Below, piece by piece: positions 1 to 64,000 of a stretch of 64,000 bases of DNA. The stretch spans positions 4,000,001-4,064,000 of the forward strand of contig OY761556.1 in assembly GCA_963664705.1 (NCBI GenBank), in the 5' to 3' direction. The DNA comes from Acidobacteriota bacterium (GTDB lineage: Bacteria > Acidobacteriota > UBA6911). Every line of letters starts with the position of its first letter. Positions within the stretch are counted from its first letter, which is position 1. Position numbers and translations under genes: made by a program. The notes below the pieces were generated by a model. It worked only from the letters and a program-made list of their open reading frames with translations, was not told the origin of the DNA and did no database searches.

Positions 1-308
1 CCGGGAAGTGCAAATGCGTTGATACTCGCGTCATTCACACATTTAAATTGGTAGGGATATTTCTCTCCGGGAGCACCCGCAGCCAGCTTTTTCCCCAGGC
101 GATTCAGATAATCGTCCACGCGGGAATTATTCAGCATTGAAAGCGTCTTCTCGGCATCCGCAGATACCTGCTTGCCCAATTCAACATCCTGTTGTGGCGA
201 GAATAAATTCCATCCCGGCTTCAGCGGAGTACGTTGGGCAAAAGCCGTAAACGAAGCTACCGCCAGCAGGCCCGTCGTAAGAAGCAAAGCCATCAAGTAT
301 CGTCGCAT
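1..308 (-). CDS. M48 family metallopeptidase (BepA/YfgC-like), N-terminal part; runs off window start
   Basis: Not in ORF track. Manual translation from ATG at 308: MRRYLMALLLTTGLLAVASFTAFAQRTPLKPGWNLFSPQQDVELGKQ...YLNRLGKKL...YPYQFKCVNDASINAFALPG. Signal peptide plus the NAFALPG M48 motif; GGAG RBS upstream. HEXXH lies outside the window. Confidence 0.85.
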   Translation of the reverse strand, partial: MRRYLMALLLTTGLLAVASFTAFAQRTPLKPGWNLFSPQQDVELGKQVSADAEKTLSMLNNSRVDDYLNRLGKKLAAGAPGEKYPYQFKCVNDASINAFALP

Positions 309-405
309 GCCGTTTCGCTCCTCCATTTTTCTACTCATACAAATTAGCAAAATGATAGCATCGGCTACGCCCTTATGCACAGTAAATGGCCGCAAAACAC
401 TTTGC

Positions 406-1833
406 TTATTTGGAGAGTTGGACAGGGAGCGTGTGTTCGACTCCCTTTCTGTTGACCTGAATAATTGCCTGATTGCCCCAGGCATGTGTCTGCAGGAAGG
501 AAGCGAACTCGAGACCATCGGTGATGGGTTGCCCGTCAATGGAAAGAATCACATCACCAATCTGCATCCCGGCAAGATCCGCGGGCGAATTGCGCTGTAT
601 ATCGAGGATCAGCAGCCCATTCTGCACCGGGACCTGCAGAGATTCCGCAAGGGATTCATCCAGAAGGATGGTGTCTACGCCAATCAGCAGGCGCTGATTT
701 CTAGGAGCTGGTTCGGAAATAAGGCTGGAAACCGGCAGACCGACTGAATCCTGCATGCTGAAAGACAGTCTTCCGAGGCTGGGCTGGGTTTTGCGAGCCG
801 CAACCATGGCACTGAGCATTACGGGTTTCCCGCGGCGAAAAACTTCAATACTCGCTTTAGACCCTATGGAGGATCCCTCGATAAGCTGGATGTAATGGCT
901 GCTGTTGCGGATCCTCTCACCGTTAAACGTCCGCAAAAAATCGCCGGAGACCAGACCGGCTTCCTGGGCGGGGCTATTGGGCTCCACCCGCAGGACGAGA
1001 ACGCCTGAACCGAATACGGGATTTGAATCGACCACATATAGTCCAAGCCAGCCTGCGCGAATATCCGCTCCGGTCTTGATGATCTTCTCCGCAGATGCAA
1101 GCAGCTGGGAGATGGGGTAAACCGTATTGCGAATTCCCAACGGATCCTGGTTGGCAATAAAGCCAAGCACCCGATGATCGGCCGTAAGAATCGGCTGCCC
1201 TATGTCGGGAAAAGGACGATCCACGGTAATGATCCACTCGCCTGGTTCCGGATCCGTTGTTCCCGCCCCTATCGAAACAATCTGGGCTTTTCGCAATTGC
1301 GATAATCTTGGAGACACCGGCGCCATAACCGTAGTCCCACCTTTGACCGCGCATTCATCACAGATGAGAGTTTTCGGCAGCTTACCGCCAATCATTTTGA
1401 CAACCGCCACTCCATTCCGCTGATCAATGCCAACCAGCCTGCCTTTGCATTTTTGCCCGGCACCCGATACTTCAATGGTCAAGTCGTGACCCTGGACATC
1501 GAGCCAGCGATATCCGAGGAAAGTCATGACGTTTCCTTTGAGGTCAAGGACGATTCCGGTCGAAGAAAGCGACTGGATAACGATCGGGCTTTCGGTCACG
1601 AGTTTGCCGTTTATTTCGACCGTATCCTTGGGGCCATGATATTTGGAAACGATGTTGACCCGAACCAGTGTAGGCCGCGATTCCTCGCTTTGCGTTTTCT
1701 GCGGTCCGGATCCCATAAAAAAGAGGGGAAAATTCCCGGCAAGGGTGTGCGGAGTAAAAACAAAGAGCGAGCAGCAGGTCAAAATCCGGATTAACAATGA
1801 ATTGGCAGACATTGTCCCGGCCATGATCTTCAA
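406..1833 (-). CDS. HtrA/DegP-like protein with two PDZ domains; catalytic triad degenerate
   Basis: Signal peptide; trypsin-like segments (STGIVLDLKGNVMT, GRLVGIDQRNGVAVVK); two PDZ domains (GWLGL...VEPNSPAQEAGLVSGD; QRNSPADLAGMQIGDVILSIDG). Start overlaps the anti-sigma stop. Confidence 0.8.
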   Translation of the reverse strand: MKIMAGTMSANSLLIRILTCCSLFVFTPHTLAGNFPLFFMGSGPQKTQSEESRPTLVRVNIVSKYHGPKDTVEINGKLVTESPIVIQSLSSTGIVLDLKGNVMTFLGYRWLDVQGHDLTIEVSGAGQKCKGRLVGIDQRNGVAVVKMIGGKLPKTLICDECAVKGGTTVMAPVSPRLSQLRKAQIVSIGAGTTDPEPGEWIITVDRPFPDIGQPILTADHRVLGFIANQDPLGIRNTVYPISQLLASAEKIIKTGADIRAGWLGLYVVDSNPVFGSGVLVLRVEPNSPAQEAGLVSGDFLRTFNGERIRNSSHYIQLIEGSSIGSKASIEVFRRGKPVMLSAMVAARKTQPSLGRLSFSMQDSVGLPVSSLISEPAPRNQRLLIGVDTILLDESLAESLQVPVQNGLLILDIQRNSPADLAGMQIGDVILSIDGQPITDGLEFASFLQTHAWGNQAIIQVNRKGVEHTLPVQLSK

Positions 1834-2534
1834 TGGCTTACATTCCGGATAAAGTTTTCTTCGGGAGTCTGGCCATACCGCAACCGCGGCTTATTCGGCC
1901 AGCGCACGCTGACCGGGCGATTATCCGGCCCCATAACCTGAAATTCCACATAGTCTGACTCACCCACTTCCCTGTCCACCATCTGCTCAACACCAGGGCT
2001 CAAAGGTTGAGGCTCTTGAACAGGCTGTGAGGTTTTGGCCACCACCGGAACAGCCAAACGATTCGCCGGCATTTCCACCGCCGGTGCGGCAACAGGCAGA
2101 GGCTTTGCCATCTGGATTGCTTTTGCAGGTTCCTGCGAAGCGACTGCAGGCGTACCGGCAGGGCGGCTGGTGCCGAAGAAAACGGGGTACAGGTAAAAGA
2201 TTCCGATGCCCATCATAACCAGAAAAGAAGATGCCAATGCCAGCTTTCGAGCGGATGGGAAGTCAACTCCATACAACCAGAACCGACGGAACAGGGAGAA
2301 CCCGCTGCGAGACTTCTCCTTTCCGATTTCAGCCAGAATCCGCGACTCGAAATTGTCAGGGGCTTTGACGCGTTCGATTTGTTGAGCCAGCCGGTGTAAT
2401 CGCTGCGCATCAGCCATGGCTTTGCCACACCCGATACACTGTTGTGCATGGCGCTCCATTCCGAAACGGCCAGCAAAATCGAGTCCGTCGTCCAGATAGT
2501 CGTCTAAATCTCTGTGAAACTTGCGGCAATCCAT
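1830..2534 (-). CDS. Zinc-binding (zf-HC2/ZAS) transmembrane anti-sigma factor
   Basis: MDC...DYLD...HAQQCIGC (HxxxCxxC), one TM helix, Pro/Ala-rich periplasmic tail; directly downstream of the ECF sigma. Confidence 0.85.
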   Translation of the reverse strand: MDCRKFHRDLDDYLDDGLDFAGRFGMERHAQQCIGCGKAMADAQRLHRLAQQIERVKAPDNFESRILAEIGKEKSRSGFSLFRRFWLYGVDFPSARKLALASSFLVMMGIGIFYLYPVFFGTSRPAGTPAVASQEPAKAIQMAKPLPVAAPAVEMPANRLAVPVVAKTSQPVQEPQPLSPGVEQMVDREVGESDYVEFQVMGPDNRPVSVRWPNKPRLRYGQTPEENFIRNVSH

Positions 2535-2584
2535 AGCAAATTCAGTCTACGCAATGAACGTTTTCTTTGTCTCGACCCGGTGCT

Positions 2585-3235
2585 TTACGATTCGACATAT
2601 CTCTCCAGCTTTCGCTGGAGCAGCTCCCTTGCCCGATGGAGCCGTGATTTGATGGTACCCGCGGAGCAATTCAGCGCTTTTGCAATATCATCGTACGGAA
2701 GCTCCTGTACTTCCTTCATGATGAACGCGGTCCGATATTTCTCCGGCAGAGAACGGATTGCATCTCCCAATACCTGGCTGCTTTCCTTTCGCAACATTTC
2801 ATCGCGCGGCCCACGCCTGGCATCGGTCAGCTCAAACTCAGGAGTTTCTTTTTCAGCTTTTTGGCGATTACCCCAAATATTCCTGTAAAAAACGCGTCCC
2901 CGGCGCTTGCGGTACCGGATCTCGTCTATGGCCAAATTCGTGGCAATGCGATAGATCCAGGTGGAAAACTGATACATGTTGCTATAGCGATGGATGTTGC
3001 GATAGACGCGCAGAAAGGTCTCCTGGCACAGATCCACCGCTGTGTCGTAATCACCGACCATCATATTGAGATAGTTGGTGATCGAGTCTTTGTAGCGCGA
3101 AACTAGCTGCCCGAAAGCCGCATCATTCCCAGCGATAAACTCCCGGACCAGACTGTTGTCGCTCGTCGGCGCGTCTGAAACCTCTAAATCAATGCTGTGC
3201 AAGACTTCTTCCCGGAGTTCGGAAGTCAATCTCAT
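2585..3235 (-). CDS. ECF RNA polymerase sigma factor (RpoE/SigW-like)
   Basis: Region 2 (DLCQETFLRVY, FSTWIYRIATNLAID) and region 4 (LPYDDIAKALNCSAGTIKSRLHRAR). Start chosen at ATG 3235 (GGAGGA RBS); 3268 is an alternative. Confidence 0.93.
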   Translation of the reverse strand: MRLTSELREEVLHSIDLEVSDAPTSDNSLVREFIAGNDAAFGQLVSRYKDSITNYLNMMVGDYDTAVDLCQETFLRVYRNIHRYSNMYQFSTWIYRIATNLAIDEIRYRKRRGRVFYRNIWGNRQKAEKETPEFELTDARRGPRDEMLRKESSQVLGDAIRSLPEKYRTAFIMKEVQELPYDDIAKALNCSAGTIKSRLHRARELLQRKLERYVES

Positions 3236-3293
3236 TTCCTCCAGGCTTCTGTTGGAGCTCCATTGCATCCACAGATCCCGAACTACACTGTTC

Positions 3294-3320
3294 TACACGT
3301 CAATACGGGATTTAGGTTCC
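3294..3320 (-). promoter_or_regulatory. Putative ECF-type autoregulatory promoter
   Basis: Minus strand reads GGAAC-N16-CGTGTA immediately upstream of the ECF sigma gene, matching the AAC...CGT ECF promoter pattern. Confidence 0.65.
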
Positions 3321-3323
3321 GTA

Positions 3324-5951
3324 TTATTTCATATCCATCCAATTGTCGGCTACATTCAGGTCTACCTTCAGGGGAACCAGCAGCTCAGCGGCTCCTTCCA
3401 TTTCCTCCCGGACAAGGATACGTGCCGTTTCCACTTCCGTTTCAGGCACCTCTATGACGAGCTCGTCATGAACCTGGAGAAGGATTTTTGCAGCCAGGGA
3501 CTGCTCCCGCAAACGCTTGTGAATACGAATCATAGCAATCTTGATGATATCGGCTGCCGTCCCCTGAATCGGGCTGTTTACCGCCGTTCTCTCCGCAAAA
3601 TGCCGGAGATTGAAATCCTTGCTGTTGATGTCGGGAATAGGTCGAATCCGGTCATAAAGAGTTCGCACGGCCCCGGTCTGGCGTACTTCCTGGATAGTGT
3701 TATCCAGCCAGGCCCGGACGCCGGAATATCTCCTGAAATAGGCATCAATAAATGACTGTGACGCCTCTCTGGAAATTCCCAGCGTTTGAGACAGTCCAAA
3801 TGCGGACAGCCCGTAAACAATCCCGAAATTGATGACCTTGGCGCGGCGACGGCACTCCGACGGATTGGATATCGCCTCTTCGCCAAACACCTCTCGTGCC
3901 GTCCGCTCGTGGATATCCTCTCCAGATCGAAAAGCGCTCAGCAACACTTCATCCCTGGAAAGGTGCGCGAGGATTCTCAATTCCACCTGGGAATAATCAG
4001 CGGAGATCAGGGCGCTTCCCTTTTCAGCCACAAATGCTCCCCGAATCAGGCGGCCCAGCTCAGAGCGGATCGGAATATTTTGCAGGTTCGGATCGGAACT
4101 CGATAACCGTCCCGTTGCCGCCCCGGTCTGGTTATAGGATGTGTGCACCCGCCCGTCGTTGGGATGAATCAAAACGGGAAGGGCATCGACATAGGTGGAC
4201 TTCAGCTTGGAAATCTGGCGATACTCGAGGATAAGTTTTGGAAATTCATATGTTTGAGCCAGCTCTTCAAGGACCGCCTGGTCCGTGCTGTAGCCTCCCG
4301 TTTTTCGGGTTTTCTTCAAAATGGGCAGGTTCAGCTTCTCAAAGAGTATCTCACCCAACTGCTTCGGAGAGTTGATGTTGAAAGACATACCGGCGGCCTT
4401 GTAGATACTCTCCGTAAGTCCAGCCAGTTGCTTTTCCATCTCGGAAGACATTTGCTGCAGCATCTTGCGATCGACTTTTATCCCGGTATTCTCCATGTCG
4501 GCCAACACCGGAACCAGCGGGAGCTCAATTTCCTGATAGAGCTTCCGAAGCCCCAGTTCGTCAATGCGCGGACCCAATATTTCGTGGAGCCGTCGCACAG
4601 CTTCGAGCCGCCGACAGGATCCTTCTATGGATATCTCCGGCTCCGGAAGCAAGGATCCCTGCTTTCGGGCTTTTTCTTCTTCGATCGAGACATGCAGAAG
4701 ATCCAAAGCCCACTGCTTCAGGCTGTAATCTCCTGCGTTCGGGGAAGAGAGAAAAGCCATCAGCATGACGTCATCCGGGGTCTCACCAACCTGCACGCCG
4801 CAGCTCTCCTGCGACAGCTTGTATAGTTTGGCATCCCAGCAGACTCGCTTCGGAGCACTATTCATGCACAGGCTCCGCCACTGCGCCAGTTGGGATTCCT
4901 TTCGAAGATCGACGAGAACCGCGTCACCGGAGTCGCCCTGAACGCACGCAACAATGGCTGTCTTTCGGCCCAGGAGATCCGGCGCATGGGTAAGATCAAT
5001 GTACAATCGCGACTGCTTTCCCATGGTATCGACAAACCGGGCAGAGTCTCTGTCGCTAAGCCAATTCCCCTTCAAAGGCTCCTGCGGAGCTTGTTGTTCG
5101 TCGAGAAACTCGCGCATCAGGCCCTTAAATTCCATTTCGGAAAATAGCTCAAACGCAGCCTTGCGATTGGGTTCACACAGGACGAGCTCAGGCAGATCAA
5201 GTTCGATCGGCAGATTCCGATGTATGGTGACGAGTTCCAGGCTCATCCTTATCAGATCCACATTGTCGCGCAGACTTTCCTGATAAGTCTTCCTTTTTAC
5301 CTTTTCCCAGTTCTGCAGGACATTTTCGAGTGTGCCGTATGTTTGGATCAGCTCCTTGGCGCCCTTCTCGCCTATCCCTGGAGCACCCGGGACATTATCG
5401 GAGGCATCGCCCCACAGTCCGAGCAGGTCCGCCACCTGATCCGGCCGCACGCCGAGTTTTTCCTGAACCTTCTGGGAATCGAGGATTGTGTCTTTCGCCG
5501 CATCAAACACCACAACGCAATCTGAGACAAGCTGCAACATATCCTTGTCGCTGGTAACAATAACGGTCTGAAGTCCCTGCTGGGTCGCCTTCAGCGAAAG
5601 CGTACCGATCACATCGTCGGCCTCAAAGCCCTCGTGGCCGATGACAGGGACACAAAAAGCCTCACACACCTTGAGGATGTATGGAATCTGCTGAACAAGA
5701 TCCGGCGGCATGGGCTTCCGCGTGGCCTTGTATTCCTGATACTTTTCGTGACGAACCGTCGGCCCCTCCAGATCCAGCGCCACTCCGATGTAGTCGGGAT
5801 TCTGATCCTGAATGAGCTTTCGGAGCATGGACGTAAAGCCGAAAATGGCATTGGTCGGCATGCCCTTGCTGTTGCTAAGGTTGCGAATGGCATAATATGC
5901 CCGATAAATGTGGGACATGCCGTCGATGAGAAACAGACGCTTGGAAGTCAC
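3324..5951 (-). CDS. polA: DNA polymerase I
   Basis: LFLIDG..YRAYY 5'-3' exonuclease start; TGRLSSSDPNLQNIP, ADYSQVELRILAH, RRRAKVINFGIVYG, LLQVHDEL. GTG start at 5951 with AGAGGA RBS; the ORF-track extension to 6302 overlaps xerC. Confidence 0.97.
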   Translation of the reverse strand: MTSKRLFLIDGMSHIYRAYYAIRNLSNSKGMPTNAIFGFTSMLRKLIQDQNPDYIGVALDLEGPTVRHEKYQEYKATRKPMPPDLVQQIPYILKVCEAFCVPVIGHEGFEADDVIGTLSLKATQQGLQTVIVTSDKDMLQLVSDCVVVFDAAKDTILDSQKVQEKLGVRPDQVADLLGLWGDASDNVPGAPGIGEKGAKELIQTYGTLENVLQNWEKVKRKTYQESLRDNVDLIRMSLELVTIHRNLPIELDLPELVLCEPNRKAAFELFSEMEFKGLMREFLDEQQAPQEPLKGNWLSDRDSARFVDTMGKQSRLYIDLTHAPDLLGRKTAIVACVQGDSGDAVLVDLRKESQLAQWRSLCMNSAPKRVCWDAKLYKLSQESCGVQVGETPDDVMLMAFLSSPNAGDYSLKQWALDLLHVSIEEEKARKQGSLLPEPEISIEGSCRRLEAVRRLHEILGPRIDELGLRKLYQEIELPLVPVLADMENTGIKVDRKMLQQMSSEMEKQLAGLTESIYKAAGMSFNINSPKQLGEILFEKLNLPILKKTRKTGGYSTDQAVLEELAQTYEFPKLILEYRQISKLKSTYVDALPVLIHPNDGRVHTSYNQTGAATGRLSSSDPNLQNIPIRSELGRLIRGAFVAEKGSALISADYSQVELRILAHLSRDEVLLSAFRSGEDIHERTAREVFGEEAISNPSECRRRAKVINFGIVYGLSAFGLSQTLGISREASQSFIDAYFRRYSGVRAWLDNTIQEVRQTGAVRTLYDRIRPIPDINSKDFNLRHFAERTAVNSPIQGTAADIIKIAMIRIHKRLREQSLAAKILLQVHDELVIEVPETEVETARILVREEMEGAAELLVPLKVDLNVADNWMDMK

Positions 5952-6030
5952 TGGAAATCCTCTTTTGGTATGATTGCGCCGGCCAGGTGATTGTAACATG
6001 CTCTGCGCCGCTGGCAATTTGCGCGCATTC

Positions 6031-7026
6031 TCATGAAATTGAATTTTGTATATCTGCCAGATTCCCGGCTGCTTTTTTCCCTTTTCGCGCCCGTGGATGA
6101 CAGGACTGGTAAACGCGCATAAGCTGCTCCACGGAAACATGGGTATATTTCTGAGTCGTTGACAAACTCTCATGCCCCAGCAGTTCCTGGATGGCGCGCA
6201 AATCCGCGCCGGCGTTGAGCATATGGGTCGCGAATGTATGCCGAAGCGTGTGCGGATGCACTCGCAGCCTCTGGGCCAGTTGGGCGACATGCCGGTTAAC
6301 AATATTTCCGATGCTTCGCGCGGTTAACCTTCCTCCGCGCAAATTCAAGAAAACCGCCTCCGCTGGAAATTTCGCTTTTGCGGGAGTCTCCGGGGTTTTC
6401 CTGAGATGCCGTCCTCGCACATCGAGGTAATCCCGCAGCGCCTCCGTCGCTCGACTTCCAAAGGGGACAATCCGCTCCTTTCTACCCTTGCCAACAACCC
6501 GCACGAGCCCTTCGTGGATACTGAGATCTCCAAGATTCAGCCCAACCAGTTCGCCAACGCGCAATCCGGAACCATACAAAAGCTCCAATATGGCTTTATC
6601 ACGCTTCCCCGAATCAGAAGCGGTATCCGGGGCCTCGACAAGCTCCGTAACGGTATCAATGGTAAGGTAGTCCGGCAAACGGCTTTCCAACTTCGGAGAG
6701 GAGACACTCTTGGCAGGACTGGTGCGAAGGATTCCCTTCGTGGTCAAAAACTTCATAAAGGAACGCACGGTTGCCAGTTTTCGCGCGACCGAGGATTTTT
6801 TGTTTCCTTTTTGATAGAGAATCCCGAGAAACTCGCGAATTGTAAGGTTATCCACCTGGTCGATATCAGGCTCCGGACGCGGTTCGCCTTCAGGGGTGTG
6901 GGTCAGGTATGAAAGAAACTGCTGCAAATCGGATTCGTAGTTTCGAAGCGTATGCGGGGAGGCATTCCTCTGGATGCGCAGGTATTCGAGATATTTCGCA
7001 ATCCAGTAACTCAGATTCTCGGCCAT
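6031..7026 (-). CDS. xerC: Tyrosine recombinase XerC
   Basis: SPHTLRNY, LLYGSGLRVGEL, GKGRKERIVP, HPHTLRHTFATH, LLGH..STTQKYTH. ATG 7026 with GAGGAG RBS; downstream of trmFO. Confidence 0.9.
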   Translation of the reverse strand: MAENLSYWIAKYLEYLRIQRNASPHTLRNYESDLQQFLSYLTHTPEGEPRPEPDIDQVDNLTIREFLGILYQKGNKKSSVARKLATVRSFMKFLTTKGILRTSPAKSVSSPKLESRLPDYLTIDTVTELVEAPDTASDSGKRDKAILELLYGSGLRVGELVGLNLGDLSIHEGLVRVVGKGRKERIVPFGSRATEALRDYLDVRGRHLRKTPETPAKAKFPAEAVFLNLRGGRLTARSIGNIVNRHVAQLAQRLRVHPHTLRHTFATHMLNAGADLRAIQELLGHESLSTTQKYTHVSVEQLMRVYQSCHPRARKGKKAAGNLADIQNSIS

Positions 7027-7098
7027 TTCCCTCCTCGGAACACCAACGATCGCCAAATGCACTGAGCCCACGAGCGTATCAAAAATCGGGATAAGCTC

Positions 7099-8424
7099 CT
7101 AGCTGCCGCAACTTTCCAGCCAGGAATCCATGTTTTTGAGAGCTTCCTCGACCTGCAAGCGATGACGCTCCTTCTTGTCGCGAATGTGATCCCAAGTCAG
7201 GCCGGTTCCCTCATTTAGAAGCCCGAAGCTCATATTGACCGGCTGAAAGGAACTTAGCCCCGCCGAAGACACATAATGCACAAGGCTGCCGCAGGCAGTG
7301 GACTTGGGCGGAGCGGAGGTTGCCCGACCCCTCGCATAGGCCAGCGCGTTCAGACCCGCAAGCAGGCCTGTGGCAATCGATTCCACATATCCTTCAACGC
7401 CGCAGATTTGCCCGGCAAAGAACAGATCCGGTCTTGTCCTTACCTGGAGGGTGGGCGCAAGCAAACGCGGCGCATGGATATAGGAATTCCGATGGATCTG
7501 CCCAAATCGCAGGAACTCCGCATGCTCGAGGCCCGGGATCATCCGAAAAACCCGCCTCTGCTCCTGGAACTTCAGGTGATTCTGAAATCCGACCAGGTTA
7601 TAGCTATCGGATATTAGATTCTCCACTCGCAATTGCAGTGCGGCGTAGGGACGCTTTCCCGTGCGCGGATCGATAAGACCCACCGGCTTCATCGGACCAA
7701 ACCGCAGGGTATCGACCCCTCTGCGCGCGAGTTCCTCAATCGGCAGGCAGCCTTCAAAATATCGCGCACGTTCAAATGAATGCAATGGTACGGCTTCCGC
7801 ACTGATGAGCGCTTCGTAAAACCGCGTATATTCATCCTTCGAAAAAAAAGCATTCAGATAATCTTCCCCGCCTTTGCCGTACCTCGATGCGGCAAACAGC
7901 CTGGATTGATCAAGTGTTGACGCGTCGACAATCGGGGATATCGCGTCGTAGAAATACAGGTTCTGAGATCCGGCAAAAAGGATGATTGATTCAGAGAGAG
8001 ACTCCGATGTCAGAGGACCGGTGGCTACGATTGTGACTCCGCTGTCCGGAAGCTGCCGAAGCTCCTCCCGGATTATTTGAATATTCGGCGAACTGGATAT
8101 CTCCTGGCTGATGATATCGCTGAATTTTTCTCTATCCACAGCCAGCGCATGGCCTGCAGGCACTCGTGTCTGATCAGCAACGTGCAGAAGCAGGCTGCCC
8201 ATCCGTCGGAGTTCCTCTTTCAGGAGATAAGGCGCCGTACCTGGAAGATCGGATTTCAGCGAATTGCTGCATACAAGCTCGCCGAGTTTGTCCGTGCGAT
8301 GCGCGGGAGTGTTAACCGCAGGCCGCATTTCATACAGATGAACCCTTCCCCCTCGGCGGGCAACCTGCCAGGCTGCTTCGCATCCTGCAAGCCCGGCGCC
8401 AATTACGGTAACAATGGATTCCAT
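7099..8424 (-). CDS. trmFO: Methylenetetrahydrofolate-tRNA-(uracil-5-)-methyltransferase TrmFO
   Basis: VIGAGLAGCEAAWQ, ELVCSNSL, YFEGCLPIE, FGPMKPVGL, FFAGQICGVEGYVES. Confidence 0.96.
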   Translation of the reverse strand: MESIVTVIGAGLAGCEAAWQVARRGGRVHLYEMRPAVNTPAHRTDKLGELVCSNSLKSDLPGTAPYLLKEELRRMGSLLLHVADQTRVPAGHALAVDREKFSDIISQEISSSPNIQIIREELRQLPDSGVTIVATGPLTSESLSESIILFAGSQNLYFYDAISPIVDASTLDQSRLFAASRYGKGGEDYLNAFFSKDEYTRFYEALISAEAVPLHSFERARYFEGCLPIEELARRGVDTLRFGPMKPVGLIDPRTGKRPYAALQLRVENLISDSYNLVGFQNHLKFQEQRRVFRMIPGLEHAEFLRFGQIHRNSYIHAPRLLAPTLQVRTRPDLFFAGQICGVEGYVESIATGLLAGLNALAYARGRATSAPPKSTACGSLVHYVSSAGLSSFQPVNMSFGLLNEGTGLTWDHIRDKKERHRLQVEEALKNMDSWLESCGS

Positions 8425-8625
8425 CGTGGGATTTTAGCATACCCGCGTATCAGGTTTTCGGACATCCCAACACCAACTCCCGCCATTTCGGAATTTGGCG
8501 TTCCTTGACAAACGAATTGAGGCAGGGGCGCGCCTTTGGAGCATCCGCCAGGAAAGCCGAAATGCTTAGGATTTTTCCAGTGGCTTCGATATCATTTGAT
8601 TTTTTCTTTATTGTGGGAATTGGGA

Positions 8626-10185
8626 ATGACTACTGAAGGAGTGCCGCAGGTAAACCGCTGGATCGTCTCGCTATCCGTTGTATTTGCCACCTTCATGGAA
8701 GTTTTAGACACAACGGTCGTCAATGTATCGCTGCCTCATATTGCTGGTTCCATGTCCTCCACCGTGGAAGAAGGAACATGGACACTGACCTCATACCTGG
8801 TGGCCAACGCCATTATTCTGCCGATGACCGGGTGGCTGGCACAGCAATTCGGACGCAAGCGGCTGCTTATGATGGCCATCACCGGATTCACCATTGCTTC
8901 CTTTGTATGCGGCCTGGCTCCAAACCTTGCGACGCTCATTATCTTCCGCATCATTCAGGGGGCAGCCGGCGGAACCATGCAGCCGTTGTCCCAAGCCATC
9001 ATGCTGGAGGCCTTCCCTCCTGAAGAACGCGGCAAAGCGATGGCTGCGTGGGCAGTCTGCATTGTGACGGCACCCATACTTGGACCGGTGGTGGGCGGCT
9101 GGCTCACCGACACCTATAGCTGGCGCTGGGTTTTCTACATCAATATACCGGTAGGCGTTATCTCGTTGATAATGGCAAAGCTGTATGTTTTCGATCCGCC
9201 ATATCTTCGCAAGAAGGCCCAATCCATCGATTATTGGGGTATCGGACTGCTGGCGCTCGGAATGGCCGCACTTCAGATCATGCTCGATAAAGGACAGCAG
9301 GAAGACTGGTTTACCTCAGATTTCATCACGACGCTGGCGATTGTTACCGTGATAATGCTGGTTTCCTTTGTCATTTATGAAATCTACGCCAAAAATCCCA
9401 TCATCCATCTCAGAGTCTTCAAGGATCGTACCTATGCCATTGGCGTTTTGGTTATGACGACCGTGGGATTCGTGCTTTATGGCAGCCTGGTATTACTGCC
9501 GATCATCCTTCAGACCCTTCTCGGATACCCGGCCCTGGAATCGGGTATTGCCATGGCTCCAAGAGGAATAGGCTCTCTCTGTTGTACCCCCATTGTGGGA
9601 CTGGTGATTAATCGGGTGGGAGCGCGAAAAATCCTTGCCACAGGCATCGTTATTTGCGCGTTCACCTTGTTCTGGTTCGGATTTCTGAATCTGAATGCCG
9701 GATATTGGGACTTCTTCTGGCCTCAATTCATTCAGGGTCTCTCCATGAGCATGCTTTTTGTGCCGATGACAACCATTACGATGGACAGAATTCCCAAAGA
9801 GGAAATGGGAAATGCCACCAGCATTTTTAACCTCATGAGGAACATCGGTGGAAGCATTGGGATTGCATCGGCGGCTACACTGCTGGAACGTCATCGTCAA
9901 ATGTATACCAATACCCTGGGTACTCATGTGACGCCCTACGCACTCAAAACACAGGAGATGATGAACCAGATCCGCGGAGCGATGATAGCCGGCGGAGCCG
10001 ATGCGGTCACCGCAACCCAGAAGGCTAACGCGATGCTTTTTGGCATGGTTCAACGCCAGGCAACCATGCTTTCGTTCCTGGATCTGATGAAGATTTTCGG
10101 AGGACTTTTTGTACTGATTCTTCCCATCATTTACTTTGCACGACCGCCACAATCCAGAAGTGGCCCGGGCCCTGGCGCACACTAA
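8626..10185 (+). CDS. DHA2 (EmrB/QacA) family MFS efflux permease
   Basis: FMEVLDTTVVNVSLP, GRKR, RIIQG, GPVVGGWL..SWRWVFYINIPVG, LDKGQQEDWF; multiple TM helices. Start chosen at ATG 8626. Confidence 0.92.
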   Translation: MTTEGVPQVNRWIVSLSVVFATFMEVLDTTVVNVSLPHIAGSMSSTVEEGTWTLTSYLVANAIILPMTGWLAQQFGRKRLLMMAITGFTIASFVCGLAPNLATLIIFRIIQGAAGGTMQPLSQAIMLEAFPPEERGKAMAAWAVCIVTAPILGPVVGGWLTDTYSWRWVFYINIPVGVISLIMAKLYVFDPPYLRKKAQSIDYWGIGLLALGMAALQIMLDKGQQEDWFTSDFITTLAIVTVIMLVSFVIYEIYAKNPIIHLRVFKDRTYAIGVLVMTTVGFVLYGSLVLLPIILQTLLGYPALESGIAMAPRGIGSLCCTPIVGLVINRVGARKILATGIVICAFTLFWFGFLNLNAGYWDFFWPQFIQGLSMSMLFVPMTTITMDRIPKEEMGNATSIFNLMRNIGGSIGIASAATLLERHRQMYTNTLGTHVTPYALKTQEMMNQIRGAMIAGGADAVTATQKANAMLFGMVQRQATMLSFLDLMKIFGGLFVLILPIIYFARPPQSRSGPGPGAH

Positions 10186-10239
10186 GGGCCTGTCCGGGAA
10201 TTAGGATTGCGCTTAGGCAGGCAAATCAAACCGGGAGCT

Positions 10240-11025
10240 TTACAATTCAATCTGCCCCGTCAGGAATGGGCGAGCCTGACCCGATATCCGCACACGATTC
10301 CCCTCCAGACGGCAGAGCAGCGATCCACGCCTCTTTGAAAGCTGCATCGCCTTGAGTTCATTCTTTCCCAGGCGTCCTGCCCAATAGGGGGTCAGGGTCG
10401 TATGGGCGGAGCCGGTGACGGGATCTTCCGGAATTCCGCTCTGCGGCGCAAAAAATCGCGAGACAAAATCTATGTCGCGGTAGCCCGGAGCAGTCACAAT
10501 TACGCCTCTGGCTTCGACAACGGCAACGCGCAGCATATCCGGTTTCATGGTTTCAACCTGCGCCGACGTTGAGTACACCAGCATATAGTCGGTTCTGCCC
10601 TTGTATATTTCGAGCGGAGCCAATCCGAGCGCCTCTATCAGGCCCGCCGGGGCATCGCTTTTTTCAAATTGATCGACCGGAAAATCCAAAGTCAGAAAAT
10701 CGTCTTCTTTGAGGACACGCAATATTCCGCTTCGGGAATCAAGCTCGATACAGCGGCCGGGAAATTGTTCAATGTTAAATATGACATAGGCCGTTGCCAG
10801 CGTTGCATGCCCGCATAAATCCACCTCCGTTTCCGGTGTAAACCAGCGGATAGCGAACCGCTCCGCGGACTTGACGTAAAAAGCCGTCTCCGCCAGGTTA
10901 TTTTCCATGGCTATCTGCTGCATCAGGGCATCTGGAAGCCACTCATCAAGAGGACAAACAGCCGCGGGATTCCCTCCAAAAACTCTATCCGTAAACGCAT
11001 CCACCTGATACATCCTCAATCTCAC
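10240..11025 (-). CDS. PhzF family isomerase/epimerase
   Basis: YQVDAFT..GGNPAAV, ETAF, RWFTPETEVDLCGHATLA, EDPVTGSAH. GTG 11025 with GGAGG RBS. Confidence 0.93.
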   Translation of the reverse strand: MRLRMYQVDAFTDRVFGGNPAAVCPLDEWLPDALMQQIAMENNLAETAFYVKSAERFAIRWFTPETEVDLCGHATLATAYVIFNIEQFPGRCIELDSRSGILRVLKEDDFLTLDFPVDQFEKSDAPAGLIEALGLAPLEIYKGRTDYMLVYSTSAQVETMKPDMLRVAVVEARGVIVTAPGYRDIDFVSRFFAPQSGIPEDPVTGSAHTTLTPYWAGRLGKNELKAMQLSKRRGSLLCRLEGNRVRISGQARPFLTGQIEL

Positions 11026-11223
11026 ATTCCCTCCCAAAGCCTGGGCCCGACCCAGCAAAATCTTTCTGAATCAACAACATACCACCAAAATATTCACAAA
11101 AACATGTCCTAGCCGCATTTTGGAGCCTTGTTTTCGGCAAACAAGCCTGACATTTTTCGATTCACTCCCGGGCAAGGGCAATTACCCTGGCTGAGTTTGG
11201 ATCGGTCCGACCCCGATATTATA

Positions 11224-12018
11224 ATGACTAAGATGAGATGGGACCGACTGCTGATGACCGCGGGCTTTCTCGCGCTCTTGTATTACGGGGGCAATGTACT
11301 CTACACCTGCTCTTACCAGTCATTTGAACAGTACTCCTTTGACCAGCAGCTCAAGGGACGAACGCCTTCGATTCCCGGATTTGCCTCGCGTTTGCTAGGC
11401 CTGGGAAATGCTCCGGCGGTTCGAATGCCTTCCGAATCCGCCGAAGGAGAAAACATCCTTCAGGGCGCAGTCCTGGCCCCCATGGCAGCGCCTGTGGATA
11501 AAGGTTGGACAGAGGAGCGCCTTCGAGCCTTTAAGGCAGCGACACCGCCATTGCCCCAATCGGTCCTGGGTCGGCTCGAGATACCCTCGCTGGATCTATC
11601 TGTCATGCTGCTGCAGGGAACCGATGACCGGACGCTGAATCGAGCCGTTGGTCATATAGAAGGAACGGCATTTCCAGGCCAGTCCGGAAACATTGGCATC
11701 GCGGGACACCGGGACGGGTTCTTCCGTCCACTGAAAGACATCTCTCAAAACGCAATAATTACACTGACAACACTAAAGGGACGTTTTTTCTATCGCGTTA
11801 AGGCTATCAATATTGTCACCCCCACCGATGTTCGACTGCTGGCCCCAACAGCCCGCCCTTCCGTTACCCTGGTTACCTGCTATCCATTTCACTTTGTCGG
11901 GGACGCGCCGAAGCGGTATGTGGTCACCGCGGAAATATTCAAAATACAAGGGGCGACCGCGATAGCCGCGGAATATAACGAGACCCGCCTGCCATCCCCT
12001 AAAATGCATCTCCCCTGA
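11224..12018 (+). CDS. Class D sortase
   Basis: N-terminal TM; LGRLEIPSL, AVGHIEGTAFPG..GNIGIAGHRD (catalytic His), TLVTCYPF (Cys), KRYVV (Arg). Confidence 0.9.
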   Translation: MTKMRWDRLLMTAGFLALLYYGGNVLYTCSYQSFEQYSFDQQLKGRTPSIPGFASRLLGLGNAPAVRMPSESAEGENILQGAVLAPMAAPVDKGWTEERLRAFKAATPPLPQSVLGRLEIPSLDLSVMLLQGTDDRTLNRAVGHIEGTAFPGQSGNIGIAGHRDGFFRPLKDISQNAIITLTTLKGRFFYRVKAINIVTPTDVRLLAPTARPSVTLVTCYPFHFVGDAPKRYVVTAEIFKIQGATAIAAEYNETRLPSPKMHLP

Positions 12019-12116
12019 ACACTGCTCGACGCAAGGGAATCCAATCAGTCAGGAGGTGTGACGCCGACCGGCTCAATGGCTCGGCATGGATTGTTTTTTC
12101 ATCTATGGGAGTTTGT

Positions 12117-12683
12117 ATGCAAAGAGTGCTATTCGGTTTTCTCTTCCTTTTGGCGATTCCTTTGGTGGCGGCGGCTCAGACGGAGTATCCGCCGGTCGAG
12201 GTTTTTGGTGGTTATTCCTACCTGCGCGCGAACCCGGAAGGTTTTAACCTCAACGGATGGAACGCCTCGGTTACCGGCAATATCACGGACTGGTTCGGCA
12301 TTGAGGGGGATATTAGCGGCCATTACGGGCATTTCAAAGATGCATTCGGCAGCATTCCCAACATCAAAATCGACCATCACACATTCATGGTCGGCCCCAA
12401 GCTTTCCTATAGAGCGGGCTCTATCACTCCGTTTGCGCATTTTCTCATCGGAACGGCACGGGCCAGCTCTCGCGAAGTTGGATTTGGATCCACTTCCGAC
12501 TGGGCACTGGCAACAGTTATTGGAGCCGGTGTAGATATTGATATTTCAAAATCCGTTGCAGTACGTGTTGCCCAGGCAGACTGGCTGATGACTCGTTTTG
12601 ATACCGGCAACTATTACCGGGATGACCGCCAGAATAATTTCCGGTTTTCGGCAGGAATTGTTTTGAAACTGGGATCGCGGTAA
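12117..12683 (+). CDS. Small outer-membrane beta-barrel protein (OmpA/PagP-like 8-stranded)
   Basis: Signal peptide (AAA-Q), EVFGGYSY, alternating beta-strands, C-terminal NNFRFSAGIVLK; GGGAG RBS before ATG 12117. Confidence 0.8.
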   Translation: MQRVLFGFLFLLAIPLVAAAQTEYPPVEVFGGYSYLRANPEGFNLNGWNASVTGNITDWFGIEGDISGHYGHFKDAFGSIPNIKIDHHTFMVGPKLSYRAGSITPFAHFLIGTARASSREVGFGSTSDWALATVIGAGVDIDISKSVAVRVAQADWLMTRFDTGNYYRDDRQNNFRFSAGIVLKLGSR

Positions 12684-12691
12684 CTCAACAC

Positions 12692-12731
12692 TGTGGAATT
12701 GGCGGCGCAGTCTTGCGCCGCCAATTCCACA
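12692..12731. terminator. Perfect 18-bp inverted repeat between convergent genes
   Basis: TGTGGAATTGGCGGCGCA-gtct-TGCGCCGCCAATTCCACA between the OMP and tesA-like stops; no long U-tract. Confidence 0.7.
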
Positions 12732-12734
12732 TCC

Positions 12735-13412
12735 CTATAACAGCGGCTTCAAAATCCTCCACACATTTTCCACGACAATGTCATAGCCTTCCGGAGTCGG
12801 GTGAATTCCATCTTCCTGGTTAAGCTCAACATGCCCCCCCACACCTTCCAGGAAAAATGGGATGAGTGGGACCTTCCGTTTCTGCGCTACCATCGGAAAG
12901 ATTCCGCGAAAAGCCCCCGCAAACTGCGGTCCATAATTGGGAGGGACCTGCATCCCGGCCAGCACAACTTTTGCGCCCGTCGACTGCAGATTATCGACGA
13001 TATCCATGAGATTCTGGCTGGTTGCAGCCACGGGCATTCCGCGCAAGCCGTCATTGGCTCCGAACTCGACAATGACAATGGCCGGATGAAGCGCCACGAC
13101 CGACTGGATGCGGGCAAGGCCTTGAGAGGAGGTTTCACCGCTCACCCCCGCATTAATAACCCGGTATCGATACCCGGCCGCGTCAATTTTGGTCTGAAGC
13201 TTTGCCGGATAGTTGTCTTCGGAAGGCACGCCTGCCCCTGCCGTGAGACTGTCACCGAAGGCAACTATAGCCGGGCGCGTGTCCGTTTCCGGAAGCGCCG
13301 TCGGCGCAGGCATTGCGCCCGCTTCCTTCTTCCCGTCATTCCTGGACCCGCAGCTGCAGCAGGCGAACAACAACAAGGCAATGGAAATATTCCGGATCAC
13401 TTCAGGCTCCAT
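12735..13412 (-). CDS. tesA: SGNH/GDSL arylesterase (TesA-like), probable lipoprotein
   Basis: FGDSLTAG, NAGVSGETS, EFGANDGLRG, DGIHP; lipobox-like LFACCSC; divergent from ybbAP-like genes as in E. coli. Confidence 0.88.
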   Translation of the reverse strand: MEPEVIRNISIALLLFACCSCGSRNDGKKEAGAMPAPTALPETDTRPAIVAFGDSLTAGAGVPSEDNYPAKLQTKIDAAGYRYRVINAGVSGETSSQGLARIQSVVALHPAIVIVEFGANDGLRGMPVAATSQNLMDIVDNLQSTGAKVVLAGMQVPPNYGPQFAGAFRGIFPMVAQKRKVPLIPFFLEGVGGHVELNQEDGIHPTPEGYDIVVENVWRILKPLL

Positions 13413-13496
13413 ATCCGTCCACTAAATTCGGGCTTCGTGCCTCTAACTTCTAGTATAGACTAACAGGATTGCATGTTCTTGCTGGGAGAACCAGGA

Positions 13497-14195
13497 ATGA
13501 TTGAAATAAGAAATCTCACCAAAACCTTCACTTCGGGTTCCTATACGCTGGAAATCCTGAAGGGCATCGACCTTACGATCGCAAAAGGAGAAGTTCTTGC
13601 CATTGAAGGTCCTTCCGGCAGTGGAAAAAGCACTCTTCTCGGCCTGTTGGCCGGATTCGATTCTCCCACGACCGGATCCATTCGAATTGACGGAGAAGAG
13701 ATTACCAGCCTGAGCGAAGACCAGCTTGCCCTTTTACGAGGCAGAAAGCTGGGCTTTGTCTTCCAGTCCTATAATCTTATCCCGACTCTTACCGCAGAGG
13801 AAAACATCCTCCTTCCAATGGAGCTGCGCGGCAATATTGCGAACATGCAAACCCGGGCAGGGGACCTGCTCGCCGCCGTCGGACTCGAATCCCGCGCCTC
13901 CCACTATCCGGCGCAGTTGTCCGGAGGGGAGCAGCAGCGTATAGCGCTGGCAAGAGCATTCGCCTGCAGCCCTTCCCTGCTGCTCGCCGATGAGCCAACT
14001 GGAAACCTGGACAGTGCGACCGGAAGCCTCGTCCTGGAAATGCTGCTGCAGCTCAATCGCCGCAGCGGAGCCACGCTGGTTATCGTCACGCATGATCGTA
14101 CTCTCAGCGAACTCACGGACCGGATTGTCTTTCTCCGCGACGGCAGGATAATCGATGAACAGGTTCCACCACACGCGTCGCGGAGGCCATCATGA
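13497..14195 (+). CDS. ybbA: ABC transporter ATP-binding protein (YbbA/LolD family)
   Basis: GPSGSGKST, LSGGEQQR, LLADEPTGNLD, VTHD. Confidence 0.9.
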   Translation: MIEIRNLTKTFTSGSYTLEILKGIDLTIAKGEVLAIEGPSGSGKSTLLGLLAGFDSPTTGSIRIDGEEITSLSEDQLALLRGRKLGFVFQSYNLIPTLTAEENILLPMELRGNIANMQTRAGDLLAAVGLESRASHYPAQLSGGEQQRIALARAFACSPSLLLADEPTGNLDSATGSLVLEMLLQLNRRSGATLVIVTHDRTLSELTDRIVFLRDGRIIDEQVPPHASRRPS

Positions 14196-16720
14196 AATTT
14201 GAAATCCGGATGGCCTGGCGCGAAACCCGTCCAGCCTGGAAGCGCTTTTTGTTTGTTATCGCCGCGATAGCTCTGGGAGTTGCCGTATTGACAGGGCTCA
14301 AAGGCTTCAGCAAAGGACTGAACCGGTCCATTTACGAATCAGCCCGGGAACTGATTGCGGCCGATATGGTCGTCCGATTGAATTCCCTCCCCCGGCAAAA
14401 TGATATTCAGATTCTGGAATCGCTGGCGCGGCAAGGCGCCCGGCTGACTCGCATTACGGAAACTCTTTCCATGGTTTCACCCGTGAAAACGGCTGCTCCC
14501 GTTTTGTCGGACCTCAGAGCTGTGGATCCAAATTCCTATCCATTTTACGGAACAGTCGAACTGGAACCGCAGGCTCCTTTAAAACAGGCCCTGACCGATA
14601 GCAGCGCGCTTGTCAGCCAGGACCTGCTCGTACGCTGCGGCATCGCGGTTGGAGATGAAATCCAGGTAGGCTCGATACGCCTGCGCATTGCAGCCATTCT
14701 CAAATCGGAACCTGACAGAATCGGCGTGGGAATCGACCTCGGCCCGCGCATCCTGATCACTCGTACGGCGCTGGAGCGCAGCGGGCTCATCCAGTTTGGC
14801 AGTCGCGCTTCCGAGTCTTTTCTGTACCGCCTCCCCGCAAAAGGACTCCAGTTGGAGGAAGCGAAGAAGATTATTGCTTCCGGCATCAAACGACGTGTTC
14901 GCATTACGGATTATCGGGACCCGAATCCTTCGGTTACACGCGGCCTGGAGCGGGCAGCGAATTTCCTCAGCCTGATCGGTCTGCTATCACTGCTGGTAGG
15001 CGGACTTGGGGTTTATACAACCATTCGCACCTACCTGGACCAGAAACTTGACAGCATCGCCGTTATCAAGTGCATCGGCGGTCGGTCGAGCCAGATCATT
15101 CGGATCTACCTGCTGCAGGGACTGGCGCTAGGAGTCCTGGGAAGCGCGATCGGTACCGGGCTGGGCTATTTCGTGCAGCTGCTCCTTCCCAAACTGCTCA
15201 ATGGCCTCATTGATTTGCCGGCAAATCTGGAACTCGCACCCGGCGCGGCCTTCCAGGGCTTTGCCATTGGCGTCTTTACAACGCTGCTATTCCTGCTGCC
15301 ACCGCTGCTTGCAATTAGGAGAGTCCGTCCGATGAGGGTTTTCCTGCGTGAAATGCCCGCGGCCAGATGGGAGTTTTTGAAGAGAATGAAGGAAGATCCA
15401 TTGCCGGCCTTATCCGGAATAATCCTGGTGGGCGGCATCGGATTGGCAGCCAGTTGGCTCGCGGAATCCCTGCGCTGGGGCTTTGCTTTTCTTGCCGCAC
15501 TGGCCGGCTGCATTCTCGTCCTTGCGGCAACAGCCAGGACTCTTCTGGCACTGCTAAAAAGAGTCCCGCGCCTCCCATCCATTGCACTGCGCCACGGCAT
15601 AAAAAACCTGAACCGGCCCGGAACTCATTCTACAAGCATCATGGCCACCCTGGGACTGGGAGTGGCTTTCATCCTCACCATCTATTTTATACAAACTTCG
15701 CTGATATCTCAGATACTGAAGGGCGCCCCAGGCGACTTCCCCAATGTCATTTTGCTCGGAGTGACGGAGAGGGACCGGCAGCCTGTTTCGGAATACCTGC
15801 ATCAACAAAAAGACATCGAATCCGTGACATTGTTTCCCTCTATTTCATCGCGATTGCTCCGTATCAATGGCCATCCGCCGGAGCAGACTGAGGAAAACCA
15901 GGAAGAACGTCGATACCACCAGATAGAATTCACGCTTACCTGGAGTGAGTCCATCCCGGCAGATACCAGGGTTATCGAGGGACAATGGTGGCACCCGCCC
16001 TACAATACGCCTTTGATTTCAGTGGGAGAAAATGCCGTAAGACATCTGAAAATCCGCACCGGCGATATTCTTCAATTCGACGTCGCAGGATCCATCGTGC
16101 AGGGCAAGGTCGCGAACATCCGGGAGACCGAATTTTCACGGCCGGGAACAGGCAATCAATTCATCTTCTCCCCGGGATGTCTTAACGGCCTGCCTACCAC
16201 CTATATTGGCGGCCTGCGATTGCCGGCAAACCGCGTGGCCGAATTTCAGGGTTCCTTTTTCCGCCAGTTTCCCACCGTGACCTCCATCGATGTCGGACAG
16301 GTTTTGATACGTGTCCAGGATCTCTTAAATAAAGTATCGCTCGTCATTCGCTTTGTTGCCCTGTTCGCTATCGCATCCGGCATCATCATTCTGGCAGCCG
16401 GCGTGGTTTCAACCCGGCACCAGAGAATACGTGAGGTTGTTCTGCTGAAGACGCTTGGCGCAACGAGCCACCAGGTTGTACGAATACAGTCTGCCGAATT
16501 CCTGATCCTGGGTTCGGCAGCGGGTTTTGTCGGAGGCATTCTTGCAGGGATCGCCGCCCACTATCTTCTGGGCAGGCTATTGAAAACAGATTTCTCTTTC
16601 CAATGGATCCCATTTTTCGGAGCAATTGTTGCCACTGCAGGCCTTGCCATCGTAACCGGATGGATTGCGAGCCGCGGAGTGCTCCATCACAAACCGCTCG
16701 AGACTCTCAGGGAGAATTAA
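14192..16720 (+). CDS. ybbP: ABC transporter permease (YbbP / duplicated MacB-FtsX type)
   Basis: MAWRE start, two periplasmic+FtsX repeats (IAVIKCIGG; VVLLKTLGAT); ATGA overlap with the ATPase. Confidence 0.88.
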   Translation: MKFEIRMAWRETRPAWKRFLFVIAAIALGVAVLTGLKGFSKGLNRSIYESARELIAADMVVRLNSLPRQNDIQILESLARQGARLTRITETLSMVSPVKTAAPVLSDLRAVDPNSYPFYGTVELEPQAPLKQALTDSSALVSQDLLVRCGIAVGDEIQVGSIRLRIAAILKSEPDRIGVGIDLGPRILITRTALERSGLIQFGSRASESFLYRLPAKGLQLEEAKKIIASGIKRRVRITDYRDPNPSVTRGLERAANFLSLIGLLSLLVGGLGVYTTIRTYLDQKLDSIAVIKCIGGRSSQIIRIYLLQGLALGVLGSAIGTGLGYFVQLLLPKLLNGLIDLPANLELAPGAAFQGFAIGVFTTLLFLLPPLLAIRRVRPMRVFLREMPAARWEFLKRMKEDPLPALSGIILVGGIGLAASWLAESLRWGFAFLAALAGCILVLAATARTLLALLKRVPRLPSIALRHGIKNLNRPGTHSTSIMATLGLGVAFILTIYFIQTSLISQILKGAPGDFPNVILLGVTERDRQPVSEYLHQQKDIESVTLFPSISSRLLRINGHPPEQTEENQEERRYHQIEFTLTWSESIPADTRVIEGQWWHPPYNTPLISVGENAVRHLKIRTGDILQFDVAGSIVQGKVANIRETEFSRPGTGNQFIFSPGCLNGLPTTYIGGLRLPANRVAEFQGSFFRQFPTVTSIDVGQVLIRVQDLLNKVSLVIRFVALFAIASGIIILAAGVVSTRHQRIREVVLLKTLGATSHQVVRIQSAEFLILGSAAGFVGGILAGIAAHYLLGRLLKTDFSFQWIPFFGAIVATAGLAIVTGWIASRGVLHHKPLETLREN

Positions 16721-17014
16721 CCGCCCGCCGATTTCACCCATCCACTCCTCCCCGGCATTCTTAGTAATTCCCTCGTTTAGGTGACCATCGTCACTGTCTG
16801 GATTCGGCATTCCGATACGATATTCGATAACTGGACCAGTGGGATTCGGGACAGGGACCGGGAACAGATAGCGGGAAGGGGCAGCGCTCCACAGCCTCTC
16901 CACATTATTTCTCTAATCCTGATGTCCGCCCCCGGCGATATGGAACGAGGGGTTATATTCCCAAAATACAGGCAGCCGGAAAAATCGGCCCAGAAATCCG
17001 CATAGGTGGATTAT

Positions 17015-17554
17015 ATGCATAGATACAAAGTGTTAAAAAACAGCCAAGGCTTTTCCGTCACTGAGCTTCTCATCATTGTTGGCATGCTTGGGATAATGGC
17101 CAGTTTGTCGATTCCCATGCTTACGTCGAGCATGAAGGACCTGCAGCTGCTTTCTGATGCCCGCAGCATCGCCTCAAGTCTGTCTTATGCCAAACTCAGT
17201 GCCGCCTCCCAGATGACACGCTATCGATTTTCCGCCGATCTGGATTCAAATCAGTGGAGTATAGAAAAACGGAACCCGTCCAGTGGTACTTTTGAGATCC
17301 AGGGGCCCTCGAATGCTCTTGGCAACGGTGTTGCCGACAGCCATATCGAATTCAAGGCAACCTCAAGCCCTGCCCCAACCGGGTTTCCCACTACTTCGGC
17401 AACCACTGTTACGTTTAACTCTCGCGGCATTCCGACAGAGGGAGCCCGCGCGATCTACCTATCCAACCTGGATGCCAATTACGCTGTAACCGTATCCCTT
17501 TCCGGGAAAGTGCAATTGATGCGCTACAAGAACAGCGCATGGACTAATCAATAG
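17015..17554 (+). CDS. Minor type IV pilin, FimT/FimU/GspH-like
   Basis: Class III signal peptide KNSQG|FSVTELLIIVGML; TVTFNSRG and VTVSLSGKV FimT-like features. Confidence 0.8.
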   Translation: MHRYKVLKNSQGFSVTELLIIVGMLGIMASLSIPMLTSSMKDLQLLSDARSIASSLSYAKLSAASQMTRYRFSADLDSNQWSIEKRNPSSGTFEIQGPSNALGNGVADSHIEFKATSSPAPTGFPTTSATTVTFNSRGIPTEGARAIYLSNLDANYAVTVSLSGKVQLMRYKNSAWTNQ

Positions 17555-17571
17555 GTCGCGGGGCACAGCCT

Positions 17572-18060
17572 ATGAAAAAAGCAATAAAGGAAGAGGCAGG
17601 AATATCGTTAGTGGAATCCTTGATCGCCATGGTGATCCTGTTGTTTGGACTCCTTGCAATGGCGCAGGTACTGGCCTTCTGTGTGGTGGGGAGCAAAACC
17701 TTTGGCAGGGATTCGGGAAAAACGACCGCTTCGGCACATGACAAAATGGAAGAACTATCCGGGCTTTCGTTTACAGATACAACAACGAACGTAACGGTAG
17801 CGCCACCCTATCCGGCAACTGGAACGGGATTGACTCAGGGAGGTAGCGTTTATCCTTCCTCTGTGGTTACCGGTTACGCCGATTATCTGAACGGCTCCGG
17901 AGCCAGAACAACAGCCTCTGGGGCCCTGTACAGGCGCCAGTGGCAAGTGATCAATAGTTCGGCTACCAGCAAAACCATTATCGTCTCGGTTACCAGCACC
18001 AAGAGTTTCAAAAATGGTACCGCCCCTACAACAGTGCTGGTAACACAGAAAACGCAATAG
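17572..18060 (+). CDS. Minor type IV pilin, PilV-like
   Basis: EEAG|ISLVESLIAMVILLFGLLAM; AHDKMEEL. Confidence 0.8.
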   Translation: MKKAIKEEAGISLVESLIAMVILLFGLLAMAQVLAFCVVGSKTFGRDSGKTTASAHDKMEELSGLSFTDTTTNVTVAPPYPATGTGLTQGGSVYPSSVVTGYADYLNGSGARTTASGALYRRQWQVINSSATSKTIIVSVTSTKSFKNGTAPTTVLVTQKTQ

Positions 18061-18078
18061 GAAATCAAGGGGGAGGGA

Positions 18079-18978
18079 ATGAAACACCAGGCAGGTTCAA
18101 GAGAGGAATGCGGCTTCTCCGTAATGGAAATGCTCGTTTCAATATGCGTTCTCATCCCGGTCATGGGAGCCGCCGTAGGATTATTTTCACTGGGAGCCAA
18201 ACAGCATTCCACGGAACAGAGCAGCATCGATTCCAACCAGGAAATTCGAGCCGCCTTTGAAATGATGACAACGGAAATTGCGCAGGCAGGGTCTCATGGT
18301 GATCGAAGTACCACACTGTCTGCTGCCGTAAGCAGTTCCTCGAGCGCCCAGGCAGTTTCAGTGGGCGACGTCACAGGATTTGGGGTCGGAGACTATGTCG
18401 ATGTCGATACCGGCACCAATCACGAGCTCGTGGCACTGACGGCGGTGGGCACCGCTACCATCACCGGCGTTTTCCGCACGGCACACGCAGCCAATGTACC
18501 GGTTCGGCTATTTGCCGTCCCCTTCAGCACCGGAGTTTATTCCGCCGGTCTTGGCCCCAGCTCAACCCAAACGGGGACATCGCTTCGCTTCTTCGGAGAT
18601 ATCAACGGAGATGGAACCGTGCAGTACGTGGAATACATCTACAATTCGGGGACAAACCAGATAACCCGCTCGATTACCCCCGTAACGCAGGCCACGCGAA
18701 ATCCAGCCGTGGTTCTCGTCGGCAATGTTAAACCAAATTCCGTTCAGTTCTCCATCACGACGGACAGCCGTAGCATTGTGACTGCCGCCACGATAGCCAT
18801 GACTGCGCGCAGCACCGTAAAAAGCGGCAACAGCTTCCAGGATGTCGAACTGGGTTCCAGAATATCGATCCCAAGTGCCATGGCAGCCTCTGCACTTTTA
18901 TATGAGAACCAGCACTATGGCGGCTTCAACCACATTCCCCCGACTCCTGCCAAAGTCTCTCAATGGGTAACCTCATGA
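18079..18978 (+). CDS. Minor type IV pilin, PilW-like
   Basis: EECG|FSVMEMLVSI; QEIRAAFEMMTTEIAQAG; GDINGDG. Confidence 0.8.
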   Translation: MKHQAGSREECGFSVMEMLVSICVLIPVMGAAVGLFSLGAKQHSTEQSSIDSNQEIRAAFEMMTTEIAQAGSHGDRSTTLSAAVSSSSSAQAVSVGDVTGFGVGDYVDVDTGTNHELVALTAVGTATITGVFRTAHAANVPVRLFAVPFSTGVYSAGLGPSSTQTGTSLRFFGDINGDGTVQYVEYIYNSGTNQITRSITPVTQATRNPAVVLVGNVKPNSVQFSITTDSRSIVTAATIAMTARSTVKSGNSFQDVELGSRISIPSAMAASALLYENQHYGGFNHIPPTPAKVSQWVTS

Positions 18979-20354
18979 TGCAAAAAACAAATGATCGCAA
19001 CCAGAATGAGCGTGGAGTAGCCCTTGTCGCCACCCTGATGTTTCTGATGGCAATGGGGATCCTGTCCACGGCGCTTGTCTTTACGCTCAACAATGAGATG
19101 AAAGCCAGTTCTTCGTATAAATATGGAGAACAGGCCAATTACGTAGCCAACGCCGGCGTACAACAATCTGTCGCATGGTTCGTCAATAATTACACTCCCT
19201 GGGTTCCGGCCAGCGACTATAACACCACCTATTCTCCCGTCCGCTATGGCGGATCCGAGGTGAAGCTGGTAGGCCAGGGCAGCGCTTCGTCGGTTTATCC
19301 GAGCTCCAGCACGACTTCAAGCTTCACCACGCAGTTCCACAACAAGAGCCTACAGGCGAGTACCACCAACACAGGAGCGTATGCCCTGAATGCAACGCTT
19401 TTGAAATACAGTTCCGCCAATTTCATCAACCCGACAACGTTTATATCCTACACTTCGGCCATCGAGCGCTGGAGAATAGAGAGTGTCGGGTACTGGGGAT
19501 CGAATATTAACAATCCTCTCGGAACAGCCCAGATCACAGCTATTGTTGAGAACAGTGGGAATGCTCTGTTTGACCGAGCTCTCTGGGGAATCGATTCACT
19601 GGATCTCGGTGGAACCGTGCTGGTCGACAGCTACGATCCGAAACTGGGCCCTTATGGCGGATCCAATATAGGGAATAAGGGATCGGTTGGCTCCAATGGA
19701 TCGGTTTCAATCAACGGTACCGGAGTCGAGGTCAAGGGTGACGTCGCTTACGGTCCGACCGGAGCCTATACCTACTCCGGCAGCCCAACGGTCACCGGAA
19801 GCATCATCCATCTGCCTGAACCTCGCTATTTCCCCCCGATCCCGACTTTCACCCCGGGCGCGGGAAGCGTTCTGGCAAAGAATGGCACCGTTACCCTCAA
19901 CCCGGGAAGCTTCGGCACCGTCACGATCGGAGCCCATGGTGTTCTGGCACTGAATCCTGGCACATACTATTTCGATTCGATCTCAGAGGTGGCCACTGGC
20001 AGCCTTCAAATCAATGGCGATTTGAACACGACCACCACCATATTTGTGAAAACCTCCCTGGATCTGAGTGGACAGGGCGTTGTGAATCTCAATGGAGATC
20101 CGACCCGCCTGACCATCAACTATGCGGGGACTAGCGAAGCGAAAATCGCCGGGGGATCCTCGGCTTTTGTGGAATTGTATGCCCCCAGTGCGCCGCTGAA
20201 GCTGGTTGGAACAAGCAATTTCTATGGATCCTTTATTGGACAAACGGTTCAGGTTCAGGGGACACCTGAAGTTCATTTTGACGAAGGATGTCTTGAAAAG
20301 AACCTCCTCCAGAGACAATTCCGCATGATCAGCTGGTCCAAGAACTCCCTCTAG
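18975..20354 (+). CDS. PilX-like pilin with large Gly/Ser/Thr-rich C-terminal beta domain
   Basis: NERG|VALVATLMFL lacking Glu5 (PilX/GspK hallmark); ANYVANAG; C-terminal repetitive beta-rich domain; ATGA overlap with the PilW-like gene. Confidence 0.8.
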   Translation: MMQKTNDRNQNERGVALVATLMFLMAMGILSTALVFTLNNEMKASSSYKYGEQANYVANAGVQQSVAWFVNNYTPWVPASDYNTTYSPVRYGGSEVKLVGQGSASSVYPSSSTTSSFTTQFHNKSLQASTTNTGAYALNATLLKYSSANFINPTTFISYTSAIERWRIESVGYWGSNINNPLGTAQITAIVENSGNALFDRALWGIDSLDLGGTVLVDSYDPKLGPYGGSNIGNKGSVGSNGSVSINGTGVEVKGDVAYGPTGAYTYSGSPTVTGSIIHLPEPRYFPPIPTFTPGAGSVLAKNGTVTLNPGSFGTVTIGAHGVLALNPGTYYFDSISEVATGSLQINGDLNTTTTIFVKTSLDLSGQGVVNLNGDPTRLTINYAGTSEAKIAGGSSAFVELYAPSAPLKLVGTSNFYGSFIGQTVQVQGTPEVHFDEGCLEKNLLQRQFRMISWSKNSL

Positions 20355-20361
20355 ATTTATT

Positions 20362-20405
20362 GCCGCTGATGGGTATGGAGCATTGCACCTGTCAGCGGCT
20401 TTTTT
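20362..20405 (+). terminator. Rho-independent terminator after pilin cluster
   Basis: GCCGCTGA...TCAGCGGC followed by TTTTTT. Confidence 0.75.
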
Positions 20406-20555
20406 ATTTCCACACGACATCTCATATCTTTGTTGAGCCGAAGAACACATCGGTCTATAAAAGACTATACATAACCTGAAGGAATTGAATGCCGGGCAAG
20501 CCTTGCGCCTTCGAATTGGCTGCTGGATGGTTCTGCGATCAAGAGGTGTTTTGGA

Positions 20556-22547
20556 ATGAGATACGTTCTTTCGGCCTTGGGGCTGTGCATGCTCCTGGGC
20601 ACGACGCTGAAATCCGTAGATGATCGTGCGACTCTTTCCGGTCTTCAGCAGCGGATCACCCAACTCCAGGTTGCACTGGAACGGGCAGAGGCAGTCAGGT
20701 CCGTCAAACGCCTTCAGCAGGCCTACGGCCATTATGCGGAATACGGATTGTGGAACGATCTTGCGGACCTGTTTGCGGAAAAAGAGATTGGCTATTTCCT
20801 GCCCGGCAATATCACTCGAGAGGGTATCCGGAAGCATTACCTTCATGACATCGGCAAGGGCAAACTCGGTCTCCCCGAGGGAATGGTTTATCCACACATC
20901 ATCCTCCAGCCTGTGATAACACTGGAGCCCGATGGAAAGACCGCAAAAGGTCGATGGCGTGTCTTTTCGATGCTGGGCGTCTATGGCGAAACTGCTATTT
21001 GGGCCGGCGGGATCTACGAAAATGAATACGTGCTCGAGAATGGAACCTGGAAAATCAAGGACCTGTATTACTACTCTCAGTATAGCGGCCGCTATGATCA
21101 ACCGGGATGGACGATTGACCAGGACTTTATCCCGATGCACTATGATCCCAAACGGGCCGGCACTCCAATCCCGGGCTCAAACGGATCCACCACCAAGGAA
21201 ACTCCACGCAGCATCGAATCAATGAGCTCAGAGCTGAATGGACTGATTGCGCGGACACAGCGACTGAACAGCCAAAGTGACGTGGAAAACCTGCAGCACA
21301 TTTATGGATATTACATCGACCGTAAAATGTGGGATGACGTTGCGGACCTCTTTGCTCCTGACGGAACGATGGAACTTGCACAGCAGGGAGTATATGTCGG
21401 ACGAGCGAGCATCCGGCGCGCGCTGGATCAGTTCGGAACGGCTGGATTGAAGGAAGGAGAGCTGAACGATCACCTGCAGCTTCAAACCATCGTCGATGTC
21501 GCACCCGACGGCATGACCGCAAAAGCTCGTGGAACCGAATTGATCATGTCGGGCAAACACGGAACAAACGGCGAATGGGGAGAAGGTGTCTTTGAAAACA
21601 CCTACGCCCGGCAAAACGGCGTATGGCGGATTAAGTCGATGCATGTATACGAGCGCTTCGCCGCCGATTATGACAAAGGCTGGGCACGGGATGCGAAGCC
21701 GGCCGCGGGTGCCAACAAAAAATTTCCCGCCGACCGCCCTCCGACAAAAGTCTACGCAACCTATCCGCACTTTTTTATCCCTCCCTTTCACTATGACAAC
21801 CCGGTGACATTCCAGGCCCCGCAATACCCGGAGAGTCTTTCTGGGAAAAAACCAAAGAAGAAGCCCTTTGCCGCAGTGATCAGCCACGCCCCACTCGTCC
21901 ATTCAGTCGCGGAGCTTCAAAAGAAAGTAGAGGAACTGGAGCGATTACTGAAGAGAGCCATCGCTTATGATGCCTCCGAAAATATCGTGGACGCCTACGG
22001 CTATTACATTGATTCCTACATGTGGGATGAAACGGCCGACCTGTTTGCAAAGGATGGATGGAAAGAATTGTCCTATGTCGGAACGTATGTCGGTCGGGAG
22101 CGAATACGACAATCCCTCAAGCTGCGATACCCGGGCGGACATCCAAGCGGCTACTTTACGGCTCATCAGATTACGCAGCCGGTGATTCACGTTTCCGAAG
22201 ATGGGCAGAGCGCCAAGGTACGCACCCGCTTGTTTCAACTCGGCGGAGTCTCCGGTGGAAGCGGCCTGTGGCTGGGCGGGATTTATGAGAACAAGACCAT
22301 CCTTGAAGACGGCATCTGGAAAATTGCGGCCATGGATCTGGATTATGTATTCACGGCGCAGGCAAGGGGCGGATGGGCGCGCGCGGCAGGCTCCATCGAC
22401 CCGCCAAAGACATCAATCGGTTCATCTTTCCCGCCTGATCGGCCATTGCGCGGAGTCGTGTTTCCTCCCTTCCCGAAAATTGTGGATCTCCCGTTTCATT
22501 ATCTAAACCCTGCCTCGGGGCGCAGACCGCCGCTGCTTCTTCCATGA
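20556..22547 (+). CDS. Secreted protein with three tandem SnoaL/NTF2-like domains
   Basis: Signal peptide; three repeats: LQQAYGHYAEYGLWNDLADLF, LQHIYGYYIDRKMWDDVADLF, IVDAYGYYIDSYMWDETADLF, each ending in YEN...GxW(K/R)I. Confidence 0.85.
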   Translation: MRYVLSALGLCMLLGTTLKSVDDRATLSGLQQRITQLQVALERAEAVRSVKRLQQAYGHYAEYGLWNDLADLFAEKEIGYFLPGNITREGIRKHYLHDIGKGKLGLPEGMVYPHIILQPVITLEPDGKTAKGRWRVFSMLGVYGETAIWAGGIYENEYVLENGTWKIKDLYYYSQYSGRYDQPGWTIDQDFIPMHYDPKRAGTPIPGSNGSTTKETPRSIESMSSELNGLIARTQRLNSQSDVENLQHIYGYYIDRKMWDDVADLFAPDGTMELAQQGVYVGRASIRRALDQFGTAGLKEGELNDHLQLQTIVDVAPDGMTAKARGTELIMSGKHGTNGEWGEGVFENTYARQNGVWRIKSMHVYERFAADYDKGWARDAKPAAGANKKFPADRPPTKVYATYPHFFIPPFHYDNPVTFQAPQYPESLSGKKPKKKPFAAVISHAPLVHSVAELQKKVEELERLLKRAIAYDASENIVDAYGYYIDSYMWDETADLFAKDGWKELSYVGTYVGRERIRQSLKLRYPGGHPSGYFTAHQITQPVIHVSEDGQSAKVRTRLFQLGGVSGGSGLWLGGIYENKTILEDGIWKIAAMDLDYVFTAQARGGWARAAGSIDPPKTSIGSSFPPDRPLRGVVFPPFPKIVDLPFHYLNPASGRRPPLLLP

Positions 22548-22548
22548 T

Positions 22549-22603
22549 GATTCCAGATTCCAGATTCCAGATTTCCGATTCGAGAAATCCGGAATCTGGA
22601 ATC
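22549..22603. repeat. Heptamer (TTCCAGA) tandem/inverted repeat between convergent genes
   Basis: GA(TTCCAGA)3 TTTCCGA TTCGAGA AATCCGG AATCTGG AATC; ends are complementary (GATTCCAGATTCC / GGAATCTGGAATC). Confidence 0.75.
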
Positions 22604-24560
22604 ATTCCGGCGGCTTAATTCCGCGAATCTTGGCGCTGTGATCTCTGCCCAGAAAGTAATTGATCCAGGACGAGGTCTGATGCAATTCCCAATTGCAGGG
22701 CGGCACAAGATATTTCCCGATCTCGTCTTCCCGGTTTTGCGCCTTTAGCCTTTCATAGGCTTTCACCCAGATGCAGCGCTTTTCCCCCGGGTATACCTCA
22801 CACCATCCCTGATAGCTGCCGCCGCAGGGAGCATTGCGCTGATCCTTGGGGCACTGCGAAACCGGACAGAGATAGGCGACATCGAACAAAGCACAATCAC
22901 CGCAGTCCTTACAGGTATAGAGCGTGCTCTTGCTCCAGCGTTCGAACCAGTGGAAGATCCGGCAGAAGGTCGGCGATGCAGAAATAACCTTCATCAGCCG
23001 TTGCATCGGTTTAAACAGGAGGCTCCTGGGATCGAAAAGCAGGGCATGCATCAATCGCGACAAGAGGTAAATCGGAGGCTGATTAGGCGGTTGTGTCCTG
23101 CGGGCAGTCACCGCGGTGCTCAAACCCGTGGACGCTTCCTGCTCATAATAATAGAAACCGCCCTTCTGCGGAAAATCGAACTCACGCACAAGGTCCAACC
23201 AGTTGGGCGCAAGCTCGCTGCCCTTGGATACGATGTATTCCACACTCTCGAAAGGCAGACCCTGGCCGCTGACATAGGCGCCCTTGTAGCCAAGGCCTTT
23301 CGCAATGGCATACATCTTTGCGGCGCGATCCAGCCGGGCTTGCTTACCTTTATCCTTGCTTTCAGCCTCCGCGGCAATCTGACTCAGGAGTTTGTCGGTC
23401 ACGACACATCCGGGAATATTGTTGTCCCGCATCGTCTTCGCGACCGGATAAGAAAGCACATAAATCCCTGCCAGGGCGGGAATCGGTCGATTCCTGGTCC
23501 CCAACCACTGCGTCAACTCCTGAAGCTTGCGGGCATCGTACCCGACCTGGGTAATAACAAAATCCGCTCCGGCCGCAATTTTCTTTTCCAGTTTATAGAA
23601 CTGGCACATGACTTCCGCTTCCAACTGTTTGAAGGGCGAGAAGGCGGCGCCCGCAAAGAAACTGGTCGGCGCAAGCCGGATCGGTTTTCGCAGAATATCT
23701 CTTTCCAATCCCTGGTTCATTTCTGAAACCAGCCTCAGGCCATTGACCGAGTCGAGATCGAAGACCGGTTTAGATCTCCCCTTGAACCCAAGATTGGAGG
23801 GGTAATCTCCCGTCAGGATCAGCACATTGTGAATATCGAGAGCCGCCAACTGAAACAGAAGGCTTTCGGCCTGATTTCTGCTTCTGTCCCGAAATGCAAT
23901 ATGAACGAGAGGGTCGATACCGGACTTCTTGATCTCGGCGCACAGGATATCGGTGGCAATCGCGGGATTGCCGCCGGGATTGTCGGTGATGCTCATGGCG
24001 CAAACCATTCCGCTTCGAGCCGCTCTGCGCGCATTCTCGAGCACCGACTCCTGGCGTGTTTCAAAAGCTCCCGGCCCAGGTATCTGCTCCCAGACAAGAC
24101 AGAATTTGTCTGGGTCCGTCATCGCGTTCTTGAATTGATTTTCCCGCTCCCGCAGTTTCCGAAGCAGAATCGCTTGAAGACTGGGGACCAGATCCTCCGC
24201 CGGCAGCAATGGTCCCGATGAAGCATCGATGAATGCAAGCTCGCCGGCATCCCCATTTTCATCCCTAATGGTCCAGTGGGCATTTTCGTCCGGATAAAAC
24301 TCCAGCACGAGCAGGGATGAGTGATGGGAAATCCACCCGGAACGAATCTCCGCGCGCAGCCGCTGCAAATCCGCCCTGGAGGGCATTGGGCCCAGAATGA
24401 TGATATCGGGCCGCATCTGCCTGATCTTTTCAAATCCTTCGGCGTCGTTTGCGGCGAAGGCCACCTCCGCAGACCTGGCTGCGGCTTTACGGACGATATC
24501 TTCCAATTCCGGCTGATGGCTGATGACCACAATATTTCTGGTGCGATTGGCTGTTTCCAT
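22602..24560 (-). CDS. metF: Methylenetetrahydrofolate reductase: pseudo-receiver + MetF + C-terminal Cys-rich MetV-like domain
   Basis: SITDNPGG, HIAFRDRSRN, VLILTGDYP, PVFDLDSV, KKIAAGADFVITQVGYD; C-terminal CKDCGDC..CPVSQCPK..PCGG..CEV..CIW. Confidence 0.85.
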   Translation of the reverse strand: METANRTRNIVVISHQPELEDIVRKAAARSAEVAFAANDAEGFEKIRQMRPDIIILGPMPSRADLQRLRAEIRSGWISHHSSLLVLEFYPDENAHWTIRDENGDAGELAFIDASSGPLLPAEDLVPSLQAILLRKLRERENQFKNAMTDPDKFCLVWEQIPGPGAFETRQESVLENARRAARSGMVCAMSITDNPGGNPAIATDILCAEIKKSGIDPLVHIAFRDRSRNQAESLLFQLAALDIHNVLILTGDYPSNLGFKGRSKPVFDLDSVNGLRLVSEMNQGLERDILRKPIRLAPTSFFAGAAFSPFKQLEAEVMCQFYKLEKKIAAGADFVITQVGYDARKLQELTQWLGTRNRPIPALAGIYVLSYPVAKTMRDNNIPGCVVTDKLLSQIAAEAESKDKGKQARLDRAAKMYAIAKGLGYKGAYVSGQGLPFESVEYIVSKGSELAPNWLDLVREFDFPQKGGFYYYEQEASTGLSTAVTARRTQPPNQPPIYLLSRLMHALLFDPRSLLFKPMQRLMKVISASPTFCRIFHWFERWSKSTLYTCKDCGDCALFDVAYLCPVSQCPKDQRNAPCGGSYQGWCEVYPGEKRCIWVKAYERLKAQNREDEIGKYLVPPCNWELHQTSSWINYFLGRDHSAKIRGIKPPE

Positions 24561-24703
24561 AGTGTTCCTGCAGAATATCACGAGGCAGCAAAAACGTTAA
24601 CCTGAAGTCTCAAAGATATAAAGCGAGCCTGTTGTCTTTGTGCACGCAGGCCGGTCAAAAATCCGATTATAATGGTTTTTCGTTATAAAAACGGAGAGCG
24701 AGC

Positions 24704-25501
24704 ATGGATTTCCTGAAAAGAGCCCTTGAAATCACCCTGTCCCCACTCGGAATTATGGTGCTCCTGTTCGCAATAGGAATAATTTTGAGCTGCTCGAGAA
24801 AATACCTGCGAGCAAGCCATCGATGTCTTGTCCTGGCAGGACTGCTGTTCCTGGTTTTCCTCTTTTCGCCTATTTCAGAATACCTGATTCTGCAGCTCGA
24901 AAGTGATTACCCACCCATGCTGAAGCCGCCTGCGTCCCCGCGGATTGACAGGATTGTCGTTCTGGCCGGCTATGCGGAGGAGCACAAGGGATTTCCCATC
25001 ACGACGATGGTTTCGCCACAGACTATTGCCACCATGACGGAAGGACTTCGTCTCTATAGGCTCAGTCCCGGCTCAAAACTGATCCTCTCCGGTGGTGTCC
25101 TCCGAGAAGGGGAAAGGCCGGTTGCCGCAGCAATGTCCGACTTTCTTCAGCAGATGGGAGTGACAGACCAGGACCTTATTGTTGAAGGCCGGTCCCAGAC
25201 CACCTATGAAAATCTGGTGGAAGTCAAAAAGCTGATCGGTTCCGCCCCATTTATCCTGGTCGCCCAGGCATGTGATCTCCGGCGTGCCATGGGGGTTGCG
25301 GGCAGGCTTCATATGAATGCCGTAGCCGCGCCCGCCTGCTATTGGGTTCGGCAGCACCACGCGGACCATAATGCGCAGGGAGAGATCGGGAAGTACCTCG
25401 AGGCTTTTGCACATCCATCGCTGGATAATTTTCTGCATCTTCAATGGGCTTACCACGAATACCTGGGATATGCCTGGTATCGCCTCTTGGGGCGTATCTA
25501 A
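24704..25501 (+). CDS. YdcF/ElyC (DUF218) family protein
   Basis: Two N-terminal TMs, IVVLAG, LILSGG, EGRSQTTYEN, HEYLG..WYRL. Confidence 0.88.
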   Translation: MDFLKRALEITLSPLGIMVLLFAIGIILSCSRKYLRASHRCLVLAGLLFLVFLFSPISEYLILQLESDYPPMLKPPASPRIDRIVVLAGYAEEHKGFPITTMVSPQTIATMTEGLRLYRLSPGSKLILSGGVLREGERPVAAAMSDFLQQMGVTDQDLIVEGRSQTTYENLVEVKKLIGSAPFILVAQACDLRRAMGVAGRLHMNAVAAPACYWVRQHHADHNAQGEIGKYLEAFAHPSLDNFLHLQWAYHEYLGYAWYRLLGRI

Positions 25502-25541
25502 AATCGCGGTGGGCTTGTATACTTGAAAGCGGATAAAACTT

Positions 25542-25727
25542 ATGGCGGACCCTGAAGACCTGACACGCGCGGAAGCAGCAGAAATCATGCGAAAGAAGTA
25601 TCGTTACCGCGAGCTGATCCTATCCGGACGCATGGTACTGCCTCATTCCAGGGCAGCCCAGTTGCTTGGCCCTGATTGCCTCTACCACCTGTATTCGGTC
25701 GCTAAAAAGAAAACAAAAAAACGCTAG
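25542..25727 (+). CDS. Small hypothetical protein (61 aa)
   Basis: Fills the gap between the ElyC-like and HD-GYP genes; weak RBS; no recognised motif. Confidence 0.35.
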   Translation: MADPEDLTRAEAAEIMRKKYRYRELILSGRMVLPHSRAAQLLGPDCLYHLYSVAKKKTKKR

Positions 25728-26413
25728 TTAGGCAGATCGAGGTTGCCTTCCATATGGGAGAGAGCCGGCTCAATCAAATCGGGATCGAAATGAGTCCCGG
25801 CATGGCGGATGATTTCCTCGCAGGCACAGGGGAATGTTGTCCCGCGATGGTACGGCCGGTCGTACACCATGGCGTCCACGGCATCGACCAGGGCAAATAT
25901 TCGAGCCCCCAGTGAAATTTCGGTTTCCTTCAAGCCTCGCGGATAGCCGCTTCCGTCAAATCGCTCATGATGCGAGAGGATAATGTCCGCAGCGCCCTGC
26001 AGGAACTCTATTTCTTTTACAAACTCGTACCCGTAGCGCGGATGGCGTCGCATGATCTGCCATTCGCCGGTGTTCAGCTCGGCAGGCTTCCACAGGATGC
26101 TGTCGGGGATCCGGAGTTTGCCTATGTCATGCAGTAACGCTCCAAGTTCCACCTGCTCCAGTTCTTCGCTCACAATGCCCAGGTTCCGGGCAATGTCGCG
26201 CGTCATATCCGCGACTCTTCGGGAATGTCCGCTGGTTCCCTGATCCTGGAGGTCGAGTGCCATGGCCAGCGTCTCAATGCCTGCACCGTTCACTTCGCTC
26301 AGATCCTCCAATGCTTCGTTGAGAGCCCGGGCTCTTTCCTCAACCTGCATTTCCAGATGTAGCTTATACGCTGCATTTTCGAGGACTAATCGGCGATTCA
26401 CTGTTCTTGTCAA
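25724..26413 (-). CDS. HD-GYP domain c-di-GMP phosphodiesterase, possibly N-terminally truncated
   Basis: TSGHSRRV, LLHDIGK, HHERFDGSGYPRGL, DAVDAM..DRPY, GTHFDP; TTG start uncertain. Confidence 0.85.
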   Translation of the reverse strand: MTRTVNRRLVLENAAYKLHLEMQVEERARALNEALEDLSEVNGAGIETLAMALDLQDQGTSGHSRRVADMTRDIARNLGIVSEELEQVELGALLHDIGKLRIPDSILWKPAELNTGEWQIMRRHPRYGYEFVKEIEFLQGAADIILSHHERFDGSGYPRGLKETEISLGARIFALVDAVDAMVYDRPYHRGTTFPCACEEIIRHAGTHFDPDLIEPALSHMEGNLDLPN

Positions 26414-26626
26414 GGCAATATCCGTATCAGTAATTCAAAGGGCTCTGCAAACAATCCCACGGCCCCCCTGGCCATACTAAACGAATCCAGTAAAACCAGG
26501 GCAATGATTCCTGTTCCTAAGTAAAGCAAATGAAGGAAATAGTCAATTGAATATTGCACCCGGACAACCAAGGCCCTGATTTCGATTCCTGATTACGGGC
26601 AATCTGGAATTTGGTATAAAGTTACT

Positions 26627-27532
26627 ATGCTCAATCGATATGATTTTTGCCGTGATCTGCTCGACAATCTCACCGACGGAATCTATTTCACAGACATGGA
26701 AGGACGGATCGTCTACTGGAACAAGGGAGCGGAGCAGTTGTCCGGATTCGATGGATCGGAGGTGCTGGGGAAGCGTTGCGGCGATCATGTCCTGATGCAC
26801 ATAGATGCTGCCGGAGGTTCCTTGTGCCACGATGGCTGTCCCTTGCGGCTCGCCGCCCTGAATAGTGATGTGCACGAAGCCGATGTATTTCTTCTTCACA
26901 AAACCGGAGCACGCATCCCTGTCCATGTACGGACGTTCCCGCTGAAAGATCCTTCCGGAAAAATAACCGGCACAGTGGAGGTCTTTCGAGATAGCACGAG
27001 CCACGCACGGATGGCGGAACGACTGGCAAAAATGGAAGAGCTTGCCCTGCTGGATCCACTGACCAGTCTTCCAAACAGGCGCTATCTTCAAACCCAGATC
27101 TATGCCCACCTCGAGGAATTCCGCCGGGCGCAATGGACCTTCGGCATTCTGTTCATGGACATCGATGACTTCAAGCCGATCAATGACAAACATGGACATG
27201 AGGTTGGGGACCGCGTCCTCAGAATGGTTGCGAAAACGCTTGATGCCAATTCCAGGTTTTTCGACACCGTGGGCCGTTGGGGAGGAGAGGAATTTGTGGC
27301 AATTATTCACAACATCCAGGCCAATGCGCTCCAAGACATTGCGGAACGATTCTGTATTCTCGTGGAGCAATCGGAATTGGATGCCTTGAAGGTTACCATA
27401 TCGATCGGCGGCACACTCGCCCGCCCCGGAGATGATACCGAGTCCGTGATAAACCGCGCCGACTCCAATCTGTACAAAGCCAAAAAGGCAGGCAAAAACC
27501 GCGTCTACATTGAACCGCTGCCTTCAGCCTGA
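26627..27532 (+). CDS. PAS-GGDEF diguanylate cyclase
   Basis: PAS (DGIYFTD..WNKGAEQLSG), DPLTSLPNRR, DIDDFKPIND..GH..GD, RxxD I-site (RFFD), GGEEF. Confidence 0.93.
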   Translation: MLNRYDFCRDLLDNLTDGIYFTDMEGRIVYWNKGAEQLSGFDGSEVLGKRCGDHVLMHIDAAGGSLCHDGCPLRLAALNSDVHEADVFLLHKTGARIPVHVRTFPLKDPSGKITGTVEVFRDSTSHARMAERLAKMEELALLDPLTSLPNRRYLQTQIYAHLEEFRRAQWTFGILFMDIDDFKPINDKHGHEVGDRVLRMVAKTLDANSRFFDTVGRWGGEEFVAIIHNIQANALQDIAERFCILVEQSELDALKVTISIGGTLARPGDDTESVINRADSNLYKAKKAGKNRVYIEPLPSA

Positions 27533-27664
27533 CATCTATACTCATACCCTGGGAGCTTTGGGCTTCGGACCAAATACGATAACCTGTTGGATGAACGGCA
27601 CACCTGTGACCAGTCCGCACAGGCACAGAAAAATTATCTCGAATAATATGAACAACTTAACAAC

Positions 27665-27680
27665 TGGCATGGCTCGTGCA
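27665..27680 (+). promoter_or_regulatory. Putative sigma54 (-24/-12) promoter
   Basis: TGGCATGGCTCGTGCA has canonical GG-N10-GC spacing; upstream TGT-N11/12-ACA motifs near 27584-27620; the operon encodes a GAFTGA activator. Confidence 0.6.
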
Positions 27681-27692
27681 ATCTCGGGAGGC

Positions 27693-28943
27693 ATGAAAAA
27701 CAAAAAGCTGTTCACAATTCTCTTCATTTTGTTGTTCCCCGGTATTTCGCGATCCGACAGCCAAAAGCCTGAAACCAATGTAAACGAGCGCTACGTGGTG
27801 GAAGGGATCGAATTCAGCGGCATTGCAGATACCGCCATCAGCAATGTCTTGCGCGATGATGCGCAAAAAATGGTGGGCGAAAAGTATAACGAAAAAACTG
27901 CCGACGAGATCACTGCGCGACTCCGAAGCGAACTGAGGCGATATACCGTCGACCTGAAGGTTGAACGCGGGGAGAAGCCCGATCACGTGAAAGTTGTGTT
28001 TTGCGTGGAGAAGATCCCTGCGCATTTCATCGGCGCCAATTTCCCGCTTCTCGTCTATCATTCCAAAGAAGGTTTTAGTGGAGATCTGCAGATCCCGATT
28101 GAAACGCATCATAACGTCTTCACCTTTGGATTCGTCAACGATGCGGACCGTTTGCTCGAGCGCGAGGCGGGATACCGATTTCGCTATGAACACCGAAAGG
28201 TCGGAACCGACGCGCTTCGTCTGCGGTTGGATTTCGACACCTACCACGAAAAATTCAACCGGGCCACGGAGTCAGCCCTGGCGCAAAGCCCCGATATCCC
28301 CGGGATCTACCGCGCACGCCAGAATTTTGCGCCGTCGTTTTCGTTTCATTCAAAACTCGGGCTGTCTCTGGCGGCGGGACTGAGTTTTCAGCGGCTTCAA
28401 TTTCAATACCCAGAGTTGCACACGCTGACGGCCTACTCCGCTACGGCGGATATTGCATACAGCCCTGCACTACCGGACCTTGGAGAATACCGACAGGACC
28501 TGTCGGTGGCCTATAGCCTTCGAAGTGCCACGCAGATACTGAACAGCGATCTGGTATATACACGTCACTCTTTTACGGGAGACTATACCATCGCCAACCG
28601 GAAACACCTCTTCGGAGCTCATTTCAGAGGCGGCTACGCAAACGGAAATGTGCCCCTGTTTGAGCGCTTCGTTTTCGGCAACAGTTCCACGCTGCGCGGG
28701 TGGAATAAGTTTGATGTGGCTCCGCTTGGCGGAACACGCGCCGCGCAAGGATCTCTGGAATACCGATACCGGCATTTCCAGACTTTTTATGATCTTGGCA
28801 CAGTGTGGGATTCCGGGCAGTTTTCAAAAGTCAGGCATGGATTTGGATTCGGCCTGGTATCGCGGCACATGTTCGTATCTCTCGCTTTCCCCATACGACT
28901 TCATGATGTTGCGCCGGTCTTTATGATCGGCTTCGGGAATTGA
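27693..28943 (+). CDS. Omp85/BamA-TamA superfamily outer-membrane protein (short, single POTRA-like domain)
   Basis: GGAGG RBS, signal peptide, YVVEGIEFSG POTRA-like start, PLFERFVFG..STLRGW (VRGF/Y-like loop 6), SLEYR, FYDLGTVW, GFGFGL. Confidence 0.75.
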   Translation: MKNKKLFTILFILLFPGISRSDSQKPETNVNERYVVEGIEFSGIADTAISNVLRDDAQKMVGEKYNEKTADEITARLRSELRRYTVDLKVERGEKPDHVKVVFCVEKIPAHFIGANFPLLVYHSKEGFSGDLQIPIETHHNVFTFGFVNDADRLLEREAGYRFRYEHRKVGTDALRLRLDFDTYHEKFNRATESALAQSPDIPGIYRARQNFAPSFSFHSKLGLSLAAGLSFQRLQFQYPELHTLTAYSATADIAYSPALPDLGEYRQDLSVAYSLRSATQILNSDLVYTRHSFTGDYTIANRKHLFGAHFRGGYANGNVPLFERFVFGNSSTLRGWNKFDVAPLGGTRAAQGSLEYRYRHFQTFYDLGTVWDSGQFSKVRHGFGFGLVSRHMFVSLAFPIRLHDVAPVFMIGFGN

Positions 28944-29530
28944 GGGCCGCCATGCCAAACCGCCTGCGCCAATTCCTGTTGATTGCCCTTTTGGGAATCC
29001 TGTTTGCTGAAGCCGTGGCCCAGTCACCACTGATTAAGCCTGAGCGTAAGGGGGATTCCATCCATATAATTGCCCCTGGAGTACACTTCCTCACAGGCCA
29101 AGCGTTACAAAAACTGCAAAATGGATCCAGCGTTACCTACGCAATGACTCTGGCTGCATTTGCGGAAAATGCCAGGAAGCCGGTTACCATAACGAGGGAG
29201 ATATTCACTGTCAGCTATGATCTCTGGGAGGAAAAATACTCCGTGATGCAAAATCGATCCGGGCAATCCATTTCACGGCTTTCCATTCCGGCGGCTGAAT
29301 CCTGGTGTCTTGAAAATATCGCAATTCCTGTGCGGGCCATTCCGGAACGGCTTTCTTTAGTATTAAAGTTTGATTGTTCGGAGCAGGGCAGCAGTGAAAG
29401 TGCGGAAGCTCAGGAGCACTCTTCGCTGACGCTTGCCGGCTTAATTGATGTTTTCGGACGGAAAAAAGTTGATGCGCCCTTTCACATGGAAGCCGCCAGC
29501 GGATTGTTCCGGATAGCGGATTTCAGGTAA
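28940..29530 (+). CDS. Secreted hypothetical protein (DUF4390-like by position and motif)
   Basis: Signal peptide; LQNG..VTY, VSYDLWEEKYSV resemble DUF4390 proteins that precede ntrY-like kinases. Confidence 0.55.
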   Translation: MRAAMPNRLRQFLLIALLGILFAEAVAQSPLIKPERKGDSIHIIAPGVHFLTGQALQKLQNGSSVTYAMTLAAFAENARKPVTITREIFTVSYDLWEEKYSVMQNRSGQSISRLSIPAAESWCLENIAIPVRAIPERLSLVLKFDCSEQGSSESAEAQEHSSLTLAGLIDVFGRKKVDAPFHMEAASGLFRIADFR

Positions 29531-29625
29531 TGGCTCTCATCTGTCGGCACTTCGGGTATCGTTCGAGCGCCAGAACAACGGCCGCGCGCTGATATGCTGA
29601 AGTGCTGACCTTTCAGCGGCTGGAT

Positions 29626-31005
29626 ATGCGAATCAAATTCATCCTTGTCTTTATTGCAGCGACACTTCTCCCGACCGCTGCCATTCTATGGATGAGTATC
29701 GCTCTGATCGAACACAGTCTCAGCTACATCGGGACAGACGACCTTGATCGCCTGTCCCGCTCCATGCAGGCAATTGCCCGAGAGTATTATCGCAGTTCGT
29801 GCGCGGATCTGAAAAGAGACGCCCAGGCAGGCCTCATCACAGGAAAGTCCATTAAGCCCGACAAATCCGCCGCTGTGGCTATACAGCGATTTTGGGAAAG
29901 CACTGACTCCGATCGGTGCGAACTATCCGGACGCGATGGAAGTCAAATAGACTATATGCTGAGGCGCGGAGCTCAGGTAATTGTATTCACTCGGCCCCTG
30001 AATGGCATCCGAATGGAGGTCCTGACCCATCAGTATCGGCAGGCGCGCATGCAAGTGGGAAACATGCAGCAGCGCGACTTGCGCAGAGGTCTGCTTTATA
30101 CATTGATTTCCCTTAGTGCTGCGGTGTGGATACTGGCACTTGCGGCCATCGTCTATCTTGCAAACAGAATCAGCCGGCCGATCACCGATCTGACGGCAGG
30201 ATTGCATCGGCTTGCTGGCGGAGATTTCGAAGCAAGGCTGCGCAGCAAGAGCACGGATGAAATCGGCCGGGCCATAGAAGCTTTCAACCACACAGCCGAA
30301 CAACTGCGCCGGAATCGAGACCGGCTCGTCTATTTGACTCAGATTGCAAGTTGGCAGACTTTGGCCAGGAAAATGGCGCATGAGCTGAAAAATTCGCTGA
30401 CACCCATTCGCCTTACCGTGGAGGAAATACTGGCCCGAACGCCGCCCGAAAATCGAGCATTCCAGGAAAAGGCCGCCCAGATCGTCATCGATGAGGTAGA
30501 AAGCCTGGAACGCAGAGTCCACGCGTTCTCCGCCTTCGCTTCCGAACCGCACCTCAACCCGAGCCAGATCGACCTCATGGCGCTGGTAAAAGAACGCATT
30601 CGTTTTCTGGAGGTCGGACATCCGGATGTGCACTATGAGCACATGGAGAAAAGCCCGCTGCCCACAGCATTTGTTGATGTCGATCAGGTAAAGGGAATTA
30701 TCACCAATCTTCTGGAAAACGCTGCAGAGGCCGCCGGATCCGATGGTATCGTACGCACGATTACCGACTCTGATCGTGGACGCCCTGTTATTGAAGTCCA
30801 TGATTCGGGCCCGGGAGTCAGCGAAGAGGCTCGTCATTCTCTGTTTGAGCCCTCGATCTCATTCAAGAAAAACGGCATGGGTCTGGGATTGTCCATCTCA
30901 CGCAAGAATGCCCTGCTGGCCGGAGGTGATCTGAGCTTGATCGATGGCATACTGGGAGGCGCCGGATTCCGGCTGGTGCTCCCGGCAGGAGGCGAAAAAA
31001 ATTGA
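29626..31005 (+). CDS. NtrY-like HAMP sensor histidine kinase
   Basis: Two TMs, HAMP (DEIGRAIEAFN), ARKMAHELKNSLTPI, NLLENA, DSGPG, GMGLGL. Confidence 0.92.
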   Translation: MRIKFILVFIAATLLPTAAILWMSIALIEHSLSYIGTDDLDRLSRSMQAIAREYYRSSCADLKRDAQAGLITGKSIKPDKSAAVAIQRFWESTDSDRCELSGRDGSQIDYMLRRGAQVIVFTRPLNGIRMEVLTHQYRQARMQVGNMQQRDLRRGLLYTLISLSAAVWILALAAIVYLANRISRPITDLTAGLHRLAGGDFEARLRSKSTDEIGRAIEAFNHTAEQLRRNRDRLVYLTQIASWQTLARKMAHELKNSLTPIRLTVEEILARTPPENRAFQEKAAQIVIDEVESLERRVHAFSAFASEPHLNPSQIDLMALVKERIRFLEVGHPDVHYEHMEKSPLPTAFVDVDQVKGIITNLLENAAEAAGSDGIVRTITDSDRGRPVIEVHDSGPGVSEEARHSLFEPSISFKKNGMGLGLSISRKNALLAGGDLSLIDGILGGAGFRLVLPAGGEKN

Positions 31006-32348
31006 CAGCCAGGAAAATCCTGATCGTGGATGATGAAGAGAACATCGGCTCTTCGCTGCGAATGGTTCTGGAAGGAGCCGGATATTCGGTACTGATATGC
31101 CGCACGGCCGCAGATTTTCATGCGCATCTGCACGATTTCTGGGCGGATGCTTATCTCCTGGATGTCAAATTGCCGGATGGCAACGGCATCGATCTGCTCC
31201 GCGCACTGCGACAGAACGGCAGACAATCTCCCGCAATCATGATCAGCGGACATGGAACTATCGCGGATGCGGTAAGCGCCACGCGGGCAGGTGCTTTTGA
31301 TTTTCTGGAAAAACCGCTCAGCCGCGACAGGCTTCTTCTTGCTCTCAAGAACGCGCTGGAACAGGATGCCCTGAAACAGGAAAATGCCCGATTGCGCGAA
31401 ATGATAGGAGAGGGGCCGCCGATGATCGGCGCCAGCCCCGCTTTCCGGCGGATTGTGGAACAGGCGGAGCAGGTCGCCCGTTCGGATGCCCGCGTTCTGT
31501 TGACGGGAGAATCGGGAACCGGCAAAGAACTGATAGCAGCCCATCTGCATCGCAGCAGTCCGTTTGCCTCCGGTCCATTCATCAAGGTAAACTGCGCCGC
31601 CATTCCTGTTGATCTGCTGGAAAGCGAACTGTTCGGCCATGAGAAAGGCGCTTTTACGGGAGCGACCACCAGCAGGCGCGGCAAGTTCGAACTGGCCGAC
31701 GGCGGTTCCATTTTTCTGGATGAGGTAGCGGACCTGCACGAGACATCCCAAGCCAAGCTGCTTCGCGTTCTTCAGGAAGGAGAATTCCAGCGTGTTGGCG
31801 GTGGCCAGACCCTAACGGTCAGCGTACGAGTCATTTCCGCGACCAACAGAGATCTCGCGGTGCTTGTAAAGAGCAACAGATTCAGAGAAGACCTCTATTA
31901 CCGCCTGAGCGTAGTCCCAATGCGTATTCCTCCTTTGCGGGAACGGATGGAGGACGTACGGCCCCTGGCTGAATTTTTTCTGGAGGATTTCTGCAGACGC
32001 AACAATTTCAAGCCAAAACAAATTCATGAAGATGTGTGGGTATCGCTGAGAAGCTATCGATGGCCTGGAAATGTTCGGGAACTGCGCAACGTGATCGAAC
32101 GGATGGCGATATTGACTGCTTCCGAGAGCATTGGCACAGAAGCAATTCCAATGGAAATACGTCTTCAAACCGGCAGCATGGCCAACCCGGCCCTTGAAGA
32201 AACAAGGGCGAACGCCGAAAGGAATCGCATCAGGCAGGTCCTGGAGGATTGCGGATGGAATATATCGGCGGCAGCCCGGTCGCTCGGGATCGAGCGGACC
32301 CATCTTCACAAACGCATCCGCACTCTGGGTATTCTCAAAAACCAGTGA
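31002..32348 (+). CDS. Sigma54-dependent response regulator (NtrX/NtrC family)
   Basis: ILIVDDE..LLDVKLPD, GESGTGKE, ESELFGHEKGAFTGA, WPGNVREL, Fis-type HTH. Confidence 0.95.
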   Translation: MTARKILIVDDEENIGSSLRMVLEGAGYSVLICRTAADFHAHLHDFWADAYLLDVKLPDGNGIDLLRALRQNGRQSPAIMISGHGTIADAVSATRAGAFDFLEKPLSRDRLLLALKNALEQDALKQENARLREMIGEGPPMIGASPAFRRIVEQAEQVARSDARVLLTGESGTGKELIAAHLHRSSPFASGPFIKVNCAAIPVDLLESELFGHEKGAFTGATTSRRGKFELADGGSIFLDEVADLHETSQAKLLRVLQEGEFQRVGGGQTLTVSVRVISATNRDLAVLVKSNRFREDLYYRLSVVPMRIPPLRERMEDVRPLAEFFLEDFCRRNNFKPKQIHEDVWVSLRSYRWPGNVRELRNVIERMAILTASESIGTEAIPMEIRLQTGSMANPALEETRANAERNRIRQVLEDCGWNISAAARSLGIERTHLHKRIRTLGILKNQ

Positions 32349-32360
32349 AAGCCCTGCGTA

Positions 32361-32390
32361 AAATTCGTGGCAGTTGCCTGCCACGAATTT
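32361..32390. terminator. Bidirectional terminator-like hairpin
   Basis: AAATTCGTGGCAG-ttgc-CTGCCACGAATTT, 13-bp perfect stem between convergent genes. Confidence 0.7.
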
Positions 32391-32398
32391 CACAATCC

Positions 32399-34498
32399 CT
32401 ACTTTTTGTCGTCTCCGGATTCCTCAGAGTGCAGCCGCTCGAGCTCCAGAGGGTGCTCCTCTTCCATTTCGTGTTCCGAGATCTTGCCCGTAAGCCAGGT
32501 CGTGCTCATAGGGTAAACATTCGGATTCAAAAGCACAAAATAGAAATGCCAGACTACGATGGCCAGCGTTGCCAAAACCGCTTCATAGAAATGAATCGTC
32601 CTGGCGATATCCCATCCGAGCTTGGTAAGCCGGCTGATAAAATAATTGTCAAACCACATCACCAGCCCGGTCGCACTCATGATGATTACGCCCCAGATAA
32701 GCGCCCAATACTCCGCTTTTTCCGGGTAACCGAAGCGATCAAATGCCGGCTTGCGTTTGGAAAGTCCCGTAAGATGCCCGAGATTCACCCAAACGTCCGC
32801 AAGATCTTTCAGTCTGGGAAACATATCACGCAGGAATCCGCGACCATGCCGGCTCATCAGATAGAACAGATGCCAGAAGCTGACTCCCATCAGCACAGCC
32901 GCAGCTATCCGATGCAGGAGGCTGCGTATCGCAAAGAACTTGCCGCTCATCTCTCTGAAAGGAACAACCCACCAGGCATCAGGATATTTGAGCATGAACC
33001 CGGTAATCGCAAGAAGAATGAAGCTTATAAGCGTCGCCGCGTGCTGCAGTCTCGCATTGAGAGTCATGCGCACATAGTGCCGGGTCCCGGCGTGTTCCGG
33101 ATGGATAAGTCCCTGCCGCACCGCGAAACGATATTTTGTTTTTTGAATAAAATCGAGCGCGTTGTGCAGGAACATACCACCAACAACCACGATGATCATG
33201 ACGATGTAAATAATGCGGATCCAGTACAGGACGAGAACATCTGAATCCTTGCTGATGATCACGTGAACGGGCCCTTTGGCAAAATTGCTGCCGGCCCCCG
33301 GATGGCATTGTCCGCACGTGGCGGCGAGATTCGCTTTGTTGACCGTGGAGGCAGGATCCGAAGACGGCTTGATGTTGTGAACACCATGGCAACTGGCGCA
33401 ATTCGCGACTTCCACTGATCCGGCTCTCGCGGCAAGCCCGTGATAGCTATCCTGGAAGCTATTGAACTGCTGAGAGGGCAAACCATATTTCTGGCTCAGC
33501 TGCACTGAGTTGTGGCAGGATCCGCAAACCTGTACCGACACATTGGATGGAGCCACGCGGGATCGGGAATCGCGCGGACCATAAATCTCATGTTCTCCAT
33601 GGCAGCTCGTACACGTGGGCGAATCCATGTTCCCGCGCGCCAGCGCCGTCCCGTGAACACTTTCCTTATAAATGGTTCCAATCTCGGAGTGACACCGCGA
33701 GCAAGTCTGGGCCATGTTCCTTTGATTGACCATGGAGGCGGCATCGCTGGCCTTTTTCAAATCGTGCGCACCGTGGCAATCGCTGCATGTAGCCGCTTTC
33801 TGGTTACCGGCCGCCAGGGCCGCCCCGTGCACGCTTTTACTGTAGCCGGCCATAAATGCAGGGGAATACCCCACCTGTTTGAGGATATCCGGATTATTCA
33901 AATGGCACTTCAGGCAGATGGCGGCTTCATTCTTCCGGCTCTCGCCAGGAACGATGTTGTGCGCTCCATGGCACCCGGTGCAAGTCGGCGACTTGCTATC
34001 CCTGGATGTCAGGACGTTGCGATGAGCAGAATCCGAGAACTGCCGGAGTTCCTCTTCATGGCATTTACCGCAGGTACCCGAAACATTGCCTTTGCTGACC
34101 ACGGATTTTGCATCTTTGACAGACAGTATGTCGTGCGAACCGTGGCAAGACTTGCAATCGGAAACAACACCGTGGATGCTGTTTTCAAAATTTGGTGTCT
34201 CGTGACACTTGCGACAGTTTACGGGCTTGATCACCTTTGCATGCGGAATGTCGCTCATGCTAAGACCGACGTGGCAGTCCACGCAGGAAAACATCGCATG
34301 GACCGAGCCTTTGAATTTTGCCGCATCGACAAATATGGAGGTGGTCTTTCCACCTTTGCTCATGGTCAGCCCATTGTTGCTGTGACACATGAGGCAATCC
34401 TGAGCAGTCTGACAAAGGGCCGCCGGCGCAAGGGCAGTCAGAAGACAGAGAAACGTCAAGACACAAATGGAACGACGAAATGTGCAGGGTTTTTTCAT
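32399..34498 (-). CDS. Multiheme cytochrome c (13 CXXCH) fused to di-heme cytochrome b domain (CbcL-like quinol oxidase)
   Basis: Signal peptide; 13 CXXCH motifs counted; C-terminal TM domain with RLQH, LLHRIAA, EKAEYWALIWG, IHFYEA, VWHFY typical of the FdnI/HyaC-type cytochrome b. Confidence 0.9.
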   Translation of the reverse strand: MKKPCTFRRSICVLTFLCLLTALAPAALCQTAQDCLMCHSNNGLTMSKGGKTTSIFVDAAKFKGSVHAMFSCVDCHVGLSMSDIPHAKVIKPVNCRKCHETPNFENSIHGVVSDCKSCHGSHDILSVKDAKSVVSKGNVSGTCGKCHEEELRQFSDSAHRNVLTSRDSKSPTCTGCHGAHNIVPGESRKNEAAICLKCHLNNPDILKQVGYSPAFMAGYSKSVHGAALAAGNQKAATCSDCHGAHDLKKASDAASMVNQRNMAQTCSRCHSEIGTIYKESVHGTALARGNMDSPTCTSCHGEHEIYGPRDSRSRVAPSNVSVQVCGSCHNSVQLSQKYGLPSQQFNSFQDSYHGLAARAGSVEVANCASCHGVHNIKPSSDPASTVNKANLAATCGQCHPGAGSNFAKGPVHVIISKDSDVLVLYWIRIIYIVMIIVVVGGMFLHNALDFIQKTKYRFAVRQGLIHPEHAGTRHYVRMTLNARLQHAATLISFILLAITGFMLKYPDAWWVVPFREMSGKFFAIRSLLHRIAAAVLMGVSFWHLFYLMSRHGRGFLRDMFPRLKDLADVWVNLGHLTGLSKRKPAFDRFGYPEKAEYWALIWGVIIMSATGLVMWFDNYFISRLTKLGWDIARTIHFYEAVLATLAIVVWHFYFVLLNPNVYPMSTTWLTGKISEHEMEEEHPLELERLHSEESGDDKK

Positions 34499-34694
34499 AG
34501 TTGTTGCCAAGATATATCCAGGAAACCGATCGCCGCAACTAAATTCAGGCTTTCGGCCCAATAGTCACTACCGACTCAACACTCGCTATAACCGTCTTTA
34601 ATGAAGACTACTTTATCATTACCGATGCGAGGTTCGAAGCACTGAAAGCGAAAATCTGAAACATTAATAAAATGCAATTTGAAGCAATACGGAC

Positions 34695-34777
34695 CACCGA
34701 GACCGCTGGCGTCTCACCGGCAAAGGCGCCGCCGCCTTCACCTCGCTGTTGTCGCCGGGATGGCGGCGTTCCCGGTG
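34695..34777. repeat. REP-like GC-rich imperfect inverted repeat
   Basis: CACCGAGACCGCTGGCGTCTCACCGGC ... GCCGGGATGGCGGCGTTCCCGGTG with an internal AAGGCG/CGCCTT hairpin. Confidence 0.5.
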
Positions 34778-34833
34778 ACAGTGGGCAAATGCATATCTTT
34801 TCAGGCTTAGCTACGCACACGACTTGCAGTGCT

Positions 34834-37794
34834 TTACCGGTCAATGCGACGACTTTCAGGAGGGCCAAGATAGCTTGGCTTCAGGCCACCGCAATCCACA
34901 ACAATCTTCTGCAGCACGACAGCGGCATCCACCATCCAGATTTTCAGGGTGTGATATCCAGCCATTTCAATCCTGTGGACAGAGCGGACAATTCGGCCGG
35001 AATTTTTCACCGAGTCTTCCCACTCCCTATTTCCATTTCTGGCATCAAATCCTGGCGGTAGAACTTCCAGGATCTGCGGCCGCTGGTCATCAAACGATAC
35101 CGCCATTCGTATTCCCCGGTCCGGCGCGAAATTCAGGCTGGGCGCCAATGTAATCCGGACGGTCACATCTCCCGCCGATTTCAGGTACATACCATATTCC
35201 AGGCGGGGAGAATCCTGCGGGGGCAAGACGCTGCCTGATATTACCGGCATGATCGTCATCGCGGACAGAGTCTTCCCATAATCCTGTATTCTCTCCCACC
35301 GAACGCTGCCTGCCGGTATGTTCCTGGTATAGTGTTCAGCCTCTAGGGAAACAACCCCGTCTCCCTCGAGGAAGGCTCCCCGAATTGGGCTTTTTGCCGA
35401 GTACGCGCGGAATGACTGAATTTTAACATCGAGACTTTCCCCTCCTTCCCGCGTCACCCTGACACTGCCGGAGGCTGAACCTCGTGGAGCCTTGTTCCAA
35501 TCAATCGCCACCCACACCCTTTTTTCCTTCTCCACAACCCCCTGGTTCGCACTGATGGAAATCCAGGGATTACTCGGAGTCGCGGTAAATCCGAACGCGG
35601 AAGCTCCGCGGTTAAAGATGTCGAAATAGTGTCGCGATACCCCGTTGGCGTCAAATTCGGGGAGCGATGGATCTCCGGTTGAACCAGGCCAGGCCGATTG
35701 GGACCCTTCCACAGCAATGCCCATGCCTGCCTCCCTGGGCACCTGGAGGCGAATGATGGGCGGCATTACGTTCTTGGGAGGGTCCTGCCAGATCGTGTAC
35801 CCAATGTGTACCTGATCCATAAAGTGGTTCCACTTGCCGTTGCCCAGCCTATGGTTGAAATCATTCATCAAATCCGCATCCGCCTGGAAAAGTGATTCAA
35901 CCTGATCTGCCATGTCATTGGTCGCGGCTCGTCCCTGTTGCGCATACAAGGCATTTTTGCCGGCGGCAAAATACAGTTCATTTACCTGGGCGCAGGCTTT
36001 GGCGGGAAAAAGGACAAGCTGGTAGAAGGCATCCCGCGCTGCCTGCGGCAGCTTCTCAAAAACCGCTTCTGCCCTGGCAGTGATAGCTTTGTAATCCGCA
36101 ACCATCTTTTCCGCCTCACGGTAATCGGTAAGGCTGTATGTTGTCGGCTCAAGCAGTTCAGGCTTTCTGCGGCCGTTATATTTCCCGTATTGCGCAATGA
36201 TCTTTGCAGCAGCCGGACCAAAGGCAGGCCCGAACTCCCGAACCGCCCAAAGCCGTGTGTATTCATCGATATTGCTGTTCGTCCACTGTTTCGTATTCCA
36301 GCCCAGATGCATGAAATACTCGATAGGAAACTCCAGCCCTTTGAAGTGCCCGACATTGACAATCCAAATTCGATCCGCACCGTATTCCTTCGCGAGCGTC
36401 ATCTGTTCCCAGATCTTGGGAATCGGATTTGTGTTGATCCACTTGTAATTACGCGGCCCGCCGACATAATCAAAATGATAATAAATCCCTGCGCCGCCAG
36501 TTCTCTTTCGTTCAGCTTCCGTTGGAAGCCGTCGGAGGTTGCCCCAATTGTCATCCGCCCACAAAAGAGTCACATCGTCGGGAACGCGCAGTCCTTCCTT
36601 GTAATACTCCTGCACTTCCTTATAGAGACACCAGAGTTGAGGCACTCGATTGACATCGGGATTGATCTCCTCGGCAATCATCCTGCGTTGAACTCCGACG
36701 ATCTCTTCCAGCAGTGCCATGCTTTGAGCCACGGTGCCGCCGGGAATCATCGGGGTATCATCAGCCCCTCGCAACCCGATTGTCAGAATGCTTTCGTAGT
36801 TCCGGTTGCGCCGGATTCCCTCCCGCCAGAATGCCTGGAGCACATCGGGGTTCTTGTAGTAGTTCCAGTTTCCCAATATCTTGCGATAGCGTCGATCCCA
36901 CTCCTTTTGCGCGCGCAGCATGGGTTCCTGGTGCGACGTCCCCATAACAATCCCGTATTCATCAGCAAGCCTGGGGTTCTCCGGGTCGTCTTCATTAAAG
37001 GCATTGTTCCACATCGCCGGCCATAGGTAATTGCCTTTCAGCCGGAGAATCAGTTCAAAAAGCTTCGCATAGAATTGGCTGTTGTAATTCGCGACATTTG
37101 CCGGAATAGGAGGGTATTCGCTGGTCGGCACATAGCCGAACTTTTCGGCAACCCATCCACTCAGGTCCGGGGATTCATCATTTAGAAAAATCCCCCGGTA
37201 TCGGACGGACGGCTCTCCCTGCTGAAATTTTCCTGCCTTTACAAACAGGCGGGATTGATGCGCAACGGGAACATCCGCCCACCAATACCAGGGAGATACT
37301 CCGATCTGCTCGCAAAGGTCATAGATTCCATAGATCGTTCCACGTTTGTCGGAGCCCGCAATAATCAGGCCATTGCGAACACCCGGCAACGGCGCCGGCA
37401 CAACCTGCAGTAAAAAAGACTCCCATTTCCCCCGGATCTGCGATACGTCGATCCTGCCTGACTTGACCAGGTCGTCAATCACCTTGCTTCTGCCGATCGT
37501 GCCTATGATAATGACGGCATTGGAAATTTGATCAATATTACTAGTAAGAGGGACATCATTGCCCGAAACCCGGGCCAGGTCGGATTTCAGGTCTCCGGCC
37601 GCCCGGATCACTCCCGGCCAATCTGCAGAATCCACCCAGAGCGTTGACGCAAGATTCCTTTGTATGAGAGGAAAGCTTCCCGGAGAGGGAGCGTTTTGTA
37701 TATATCGCGTCTGCCCGATGGCGAAAACTTCCGCACAGCAGAGCAGGAAGCACAGACCAGCCAGCAGACCAACACCTATTCCTCTTTTCATCAT
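34834..37794 (-). CDS. Glycoside hydrolase family 115 (xylan alpha-glucuronidase-like)
   Basis: GSDKRGTIYGIY, GVSPWYWWADVP, PSVRYRGIFLNDE, LRLKGNYLWPAMW, GTSHQEPM, DDNWGN, YYHFDYVG, WIVNVG, SYLGPPES; AAGGAG RBS. Confidence 0.93.
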   Translation of the reverse strand: MMKRGIGVGLLAGLCFLLCCAEVFAIGQTRYIQNAPSPGSFPLIQRNLASTLWVDSADWPGVIRAAGDLKSDLARVSGNDVPLTSNIDQISNAVIIIGTIGRSKVIDDLVKSGRIDVSQIRGKWESFLLQVVPAPLPGVRNGLIIAGSDKRGTIYGIYDLCEQIGVSPWYWWADVPVAHQSRLFVKAGKFQQGEPSVRYRGIFLNDESPDLSGWVAEKFGYVPTSEYPPIPANVANYNSQFYAKLFELILRLKGNYLWPAMWNNAFNEDDPENPRLADEYGIVMGTSHQEPMLRAQKEWDRRYRKILGNWNYYKNPDVLQAFWREGIRRNRNYESILTIGLRGADDTPMIPGGTVAQSMALLEEIVGVQRRMIAEEINPDVNRVPQLWCLYKEVQEYYKEGLRVPDDVTLLWADDNWGNLRRLPTEAERKRTGGAGIYYHFDYVGGPRNYKWINTNPIPKIWEQMTLAKEYGADRIWIVNVGHFKGLEFPIEYFMHLGWNTKQWTNSNIDEYTRLWAVREFGPAFGPAAAKIIAQYGKYNGRRKPELLEPTTYSLTDYREAEKMVADYKAITARAEAVFEKLPQAARDAFYQLVLFPAKACAQVNELYFAAGKNALYAQQGRAATNDMADQVESLFQADADLMNDFNHRLGNGKWNHFMDQVHIGYTIWQDPPKNVMPPIIRLQVPREAGMGIAVEGSQSAWPGSTGDPSLPEFDANGVSRHYFDIFNRGASAFGFTATPSNPWISISANQGVVEKEKRVWVAIDWNKAPRGSASGSVRVTREGGESLDVKIQSFRAYSAKSPIRGAFLEGDGVVSLEAEHYTRNIPAGSVRWERIQDYGKTLSAMTIMPVISGSVLPPQDSPRLEYGMYLKSAGDVTVRITLAPSLNFAPDRGIRMAVSFDDQRPQILEVLPPGFDARNGNREWEDSVKNSGRIVRSVHRIEMAGYHTLKIWMVDAAVVLQKIVVDCGGLKPSYLGPPESRRIDR

Positions 37795-37983
37795 GCAACT
37801 CCTTGCAATTCGGAGTGCGGAATTGGAATCACCTGTTCCGCCAAACCTGACCAAAATAGCGCAAAGACGGCAGGACACAAAGTTTTAAGGAATCATTTAG
37901 GCCAATGAATTCTCATGAATTTGCCTGGAATGGGAAGTCGGAGTCGTCATATTATTGCTGTTTTGTTAATTGAGGTCCCCCCT

Positions 37984-40900
37984 GTGTGGATAGTTAAAAT
38001 CGCGCTGCAGCGTCCCTATACGTTTGTCGTACTCGCCCTGTTGATCGTCGTTCTTGGCGGTATGGCTATTATCAATACGTCCAAAGACATTTTCCCCTAT
38101 ATCGATATCCCGGTTGCCACCGTAATCTGGAGCTACGGAGGACTCTCCCCGGAGGAGATGGCCAATCGGGTGCTGACGATACACGAGCGCGGCATGACCA
38201 CGGTCGTCAACGATATCGAGCACATGGAGTCGACCGCCTATAGCGGAATGGGGCTGATACGGATGTATTTTCAGCCGGGCGCAAAGATTGAGATGGCGAT
38301 CGCCCAGATCACGGCACTCTCCCAGACGATCTTAAGAACACTCCCGCCCGGTATGTTCCCACCCATGATCGTCAAGTACGATGCATCCAGCGTCCCGATT
38401 CTCCAACTGGGGATGAACAGTGACAGTCTTACCGAAGCGCAGATTTCCGATTACGGCAATAACTTTATCCGAACTCAGCTGGCCACGGTGCAAGGAGCAT
38501 CCGTGCCGATGCCATACGGCGGAAAAATGCGCACCATCATGGTGGACCTCGATCCCGAGGCCTTGTTTGCAAAAAGGGTTTCAGCCTCGGATGTTTCGAC
38601 GGCAATCAACCAGCAAAGCCTTATCCTGCCGGCAGGCACTGCAAAAATCGGCGACCGCGAGTTTTACGTGCGGATGAACAGCAGCACCGAGACAGTGCCC
38701 GCCATCAATGACCTTCCGATCAAAACGGTCAATGGGGCAACGCTCTATATCCGAGACGTCGCGCACGTGCGCGATGGAAACTCAGTACAAAACAATATCG
38801 TTCGAATGGATGGACGCCGTGCGGCACTGCTCACCGTGCTCAAGAACGGGGCAGCCTCAACACTGGATATCGTCCGCGAAATAAAGCATGAACTTCCGCG
38901 GGTCATGGCGGGATTGCCCAAAGAACTCCACATGACCGAACTGTTCGACCAATCTCTGTTTGTGCGTGCCGCTATCAACGACCTTGTCCGAGAAGCCTTG
39001 ATTGCAACGCTGCTGACCGGTCTCATGATCCTGCTTTTCCTCGGCAGCTGGCGCAGCACGCTGATTGTCTGCACATCCATACCGCTTTCGATCCTTACAT
39101 CGCTCGTAGTTCTGAGCGCCATGAACCAGACCATCAATGTGATGACGCTCGGGGGAATGGCGCTTGCCGTCGGAATCCTCGTAGACAACGCGACGGTAGC
39201 GATAGAAAACATGCACCGCAACCTGGCTCTCGGAAAGACGTTGACCCATGCAATCATGGACGGGATTCAGCAAATCGCGGTTCCGGTCTTTGTCTCAACG
39301 CTGGCCATATGCATTGTATTTGTGCCGGTGCTGCTTCTGAAAGGCGCTGCACGGTATCTTTTCACTCCGCTGGCACTGGCCGTGGTCTTTGCAATGATCG
39401 CCTCCTATCTTCTCTGCCTGACGCTTGTCCCCACGATGGTGCACTATATGCTGCCATCTGAAGTAGCCCTCTACCGCGAAGGAGAGAGAGGCAGTTCATC
39501 CAAAGGAATTCTGTGGATTATCCATGGTGGATTCCAGAAGCTCTTTGAGGGCATGCGCGGCGGCTACAGGCATGCGCTGGACTGGTGCCTCCGGCACAGG
39601 GCCATCGTGCTCTGCCTGTTTCTGCTCTTTTTTGCAGGATCGTTCCAGCTGGTTTTCATGGTTGGAGAGGACTTCTTCCCCTACGTGGATTCGGGCCAGA
39701 TGCGTTTGCATGTTTTGGCTCCGGAAGGAACCCGGATCGAGGAAACCGAACGCATTTTTGGCGAAGTGGAAAAAGAAATCCGCAATTCCATCCCGGCCGA
39801 TGAACTGAAAACAATTCTGGATAACATCGGCCTCCCGACTTCCGGCATAAACATGGCTTTCAGTGATATCTCTACAATCGGACCCGCCGATGGGGAAATC
39901 CTGATATCGCTTAAACCGGAAAAGAAGCGTCCGACTCAGGAATACGAGCGAATTTTGCGCGAAAGGCTGCGCGAAAAATTCCCCGAGGAGACCTTTTATT
40001 TCCAGGCCGCGAACATCACCAACCAGATTCTGAACTTCGGAATTCCCGCGCCTATCGACGTCCAGATAACCGGGCGAAATCTGAAAGCAAACTACCAGAT
40101 TGCCCAACTTATCGAGAGCAAGATCAAAAAAATCCGCGGTATAGCAGACGTGCGGCTGCGGCAGCAAATGAACAGCCCGACCGTCACCGTGGATGTGGAC
40201 CGCACCAAGGCCGGACAGGTGGGGCTGACCCAGCGTGATGTTGCCAACAGCATGTTGATTTCTCTCAGCGGCAGTGGACAGGTTGCGCCCAATCAATGGC
40301 TCAACCCGTTGACCGGTGTCACTTACTCCATCATGGCGCAAACGCCTCAATACCGATTGGATTCGTTCGAAGCACTGAAGCGCACGCCAGTAAGCACCAC
40401 CGGAACGGCCGCCCCGCAGCTTCTGCAAAACCTTGCACAGGTCGGACGATCGACAACCATGTCGATCGTCAATCATTACAATGTCCAGCCGGTCTTTGAT
40501 GTTTATGCCGGCAATGATCAGCGTGATCTTGGCGGAGTTGCCGAAGATGTTAACCGCATTGTAAAGGAAGTGGAGCCGAAGCTCCCTCCCGGCGCATCCA
40601 TTAAAGTCCGAGGGCAGGTTGAAACCATGCAAACGTCCTTCCTCAATCTGGGCTTCGGACTTCTGTTTGCCATTTTGCTTGTATATCTGCTCATGGTCGT
40701 AACGTTTCAGTCATGGCTGGACCCATTCATTATATTGATGGCAATCCCCGGAACGCTTTCGGGAATTCTCTGGATGCTGTTTGTCACAGGAACCACACTG
40801 AACGTCCCGTCGCTAATGGGATGCATCATGTCCATCGGAGTGGGAACCGCCAACAGCATCCTGCTTGTAGTTTTTGCTAATGACCTTCGCCGCGATCAGT

Positions 40901-41172
40901 TTGCGGGAGCGAAGGAGGCTGCGCTTACCGCAGGATTCATCCGTCTGCGCCCGGTGCTGATGACCGCCATGGCAATGATCGTCGGCATGCTCCCGATGGC
41001 GCTTGCCTATGGCGAAGGCGGAGAACAGAACGCTCCGCTGGGTCGCGCCGTGATCGGTGGACTTATCATGGCAACCATAACAACCCTGTTCTTTGTACCA
41101 ATCATCTACAGCTACCTGCGTCGGAAAGCTCCATCGGATCTGGACAAGAGAATTGTGGAAGAGCTGAAATAG
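37984..41172 (+). CDS. RND efflux transporter permease (AcrB/NolG family)
   Basis: DIFPYIDIP, SIPLS, LAVGILVDNATVAIEN, RLRPVLMT, PLGRAVIGGL; GTG start at 37984. Confidence 0.95.
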   Translation: MWIVKIALQRPYTFVVLALLIVVLGGMAIINTSKDIFPYIDIPVATVIWSYGGLSPEEMANRVLTIHERGMTTVVNDIEHMESTAYSGMGLIRMYFQPGAKIEMAIAQITALSQTILRTLPPGMFPPMIVKYDASSVPILQLGMNSDSLTEAQISDYGNNFIRTQLATVQGASVPMPYGGKMRTIMVDLDPEALFAKRVSASDVSTAINQQSLILPAGTAKIGDREFYVRMNSSTETVPAINDLPIKTVNGATLYIRDVAHVRDGNSVQNNIVRMDGRRAALLTVLKNGAASTLDIVREIKHELPRVMAGLPKELHMTELFDQSLFVRAAINDLVREALIATLLTGLMILLFLGSWRSTLIVCTSIPLSILTSLVVLSAMNQTINVMTLGGMALAVGILVDNATVAIENMHRNLALGKTLTHAIMDGIQQIAVPVFVSTLAICIVFVPVLLLKGAARYLFTPLALAVVFAMIASYLLCLTLVPTMVHYMLPSEVALYREGERGSSSKGILWIIHGGFQKLFEGMRGGYRHALDWCLRHRAIVLCLFLLFFAGSFQLVFMVGEDFFPYVDSGQMRLHVLAPEGTRIEETERIFGEVEKEIRNSIPADELKTILDNIGLPTSGINMAFSDISTIGPADGEILISLKPEKKRPTQEYERILRERLREKFPEETFYFQAANITNQILNFGIPAPIDVQITGRNLKANYQIAQLIESKIKKIRGIADVRLRQQMNSPTVTVDVDRTKAGQVGLTQRDVANSMLISLSGSGQVAPNQWLNPLTGVTYSIMAQTPQYRLDSFEALKRTPVSTTGTAAPQLLQNLAQVGRSTTMSIVNHYNVQPVFDVYAGNDQRDLGGVAEDVNRIVKEVEPKLPPGASIKVRGQVETMQTSFLNLGFGLLFAILLVYLLMVVTFQSWLDPFIILMAIPGTLSGILWMLFVTGTTLNVPSLMGCIMSIGVGTANSILLVVFANDLRRDQFAGAKEAALTAGFIRLRPVLMTAMAMIVGMLPMALAYGEGGEQNAPLGRAVIGGLIMATITTLFFVPIIYSYLRRKAPSDLDKRIVEELK

Positions 41173-41178
41173 AATTTG

Positions 41179-42552
41179 ATGAGCGCGTCTATACCGCGCG
41201 AGATACAAAACATGAATGAAGAAAAGAAATCATCCCCCCTGCGGATAACGATGATCGTCGGCATTATCCTGCTGGCAGTTATTGCCCTCTTTGCCTTTGG
41301 ATATCAACGGTACCGCAATCGTCAGCATGTGGTCGAGGCTTCGGCCGTGCGTGCGGAAAACACTATCCCGACCGTTAGCGTGGCCAAGATCCGCCGCGCA
41401 TCGAAAACGACGGCATTGACACTTCCTGGAAATACCATGCCTCTGACGGAAGCTTCTATTTATGCCCGCGCATCGGGCTATGTGAAGCAGCGGCTAGTGG
41501 ATATCGGCGACCGCGTCAAACAGGGCCAGCTGTTGGCCGAGATCGAAGCTCCCGAACTGGATCAACAGGTTGCCCAGGCGAAAGCTGCGGTAGCTCAAGC
41601 CGAAAGGCAACATGAGCAAACCAAAGCGGACTTGAACGAAGCTCGGGCCAGGATGGAGCTTGCCCGGATCACCTGGGATAGATACCGGGTACTGGTCGAG
41701 CATGGTGCGATTTCGCGCCAGGAAGGCGATCAGCAGCAAACGAACTTCCGAAGCACCTCCGCCGCGGTGAATTCGATTGAAGCCCGCATCGGCTCGGCGG
41801 AACAGAACGTTCAAGCCACACGCGCCAGCCTCGATCGCCTGATTACGCTGCAGAGCTTCGAAAAGGTCCGCGCTCCTTTTGATGGAATTATCACGGTTCG
41901 CAACTTTGACGCGGGAGCCCTGATTTCCGGCTCCGGCGGCAGCCTTGGGCTGGGCATCGGCATGGGTCCCGGAGGCGCTTCCGCCAGTTCTGCGGGCGCA
42001 CAAGGATCCGAATTATTTCGAATTGCGCAGATCGGCGTATTGAGGGTCCTGGTCAACATCCCGGAGGTCAATGCCCCGGCGATACACTCAGGACAAATTG
42101 CCAATATCCAAACCCAGGCCTTTCCGAACCGCAAGTTCCAGGGCCGTATTGTCCGGACGGCAAATGCTATTGATGTCAGTTCCCGCACCATGCTGACCGA
42201 AATCCAGGTATCCAATCCCGGCAGTCAATTGCTGCCCGGCATGTTTGTTCAGGTTCAGCTGGAAAACACGCGCTTGGAGCCGCCCTTCATAATCCCTGGT
42301 GACAGCCTGATTACCTCCAGCAAGGGACTCCGGGTAGCGGTTGCTGCGGACCTGCCGGCCGACACCGCCAGATCACACTCGCAGGATGCCCGGCAGGTGC
42401 ACCTGAAGCCTATTCAGATCGGGAATGACAGCGGGCTGGAAATCGAGATTCTCGGCGGGTTGGACGGCACAGAAGATCTGATCGTCAACCCGGGAGACGA
42501 TACCGTGGAGGGAGCTGTGGTCCGCCCGGTCCGCAAAGCCGGCGCGAAATAG
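41179..42552 (+). CDS. RND periplasmic adaptor (membrane fusion protein)
   Basis: ARASGYV..VDIGDRVKQGQLLAEI, coiled coil, VRAPFDGII, LLPGMFV; start may be 41212. Confidence 0.93.
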   Translation: MSASIPREIQNMNEEKKSSPLRITMIVGIILLAVIALFAFGYQRYRNRQHVVEASAVRAENTIPTVSVAKIRRASKTTALTLPGNTMPLTEASIYARASGYVKQRLVDIGDRVKQGQLLAEIEAPELDQQVAQAKAAVAQAERQHEQTKADLNEARARMELARITWDRYRVLVEHGAISRQEGDQQQTNFRSTSAAVNSIEARIGSAEQNVQATRASLDRLITLQSFEKVRAPFDGIITVRNFDAGALISGSGGSLGLGIGMGPGGASASSAGAQGSELFRIAQIGVLRVLVNIPEVNAPAIHSGQIANIQTQAFPNRKFQGRIVRTANAIDVSSRTMLTEIQVSNPGSQLLPGMFVQVQLENTRLEPPFIIPGDSLITSSKGLRVAVAADLPADTARSHSQDARQVHLKPIQIGNDSGLEIEILGGLDGTEDLIVNPGDDTVEGAVVRPVRKAGAK

Positions 42553-42615
42553 CGCGATGGTCGACTTCATAAAACGCATGACGATTCCGTAACATCCGGA
42601 GCAGCAGGTCCCAAT

Positions 42616-44526
42616 ATGTTCGTACGCAAAAAACCAATCCTGATTACTTGTCTGATTCTCTTCCCGTGGATAGCCTCCGCCCAAACAGAGGCGGATCGTG
42701 GATCGCTTTGGGAGCGATGGCATCGCTCCTATGAAGCCAGGGAGGCCCCGCCGGTTTCTTTTGAGAATTCCTCACGCATTGAAGGGCTTATCAGCAAAGG
42801 CAAACTGACCCTTTCGCTGGAAGATGCCATTGAGCTCGCGCTTGAGAACAATCTCGATGTGGAACTGCAGCGCTTTAACCGATCCATTGCATCGACAGAC
42901 CTGCTGCGGACCAACGGAGGAGGAACACTGCGTGGATTCTCATTTTCCATCAATGAAATTCCGGCAGGAGTGGGAGGCCCTTCCAGCCCGATATTGAATC
43001 TGCCGGCAACGGGTTCTCCTTCTTCAAGCGCAGTTTCCACGAGCATACCCGAAATCAGCTCCATTATTGCCTCATCATCCAGTGCGGTCATTACAGGATC
43101 GATACCGTTGTCCAGCGGCCCGGCCATTCCGAATTTCGAGCCGACTCTATCGGGAGCCTTAAACTTTCAACACCAGAATACGGCTCAAACCAGCCTGGCT
43201 GTAAGTGGCAGTGATATGCTGACCGGCCGTTCTTCGTCGGGCAACATGGGATTTCAGAAGGCCTTCTCCACGGGAGCTTTGTTCAGCGCGGCATATAACG
43301 TGAACTCCGTGAAGAACAACTCGATGAATACCTTCTATAATCCATTCACTCTATCCAATTTCTCCGTGAACCTTTCGCAACCGCTGCTGCGCGGATTCGG
43401 AAGCGAGGTTAACCGACGTTTTGTCCGCATCGCAAAAAACAATCAATCGGTCAGTGATCTTGTATTCAAGCAGCAGGTGATTGCAACAGTGGCCGGCGTC
43501 ATCCGTTTATATTTCGATCTTGTAACACTTCAGGAAGACGTCCAGGTCAAACGTCAGACGCTGGAACTCGTCCAGAAGCTGTATAGCGACAACCAAGCCA
43601 AAGTGGATCAGGGGGTATTGGCTCCCATTGAATTGGTGCGCGCGCAGGCACAGATGGCCTCAAGCCGTCAGGACCTGGCAAATTCGGAAGGATTTGAACT
43701 GCAGCAGGAGTTGGTCCTCAAGAATGTTCTTACGCGCCGCGGGACAGCGGATTCATCGATCCGGGATGCCAGCATCGTCCCGACAACAGCAATCGCAATC
43801 CCTGCCCGAGAGGATACCCAGCCGATTCAGGAGATGATATCTATCGCCTATAAAAATCGCCCTGAATTGCGCGAAGGGCAATTACAGCTGGAAAATTCCG
43901 AAATTGCGCTCAAAGGAGCCAAAAGCGCGCTGCGTCCGCAACTCGACCTGGTTTTCTCGGCCCAGAACGCCAGTCTCGCCGGCTATGCAAATCCAAGGTG
44001 GCCGGGCGCGGCCTTCAGCGATACATCCGGGCTGGGAGGATTGGGGACATCATTCCTGAATCTGCTCCAATCCGCAAAACCAAGCTATGGGGTTGGACTG
44101 CAGCTCAGCCTCCCCCTTCATAACAGCATCGCCGAAGCCGATTATGCCCGTGATGCGATTCAGTTCCGCCAGACACAGATTCGTTTTCAGCAGCTTCAAA
44201 ATCAGGTCCGCGCAGAGGTTGAATCCGCTCTCATCGCCGTAAATCGCTCGCGCGGCGCCTATGATGCCGCAGTGGAAGCACGGAAGCTCCAGGAACAGTC
44301 TTTGAAGATCGAGACGGAGAAGTATGAAAATGGAGTCTCCACAAACCTTCTTGTCATGCAGTACCAGAGCTACCTGGCGCAGGCACGCTCGACTGAAGTC
44401 GCTGCCAGGAGCGTGTATGCCAAGGCCAAAACATCTCTGGAGCGGGCTCTCGGCCTGACACTGGATTCCCACAACATTTCTCTCGACGAGACTCGTCAAA
44501 ATCGTTCCGGAGAAAAGATAAAATAG
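42616..44526 (+). CDS. TolC family outer-membrane channel
   Basis: LSLEDAIELALENNLD, SQPLLRGFG, NRPEL, KYENGVST, LAQAR; third gene of the RND operon. Confidence 0.9.
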   Translation: MFVRKKPILITCLILFPWIASAQTEADRGSLWERWHRSYEAREAPPVSFENSSRIEGLISKGKLTLSLEDAIELALENNLDVELQRFNRSIASTDLLRTNGGGTLRGFSFSINEIPAGVGGPSSPILNLPATGSPSSSAVSTSIPEISSIIASSSSAVITGSIPLSSGPAIPNFEPTLSGALNFQHQNTAQTSLAVSGSDMLTGRSSSGNMGFQKAFSTGALFSAAYNVNSVKNNSMNTFYNPFTLSNFSVNLSQPLLRGFGSEVNRRFVRIAKNNQSVSDLVFKQQVIATVAGVIRLYFDLVTLQEDVQVKRQTLELVQKLYSDNQAKVDQGVLAPIELVRAQAQMASSRQDLANSEGFELQQELVLKNVLTRRGTADSSIRDASIVPTTAIAIPAREDTQPIQEMISIAYKNRPELREGQLQLENSEIALKGAKSALRPQLDLVFSAQNASLAGYANPRWPGAAFSDTSGLGGLGTSFLNLLQSAKPSYGVGLQLSLPLHNSIAEADYARDAIQFRQTQIRFQQLQNQVRAEVESALIAVNRSRGAYDAAVEARKLQEQSLKIETEKYENGVSTNLLVMQYQSYLAQARSTEVAARSVYAKAKTSLERALGLTLDSHNISLDETRQNRSGEKIK

Positions 44527-44540
44527 GTACTATTTGCGGC

Positions 44541-45869
44541 ATGGGGGAACAGGATCCGCGCTTATCCAGGACTTTTCACATACTGGCCAAACCGGCCGGA
44601 CCAATCTGTGATCTGAACTGCAGTTATTGCTACTATCTCGAGAAGGAAAAACTCTATCCCGGTAAGCTGCAACTGCGCGACTGGCGCATGCCGGAAGATG
44701 TGTTGGAAAGCTACATCCGTCAATACATCGAATCGCAACCGGGCACAACCATCAGTTTTGCCTGGCAGGGCGGAGAGCCAACCCTCCTGGGAGTGGATTA
44801 CTTTCGCCGCATTGTGGCGCTTCAACAAAAATATGCCAATGGCAGACAAATCGAAAACACACTCCAGACAAACGGCGTTCTGCTGGATGATCGCTGGGGA
44901 GAGTTTCTCGCCCGCAACAGCTTCCTTGTCGGACTGTCCATCGATGGACCGGCGCAGATTCACAACCGGTATCGCCGGGACAAGGGTGGTGCGGCAACCT
45001 TTGAGAAGGTCCTGCGAGGCCTTGGATACCTCAAGAAAAACGGTGTGGATTTCAACACGCTGACGGTGGTTCAAAAAGACAACTCCCATGCACCGTTGGA
45101 GGTTTACCGTTTTCTGAAGGAGATCGGCAGCAGGTTTATTCAGTTCATACCAGCCGTGGAACGCATTGCCGCTCAGCCGGGGCCGGAAGGCATGTCGCTG
45201 ATACCGCCCGATGCTACTTTACCCGCTTCGGTTTCGGAATGGTCCGTTGAACCATTGCAGTGGGGAGAGTTCTACTGTTCCATTTTTGATGAATGGGTCC
45301 GGAACGACGTCGGGAAAACTTATGTCCAGATTTTTGATGTGGCATTATCCGCATGGTTTGCCACAGAACCGATACTGTGCGTCTTTCAACGCTCCTGCGG
45401 AACAGCACTGGTAGTGGAGCATAACGGCGATCTGTACTCCTGCGATCATTTTGTTTATCCCCGAAATAAGCTGGGCAATATTTTGGACCATTCCATCGCC
45501 GAGCTCGCACACTCGCCGGACCAAATCCGCTTCGGACAGGACAAATCGGAACGATTGCCGGGACAGTGCAAAGAATGCAAATTCCTGTTTGCCTGCAATG
45601 GAGAGTGCCCCAAGCATCGTTTTGTCAAAACAAGTACTGAAGAATACCCTTTGAATTACCTGTGCCCCGGATACAAGCGCTTCTTCGGGCACATAGCCCC
45701 CTATATGGACTACATGGCTGCTGAACTCCGCGAGGAAAGGCCGCCATCCAATGTCATGGCCTGGATCCGCAATCGCGACCGGGGTATTCGTGATGGCAGA
45801 CAAACGGGCAGAAATGATTCCTGTCCGTGCGGTAGTGGCAGAAAATATAAACGCTGCTGCGGCAGGTAG
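44541..45869 (+). CDS. Anaerobic sulfatase maturase (radical SAM/SPASM) with C-terminal SEC-C motif
   Basis: KPAGPICDLNCSYCYY, WQGGEPTL, QTNG, GDLYSCDHF, CKEC..CNGECPKHR, GRNDSCPCGSGRKYKRCCG. Confidence 0.93.
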   Translation: MGEQDPRLSRTFHILAKPAGPICDLNCSYCYYLEKEKLYPGKLQLRDWRMPEDVLESYIRQYIESQPGTTISFAWQGGEPTLLGVDYFRRIVALQQKYANGRQIENTLQTNGVLLDDRWGEFLARNSFLVGLSIDGPAQIHNRYRRDKGGAATFEKVLRGLGYLKKNGVDFNTLTVVQKDNSHAPLEVYRFLKEIGSRFIQFIPAVERIAAQPGPEGMSLIPPDATLPASVSEWSVEPLQWGEFYCSIFDEWVRNDVGKTYVQIFDVALSAWFATEPILCVFQRSCGTALVVEHNGDLYSCDHFVYPRNKLGNILDHSIAELAHSPDQIRFGQDKSERLPGQCKECKFLFACNGECPKHRFVKTSTEEYPLNYLCPGYKRFFGHIAPYMDYMAAELREERPPSNVMAWIRNRDRGIRDGRQTGRNDSCPCGSGRKYKRCCGR

Positions 45870-45935
45870 GAAACAACGTGGAAGCGCGGAGGCTCGAAGA
45901 AATACTCCAAGCCTCCGCAAATCGCAAATCCTCAA

Positions 45936-47342
45936 TTACTTCGTTTTTGCGTTATAGTGATCGGCCAATTGGTCCGCAGTCCAGCCCGCAGAGGCGGCTT
46001 TTGGATCCTCCGGCAGCATGGTCGCGTTCCATGCTGCATAATCGGCCGCCAGCCTTTTGTACACTTCAGGCTGCACGTCCTTCAGGTTGGCTCTTTCCAG
46101 CGGATCATCAACGACATTAAACAGAAATGTATTGTTCCCCATCTGGAGCCATTTCATATCTCCATCCCGGACCGCCCGCTGTTCGTTGAATTTGTAACGC
46201 CAGTACAGCTTTCGCCGTACAGGGGCTCCATTCTTGACCAGCACGGGAGCCAGGCTCACACCGTCGGAAGGATAATCCGGATCAGGGCGCGTTCCGGCCA
46301 GCTCAAGCAGCGTCGGCGCCCAGTCCATTGTAATGGCCACCTGGTCGGTAACGCTGCCCGGACGGATATGGCCCGGCCAATGCACCAGCGCAGGGACCCG
46401 CAGCCCGCCTTCCAGCAATTCGGTTTTCATGCCGGTAAAGGGCCAGCGGTCAGAAAAGCGCTCCCCGCCATTGTCACTGGTAAAAATGACGATCGTCCGG
46501 TCCGCTATGCCACTGGATTTCAATGTCTGGATCACACGGCCGATCTGCAAATCCAACTGCCCAACCATCTGCGCATAGGTTTTCTGCGAACCTCCATCCA
46601 GGTGATACAACGAACGCAGATTTTTGGAGACCTCCTCATCCCCAGGCCCTTCCCATGGCCAGTGCGGCGCATTGAAATGCAGGCTGAGGAAGAAAGGCTT
46701 CTTACCTTTTGCATAGTCGCTGATGACCTTTACCGCGCGATCTCCCAACAGATCCGTAAGGTAGCCTTTCGGCTCAATTCTCTGATCGTCGTCCCAGAGA
46801 TCGGTGGGATCTTCCTTCTTCGTACCGAATTTGTGCGAGAAATAATCCACCCCGCCTCCGCGGAACCCCCAGAAATGATCGTAGCCGCATTTCGTCGGAA
46901 GATATTCCGGCGAACTCCCCAAATGCCATTTCCCGATCAGGGTTGTTCCATAGCCGGCCTTTTTCAGAATTGATGGCAGCGTCGGATGCCCTTTCGGAAT
47001 GCCGACCTCTTTCATGCCCAGCGGCTCCTCCAGTCCGACCGGAATCCGGTACTGATACCGGCCCGTAATCAAAGCGGTTCGAGTCGCCGAGCACACGGAT
47101 GAATTGGCATAAGCCTGCGTAAACTTCATCCCCCCGGCAGCCAGCCGATCGAGATTGGGAGTTTTATAGTCGCGCCGACCGTAGCAGGAAAGGTCGGCAT
47201 ACCCCAGATCATCCGCCACGATGAACACAATGTTCGGCGGCGGTTCGGCGGCATTGGCCTGAAGGTTCCTGCTTAATGAAAAAACTACCGGAGCTGCCGC
47301 GGCTTTGAGAACATCCCGCCGCGTAATTGACGACTTGATCAC
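45936..47342 (-). CDS. Tat-exported Cys-type sulfatase
   Basis: TRRDVLK Tat motif, PNIVFIVADDLG, CSATR (FGly motif) ALITGRY, GKWHLG, FTSDNG; AGGAGG RBS. Confidence 0.93.
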   Translation of the reverse strand: MIKSSITRRDVLKAAAAPVVFSLSRNLQANAAEPPPNIVFIVADDLGYADLSCYGRRDYKTPNLDRLAAGGMKFTQAYANSSVCSATRTALITGRYQYRIPVGLEEPLGMKEVGIPKGHPTLPSILKKAGYGTTLIGKWHLGSSPEYLPTKCGYDHFWGFRGGGVDYFSHKFGTKKEDPTDLWDDDQRIEPKGYLTDLLGDRAVKVISDYAKGKKPFFLSLHFNAPHWPWEGPGDEEVSKNLRSLYHLDGGSQKTYAQMVGQLDLQIGRVIQTLKSSGIADRTIVIFTSDNGGERFSDRWPFTGMKTELLEGGLRVPALVHWPGHIRPGSVTDQVAITMDWAPTLLELAGTRPDPDYPSDGVSLAPVLVKNGAPVRRKLYWRYKFNEQRAVRDGDMKWLQMGNNTFLFNVVDDPLERANLKDVQPEVYKRLAADYAAWNATMLPEDPKAASAGWTADQLADHYNAKTK

Positions 47343-47417
47343 GATGCCTCCTGTTTGTTTTGCGTTCGATTGTAGTGAAAAAAGGCGGGAATTGCGAGCG
47401 GTGTGTGGAAGGAAAAA

Positions 47418-47448
47418 GCGGGATTTTCGGCTGATATGAAAATCCCGC
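47418..47448 (-). terminator. Rho-independent terminator after leuD
   Basis: GCGGGATTTTC...GAAAATCCCGC with an A-tract at 47413-47417 (U-tract on the minus strand). Confidence 0.75.
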
Positions 47449-47469
47449 CCTTTGATGACTATCGGCCGG

Positions 47470-47964
47470 CTACTTCATCAGCCCCTTCTGCACATACTCC
47501 ATCAAGCCGCCCGCAGCAATCAACTCCTGCATGAAAGGCGGAATCGGCTTTGAAACATATTGGCGATCCAACGTGACATTCTTGATCTGCCCGGTCGCGG
47601 TATCGACGCTCAGCACGTGGCCGGTTTGCGCCTCCGCGATTGCCGAGGGGCACTCCATAATGGTCAGCCCGATGTTGAAGGCGTTGCGATAGAAGATGCG
47701 CGCGTAGCTCTCGGCCACCACACATCCGATCCCCGCAGCTTTGATTGCCAGCGGAGCATGTTCACGGGAAGACCCGCACCCAAAATTCTTGCCCGCAACG
47801 ATAATGTCGCCAGGCTTGGCCTTTGCCGGAAATTCGGGATCCGCATCTTCCATCACATGCGCGGCCAGTTCCTTCGCGTCGCTCGTATTGAGATAACGAG
47901 CCGGGATAATTTCATCGGTGTTGACATCATCGCCGAATTTAAAAATCGTTCCTGTGATTATCAC
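47470..47964 (-). CDS. leuD: 3-isopropylmalate dehydratase small subunit (LeuD type 2/HacB-like)
   Basis: DDVNTDEIIPARYL, NFGCGSSREHA, ARIFYRNAFNIG, GGL. Confidence 0.9.
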   Translation of the reverse strand: MIITGTIFKFGDDVNTDEIIPARYLNTSDAKELAAHVMEDADPEFPAKAKPGDIIVAGKNFGCGSSREHAPLAIKAAGIGCVVAESYARIFYRNAFNIGLTIMECPSAIAEAQTGHVLSVDTATGQIKNVTLDRQYVSKPIPPFMQELIAAGGLMEYVQKGLMK

Positions 47965-49259
47965 TTTTTCACCCCCTGTTTCCAGTCGGCACCGCGAACC
48001 TCTTTCGGCAGCGCCAGGCGTCCTTTGATTGCAGATGCAGCAGCCACAGCCGGCGATGCCAGGTATACCTCACTGCCGACATGCCCCATGCGGCCGACAA
48101 AGTTCCGGTTTGTCGTCGCTACAGCCTTTTCACCCTTGGCCAGAATACCCATATGCCCTCCCAGGCATGGACCGCAGGTGGGCGGCGAGATAATGCACCC
48201 CGCCGCCATAAAAATATCCATGAGGCCTTCCTTCATGGCCTGACGATAAATCAGCGGCGTGGCCGGCATGATGATCGTTCTCACGCGCGGGCTCACTTTC
48301 CTTCCCTTGAGCACCTTGGCAGCCTCGCGCAAATCCTCAATCCGACCGTTGGTGCAGGATCCAATGACCGCCTGATCGAGAATAACCGATTTGGCTTTTG
48401 ATACAGGGACGACATTGGACGGCAGGTGCGGTTTGGCAACAACCGGCTCCATCCCGGTAACGTCAAACTCCTCGATACGCTCGTACTCTGCTTCGGGATC
48501 GGAGACATAGTAGCGCGGCTTGCGCTGTGCTCTCTTTTCCACATAGGCACGGGTAATTTTGTCCGGAGGGATAAGCCCTGTCTTTGCCCCGGCTTCAATC
48601 GCCATGTTGCACATGGTCAGCCTGCCCTCCATCGAGAGCTTATCGATAACCGGTCCGGTAATTTCGAGAATCCGGTAATTGGCCCCTTCAACACCCAAAC
48701 GCCCGATTGCCGTCAGGATCAGATCCTTCGCGGTAACATCCGCAGGCAATTTCCCTTTGAACACAAGCTTGATCGTCGGCGGCACCTTGAACCACGCCTT
48801 GCCGGTCAGCATCGCGGCAGCAAGATCCGTTGACCCCACTCCCGTTCCGAATGCGCCCAGAGCTCCATAGGTACACGTGTGGGAATCCGCACCGATCATC
48901 AGATCGCCCGGCACCACAACCCCCTGTTCGGGCAATAGGGCATGTTCAACGCCGACTTCACCCTGGTCCCAGTAATAAAGCAGCTTCTGCTCATGCGCGA
49001 AATCGCGCACGATCTTCGCCTGCTCGGCGGACTTGATATCCTTGTTGGGTGTAAAGTGATCGGGCACAAGAACAACACGCTTGCGGTCAAAGACCTTCGT
49101 GCCTTTGCTCTCGTAAAAAGCCTGGATGGCCAAAGGCGCCGTCACGTCATTCCCCATGCAAAGATCCAGCTTCGCCAGGATAATGTCGCCCGGACTTACT
49201 GATTTAACCCCGGCTGCATGAGCCAGAATTTTCTCCCCCAACGTCATTGGTCTGGACAT
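47961..49259 (-). CDS. leuC: 3-isopropylmalate dehydratase large subunit (LeuC type 2/HacA-like)
   Basis: GADSHTCTYGA, CNMAIEAGAK, IGSCTNGR, CGPCLGGH, NRNFVGRMG. Confidence 0.9.
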   Translation of the reverse strand: MSRPMTLGEKILAHAAGVKSVSPGDIILAKLDLCMGNDVTAPLAIQAFYESKGTKVFDRKRVVLVPDHFTPNKDIKSAEQAKIVRDFAHEQKLLYYWDQGEVGVEHALLPEQGVVVPGDLMIGADSHTCTYGALGAFGTGVGSTDLAAAMLTGKAWFKVPPTIKLVFKGKLPADVTAKDLILTAIGRLGVEGANYRILEITGPVIDKLSMEGRLTMCNMAIEAGAKTGLIPPDKITRAYVEKRAQRKPRYYVSDPEAEYERIEEFDVTGMEPVVAKPHLPSNVVPVSKAKSVILDQAVIGSCTNGRIEDLREAAKVLKGRKVSPRVRTIIMPATPLIYRQAMKEGLMDIFMAAGCIISPPTCGPCLGGHMGILAKGEKAVATTNRNFVGRMGHVGSEVYLASPAVAAASAIKGRLALPKEVRGADWKQGVKK

Positions 49260-49321
49260 ATTTGATTCTCCTTATAAGTACTGCCGCCGAATACGCCGAA
49301 CTTACCCGCTGTCCGGTACCT

Positions 49322-49894
49322 CTATTTTCTTCCCAACAGCCGCTTTGGCGGCGTAATGATCCAAAAAGCCCGAAGCGGCCTATTCCCCGTATTCCGGATC
49401 TGGTGCGGGGAATCGGCTGAAAAAGAGATGCTGTCTCCCTCTTTGAGGCTATAGATCTGGTTTCCGACCGTGCACTCCGCTTTCCCCTTCACGATCACAC
49501 CCAACTCCTTGCCGATGTGACCATATTCGTCATCTCCACTCTTCCCGCCGGGAGGGATCTCCAGGAAATACGCTTCGATGGCGTGCTCTTCGGAGGTCGG
49601 GAATGTATGCGACAACTGCTCAAATATTACTCCATCGATGACCGCACGTTTTTTTTCACCAGCCCGGACCAGGTTCACGGGGCGGTCTTTCTTGAAGTCC
49701 CTGAAGATAAAATCCAGGTCTATTTCCAGGATATCGATAATTTTGAGCAGCGTATCAATGGCCGGAGAAATCCGGTTCCGCTCGATCTGCGAAATCAGGC
49801 TCTCGGATACGCCCGCCTTCTCGGCCACCTCGCGCATCGTCAGATGCTTGCGCTCCCTGACTTCCCGAATTTTTTCCCCAAACGCATGTTTCAT
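49322..49894 (-). CDS. XRE-family HTH + cupin transcriptional regulator
   Basis: LTMREVAEKAGVSESLISQIER HTH; cupin HIGKE..EGDSISF..PH. Confidence 0.9.
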   Translation of the reverse strand: MKHAFGEKIREVRERKHLTMREVAEKAGVSESLISQIERNRISPAIDTLLKIIDILEIDLDFIFRDFKKDRPVNLVRAGEKKRAVIDGVIFEQLSHTFPTSEEHAIEAYFLEIPPGGKSGDDEYGHIGKELGVIVKGKAECTVGNQIYSLKEGDSISFSADSPHQIRNTGNRPLRAFWIITPPKRLLGRK

Positions 49895-49929
49895 GGCTGA
49901 ATGCCCGATATTAGTAGAACTAAAGCTTG

Positions 49930-49944
49930 TTCAGTATAATTGAA
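49930..49944. promoter_or_regulatory. Imperfect palindrome, candidate XRE operator
   Basis: TTCAGTATAATTGAA about 36 nt upstream of the XRE gene; also contains a TATAAT -10-like element. Confidence 0.4.
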
Positions 49945-50063
49945 GTTACCAAAAAATCCTAGGGGAGATTTCACATTCCGGATTTCAGTTTCCCGCAATC
50001 CTTCGAACTGGCCTTTTGCGCCGAAATATTGAATGATGGAGATATCAACAAACAAGGTGGCGG

Positions 50064-52277
50064 ATGAAAAATCGAAGCAGGGTTTATGCGCTGTTGATTG
50101 CAGGGGGACTTCTCCTGGGCAGCCTTTGCCTGTATGGCATTGGGCAGCGGGAGCAGTTGACGCCCCTTTCCGAAGCACCGGTTGCGCCTAAGGGGACTGA
50201 AATCGGCGACTTGCTTCGAAAATGGTACGCGAATGGAACGGCGGCCGGGAATACCGGCGACTATTATGACAACAGGGACGGAGGCCATTCCCTTCTGGAC
50301 CTTGCGCCTTACCCACAGCTTCAGAAAGTCGAGTACACTGAGGAGCAAATTAAGGCCCGTCAACACTGGGGCCGGCAGCAGCAGGTTCTCCCATTTGTCG
50401 TTTTCGGCAATTCCTCGACCTCGGCGCCTCCCGAATCGAGTGGAAGCAATGTGCGCAGCTATTACACCGATCCGCGAGGACTCCTCTTTCTGTTTGCCGA
50501 GTATGCCGCAAACAACCTCTACATCTATCCCGAACACATGGATCATGACCCCGGCCACAACGGCTCGGGCGGATACGGGGATCTCCTCCCGACCAACACT
50601 CCTTACCTGATCACCTCTCAGGGCTCTTCAGGAACGGATCAGCCATTCATGAAGGCATTGCCCTACGTCCTGGCAGCTTTCCATCCGGAGGTGAAAAAGA
50701 AACTGATACAGTCCGGCCTGCTGATGCCTACCATCCAAATGATTTTGCGGGTAACCGGCAAACAGTTGTCCGGAACCAAAGACTACCTTACGGGCAAGGC
50801 GCATCCATCAGTCTTTTCGGGAGACTATGTAAACGCTCTTGCAATGGTGGAAATGGCGCATGGCATCACTCTCTCCAATCTCCCCCCCATAGCCGTCATC
50901 CGAGTTGTCAAGGAAGAGGCACCGGTCAATGGAGTGGATTATTTTGAGCCCGGATACACGGAACACCTGGGCGACACGCCGTCGGTTATGGCACGCGTAT
51001 TCCGTGGAGCCGGCAACAGCCGCAAGCTGGTTATAAGCGCCGAAGGCAGTCGGGATGTAAACAAGCGGCCACTCAAATATCACTGGGCCATCCTGCGCGG
51101 CGACTCCAATCGTATCAAGATCGATTATTTGAATACGGAGCAGTCGGTAGCCGAGATAACAATCCCCTACCAGCCCAGGAAACCGATTGGAGATAATCCC
51201 ACATTGGAATCCAACCGCGTTGACATCGGCATTTTTGTTCACAATGGTGTCTACTATTCGCCTCCGGCCTTTCTCACCTACTATTCGCTGGATAATGAAT
51301 CAAGAACCTATCGAGCTGACGGCCAGCCGGTGGATATTGGCTACGGAGCCGGCAGTTGCCAGCTTTCCATAACCAACTGGCTTGGATTTTTCGACCTCCT
51401 CGAACCCGGTGCAAACACCTGGGCCTCCCGCTTTCTGCAAAGTCAGTTCAAGCCCGAGGAACTTGCCGCATTGATCCAGGTGGCCACCGATTTTCGGAAA
51501 CAGCATCAGGCTTTTCTCGATGCCCAGAGCATTCTCGAAAAGACGGATAAGGGGGAGCCGGGAGCCATACAGGCGGCATCCAAGGCGGTGGAGGATGCCA
51601 AACAGGCAGAGTCCCAGATCCTGCAAAGAAAGATCCTAAAATCGAATCTGGCAGCATCGGAATTCATTCAACGTGCTCTCACCGAACTAATGCGGAATCC
51701 CAATCTCTGGCGCACCAATGCCTCCGACCTTGGGACGTCGTATCGGTCCGCGGATATTGAATCCAAAGATGCCTTGGATCAGGTTCGAAAGAAGCTTGTG
51801 CAGTTTGGCGTGGCGGAGAATGTGGAAACACCCCACTTGCGCGTCAAGATGGTTCAGTCCGGCGCGCTGACGGACTTTGAATGGCGACTCCTTCAGGAGT
51901 TCAATGGAACTCTGATAAGCCGATTGATTTTCCCCGGAGTCGTGGAGGTCAAATGGCGGGAGAATTATGTGGATTTTCGGCTGGCAGCAAAAAAGGACTG
52001 GCGCGACATCTATAGCTATTCTCCCAACGGAATCATGACCGGCTGGCGTCGACTCCAACCCGAAGGCGTCACCGAATTTAACTCGGAAGGCGCAATCATC
52101 CTGGAAAAGGATGCGCAGGGGCGGTGTATTCGGGGGCGTGCCGTTCGTTATGAATCGGAGCCGGACAAACGCGACTCCAACGGGCTCGCGCGACGAGTCA
52201 AGCTGATTCCGACCGATACCATCCACACTTACGAATATGCCGGCCCGGACGATTGGAAAGGCCGGGTGCGTCCATGA
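50064..52277 (+). CDS. Large secreted or membrane-anchored hypothetical protein (737 aa)
   Basis: Long ORF with an N-terminal hydrophobic segment; motif-like stretches DYYDNRDGGHS, YPEHMDHD, SQGSSGTD; family not recognised. Confidence 0.8.
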   Translation: MKNRSRVYALLIAGGLLLGSLCLYGIGQREQLTPLSEAPVAPKGTEIGDLLRKWYANGTAAGNTGDYYDNRDGGHSLLDLAPYPQLQKVEYTEEQIKARQHWGRQQQVLPFVVFGNSSTSAPPESSGSNVRSYYTDPRGLLFLFAEYAANNLYIYPEHMDHDPGHNGSGGYGDLLPTNTPYLITSQGSSGTDQPFMKALPYVLAAFHPEVKKKLIQSGLLMPTIQMILRVTGKQLSGTKDYLTGKAHPSVFSGDYVNALAMVEMAHGITLSNLPPIAVIRVVKEEAPVNGVDYFEPGYTEHLGDTPSVMARVFRGAGNSRKLVISAEGSRDVNKRPLKYHWAILRGDSNRIKIDYLNTEQSVAEITIPYQPRKPIGDNPTLESNRVDIGIFVHNGVYYSPPAFLTYYSLDNESRTYRADGQPVDIGYGAGSCQLSITNWLGFFDLLEPGANTWASRFLQSQFKPEELAALIQVATDFRKQHQAFLDAQSILEKTDKGEPGAIQAASKAVEDAKQAESQILQRKILKSNLAASEFIQRALTELMRNPNLWRTNASDLGTSYRSADIESKDALDQVRKKLVQFGVAENVETPHLRVKMVQSGALTDFEWRLLQEFNGTLISRLIFPGVVEVKWRENYVDFRLAAKKDWRDIYSYSPNGIMTGWRRLQPEGVTEFNSEGAIILEKDAQGRCIRGRAVRYESEPDKRDSNGLARRVKLIPTDTIHTYEYAGPDDWKGRVRP

Positions 52278-52308
52278 TCCCGGGTACCGGATTCAGGACA
52301 CCCGATTG

Positions 52309-52605
52309 TCAGCCGCCGGCTATGGAGCCGATGATCAGAAGCGGTTTCTTTCCCGACACCACATCATTCGGCAACAATACTTCCGGCGGCTCATTCGAGA
52401 AATCCCTTTCGCATGCGTAGAAGCGAATAAATGGACGCCGCTTTTTCGTCACGTGATCGCGAATCGTGCCTCTGAGTACCGGGTAGTGATCCTCGATTGC
52501 ATCCAATGCCGCACTCAATGTCGGCTCTGCATCGAGTTCAAACGACAACATCTCTCCCGTACGAGAAAGCTCTCGCAAATGAAACGGGAGCACCACTTTT
52601 ATCAT
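52309..52605 (-). CDS. MoaD/ThiS-like ubiquitin-fold sulfur carrier
   Basis: VVLP..LR, YPVLRGTI, C-terminal IAGG di-glycine. Confidence 0.88.
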   Translation of the reverse strand: MIKVVLPFHLRELSRTGEMLSFELDAEPTLSAALDAIEDHYPVLRGTIRDHVTKKRRPFIRFYACERDFSNEPPEVLLPNDVVSGKKPLLIIGSIAGG

Positions 52606-52616
52606 CGCATCCCCTC

Positions 52617-53780
52617 TCAGTTGAGTGTTTGCGCTTCCACGGAAAGCACGGGAGGCAAATCCCTCACAACCGCTGTCCAGTCATCGCCGGCATTGGAGGA
52701 CACATACAATTGCCCGCCAGTGGTTCCAAAATAAACCCCGCAAGGATCCAGTGAATCGACGGACATAGCTTCACGCAATACATTCACATAGCAGTCGCGC
52801 TGCGGCAGACCATTGGAAAGAGCTTCCCATTCATTGCCGCCGCTCCGACTTCGGTACACCCGCAGCTTTCCTTCGGGCGGATAATGCAGAGAATCGCTGG
52901 TGATGGGGACAACATAAATCGTATTCGGTTCATGCGCATGAATCTCGATGGGAAAACCGAAATCGGTGGGAAGGTTCCCACTGATTTCGTGCCACGATTC
53001 GCCGGCATCATCACTCCGGTTCACATCCCAGTGCTTCTGCATGAACAATACATTCGGACGGGATGGGTGCATGGCAATCCGATGCACGCAATGCCCCACA
53101 TCCGAAGTGGAATCCGCAAGTTCGTAAGCCGACCTCAGGCCACGGTTTATCGGCCGCCATGTCTCTCCCCCATCATCGGTGCGAAAAACGCCGGCAGCGG
53201 AAATTGCCACGTAGAACCGTCGGGGATTGACGGGATCGAACACAATAGAATGCAACCCCATGCCGCCTGCACCCGGCTGCCACAAATGTCCCTTCGCGCC
53301 ACGCAATCCGGGCAACTCCTGCCATGAGCACCCACCGTCCGAACTTCGGAACAATGCGGCATCTTCGACTCCGGCATAGACAACATCCGGATTATTCAAT
53401 GAAGGCTCGAGGTGCCAGACCCGTTTGAACTCCCACGGCCGAGCCGTTCCGTCATACCACAGGTGGGTTCCGACCTCTCCTTCGTATAAAAACTTATTGC
53501 TTTCGATTTTGGGCATCCCGCCATCGGAAGTGATTCGATTCCCGGCTGGCGGATCCCAGTGCTTCCCACCATCCTCGGAGCGCTGAATGATCTGCCCAAA
53601 CCATCCACTCGTTTGCGAAGCATAGATCCTGTCAGGATTCACCGGAGACCCTTTGACGTGGTAGATTTCCCAGCCTCCAAAATGAGGCCCATCGACATGC
53701 CATTCTTTGCGGCTTCCATCGGATGTCAGAATGAACGCACCCTTTCGTGTGCCGACCAGTACTCGAACTTGGCTCATCAT
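52617..53780 (-). CDS. BNR/Asp-box beta-propeller (sialidase-like) protein
   Basis: VGTRKGAF; repeated SxDxGxxW Asp-boxes ([40 protein letters not shown]); start ATG 53780. Confidence 0.88.
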
Positions 53781-53996
53781 CCACCCCCTTCCTGAAATAT
53801 ACCGCCGTCTTGCACTTTCGAACAGAGTTTGCCGGAGTGCCGGTTCGACAGAATGGCGCGTCAAGCAGCCGCTGGAAACCATCCGTAAATTGGGTGGATT
53901 ATTTTTGCTGATTTCGCTACTGGAAGAGGATTCCTGATATAATCCGGGAAATTTTCACACAGAAATTTATATTCCATTGCACGGAGGAACCATAAA

Positions 53997-55730
53997 ATGG
54001 CGGGTCGTAGACTGAAGATGGTACCGATCCTTGCTCTTGTGTTTTCTGCACTGTCCTTCGCACTGCCATGGGCCGGCAAGGACGGCTCAATCGATGTTAC
54101 GGTGGTGGACACAGGCAACCGCCCCATTGGTGGCGCTACAGTTGTACTCCAGGGACCGATGCAAGTCAGAACCGTGTCCAACAGTGTCCCCGTTCCTGCT
54201 CAAATCATGATGCCACCCGAAACCAACGCCACGACAGACACGAGCGGCCATGCAACATTTCAAGGCCTCGCTTCGGGGCAATATAGCCTGCGAGTTCAAA
54301 AAGACGGATATGTTGGATCCGCAACCCCAAGAAATACCAGCTTGCCTTCGTTCGTTTTGACGACGGTCTTCATACAGGAAGGCCAGGCTCCTCAGCAGAT
54401 GGAGTTGACTCTCGAACGAGGAGCCACCATCAGCGGAAAAATCTCCAACTCAAAGGGATCTCCGGTGGCAAACGCGCGAGTATATGCGGGGGTAGTGGGC
54501 TTTCAGAATGGCCGCCGGACGTTTCAGTCACATGCATCCGCACAGACAGATGATCGAGGCGATTTCCGGCTCTTCTGGTTCGGTCCGGGCGAATATTACA
54601 TCGTATGCGAATGGATGCAGCGGTCCGGCCCCGTCATGGCACCCGATTTTGTCCGAACGTTCTACCCTGGAACAACCGAATTTGAAAAATCGAAACCGGT
54701 ACGTATCACGGGCACAGATGCAGCCGGAATCAACTTCAAAGTGCAGAATATGAAAACCTATCGCATTCACGGCAAGGTGATCGATCTGCCCTCATCCCCC
54801 ACAGGTTCCCGCATGTTGCCTACATTTACACTTGCAGCACGCGATTCGAACGAATTGGATATGCCCACATCGTCTTCACCCCCCAGCCGAATGAACTTTG
54901 AAACCGGGGAATTCGAGCTTATGGGTGTCGCGCCCGGGTCCTGGACTCTTTTCGCAACTTTGATTCAGCCCAATGTTCGAAGCGATCCAGGGCGACCCAA
55001 TATGCCCCAATACCTCGGCGGACGTGTCTCTATCGACGTACGCGATAAGGATGTTAACGATCTGCAAATTGCAATGTTTTCCGTAAATATTAAGGGGAAG
55101 GTGATTTTTCCGAAATCCGGCACCGCGATTTTCTCTGGCCTGCCGATCCAATACATACGGGTCAGCCTGCAGCCGCGCGAAGGAATTCCATCCTTCGTTT
55201 ATGGAGCAACGCAATCTGCGCCCATAAGTAATGAAGGGGACTTTACTTTTCCCGGCGTACCGCCAGGCAGATACGGCATTTCCATCTCGGCTCCCGGGAC
55301 CATTGAGGACATACAGGTCGGCTCCAAAAGCATCATGAACGATGGCATCATCAACGTTGGAGCGGAGTCCCCCGACTTTATTAAGATCATTCTTGCAGAA
55401 AGAACGAGTGGAATTTCAGGTTTGGTTACCGGAATCAGCCCCAGTACAACAGTCGAACAACTGTGGTCAACACGTGTCGTGCTGGTTCCCGATCCACCAA
55501 GACGGCAGAATACTATACTCTACCGATCCGTCGAGCTTTCAGGCATGCGCGGTAATTTTTTCATCAGTTCCGTTCCTCCGGGCAGCTATAAGATCTTTGC
55601 CGTGGAAGGACTGCAGCAGGGAGCCGAACTGGATCCGGCATTTATTGCCCGCTATGAGAATCGCGGAGTCACGATCCATGTTTCGGACCAGGGGGTTAAT
55701 TCAATACAAGTCCGATGGATTCGAAAATAG
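53997..55730 (+). CDS. Secreted carboxypeptidase-regulatory-like (Ig/transthyretin repeat) protein
   Basis: Signal peptide; repeats such as TTDTSGHATFQGLASGQY, TDDRGDFRL..PGEY, TFYPGT, FPGVPPGRY, SVPPGSYK; GGAGGA RBS. Confidence 0.8.
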   Translation: MAGRRLKMVPILALVFSALSFALPWAGKDGSIDVTVVDTGNRPIGGATVVLQGPMQVRTVSNSVPVPAQIMMPPETNATTDTSGHATFQGLASGQYSLRVQKDGYVGSATPRNTSLPSFVLTTVFIQEGQAPQQMELTLERGATISGKISNSKGSPVANARVYAGVVGFQNGRRTFQSHASAQTDDRGDFRLFWFGPGEYYIVCEWMQRSGPVMAPDFVRTFYPGTTEFEKSKPVRITGTDAAGINFKVQNMKTYRIHGKVIDLPSSPTGSRMLPTFTLAARDSNELDMPTSSSPPSRMNFETGEFELMGVAPGSWTLFATLIQPNVRSDPGRPNMPQYLGGRVSIDVRDKDVNDLQIAMFSVNIKGKVIFPKSGTAIFSGLPIQYIRVSLQPREGIPSFVYGATQSAPISNEGDFTFPGVPPGRYGISISAPGTIEDIQVGSKSIMNDGIINVGAESPDFIKIILAERTSGISGLVTGISPSTTVEQLWSTRVVLVPDPPRRQNTILYRSVELSGMRGNFFISSVPPGSYKIFAVEGLQQGAELDPAFIARYENRGVTIHVSDQGVNSIQVRWIRK

Positions 55731-55766
55731 GGTACAATCCGGCAAACAACTTCGGAGGCGGCAACA

Positions 55767-58166
55767 GTGGACTATCGACCATGGACGTGGAAGGTGCCGG
55801 AAAACGGCGCGGAATTGAGTCGGACCATGACTCGGCAGGATGCGTTTGAACGAGTCAGCGGCCAGGCGGTCTTTACTCGAGATGTACAACTCCCCGGAAT
55901 GCTGTATGCCAAGATACTTCTCTCCCCATACGCCAGCGCAAGAATCAAGAGCATCGACACCAGCAGGGCTCTGGCTCTTGTAGGCGTTCGCGACATACTC
56001 AAGTATGACGATCCGGATATTGCCTTCGACAACGAAAACGGGCCGTACTTCGAAGTGTCCCGCAATTACAATATCCTGACCTTGCCGGGAACCGCGGATT
56101 TCTTCGAACACCCGATGGGCGCAGTTGTCGTGGCCGATAGCGAAGAAATTTGCGATCGCGCGCTCCGGCTATTAAAAATCGATTGGGTGGAAACGCCGTT
56201 CATCCTTGATATGGCGGAATCGCTCAAGCCGGATGCACCCAAAGTCATGCCGGAAGTAAAGCGGCTGAATCCGAAAGCCCAGGAACCTAACACTATTCTG
56301 ACTGACAGATCTGAAATTGGGAATGTGGAGCAGGGCTTTTCGGAGGCGGATAAGGTCGTCGATTACACGATTACGCGCGCCAGGAACACCACTGCCGGAG
56401 TCGAACCGATTGTATGCGTTGCCCAGTGGAGGGGCGAATTCCTGGATTTGTGGGTTCACCACCAGGACCTTCCCCAGGCGGTACTGACAACTCCGAATAC
56501 CATCCGTGAAAAAGCACTGCCGCCCGTTGCGGATTGGACCAAGATTACGGTTACCATGCCTTACCAGGGTTCCTGGTTCGGCGGATTTTCATGGCTGGCG
56601 TACTCCTATGCTTTCGTGCGGCTTGCCGCCATTGTTGCGAAGAGAGCCGGCGGAAAGCCCGTAAAGCTGCTCTGGGATGAAAGCGGCTATTATTGCGGCG
56701 GCGACGATGCCGGCATCTATAAATGCAAAGTCGGCGCCAAAAAGGACGGGACTATTACAGCCCTTCATTGGCACATGCAGGGAATCCGGAACCCTGCCGT
56801 CGAGAAGACGCACGTCAGCACAAAGATCCCGAACATCCTGGGAACCCAGGAGTGGGCTCTGATCAACAAGGGACACAATATGTGCTTCCGGCATGGTGCC
56901 CATACATGCGTTCCGCACAATGTCATGTTTGATCGCGTGGCAGCGGAAATGGGTCTGGACCCAACTCTGGTGGCACTGAAAAACGACGGATGCAATGGAC
57001 ATGACTGGGATTGGGTGACGCGCTACCAGAAAGAAAACAGTTTCCCTGAAAGATGGAGCCTGAAGGAAGTAATCGAGAAAGGGAAAAAGGCTATCGACTG
57101 GGACAGGAAATGGCACGCCCCCGGGACAAAGAAACTCTCAAACGGGAAGATGCACGGCATGGGATTCATCCACGTAAACGAATGGCACTGGCATGCTCCC
57201 ATACCGGGCATCTCATTCGCGTGCGTGGCATTGCGCGAAGGCAAAGCTGCCATTATTGCGGTCCGCTGCGATATGGGAATCGATACGGAGTCGAGCGCCC
57301 GTTTGAGTGTGGCGTCAGAAATCGGACTGAAATACGAGGATACCGTTATCCAGGAACGCCGGTCCGACAACAGCAATTTTCACTTCTGGCAGCCCGGAGG
57401 CTCTTTCGGAACAAATTACATCACGACGCAGCTCATCCTGGCCGCAAGGGAAATCAGGAAAAAGCTTCTGGAATATGCAACCAAGCCCAAGCCTGCGGTG
57501 TTCCTGACTCCGTCACAATCCGCACCATTCCCGAATCTGAAGCCGGAAGAGCTCGATATTAAAGACAGTGTGATTTTTGAAAAAGCCAATCCCCAAAACA
57601 GGCGAACGGTGCGTGAAGTAGCGGATCCCTGGTGGGTTCTTGATCCACCTATATCCCATCCCGTGGCAGGAAACCTGTACGGGCTGACCGTCGACGGCAA
57701 ACCGGATCCGGAAATGTATGCAATGGCCCGGCAAGCCCACTTTATTGAAGTCGAAGTCGACACCGAAACCGGAATGGTGGATGTAACCCAAGTCGTCTGC
57801 GTCAATGACGTGGGACATCTCTTCAACCGCAAAGGAGCGGAAGCGCAACAATACGGCGGTTCCGTCATGGGGCTCAGCCGGAGTGCCATGGAAGAGCATG
57901 TGTTCTGCCCGCGAACCGGAGTTGCGCTGAATTACGATCTGGTCGGTTATCACATTGGGACAATGAACGACTACCCATCGGCGCAATGTCTGATTAACGA
58001 GAGCCACCTGGGATACGCCGCCTATGGTTCCTACGGAATCGGGGAAAACATCGGCGCCAGCATGTCGGGAGTCACCACCCCTGCCATTTTCAATGCGACC
58101 GGCAAGTGGGTACTGGACTATCCGACAACTCCCGATCGTGTCCTGAAGGCTCTGGGCAGAATTTAG
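55767..58166 (+). CDS. Xanthine dehydrogenase/aldehyde oxidoreductase family molybdopterin-binding subunit (divergent)
   Basis: RQDAFERVSGQAVFTRD..PGMLYAKILLSP..ARI, DMG, AHFIEVEVDTETG, DVG, QQYGG, GIGE, PAIFNATG..PTTPDRVL; GTG start with GGAGG RBS. Confidence 0.9.
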   Translation: MDYRPWTWKVPENGAELSRTMTRQDAFERVSGQAVFTRDVQLPGMLYAKILLSPYASARIKSIDTSRALALVGVRDILKYDDPDIAFDNENGPYFEVSRNYNILTLPGTADFFEHPMGAVVVADSEEICDRALRLLKIDWVETPFILDMAESLKPDAPKVMPEVKRLNPKAQEPNTILTDRSEIGNVEQGFSEADKVVDYTITRARNTTAGVEPIVCVAQWRGEFLDLWVHHQDLPQAVLTTPNTIREKALPPVADWTKITVTMPYQGSWFGGFSWLAYSYAFVRLAAIVAKRAGGKPVKLLWDESGYYCGGDDAGIYKCKVGAKKDGTITALHWHMQGIRNPAVEKTHVSTKIPNILGTQEWALINKGHNMCFRHGAHTCVPHNVMFDRVAAEMGLDPTLVALKNDGCNGHDWDWVTRYQKENSFPERWSLKEVIEKGKKAIDWDRKWHAPGTKKLSNGKMHGMGFIHVNEWHWHAPIPGISFACVALREGKAAIIAVRCDMGIDTESSARLSVASEIGLKYEDTVIQERRSDNSNFHFWQPGGSFGTNYITTQLILAAREIRKKLLEYATKPKPAVFLTPSQSAPFPNLKPEELDIKDSVIFEKANPQNRRTVREVADPWWVLDPPISHPVAGNLYGLTVDGKPDPEMYAMARQAHFIEVEVDTETGMVDVTQVVCVNDVGHLFNRKGAEAQQYGGSVMGLSRSAMEEHVFCPRTGVALNYDLVGYHIGTMNDYPSAQCLINESHLGYAAYGSYGIGENIGASMSGVTTPAIFNATGKWVLDYPTTPDRVLKALGRI

Positions 58167-58268
58167 GAGCTCAGGATTTCGCCGCGGATTTGCTGGCTCT
58201 TTGGGACGGGAAGCATTATTGATACCAATAGCTGACGGCACATCCCATTGGCGTTGAGAGGTTGTTCA

Positions 58269-60101
58269 ATGAAACCTGATCCGGAGATATCGAGAAGGAG
58301 TTTCCTCAAAGAGAGCAGTTCCGCCATCGGCGGTGCGGCGCTATCTGGAGCCGCGGCTGCGGCCGAAGCTGCGCCGGGCGCCAAACTCACGCTTCTGGAC
58401 CCCACCGGCGCGCAGGAAATCACGCATCTTTTCGCCCCGCGCCTGCCAGACCTGAATGGCAAAATCATCGCGGAACTGGCTGTGGATCCTACAAAATGGC
58501 AGCCTCACCGGACAATGCCATATATTGAAGAGCTCCTGAAGAAGCAATTCCCTTCCATCCGGTTCATCCCCATGCAGGAATTCCCAATGGGGATTCAAAT
58601 CAGCGAGGACAGGGTTATTCAGCTGGTGGCGGCAAAGAAGCCGGATGCCGTTATTATCGGCAACGCGGGTTGAGGGTCGTGCGCTGCCGCCAGCGGAGGT
58701 GCCGCTGCAAAACTGGAAAAACTCGGAATTCCCACCGTCATCATTCAACGCAAGGAGTTGATGGCCGCCACACGTCAGGCCATTATGGGCCAAGGACTCC
58801 CGGCCGAAGCACCCTGGGTTGTATTTGAATACCCGTTATTCCTTGTCGACAGCGATCTGAGCCCGATCAAGGGAAAATACTCTGAGATTGTGCATGCCCT
58901 GACTCAATGGCAGCCTCAAAACAATAGGAAAGGAATTTACAATAAAGCACCCGTGGAAGTTACGGGAAAGGACTATGAGGATGCGCTGGCAAAGGCCAAT
59001 TACCTGTTCCTGAAGAAAAACTGGAGTGACGGGCTAGCCCTTTTTCCGCCCACTCGAAACCGCGTGAACTGGATACTGACGGGAACGGATCATAGCCCGG
59101 ACGAGAAGGTCGGCGGAGGATCCGGAAAGGTGGCGCCCAAGGAGGGCATCCTCACCTATGAAGTTCTTGCGACCTGTATGGCGATGGCCGGAGGGCGCCC
59201 GGAATATATGCCGGTGGCTGAAGCCGTGTGCAAGACTATCGTCGAGAAACAGAATACGCTGATGACCAGTTCTGGTGGGGCTTATCAGGGAATCTGCGTC
59301 AATGGGTCCGTGGCAAAACAGATTCGCTTGAATTCCCGCTTCAGTCTTTTCGGCCCAAATCCAAACCATCCGGCAGGCGGAGCCATCGGCCGGTGCATTT
59401 CGCTTGTACTGATGAATGTCGGCGGTCATGTGGCCGGACAGGGAACTATTGCGGAATACGGGGAAATGCGCTTCACCGGTCTGTGTTTTGCGGAAAACGA
59501 GGAGAGTCTTCCCAAAGGCTGGTCCACATTCACGGAAGACAAATACAAACGCCCCAAGGGCACCAATTCGGCAACCTTTTTCATCACCTTCCTGGGCGGC
59601 CTGCGTCCTTTTGTACACAGGGGCTCGGGAGATGAACCGAATTTCGAAACCGAAATGAAGGAGAGCTTCTTCCGGGCGGCCGCCGTAATGAAAAATATCT
59701 GGACGACAAGCCACAGCGCAACTCCCGGCTCCCCCGGCATCATGTTCTACAATTCAATGATTTGCGGCAATATGGCAAAGATCGGATGGACGAAGGAAAA
59801 GATCCGGGCCCATCTGGCGGAAGTTCTTTTTGCGACTGCGGAGGAAATAAAGGACCGGACGGATGTGCAGCGATCTGCGGCCGCACTGAAGGTCGATATG
59901 TCCAATTTGCCACCGCGAATCCCCTTGATGACCGACTCCAGAAACATCAATTTTATTTGCGCCGGCGGAGACCATCCTTCACTGGCCATGTGGCTGGCTG
60001 GCGTCACCTTTCTGGGAAATACGGAGATCCAGTTGCCCGGGAATTGGGAGGCGTTACTTGCACAAGCCGAGCAGGACCTGGGGCCGATTCCTGTGTTGTG
60101 A
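58269..60101 (+). CDS. Tat-signal UGSC-family selenoprotein (single 610-aa ORF; Sec encoded by TGA 58671-58673)
   Basis: ORF-track ORFs 58248-58673 and 58758-60101 are in the same frame, separated only by one TGA. Read-through gives DAVIIGNAG-U-GSCAAASGGAAAKLEKLGIPTVII with no other stop. SRRSFLK Tat motif; downstream SECIS-like hairpin. Confidence 0.85.
58691..58707 (+). promoter_or_regulatory. Candidate bacterial SECIS element
   Basis: CAGCGG-AGGTG-CCGCTG stem-loop; apical loop begins 23 nt after the UGA and has G in its second position, consistent with the bacterial SECIS consensus. Confidence 0.65.
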
Positions 60102-60171
60102 CAAAGGTCCCGGGAATACTCGAGCCGGATCACACTTTTTCGTCAGCTTTGAATACCCAGGCCTGCAGCGT

Positions 60172-60199
60172 GAAGGGGGCAGCGAATGCTGCCCCCTTC
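60172..60199. terminator. Hairpin between convergent genes
   Basis: GAAGGGGGCAGC-gaat-GCTGCCCCCTTC, 12-bp perfect stem. Confidence 0.7.
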
Positions 60200-60203
60200 C
60201 TGC

Positions 60204-63200
60204 CTAAAACTGGAACTTAAGGACTGCCTGTCCCTGGCGCGCTCCGGAAGGATTGGCGGTATTGATGTACCCGAATCCACCGGTCGGCTTGCCGCTGGTA
60301 TCCCTCGTCTGCGTGGACAGCGCATTTGTCGATGAGGGTCCGGGAACATTCGTGCGGTTGAAAATATTCTGAAAGTCAATTCTCAGGCTGATTTTCATCC
60401 CTTCCCTGAAATGGAAGATCCGCTCAATATTCATGCTCTCGGCGGGCACTCGCCTTGACCGGTAGTCGTCGTAATACACGGCCCCGGTTCCAAACGTGCC
60501 TGGTGCAGGGTCGGACCATGCAGCAGGATTCAGGACGAAGTCCTTGTTCGGATCAAAGCAAGTCGTACAGTTGATATCCTTTGTCCAGAGCGGCTGGCCG
60601 GGAACGCGGTTCGCATAGGTGCTCATATAAAGCACCGAAGAGAGCGCATTCTGAGCAACCGGCGCCGCTATCGGCGTTCCGCTTGCATACTGAACCATAG
60701 CTCCAACCGTCCAGCCGCTGATGGCAAGCGAGAGAGGTTTATAAATGTTCAATTTGGGAAGTCGATAGTTCCCAGCAAACATGAACACGAAGGGCCGGGA
60801 GAATGACGACAGATACTTGTTGGTTCTGCGGTCAAAAACATTGTTCACCGCTCCGCCGCCGGTCCCGCCGGTTTCGTTTTCGGAGCCCATCATGAGCTCC
60901 TTTGCCCAGGTAAATGTGGAGGTGAAGTCGAAGCCATGGGAAAACCGTTTGCTGGCCTTTACCTGCAGCGCGTCATACCAGGTTCTGCCAAGTGGAGCCC
61001 AACGATAGGTAATGTTGCCGTACTGCGGGAATGGTCGCAAGGACTGGGCCAAAGTCTGGGTCATAAGGAATCCCGAATAAGGCGCTTTAAATCCGCGAGC
61101 CTGAACCGCAGCGCTACTCAGGGCCGAGGTCAGCAGGTCACGATCAGTCTTCAGCGTGACATCCAGTCCCTTGCTTTGCAGATATTCCGGAGTCAGCGCA
61201 TTGACGTTGATCAGATTTCCATTGACCCACCAGGCGCCACGGTTGCCGACATAGGAGACTTCGATCGCCAGGTCTTTATAGATCTCCCGCTGGATGCCAA
61301 TGCTCCACTGGATCTGCCGCGGCGGCCTTCCGGCATTTCCGTCGACGGCGGAAACCGCCTGGGCTGCCTTGTTCGGAATTACAAACAGGCCCGCATCATA
61401 TACCGGCCACATGCCCGGAGTCGGAGGGCCATCCTGAAGCAGCATCGCCGCAGTTCCGCTGCCCGTAGGTGCGCTGAATGGATTGTTGGATCCGTTCCCC
61501 AAAGAGGTCCGGTTTTCATTTGCGGTTTGTCCGTAGGCAATGCCCCAGCCTGCGCGCAGAACGGTTTTGGGAAGGAACTGATAAGCAATCCCCAGCCGTG
61601 GCCCGAAGGCAAACGGATAATTCCTGCCGAACCTCACATCATTTCTTTCAAAGATCATGGCTCCTAGAAGGCCACCGGCATTGGGATTCGCCGTCGTTGG
61701 AGAAAAGCTCGGAATGCGACCGTACGTATCGTGCAAATATGTCTGATAGTCGTATCGCAGACCATAATCCAATGTCAGCTTGCGGGTCACCTTCCAGCTG
61801 TCCTGTGCAAAGAATGCCCAGGACTGCTTGCCCTGCCGCACCGCACTCGGAACCCCTATGTTGCCGTTGTCCACCATGCCAAGAAGGAAGCTGGCATAGG
61901 CAAACCCAATCGATCCCCCGGCCAATTGCGAGCTTTTCCCGAAAGTCGAGGGGAGCCCGGTCTGGCTGGTGGAAAAATTGTAAACACCATAGGAATTGTC
62001 CAACATAATGGTCGGAAATCCGTCCAATCTCATTTCCGCGCCAAATTTGAGAGTGTGGTTGGATTTGACCCAGGTGAAACTGGCAGCCGCCTCCGGCCGT
62101 TCCATATGTGAATCGCTTTGTGTTGTCGGGCCGGCCGCAGCGCCCAATCTTGTTCCCAGCCCTCCTCGAGTCGTACTGGCCGTTCCACCCAGTACTGGGA
62201 ATCGATTGCTATAGGATCCTTTGAGGCCGAGTTCTTTCAGCTGATCGAATTCCGGAAGAACATAATCCGGCCAGACAGAGCCATGAAAGCCAATCTGCAA
62301 ATGCAGGAGCTTCGTCGGGGACAGAGTCTGATCAAAACTCAACCGCAGCGTTTTGGAGTTTGTGTTGGTGGGCCGGAAATTGGTCAGAGGGGTTTTTATC
62401 CCGTCATCGCCCCCTCGAGCCACTCCTTCAAAACTCGCGCCGTACGCCGATATTTTGGAATGAGCACTGATGTACCAGTCAAGCTTTGCGGATGGAACGT
62501 TCTGATGGCCAGGATAGGGCCATGGATCCAAATAGTTATTGATTAGTTTGGTCTGATCCGTTGCGTGCGGGATAAATCGGTCCTGAACGATACGTGCAAC
62601 CGTGTCAAACCGCTCTACCGGAATCTGATTATTCACGAACATATCCCGGTATCCCGCGATGCCGTTTACCGTGCGGGTTGTTGCCGGATCATATAGCTGG
62701 CCTTCTTTGATCGTACGCCCGAAATCGTCCATGCCGAGTGTCTTGCCGGTGTAGGCTTCGCTGAAATCACCGTTGCGCATTTTGTCGGTGGGCATCGTCC
62801 ACGAAGTATTGACCATCTGAGTTCTACGCGAGGCTTCAAAATTCACAAAAAAGTACATCTTCTTCTGCCGCCCGTCCCAAAGTCCCGGGATAGTGACAGG
62901 GCCGCCGACATTAAAGCCTGGAACAAACACTCTGCTCTTTGCCTTGATGCCGGTATAGGGCTGCGCTGAGTTCAATTTTTCATGGTTCCAGTACAGGTAC
63001 GCGCTGCCATGATATTCGCTGGTGCCCGACTTGGTGGTCATGTTAACGATCCCGCCGCCCGCCTGCCCGTACTCTGCTGAATAATTGCTGGTCAAGATCG
63101 TCACTTCTTCAAGTGCATCCACGCTCGGTTGAGAGTCTTTTGTGGTCCCAATGGAAGTTGCATTGTTCGCTTCCATGCCTTCCACTCTCATGGATTGCGT

Positions 63201-63743
63201 AAAGTTTGGCGCCCCGTTCACACGGAAGATAGCCATCTGGGTAACGCTGGTTCCGGGGATCAATCTCCCTGCAGCCAATGGGTCGCGAACCCACTGGTTG
63301 AAGCCGACGACGGGGAGATCATCGAGCTTCTTTGTGCTGACGTTGTGGCTTATCTCCCCACTCTCGGTTCTCAGCAGTGTCGCATCGGCTTCAACCGTCA
63401 CAACCTCGGCAAGATTCCCCACTTCAAGGGGAAGATCAATACGCAGGGTTTGCGACCCGATCACCGTAATTCCGGTCCGGACATACTGCTTGAATCCCTG
63501 GACTGTGGCAGTCAACTGGTACGCGCCCGCGGGAAGCTCCGACAGCGTATAGTTCCCGGTTTCGCTGCTCGCAGCCCGGTATTTTGCACCGGTCTCCACG
63601 TTGGAAGCTTCTATGGTGGCATTGGGGATTACCGCCCCCGCAGGATCAAGAACTGTTCCCGTAATAGCACCCCTCGTGCTCTGAGCGAAGGCAAACCCGG
63701 CCATCAGGAGCAGACAACAGGCCGAAAGGATCACTGAACGCAT
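60204..63743 (-). CDS. TonB-dependent receptor (Oar-like, N-terminal carboxypeptidase-regulatory domain)
   Basis: Signal peptide, GAITGTVLDPAGAVIP, PSVDALEE..NYSAEYG..GG..TKSGT..HG, FAQDSWKVT..LTLDYGLRYD, FGPRLGIAY, C-terminal LKFQF; GAGGAGG RBS. Confidence 0.93.
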   Translation of the reverse strand: MRSVILSACCLLLMAGFAFAQSTRGAITGTVLDPAGAVIPNATIEASNVETGAKYRAASSETGNYTLSELPAGAYQLTATVQGFKQYVRTGITVIGSQTLRIDLPLEVGNLAEVVTVEADATLLRTESGEISHNVSTKKLDDLPVVGFNQWVRDPLAAGRLIPGTSVTQMAIFRVNGAPNFTQSMRVEGMEANNATSIGTTKDSQPSVDALEEVTILTSNYSAEYGQAGGGIVNMTTKSGTSEYHGSAYLYWNHEKLNSAQPYTGIKAKSRVFVPGFNVGGPVTIPGLWDGRQKKMYFFVNFEASRRTQMVNTSWTMPTDKMRNGDFSEAYTGKTLGMDDFGRTIKEGQLYDPATTRTVNGIAGYRDMFVNNQIPVERFDTVARIVQDRFIPHATDQTKLINNYLDPWPYPGHQNVPSAKLDWYISAHSKISAYGASFEGVARGGDDGIKTPLTNFRPTNTNSKTLRLSFDQTLSPTKLLHLQIGFHGSVWPDYVLPEFDQLKELGLKGSYSNRFPVLGGTASTTRGGLGTRLGAAAGPTTQSDSHMERPEAAASFTWVKSNHTLKFGAEMRLDGFPTIMLDNSYGVYNFSTSQTGLPSTFGKSSQLAGGSIGFAYASFLLGMVDNGNIGVPSAVRQGKQSWAFFAQDSWKVTRKLTLDYGLRYDYQTYLHDTYGRIPSFSPTTANPNAGGLLGAMIFERNDVRFGRNYPFAFGPRLGIAYQFLPKTVLRAGWGIAYGQTANENRTSLGNGSNNPFSAPTGSGTAAMLLQDGPPTPGMWPVYDAGLFVIPNKAAQAVSAVDGNAGRPPRQIQWSIGIQREIYKDLAIEVSYVGNRGAWWVNGNLINVNALTPEYLQSKGLDVTLKTDRDLLTSALSSAAVQARGFKAPYSGFLMTQTLAQSLRPFPQYGNITYRWAPLGRTWYDALQVKASKRFSHGFDFTSTFTWAKELMMGSENETGGTGGGAVNNVFDRRTNKYLSSFSRPFVFMFAGNYRLPKLNIYKPLSLAISGWTVGAMVQYASGTPIAAPVAQNALSSVLYMSTYANRVPGQPLWTKDINCTTCFDPNKDFVLNPAAWSDPAPGTFGTGAVYYDDYRSRRVPAESMNIERIFHFREGMKISLRIDFQNIFNRTNVPGPSSTNALSTQTRDTSGKPTGGFGYINTANPSGARQGQAVLKFQF

Positions 63744-64000
63744 GTGTTACATCCTCCTCTTTACCGAATTGGACTTTGGTTTATATGACATTGGTCAAGG
63801 TACAGGCATTGATAGCATGGACGGCGGCGGCCAATCATTTTGCTGCGGTACAATTTCTGTCCAATTTCCGTCAGAGGCACAGTGCTATAATGCCCCGGAT
63901 AATTTTCAGCAGAGCTTTGATCGGTGCCAGGCGGAATAACCGCTATCTTGCATACAGGCCATGGAAAAACTCGAGCCGATTACGTTCGATCTGTTTACGA

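Follow-up and report, generated by a model that had tools for sequence, protein, structure and literature searches.

The locus described here raises the question of how a molybdenum (Mo) subunit of the xanthine dehydrogenase (XDH) family can work with no electron-transfer subunit encoded beside it, and whether the selenoprotein encoded directly after it, predicted to be exported, is its partner. The window, i.e., the whole analysed stretch of 64,000 nucleotides, contains three co-oriented genes of interest on the forward strand. They encode a secreted-type protein with CarboxypepD_reg (Ig-like) repeats (P0002; 53997..55730; 577 aa, a hydrophobic N-terminus and three CarboxypepD_reg repeats), an XDH-family Mo catalytic subunit (P0001; 55767..58166; 799 aa, hammerhead, MoCoBD_1 and MoCoBD_2 domains) and a UGSC fusion selenoprotein with a Tat signal (P0005; 58269..60101; 610 aa with TGA read as Sec). 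The initial annotation presented this trio as closely spaced genes with no obvious terminator between them. The ORFs are indeed as stated, the gaps are 36 nt (P0002–P0001) and 102 nt (P0001–P0005), and no terminator-like site is listed in either gap; a hairpin inside the 102-nt gap has ordinary stability (z -1.06).

The positions and strands of the surrounding genes also agree with that annotation. A TonB-dependent receptor of the acidobacterial OMP_b-brl_4 type according to Pfam (P0003; 60204..63743, reverse strand) converges on the trio. A strong hairpin in the space separating this gene from the UGSC gene (60165..60203, no strand assigned; z -3.55, 1 of 200 shuffles equally stable) is likely a terminator. 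Two ORFs on the reverse strand diverge upstream, and we treat both as bystanders. One encodes a BNR/Vps10-repeat beta-propeller protein (52617..53780; Pfam). The other encodes a small protein ending in IAGG (52309..52605) that has no Pfam or NCBIfam match and is presumably MoaD/ThiS-like, a label resting on its C-terminal Gly-Gly motif.

The selenoprotein consists of a Tat peptide (approximately aa 1–33), a Sec domain (approximately aa 38–215) with the motif U135-x-x-C138, and an unnamed C-terminal domain (approximately aa 221–610). Conserved motifs of the protein include WxDG, MAG, and AE. Its in-frame TGA (58671..58673, forward strand; context AG-U-GSC) corresponds to Sec135. TGA is found at this site in all seven congener orthologues that span it and in all 27 metagenome loci in which the motif could be located, Cys occupies the position in the homologues P0073, P0083, and P0129, and the genome encodes the Sec machinery (selB, selA, selD, and tRNA-Sec at 3072596-3078309). 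For these reasons we rejected the reading of the UGA as a true stop; judging by sequence, the gene almost certainly encodes a selenoprotein. A candidate SECIS-like hairpin (58689..58708, forward strand; 7 pairs, 5-nt loop) has 92.9% of cells paired across 30 sequences, with covariation no better than in shuffles. It differs from the minimum-energy fold of this copy and is at most compatible with a SECIS element.

P0005 resembles the UGSC (seleno)protein family (PF24696, NF041046) in its UxxC motif and in its Pfam score (67.3 bits, cut-off 25). Unlike the described UGSC proteins, it scores below the NCBIfam equivalog cut-off (44.2 vs 125 bits for NF041046), carries a Tat signal, and belongs to a set of 35 UGSC paralogues in one 6.9-Mb genome. 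Its TIGR01409 score of 17 (cut-off 16.7) predicts export via its own Tat signal, and the RRxFL motif persists in orthologues located away from the Mo gene (loci L036, L037, and L047). The Tat motif is found in P0005 only among the 35 paralogues; the account by a shared pathway, given below, leaves this single Tat-type copy unexplained. A fusion of UGSC to an unnamed domain, “Unknown_1”, is already reported in the available text of PMC2398784.

The Sec segment of P0005 is homologous to that of GrdB (glycine/sarcosine/betaine reductase) and PrdB (D-proline reductase) (PF07355). In hhalign, it matches GrdB-family sequences at 97.1% (E 7e-11); the alignment pairs the two Sec residues and puts the UxxC motifs in register. 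The UGSC profile places 10 of 14 GrdB-family sequences above all non-UGSC proteins in a background of 5,499 proteins; in the opposite direction, a search with the GrdB family ranks P0005 first. The homology is limited to about 90 columns. PF07355, which describes the full GrdB domain, has no match in P0005 or elsewhere in this genome, and at the locus itself no grd/prd partner genes (pyruvoyl subunit, GrdA/GrdC or PrdA/PrdC) adjoin P0005. Thus, unlike GrdB and PrdB, P0005 has only this part of the GrdB domain, together with its own C-terminal domain of 390 aa and an export signal. The available text of PMC2398784 calls the UGSC fold likely thioredoxin-like; in contrast, the 50 matches listed for our model of the Sec domain (Z 8.6–10.2) are mostly Rossmann/flavodoxin-like alpha/beta domains, and the sequence homology is with GrdB/PrdB; a thioredoxin-like family may still lie outside this listing. 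The C-terminal domain has no clear match among 48,161 chains in a structure search (best Z 4.7); Foldseek gives it one match, a class I fumarate hydratase (E 6.6e-4, TM 0.22, rmsd 18). Foldseek with whole P0005 returned nothing at E ≤ 0.001, and a PDB sequence search returned nothing of note. These results do not amount to evidence for a new fold. With a natural Cys homologue as the query, a protein atlas gave only UGSC-labelled and unnamed clusters, and a Pfam scan of 38 P0005 homologues gave no common family besides UGSC. The available text of PMC2398784 and PMC13188914 connects UGSC neither with GrdB nor with Mo enzymes. The main text of the UBA6911 preprint (10.1101/2021.04.09.439258) has no occurrence of “seleno”, “xanthine”, or “molybd”, and the main text of PMC13326102 has none of “UGSC”.

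The Mo subunit matches PF01315, PF02738, and PF20256 above the Pfam cut-offs, i.e., it has the hammerhead and both Moco-binding domains. Its nearest solved structure is 5y6q_C (E 1.7e-30). It retains GIGE760, aligned with the GE of the C-terminal GxGE motif of 5y6q_C and PaoC; we take Glu760 to be catalytic. Its CFRHG aligns with MRAPG, presumably the cofactor-binding Arg motif. P0001 falls below the cut-off in all 13 NCBIfam models of named XDH-family enzymes (XdhA, PaoC, 4-HBCR alpha, CoxL, and Se-dependent XDH were considered), the best score being 219 bits against 780. The genome encodes 24 Mo subunits, 15 of which form one clade with P0001 (SH-aLRT 100 in a quick tree). This clade, a divergent one within the XDH family, is present in all 29 congeners and in none of 31 other genomes; an orthologue of P0001 itself was found in 21 of the 29. 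The catalytic Glu is apparently missing in 9 of the 15 paralogues.

As initially annotated, P0001 has no signal peptide (confirmed by inspection) and no adjoining gene of a 2Fe-2S or FAD subunit (confirmed by the genome subunit listings). This is the rule in the clade: 13 of the 15 paralogues are orphans and only two adjoin FeS/FAD genes. Conventional partners are nevertheless likely to be available. In other genomes, six loci (L020, L025, L027, L055, L063, and L064) place members of its clade next to genes of a Tat-bearing 2Fe-2S subunit and an FAD subunit, an outcome that the initial annotation had named as counting against its proposal. A search of the genome for orphan 2Fe-2S subunits, proposed in the initial annotation, revealed an orphan orthologue of the pair found in these six loci. 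It lies at 4345218-4346934, 290 kb from P0001, with no Mo gene alongside, and its 2Fe-2S gene (at 4346934) carries the Tat motif SRRDFLK. In L027 the FeS and FAD genes are directly followed by an 83% orthologue of P0001, and L020 and L027 have three and two Mo genes, respectively, around a single FeS+FAD pair. Five of the six FeS partners linked to the Mo clade have the RRxF(L) Tat motif. Of the 29 congeners, 27 carry the FAD orthologue (at least 70%), among them 20 of the 21 with a P0001 orthologue; it occurs in none of seven other genera.

Altogether this genome has six FeS+FAD pairs of the type matching the Mo clade, of three sequence types; orphan pairs lie at 67008, 4312849, 4337294, and 4345218, and the pair at 4337294 has no Tat motif. 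The choice of a pair for P0001 is inferred from gene context, with 4345218-4346934 as the best candidate. The FeS gene of this pair is frameshifted in the genome assembly. The frameshift is missing from the contigs of all four sequencing runs, which come from one sample; it is thus probably an assembly error, and we rejected the possibility that the gene is a pseudogene. TatC is encoded in the genome, as are two copies of XdhC, neither adjoining P0001. The loci linking the clade to FeS/FAD genes, together with the lone pair in this genome, make it likely that P0001 is a PaoABC-like subunit served by a shared FeS/FAD partner encoded elsewhere.

Both features of this arrangement have known counterparts, among them PaoABC, which oxidizes aromatic aldehydes in the periplasm. 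In Escherichia coli PaoABC and the 5y6q aldehyde oxidase, as here, a signal-less Mo subunit goes with a Tat-bearing 2Fe-2S subunit and an FAD subunit, and hitchhiker Tat export is described for the PaoABC-type enzyme (available text of PMC4273604). Unlike PaoC, P0001 scores 164 against a cut-off of 1180 in the PaoC model and has divergent active-site loops (QGSWFGGFSW, CFRHG). Also unlike the PaoABC case, the Mo and small-subunit genes do not form one operon, no gene of an XdhC/PaoD chaperone adjoins, and there are many Mo paralogues per small-subunit pair. In this last respect the genome is closer to Sulfolobus tokodaii, whose GAOR2 and GAOR3 large subunits are encoded at a distance and share one M/S pair, as shown biochemically (available text of PMC4726530). 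Here too Mo genes lie apart from the small-subunit pairs and outnumber them (15 members, 13 of them orphan, and six pairs). The difference is that no export is described for the GAOR enzymes in that text, whereas the pairs studied here mostly carry Tat signals and are of three types; the sharing here is putative.

How closely the selenoprotein gene is tied to the Mo gene depends on the side from which it is viewed. The UGSC orthologue was found in 8 of 29 congeners, and a Mo gene lies directly upstream of it in three of these eight. Among 16 informative metagenome contigs, nine have the Mo gene directly upstream, one more has an AOR gene there, and in seven the upstream gene is not the Mo gene. 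Same-strand gaps are 58–107 nt in the five linked loci that yield a gap. Viewed from the Mo gene, of 18 loci with sufficient sequence downstream, just 2 continue with the UGSC orthologue. In 13 of the 21 genomes carrying the Mo orthologue, which are incomplete MAGs, a search that scored up to 21 candidates in each did not detect it. A sister paralogue of the Mo gene, 440229, has a Cys-type UGSC gene two genes upstream in 8 of 11 loci matching mainly this paralogue.

At the family level, against null expectations that ignore island clustering of accessory genes and kinship and, in the gene-count test, the number of tests (27), UGSC genes of this genome lie within three genes of an AOR in 5 of 35 cases (0.7 expected), of a TonB receptor in 10 (1.3 expected), of the Mo clade of P0001 in 3 (0.5 expected), and of canonical XDH operons in none. 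Within 5 kb of a Mo gene, the counts are 5 of 23 in G014 (0.8 expected), 4 of 28 in G062 from another phylum (0.5 expected), 1 of 18 in G017 (0.6 expected, no enrichment), and 3 of 35 in this genome (1.1 expected, p 0.10, not significant). As a family, UGSC genes thus lie near Mo/W oxidoreductases and near TonB receptors more often than expected, though this does not hold for every genome. The survey of UGSC homologues proposed in the initial annotation thus shows a linkage that recurs and is partial, and the arrangement goes beyond chance in part for the Mo and UGSC genes and not for the other genes.

Those other genes appear to be local. At E ≤ 1e-15, none of 60 relatives yielded the Ig-repeat protein, which is encoded by a single gene in the genome, with GC3 of 0.547 against 0.62–0.63 in the Mo, UGSC, and receptor genes; it is likely a strain-specific insertion. 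The 70 loci screened contain nothing close to the receptor (best match 27%), and its subfamily at E ≤ 1e-120 was found in one of five genomes searched. A BNR orthologue lies near a UGSC orthologue in one of these 70 loci (L101). None of these genes flanks the 21 Mo-orthologue loci, and the receptor never recurs beside the Mo-UGSC pair. We rejected the Ig protein, receptor, and BNR/MoaD genes as conserved parts of a module; the five-gene module of the initial annotation consists of real genes whose association is not conserved among relatives.

We consider it reasonably probable, from sequence comparison and analogy, that P0001 is a swappable Mo subunit using a shared Tat-2Fe-2S/FAD pair encoded elsewhere, and that the adjacent selenoenzyme, predicted to be exported, acts in the same type of pathway without sharing a complex with it. 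P0001 would assemble in trans with the pair, as in PaoABC and GAOR2/3, and would reach the periplasm by hitchhiking on the Tat signal of its partner. The enzyme would oxidize or hydroxylate an aldehyde or heterocycle and pass electrons out via 2Fe-2S and FAD. Sec135 would attack a substrate carbon as in Stickland reductases, with C-N or C-S cleavage; Cys138 would resolve the intermediate, and the C-terminal domain would bind the substrate. The weakest step links the two enzymes: the neighbouring Mo (or W) oxidoreductase would act on the carbonyl product or substrate of P0005. The Ig protein and the receptor would be local additions. Of the earlier suggestion of a common pathway, a weaker form thus survives through the partial Mo-UGSC adjacency and the family enrichment, and the receptor that was to import the substrate is not a conserved neighbour.

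Three other readings have to be weighed against this one. The two genes may have no functional link, their ancestral adjacency having persisted in a sub-lineage while the Mo subunit uses the shared FeS/FAD pair and the selenoenzyme has an unrelated substrate. With 35 UGSC genes and 24 Mo genes in a genome of 6.9 Mb, with the 2/18 count, with other genes upstream of the UGSC orthologue in G005, G017, G023, and G029, and with enrichment absent in G017 and weak in this genome, such a coincidence is conceivable. It is nonetheless doubtful, as UGSC-Mo neighbourhoods occur repeatedly and independently with different paralogues in two phyla, UGSC genes lie near the Mo clade (3/35) and AORs (5/35) and in no case near canonical XDH operons (0/35), and the gaps in the linked loci are short.

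In the strong version of what the initial annotation suggested, the selenoprotein escorts the Mo subunit during export or serves directly as its redox partner, replacing or supplementing FeS/FAD. P0005 is the sole Tat-bearing paralogue, Tat exports folded complexes (available text of PMC4273604), and its gene starts 102 nt after the Mo gene. All eight genomes with a P0005 orthologue have the Mo orthologue too, which is unremarkable because 21 of 29 congeners have it. The Tat-FeS/FAD partner tracks the Mo clade far better (27/29 vs 8/29 congeners), directly precedes the P0001 orthologue in L027, and the RRxFL motif is retained where the P0005 orthologue is not beside the Mo gene. As a conventional pair is available, a role of the selenoprotein in export or electron transfer for P0001 is needless, and we regard this reading as improbable. 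Still less credible is that this strain has newly put together a dedicated module of five to seven genes (Ig, Mo, selenoprotein, receptor, BNR, MoaD). Co-orientation, the 36-nt gap after the Ig gene, and the proximity of the receptor subfamily to Mo-clade or UGSC genes (three of its four loci here; in G028, roughly 6 of its 16 genes) speak for it; against it, the search of 60 relatives did not reveal the Ig protein, Ig, receptor, BNR, and MoaD genes flank none of the 21 Mo-orthologue loci, and in L097 the UGSC gene runs straight into the next gene with no receptor at the site.

Each part of the locus has a precedent. The Mo and UGSC families, heavily multiplied in the genus, probably belong to one type of breakdown pathway in the periplasm. 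A bolder and rather unlikely extension is that the genus and some Desulfobacterota practise combinatorial periplasmic degradation. Dozens of exported GrdB-related selenoenzymes (9–58 per genome) would cleave C-N/C-S bonds of imported compounds and feed interchangeable Mo subunits on a few shared Tat-2Fe-2S/FAD modules, and the unique Tat copy would leave the cytoplasm folded, in a Mo/Se complex with the neighbouring Mo subunit. Such a system has no match in the literature searched, which took in few subscription journals.

As a compact test set, the locus combines a Sec site of GrdB type with a partner domain modelled at high confidence and with a neighbour of the class of Mo/W aldehyde/heterocycle oxidoreductases. 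The principle of a shared small subunit, shown for two archaeal enzymes, would then also cover a library of 15 Mo subunits predicted to work in the periplasm. According to the available text of PMC2398784 and PMC13188914, the UGSC family ranks with the most abundant selenoprotein families of the environment and is still uncharacterised. If the combinatorial reading is true, it would give this abundant family without a function a chemistry and a partner.

The gene positions, strands and gaps at the locus agree with the initial annotation, which proposed a Mo/Se periplasmic redox module around an XDH-family Mo subunit with no signal peptide (P0001, window 55767..58166, + strand) and, directly 3' of it, a Tat-signal UGSC selenoprotein (P0005, 58269..60101, + strand). 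The surrounding genes of the proposed module are not conserved. The Ig protein (53997..55730, +) had no match in the 60 relatives searched and no close match in the 70 loci screened. Those 70 loci also held no close match to the TonB receptor (60204..63743, -) or the MoaD-like protein (52309..52605, -), and a single orthologue of the BNR protein (52617..53780, -). A steadier neighbour than the TonB receptor or the Ig protein is an AprA/SdhA-like flavoprotein encoded just outside the window (G000 4067248-4069194, L142:4248-6194; small ferredoxin alongside in relatives), which recurs near Mo and UGSC orthologues in L003, L004, L005, L011, L014, L023, L044, L046, L049, L097 and L100. Within the window, 50064-52277 encodes a 737-aa secreted-type protein with no match in Pfam/NCBIfam scans and a 56% homologue near the Mo orthologue in L011. 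Positions 44541-47342 encode a radical-SAM protein, presumably anaerobic sulfatase-maturating enzyme-like, convergent with a Tat-type sulfatase (labels from motifs).

P0005 is almost certainly a genuine selenoprotein: its TGA is conserved, Cys homologues exist at full length, the Sec machinery is present and the read-through product gives one confident predicted model (pLDDT 92.6). Reading TGA 58671-58673 as Sec fuses a 134-aa ORF with the downstream ORF into 610 aa containing AG-U-GSC. This TGA is retained in all seven orthologues covering the site among the congeners (29 genomes of the same genus) and present in all 27 metagenome loci in which the motif was found. The genome under study (G000, a single 6.89-Mb contig in which the window spans 4,000,001-4,064,000) has selB, selA and selD above cut-off, adjoining tRNA-Sec. 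A candidate hairpin 3' of the UGA is compatible with SECIS, with covariation that is not significant. ARAGORN gives two more tRNA-Sec candidates at G000 1625651 and 6559014, and L149:4566-6143 encodes a SelD with a C-terminal AhpD-like domain fusion and a Cys-rich N-terminus.

The UGSC family is expanded: G000 has 35 copies (31 with a single in-frame TGA), each of the 29 congeners has 9-58 matches, seven other genera of the family have 0-2, and three genomes reached via deltaproteobacterial or Desulfobacterales loci have 7-28. Judged by a simple rule based on hydrophobicity and motifs, 26 of the 35 copies carry a Sec-type signal peptide, eight carry none (two borderline) and P0005 alone has a Tat motif.

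By hhalign, the P0005 domain aligns with 14 GrdB-family sequences (97.1%, E 7e-11, 89 columns, UxxC aligned). Against a background of 5,499 proteins, 10 of these 14 outrank all non-UGSC proteins in a UGSC profile search, and P0005 is top-ranked in the reverse search. P0005 is not itself a GrdB, since PF07355 gave no match. Its Sec domain matches mostly Rossmann/flavodoxin-like structures (best Z 10.2, rmsd 3.2, 143 aligned), in contrast to the thioredoxin-like fold suggested for UGSC proteins in PMC2398784. According to PMC13188914, GrdB serves in substrate binding and ammonia release, and PrdB in reductive ring cleavage; from this chemistry, attack of a Sec nucleophile on a C-N or C-S bond would therefore be the most economical mechanism for P0005.

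The Mo subunit lacks a partner at the locus, as described initially, but candidate partners are encoded elsewhere in the genome. Besides 23 hammerhead matches, which one further large subunit brings to 24 Mo subunits, G000 has 15 Fer2_2 matches and 10 FAD genes. A quick 38-row tree groups 15 of these Mo subunits in one clade (SH-aLRT 100); FeS (2Fe-2S subunit)/FAD genes adjoin two of the 15, and the four paralogues of P0001 at 60-67% identity are each orphan. The proposed search for orphan small subunits did find them, among six FeS+FAD pairs of matching type: four near-identical Tat pairs, two of them orphan (L147:1008-2678, L148:1590-5823, L149:17406-19091 and G000:C1:4312849-4314537; FeS 92-97%, FAD 99-100% identity), an orphan Tat pair at 4345218-4346934 and an orphan pair without Tat. 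The FeS gene of the 4345218-4346934 pair is split in the assembly by a frameshift, a one-base difference at L140:3192 (G000 4346692); contigs from 4/4 runs, all of one sample that is possibly the assembly's source, have the extra base. The FeS proteins of the near-identical pairs have a C2H2 zinc-finger-like insert past the Tat peptide (PF13894, 23.9 bits, under cut-off). In a fast alignment, nine Mo paralogues (G000:C1 1700826, 2879775, 3012824, 3018959, 3085846, 4178301, 4706978, 5979711 and 5999553; L146, L148, L149) have G-I-S-H in place of GxGE and miss the Arg motif. This expanded subclade appears to have lost the catalytic Glu, a change that may alter its chemistry.

In six loci of other genomes, the P0001 subclade shares an operon with genes orthologous to the 4345218 pair (FAD 68-81%); in L027, an 83% P0001 orthologue is directly 3' of FeS-FAD. 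Three Mo genes surround a single FeS/FAD pair in L020, and two in L027. The FAD orthologue occurs in 27/29 congeners and 0/7 other genera, a distribution that matches that of the Mo clade (29/29 congeners, 0/31 other genomes).

Mo-UGSC linkage is partly conserved. Among up to 21 candidates scored per congener MAG (71-100% complete), a P0001 orthologue (>=77%) occurs in at least 21/29 congeners and a P0005 orthologue in at least 8/29, each also with P0001. The two are adjacent in G002, G007 and G014 but not in G005, G017, G023, G029 or on a short G004 contig. P0001 is the best match in 21/33 Mo-side loci; UGSC lies 3' of its orthologue in 2 of the 18 with >=1.4 kb of downstream DNA (3/21 dropped), both duplicating DNA from two of the three congeners with the adjacent pair. 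Among the first 29 of 50 metagenome loci, 24 hold close P0005 orthologues (>=70%); in the 16 informative ones (8 uninformative; several contigs may come from the same species) the upstream gene is Mo in 9, AOR (aldehyde:ferredoxin oxidoreductase-type) in 1 and another gene in 6. A 698-aa protein (L143:1433-3529, G000 4227433) with no match in Pfam/NCBIfam scans takes the place upstream of the UGSC orthologue in four metagenome contigs and in both G005 and G029.

That the two genes are neighbours by chance is a possibility to which we give about one part in four; the orthologues with other upstream genes speak for it. Set against it is the family-level pattern, in figures that island clustering and kinship inflate. 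Within three genes of the 35 G000 UGSC copies (circular-shift null; 27 tests, p uncorrected) we found a TonB receptor for 10 (1.3 expected, p<0.0002), AOR for 5 (0.7, p 0.001), P0001's Mo clade for 3 (0.5, p 0.03) and canonical XDH operons for 0 (0.3). With split rows left out (G028, 3 UGSC and 3 Mo; G062, 1 Mo) and genome sizes rounded, UGSC genes with a Mo gene no more than 5 kb away number 5/23 in G014 (0.8 expected), 7/55 in G028 (2.9), 3/21 in G029 (0.8), 4/28 in G062 (0.5), 3/35 in G000 (1.1, p 0.10) and 1/18 in G017 (0.6). The sister paralogue 440229 has an FAD oxidoreductase and Cys-type UGSC upstream in 8 of the 11 loci for which it is the principal match. UGSC, Mo, FeS/FAD and TonB-receptor genes are interleaved along 120 kb of G028; G006 (TonB receptors included) and G014 have comparable stretches. 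The G028 island (L051-L056, G028:C12:84000-203400) holds ~15 UGSC, 7 Mo, FeS/FAD, Tat flavoproteins and TonB receptors. Some 20 AOR-type genes across G000, many behind Tat-4Fe-4S genes, form a parallel tungsten-type expansion.

A direct Mo/Se complex, or the selenoprotein as escort of the Mo subunit, seems improbable beside the FeS/FAD pairs found in operon with the P0001 subclade, although the sole Tat-type UGSC is encoded right after a Mo subunit that lacks a signal peptide, which our favoured reading does not explain. That reading, which we hold to be the probable one, draws on two established cases: distant large subunits of S. tokodaii GAOR2/3 use one common small-subunit pair (PMC4726530), and PaoABC is exported by Tat hitchhiking (PMC4273604). 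P0001 would work as PaoC does, drawing on GAOR2/3-style shared small subunits, and P0005 would be exported separately, as a GrdB-related enzyme of the same periplasmic catabolic guild. The G028 island is the best site to seek the substrate.
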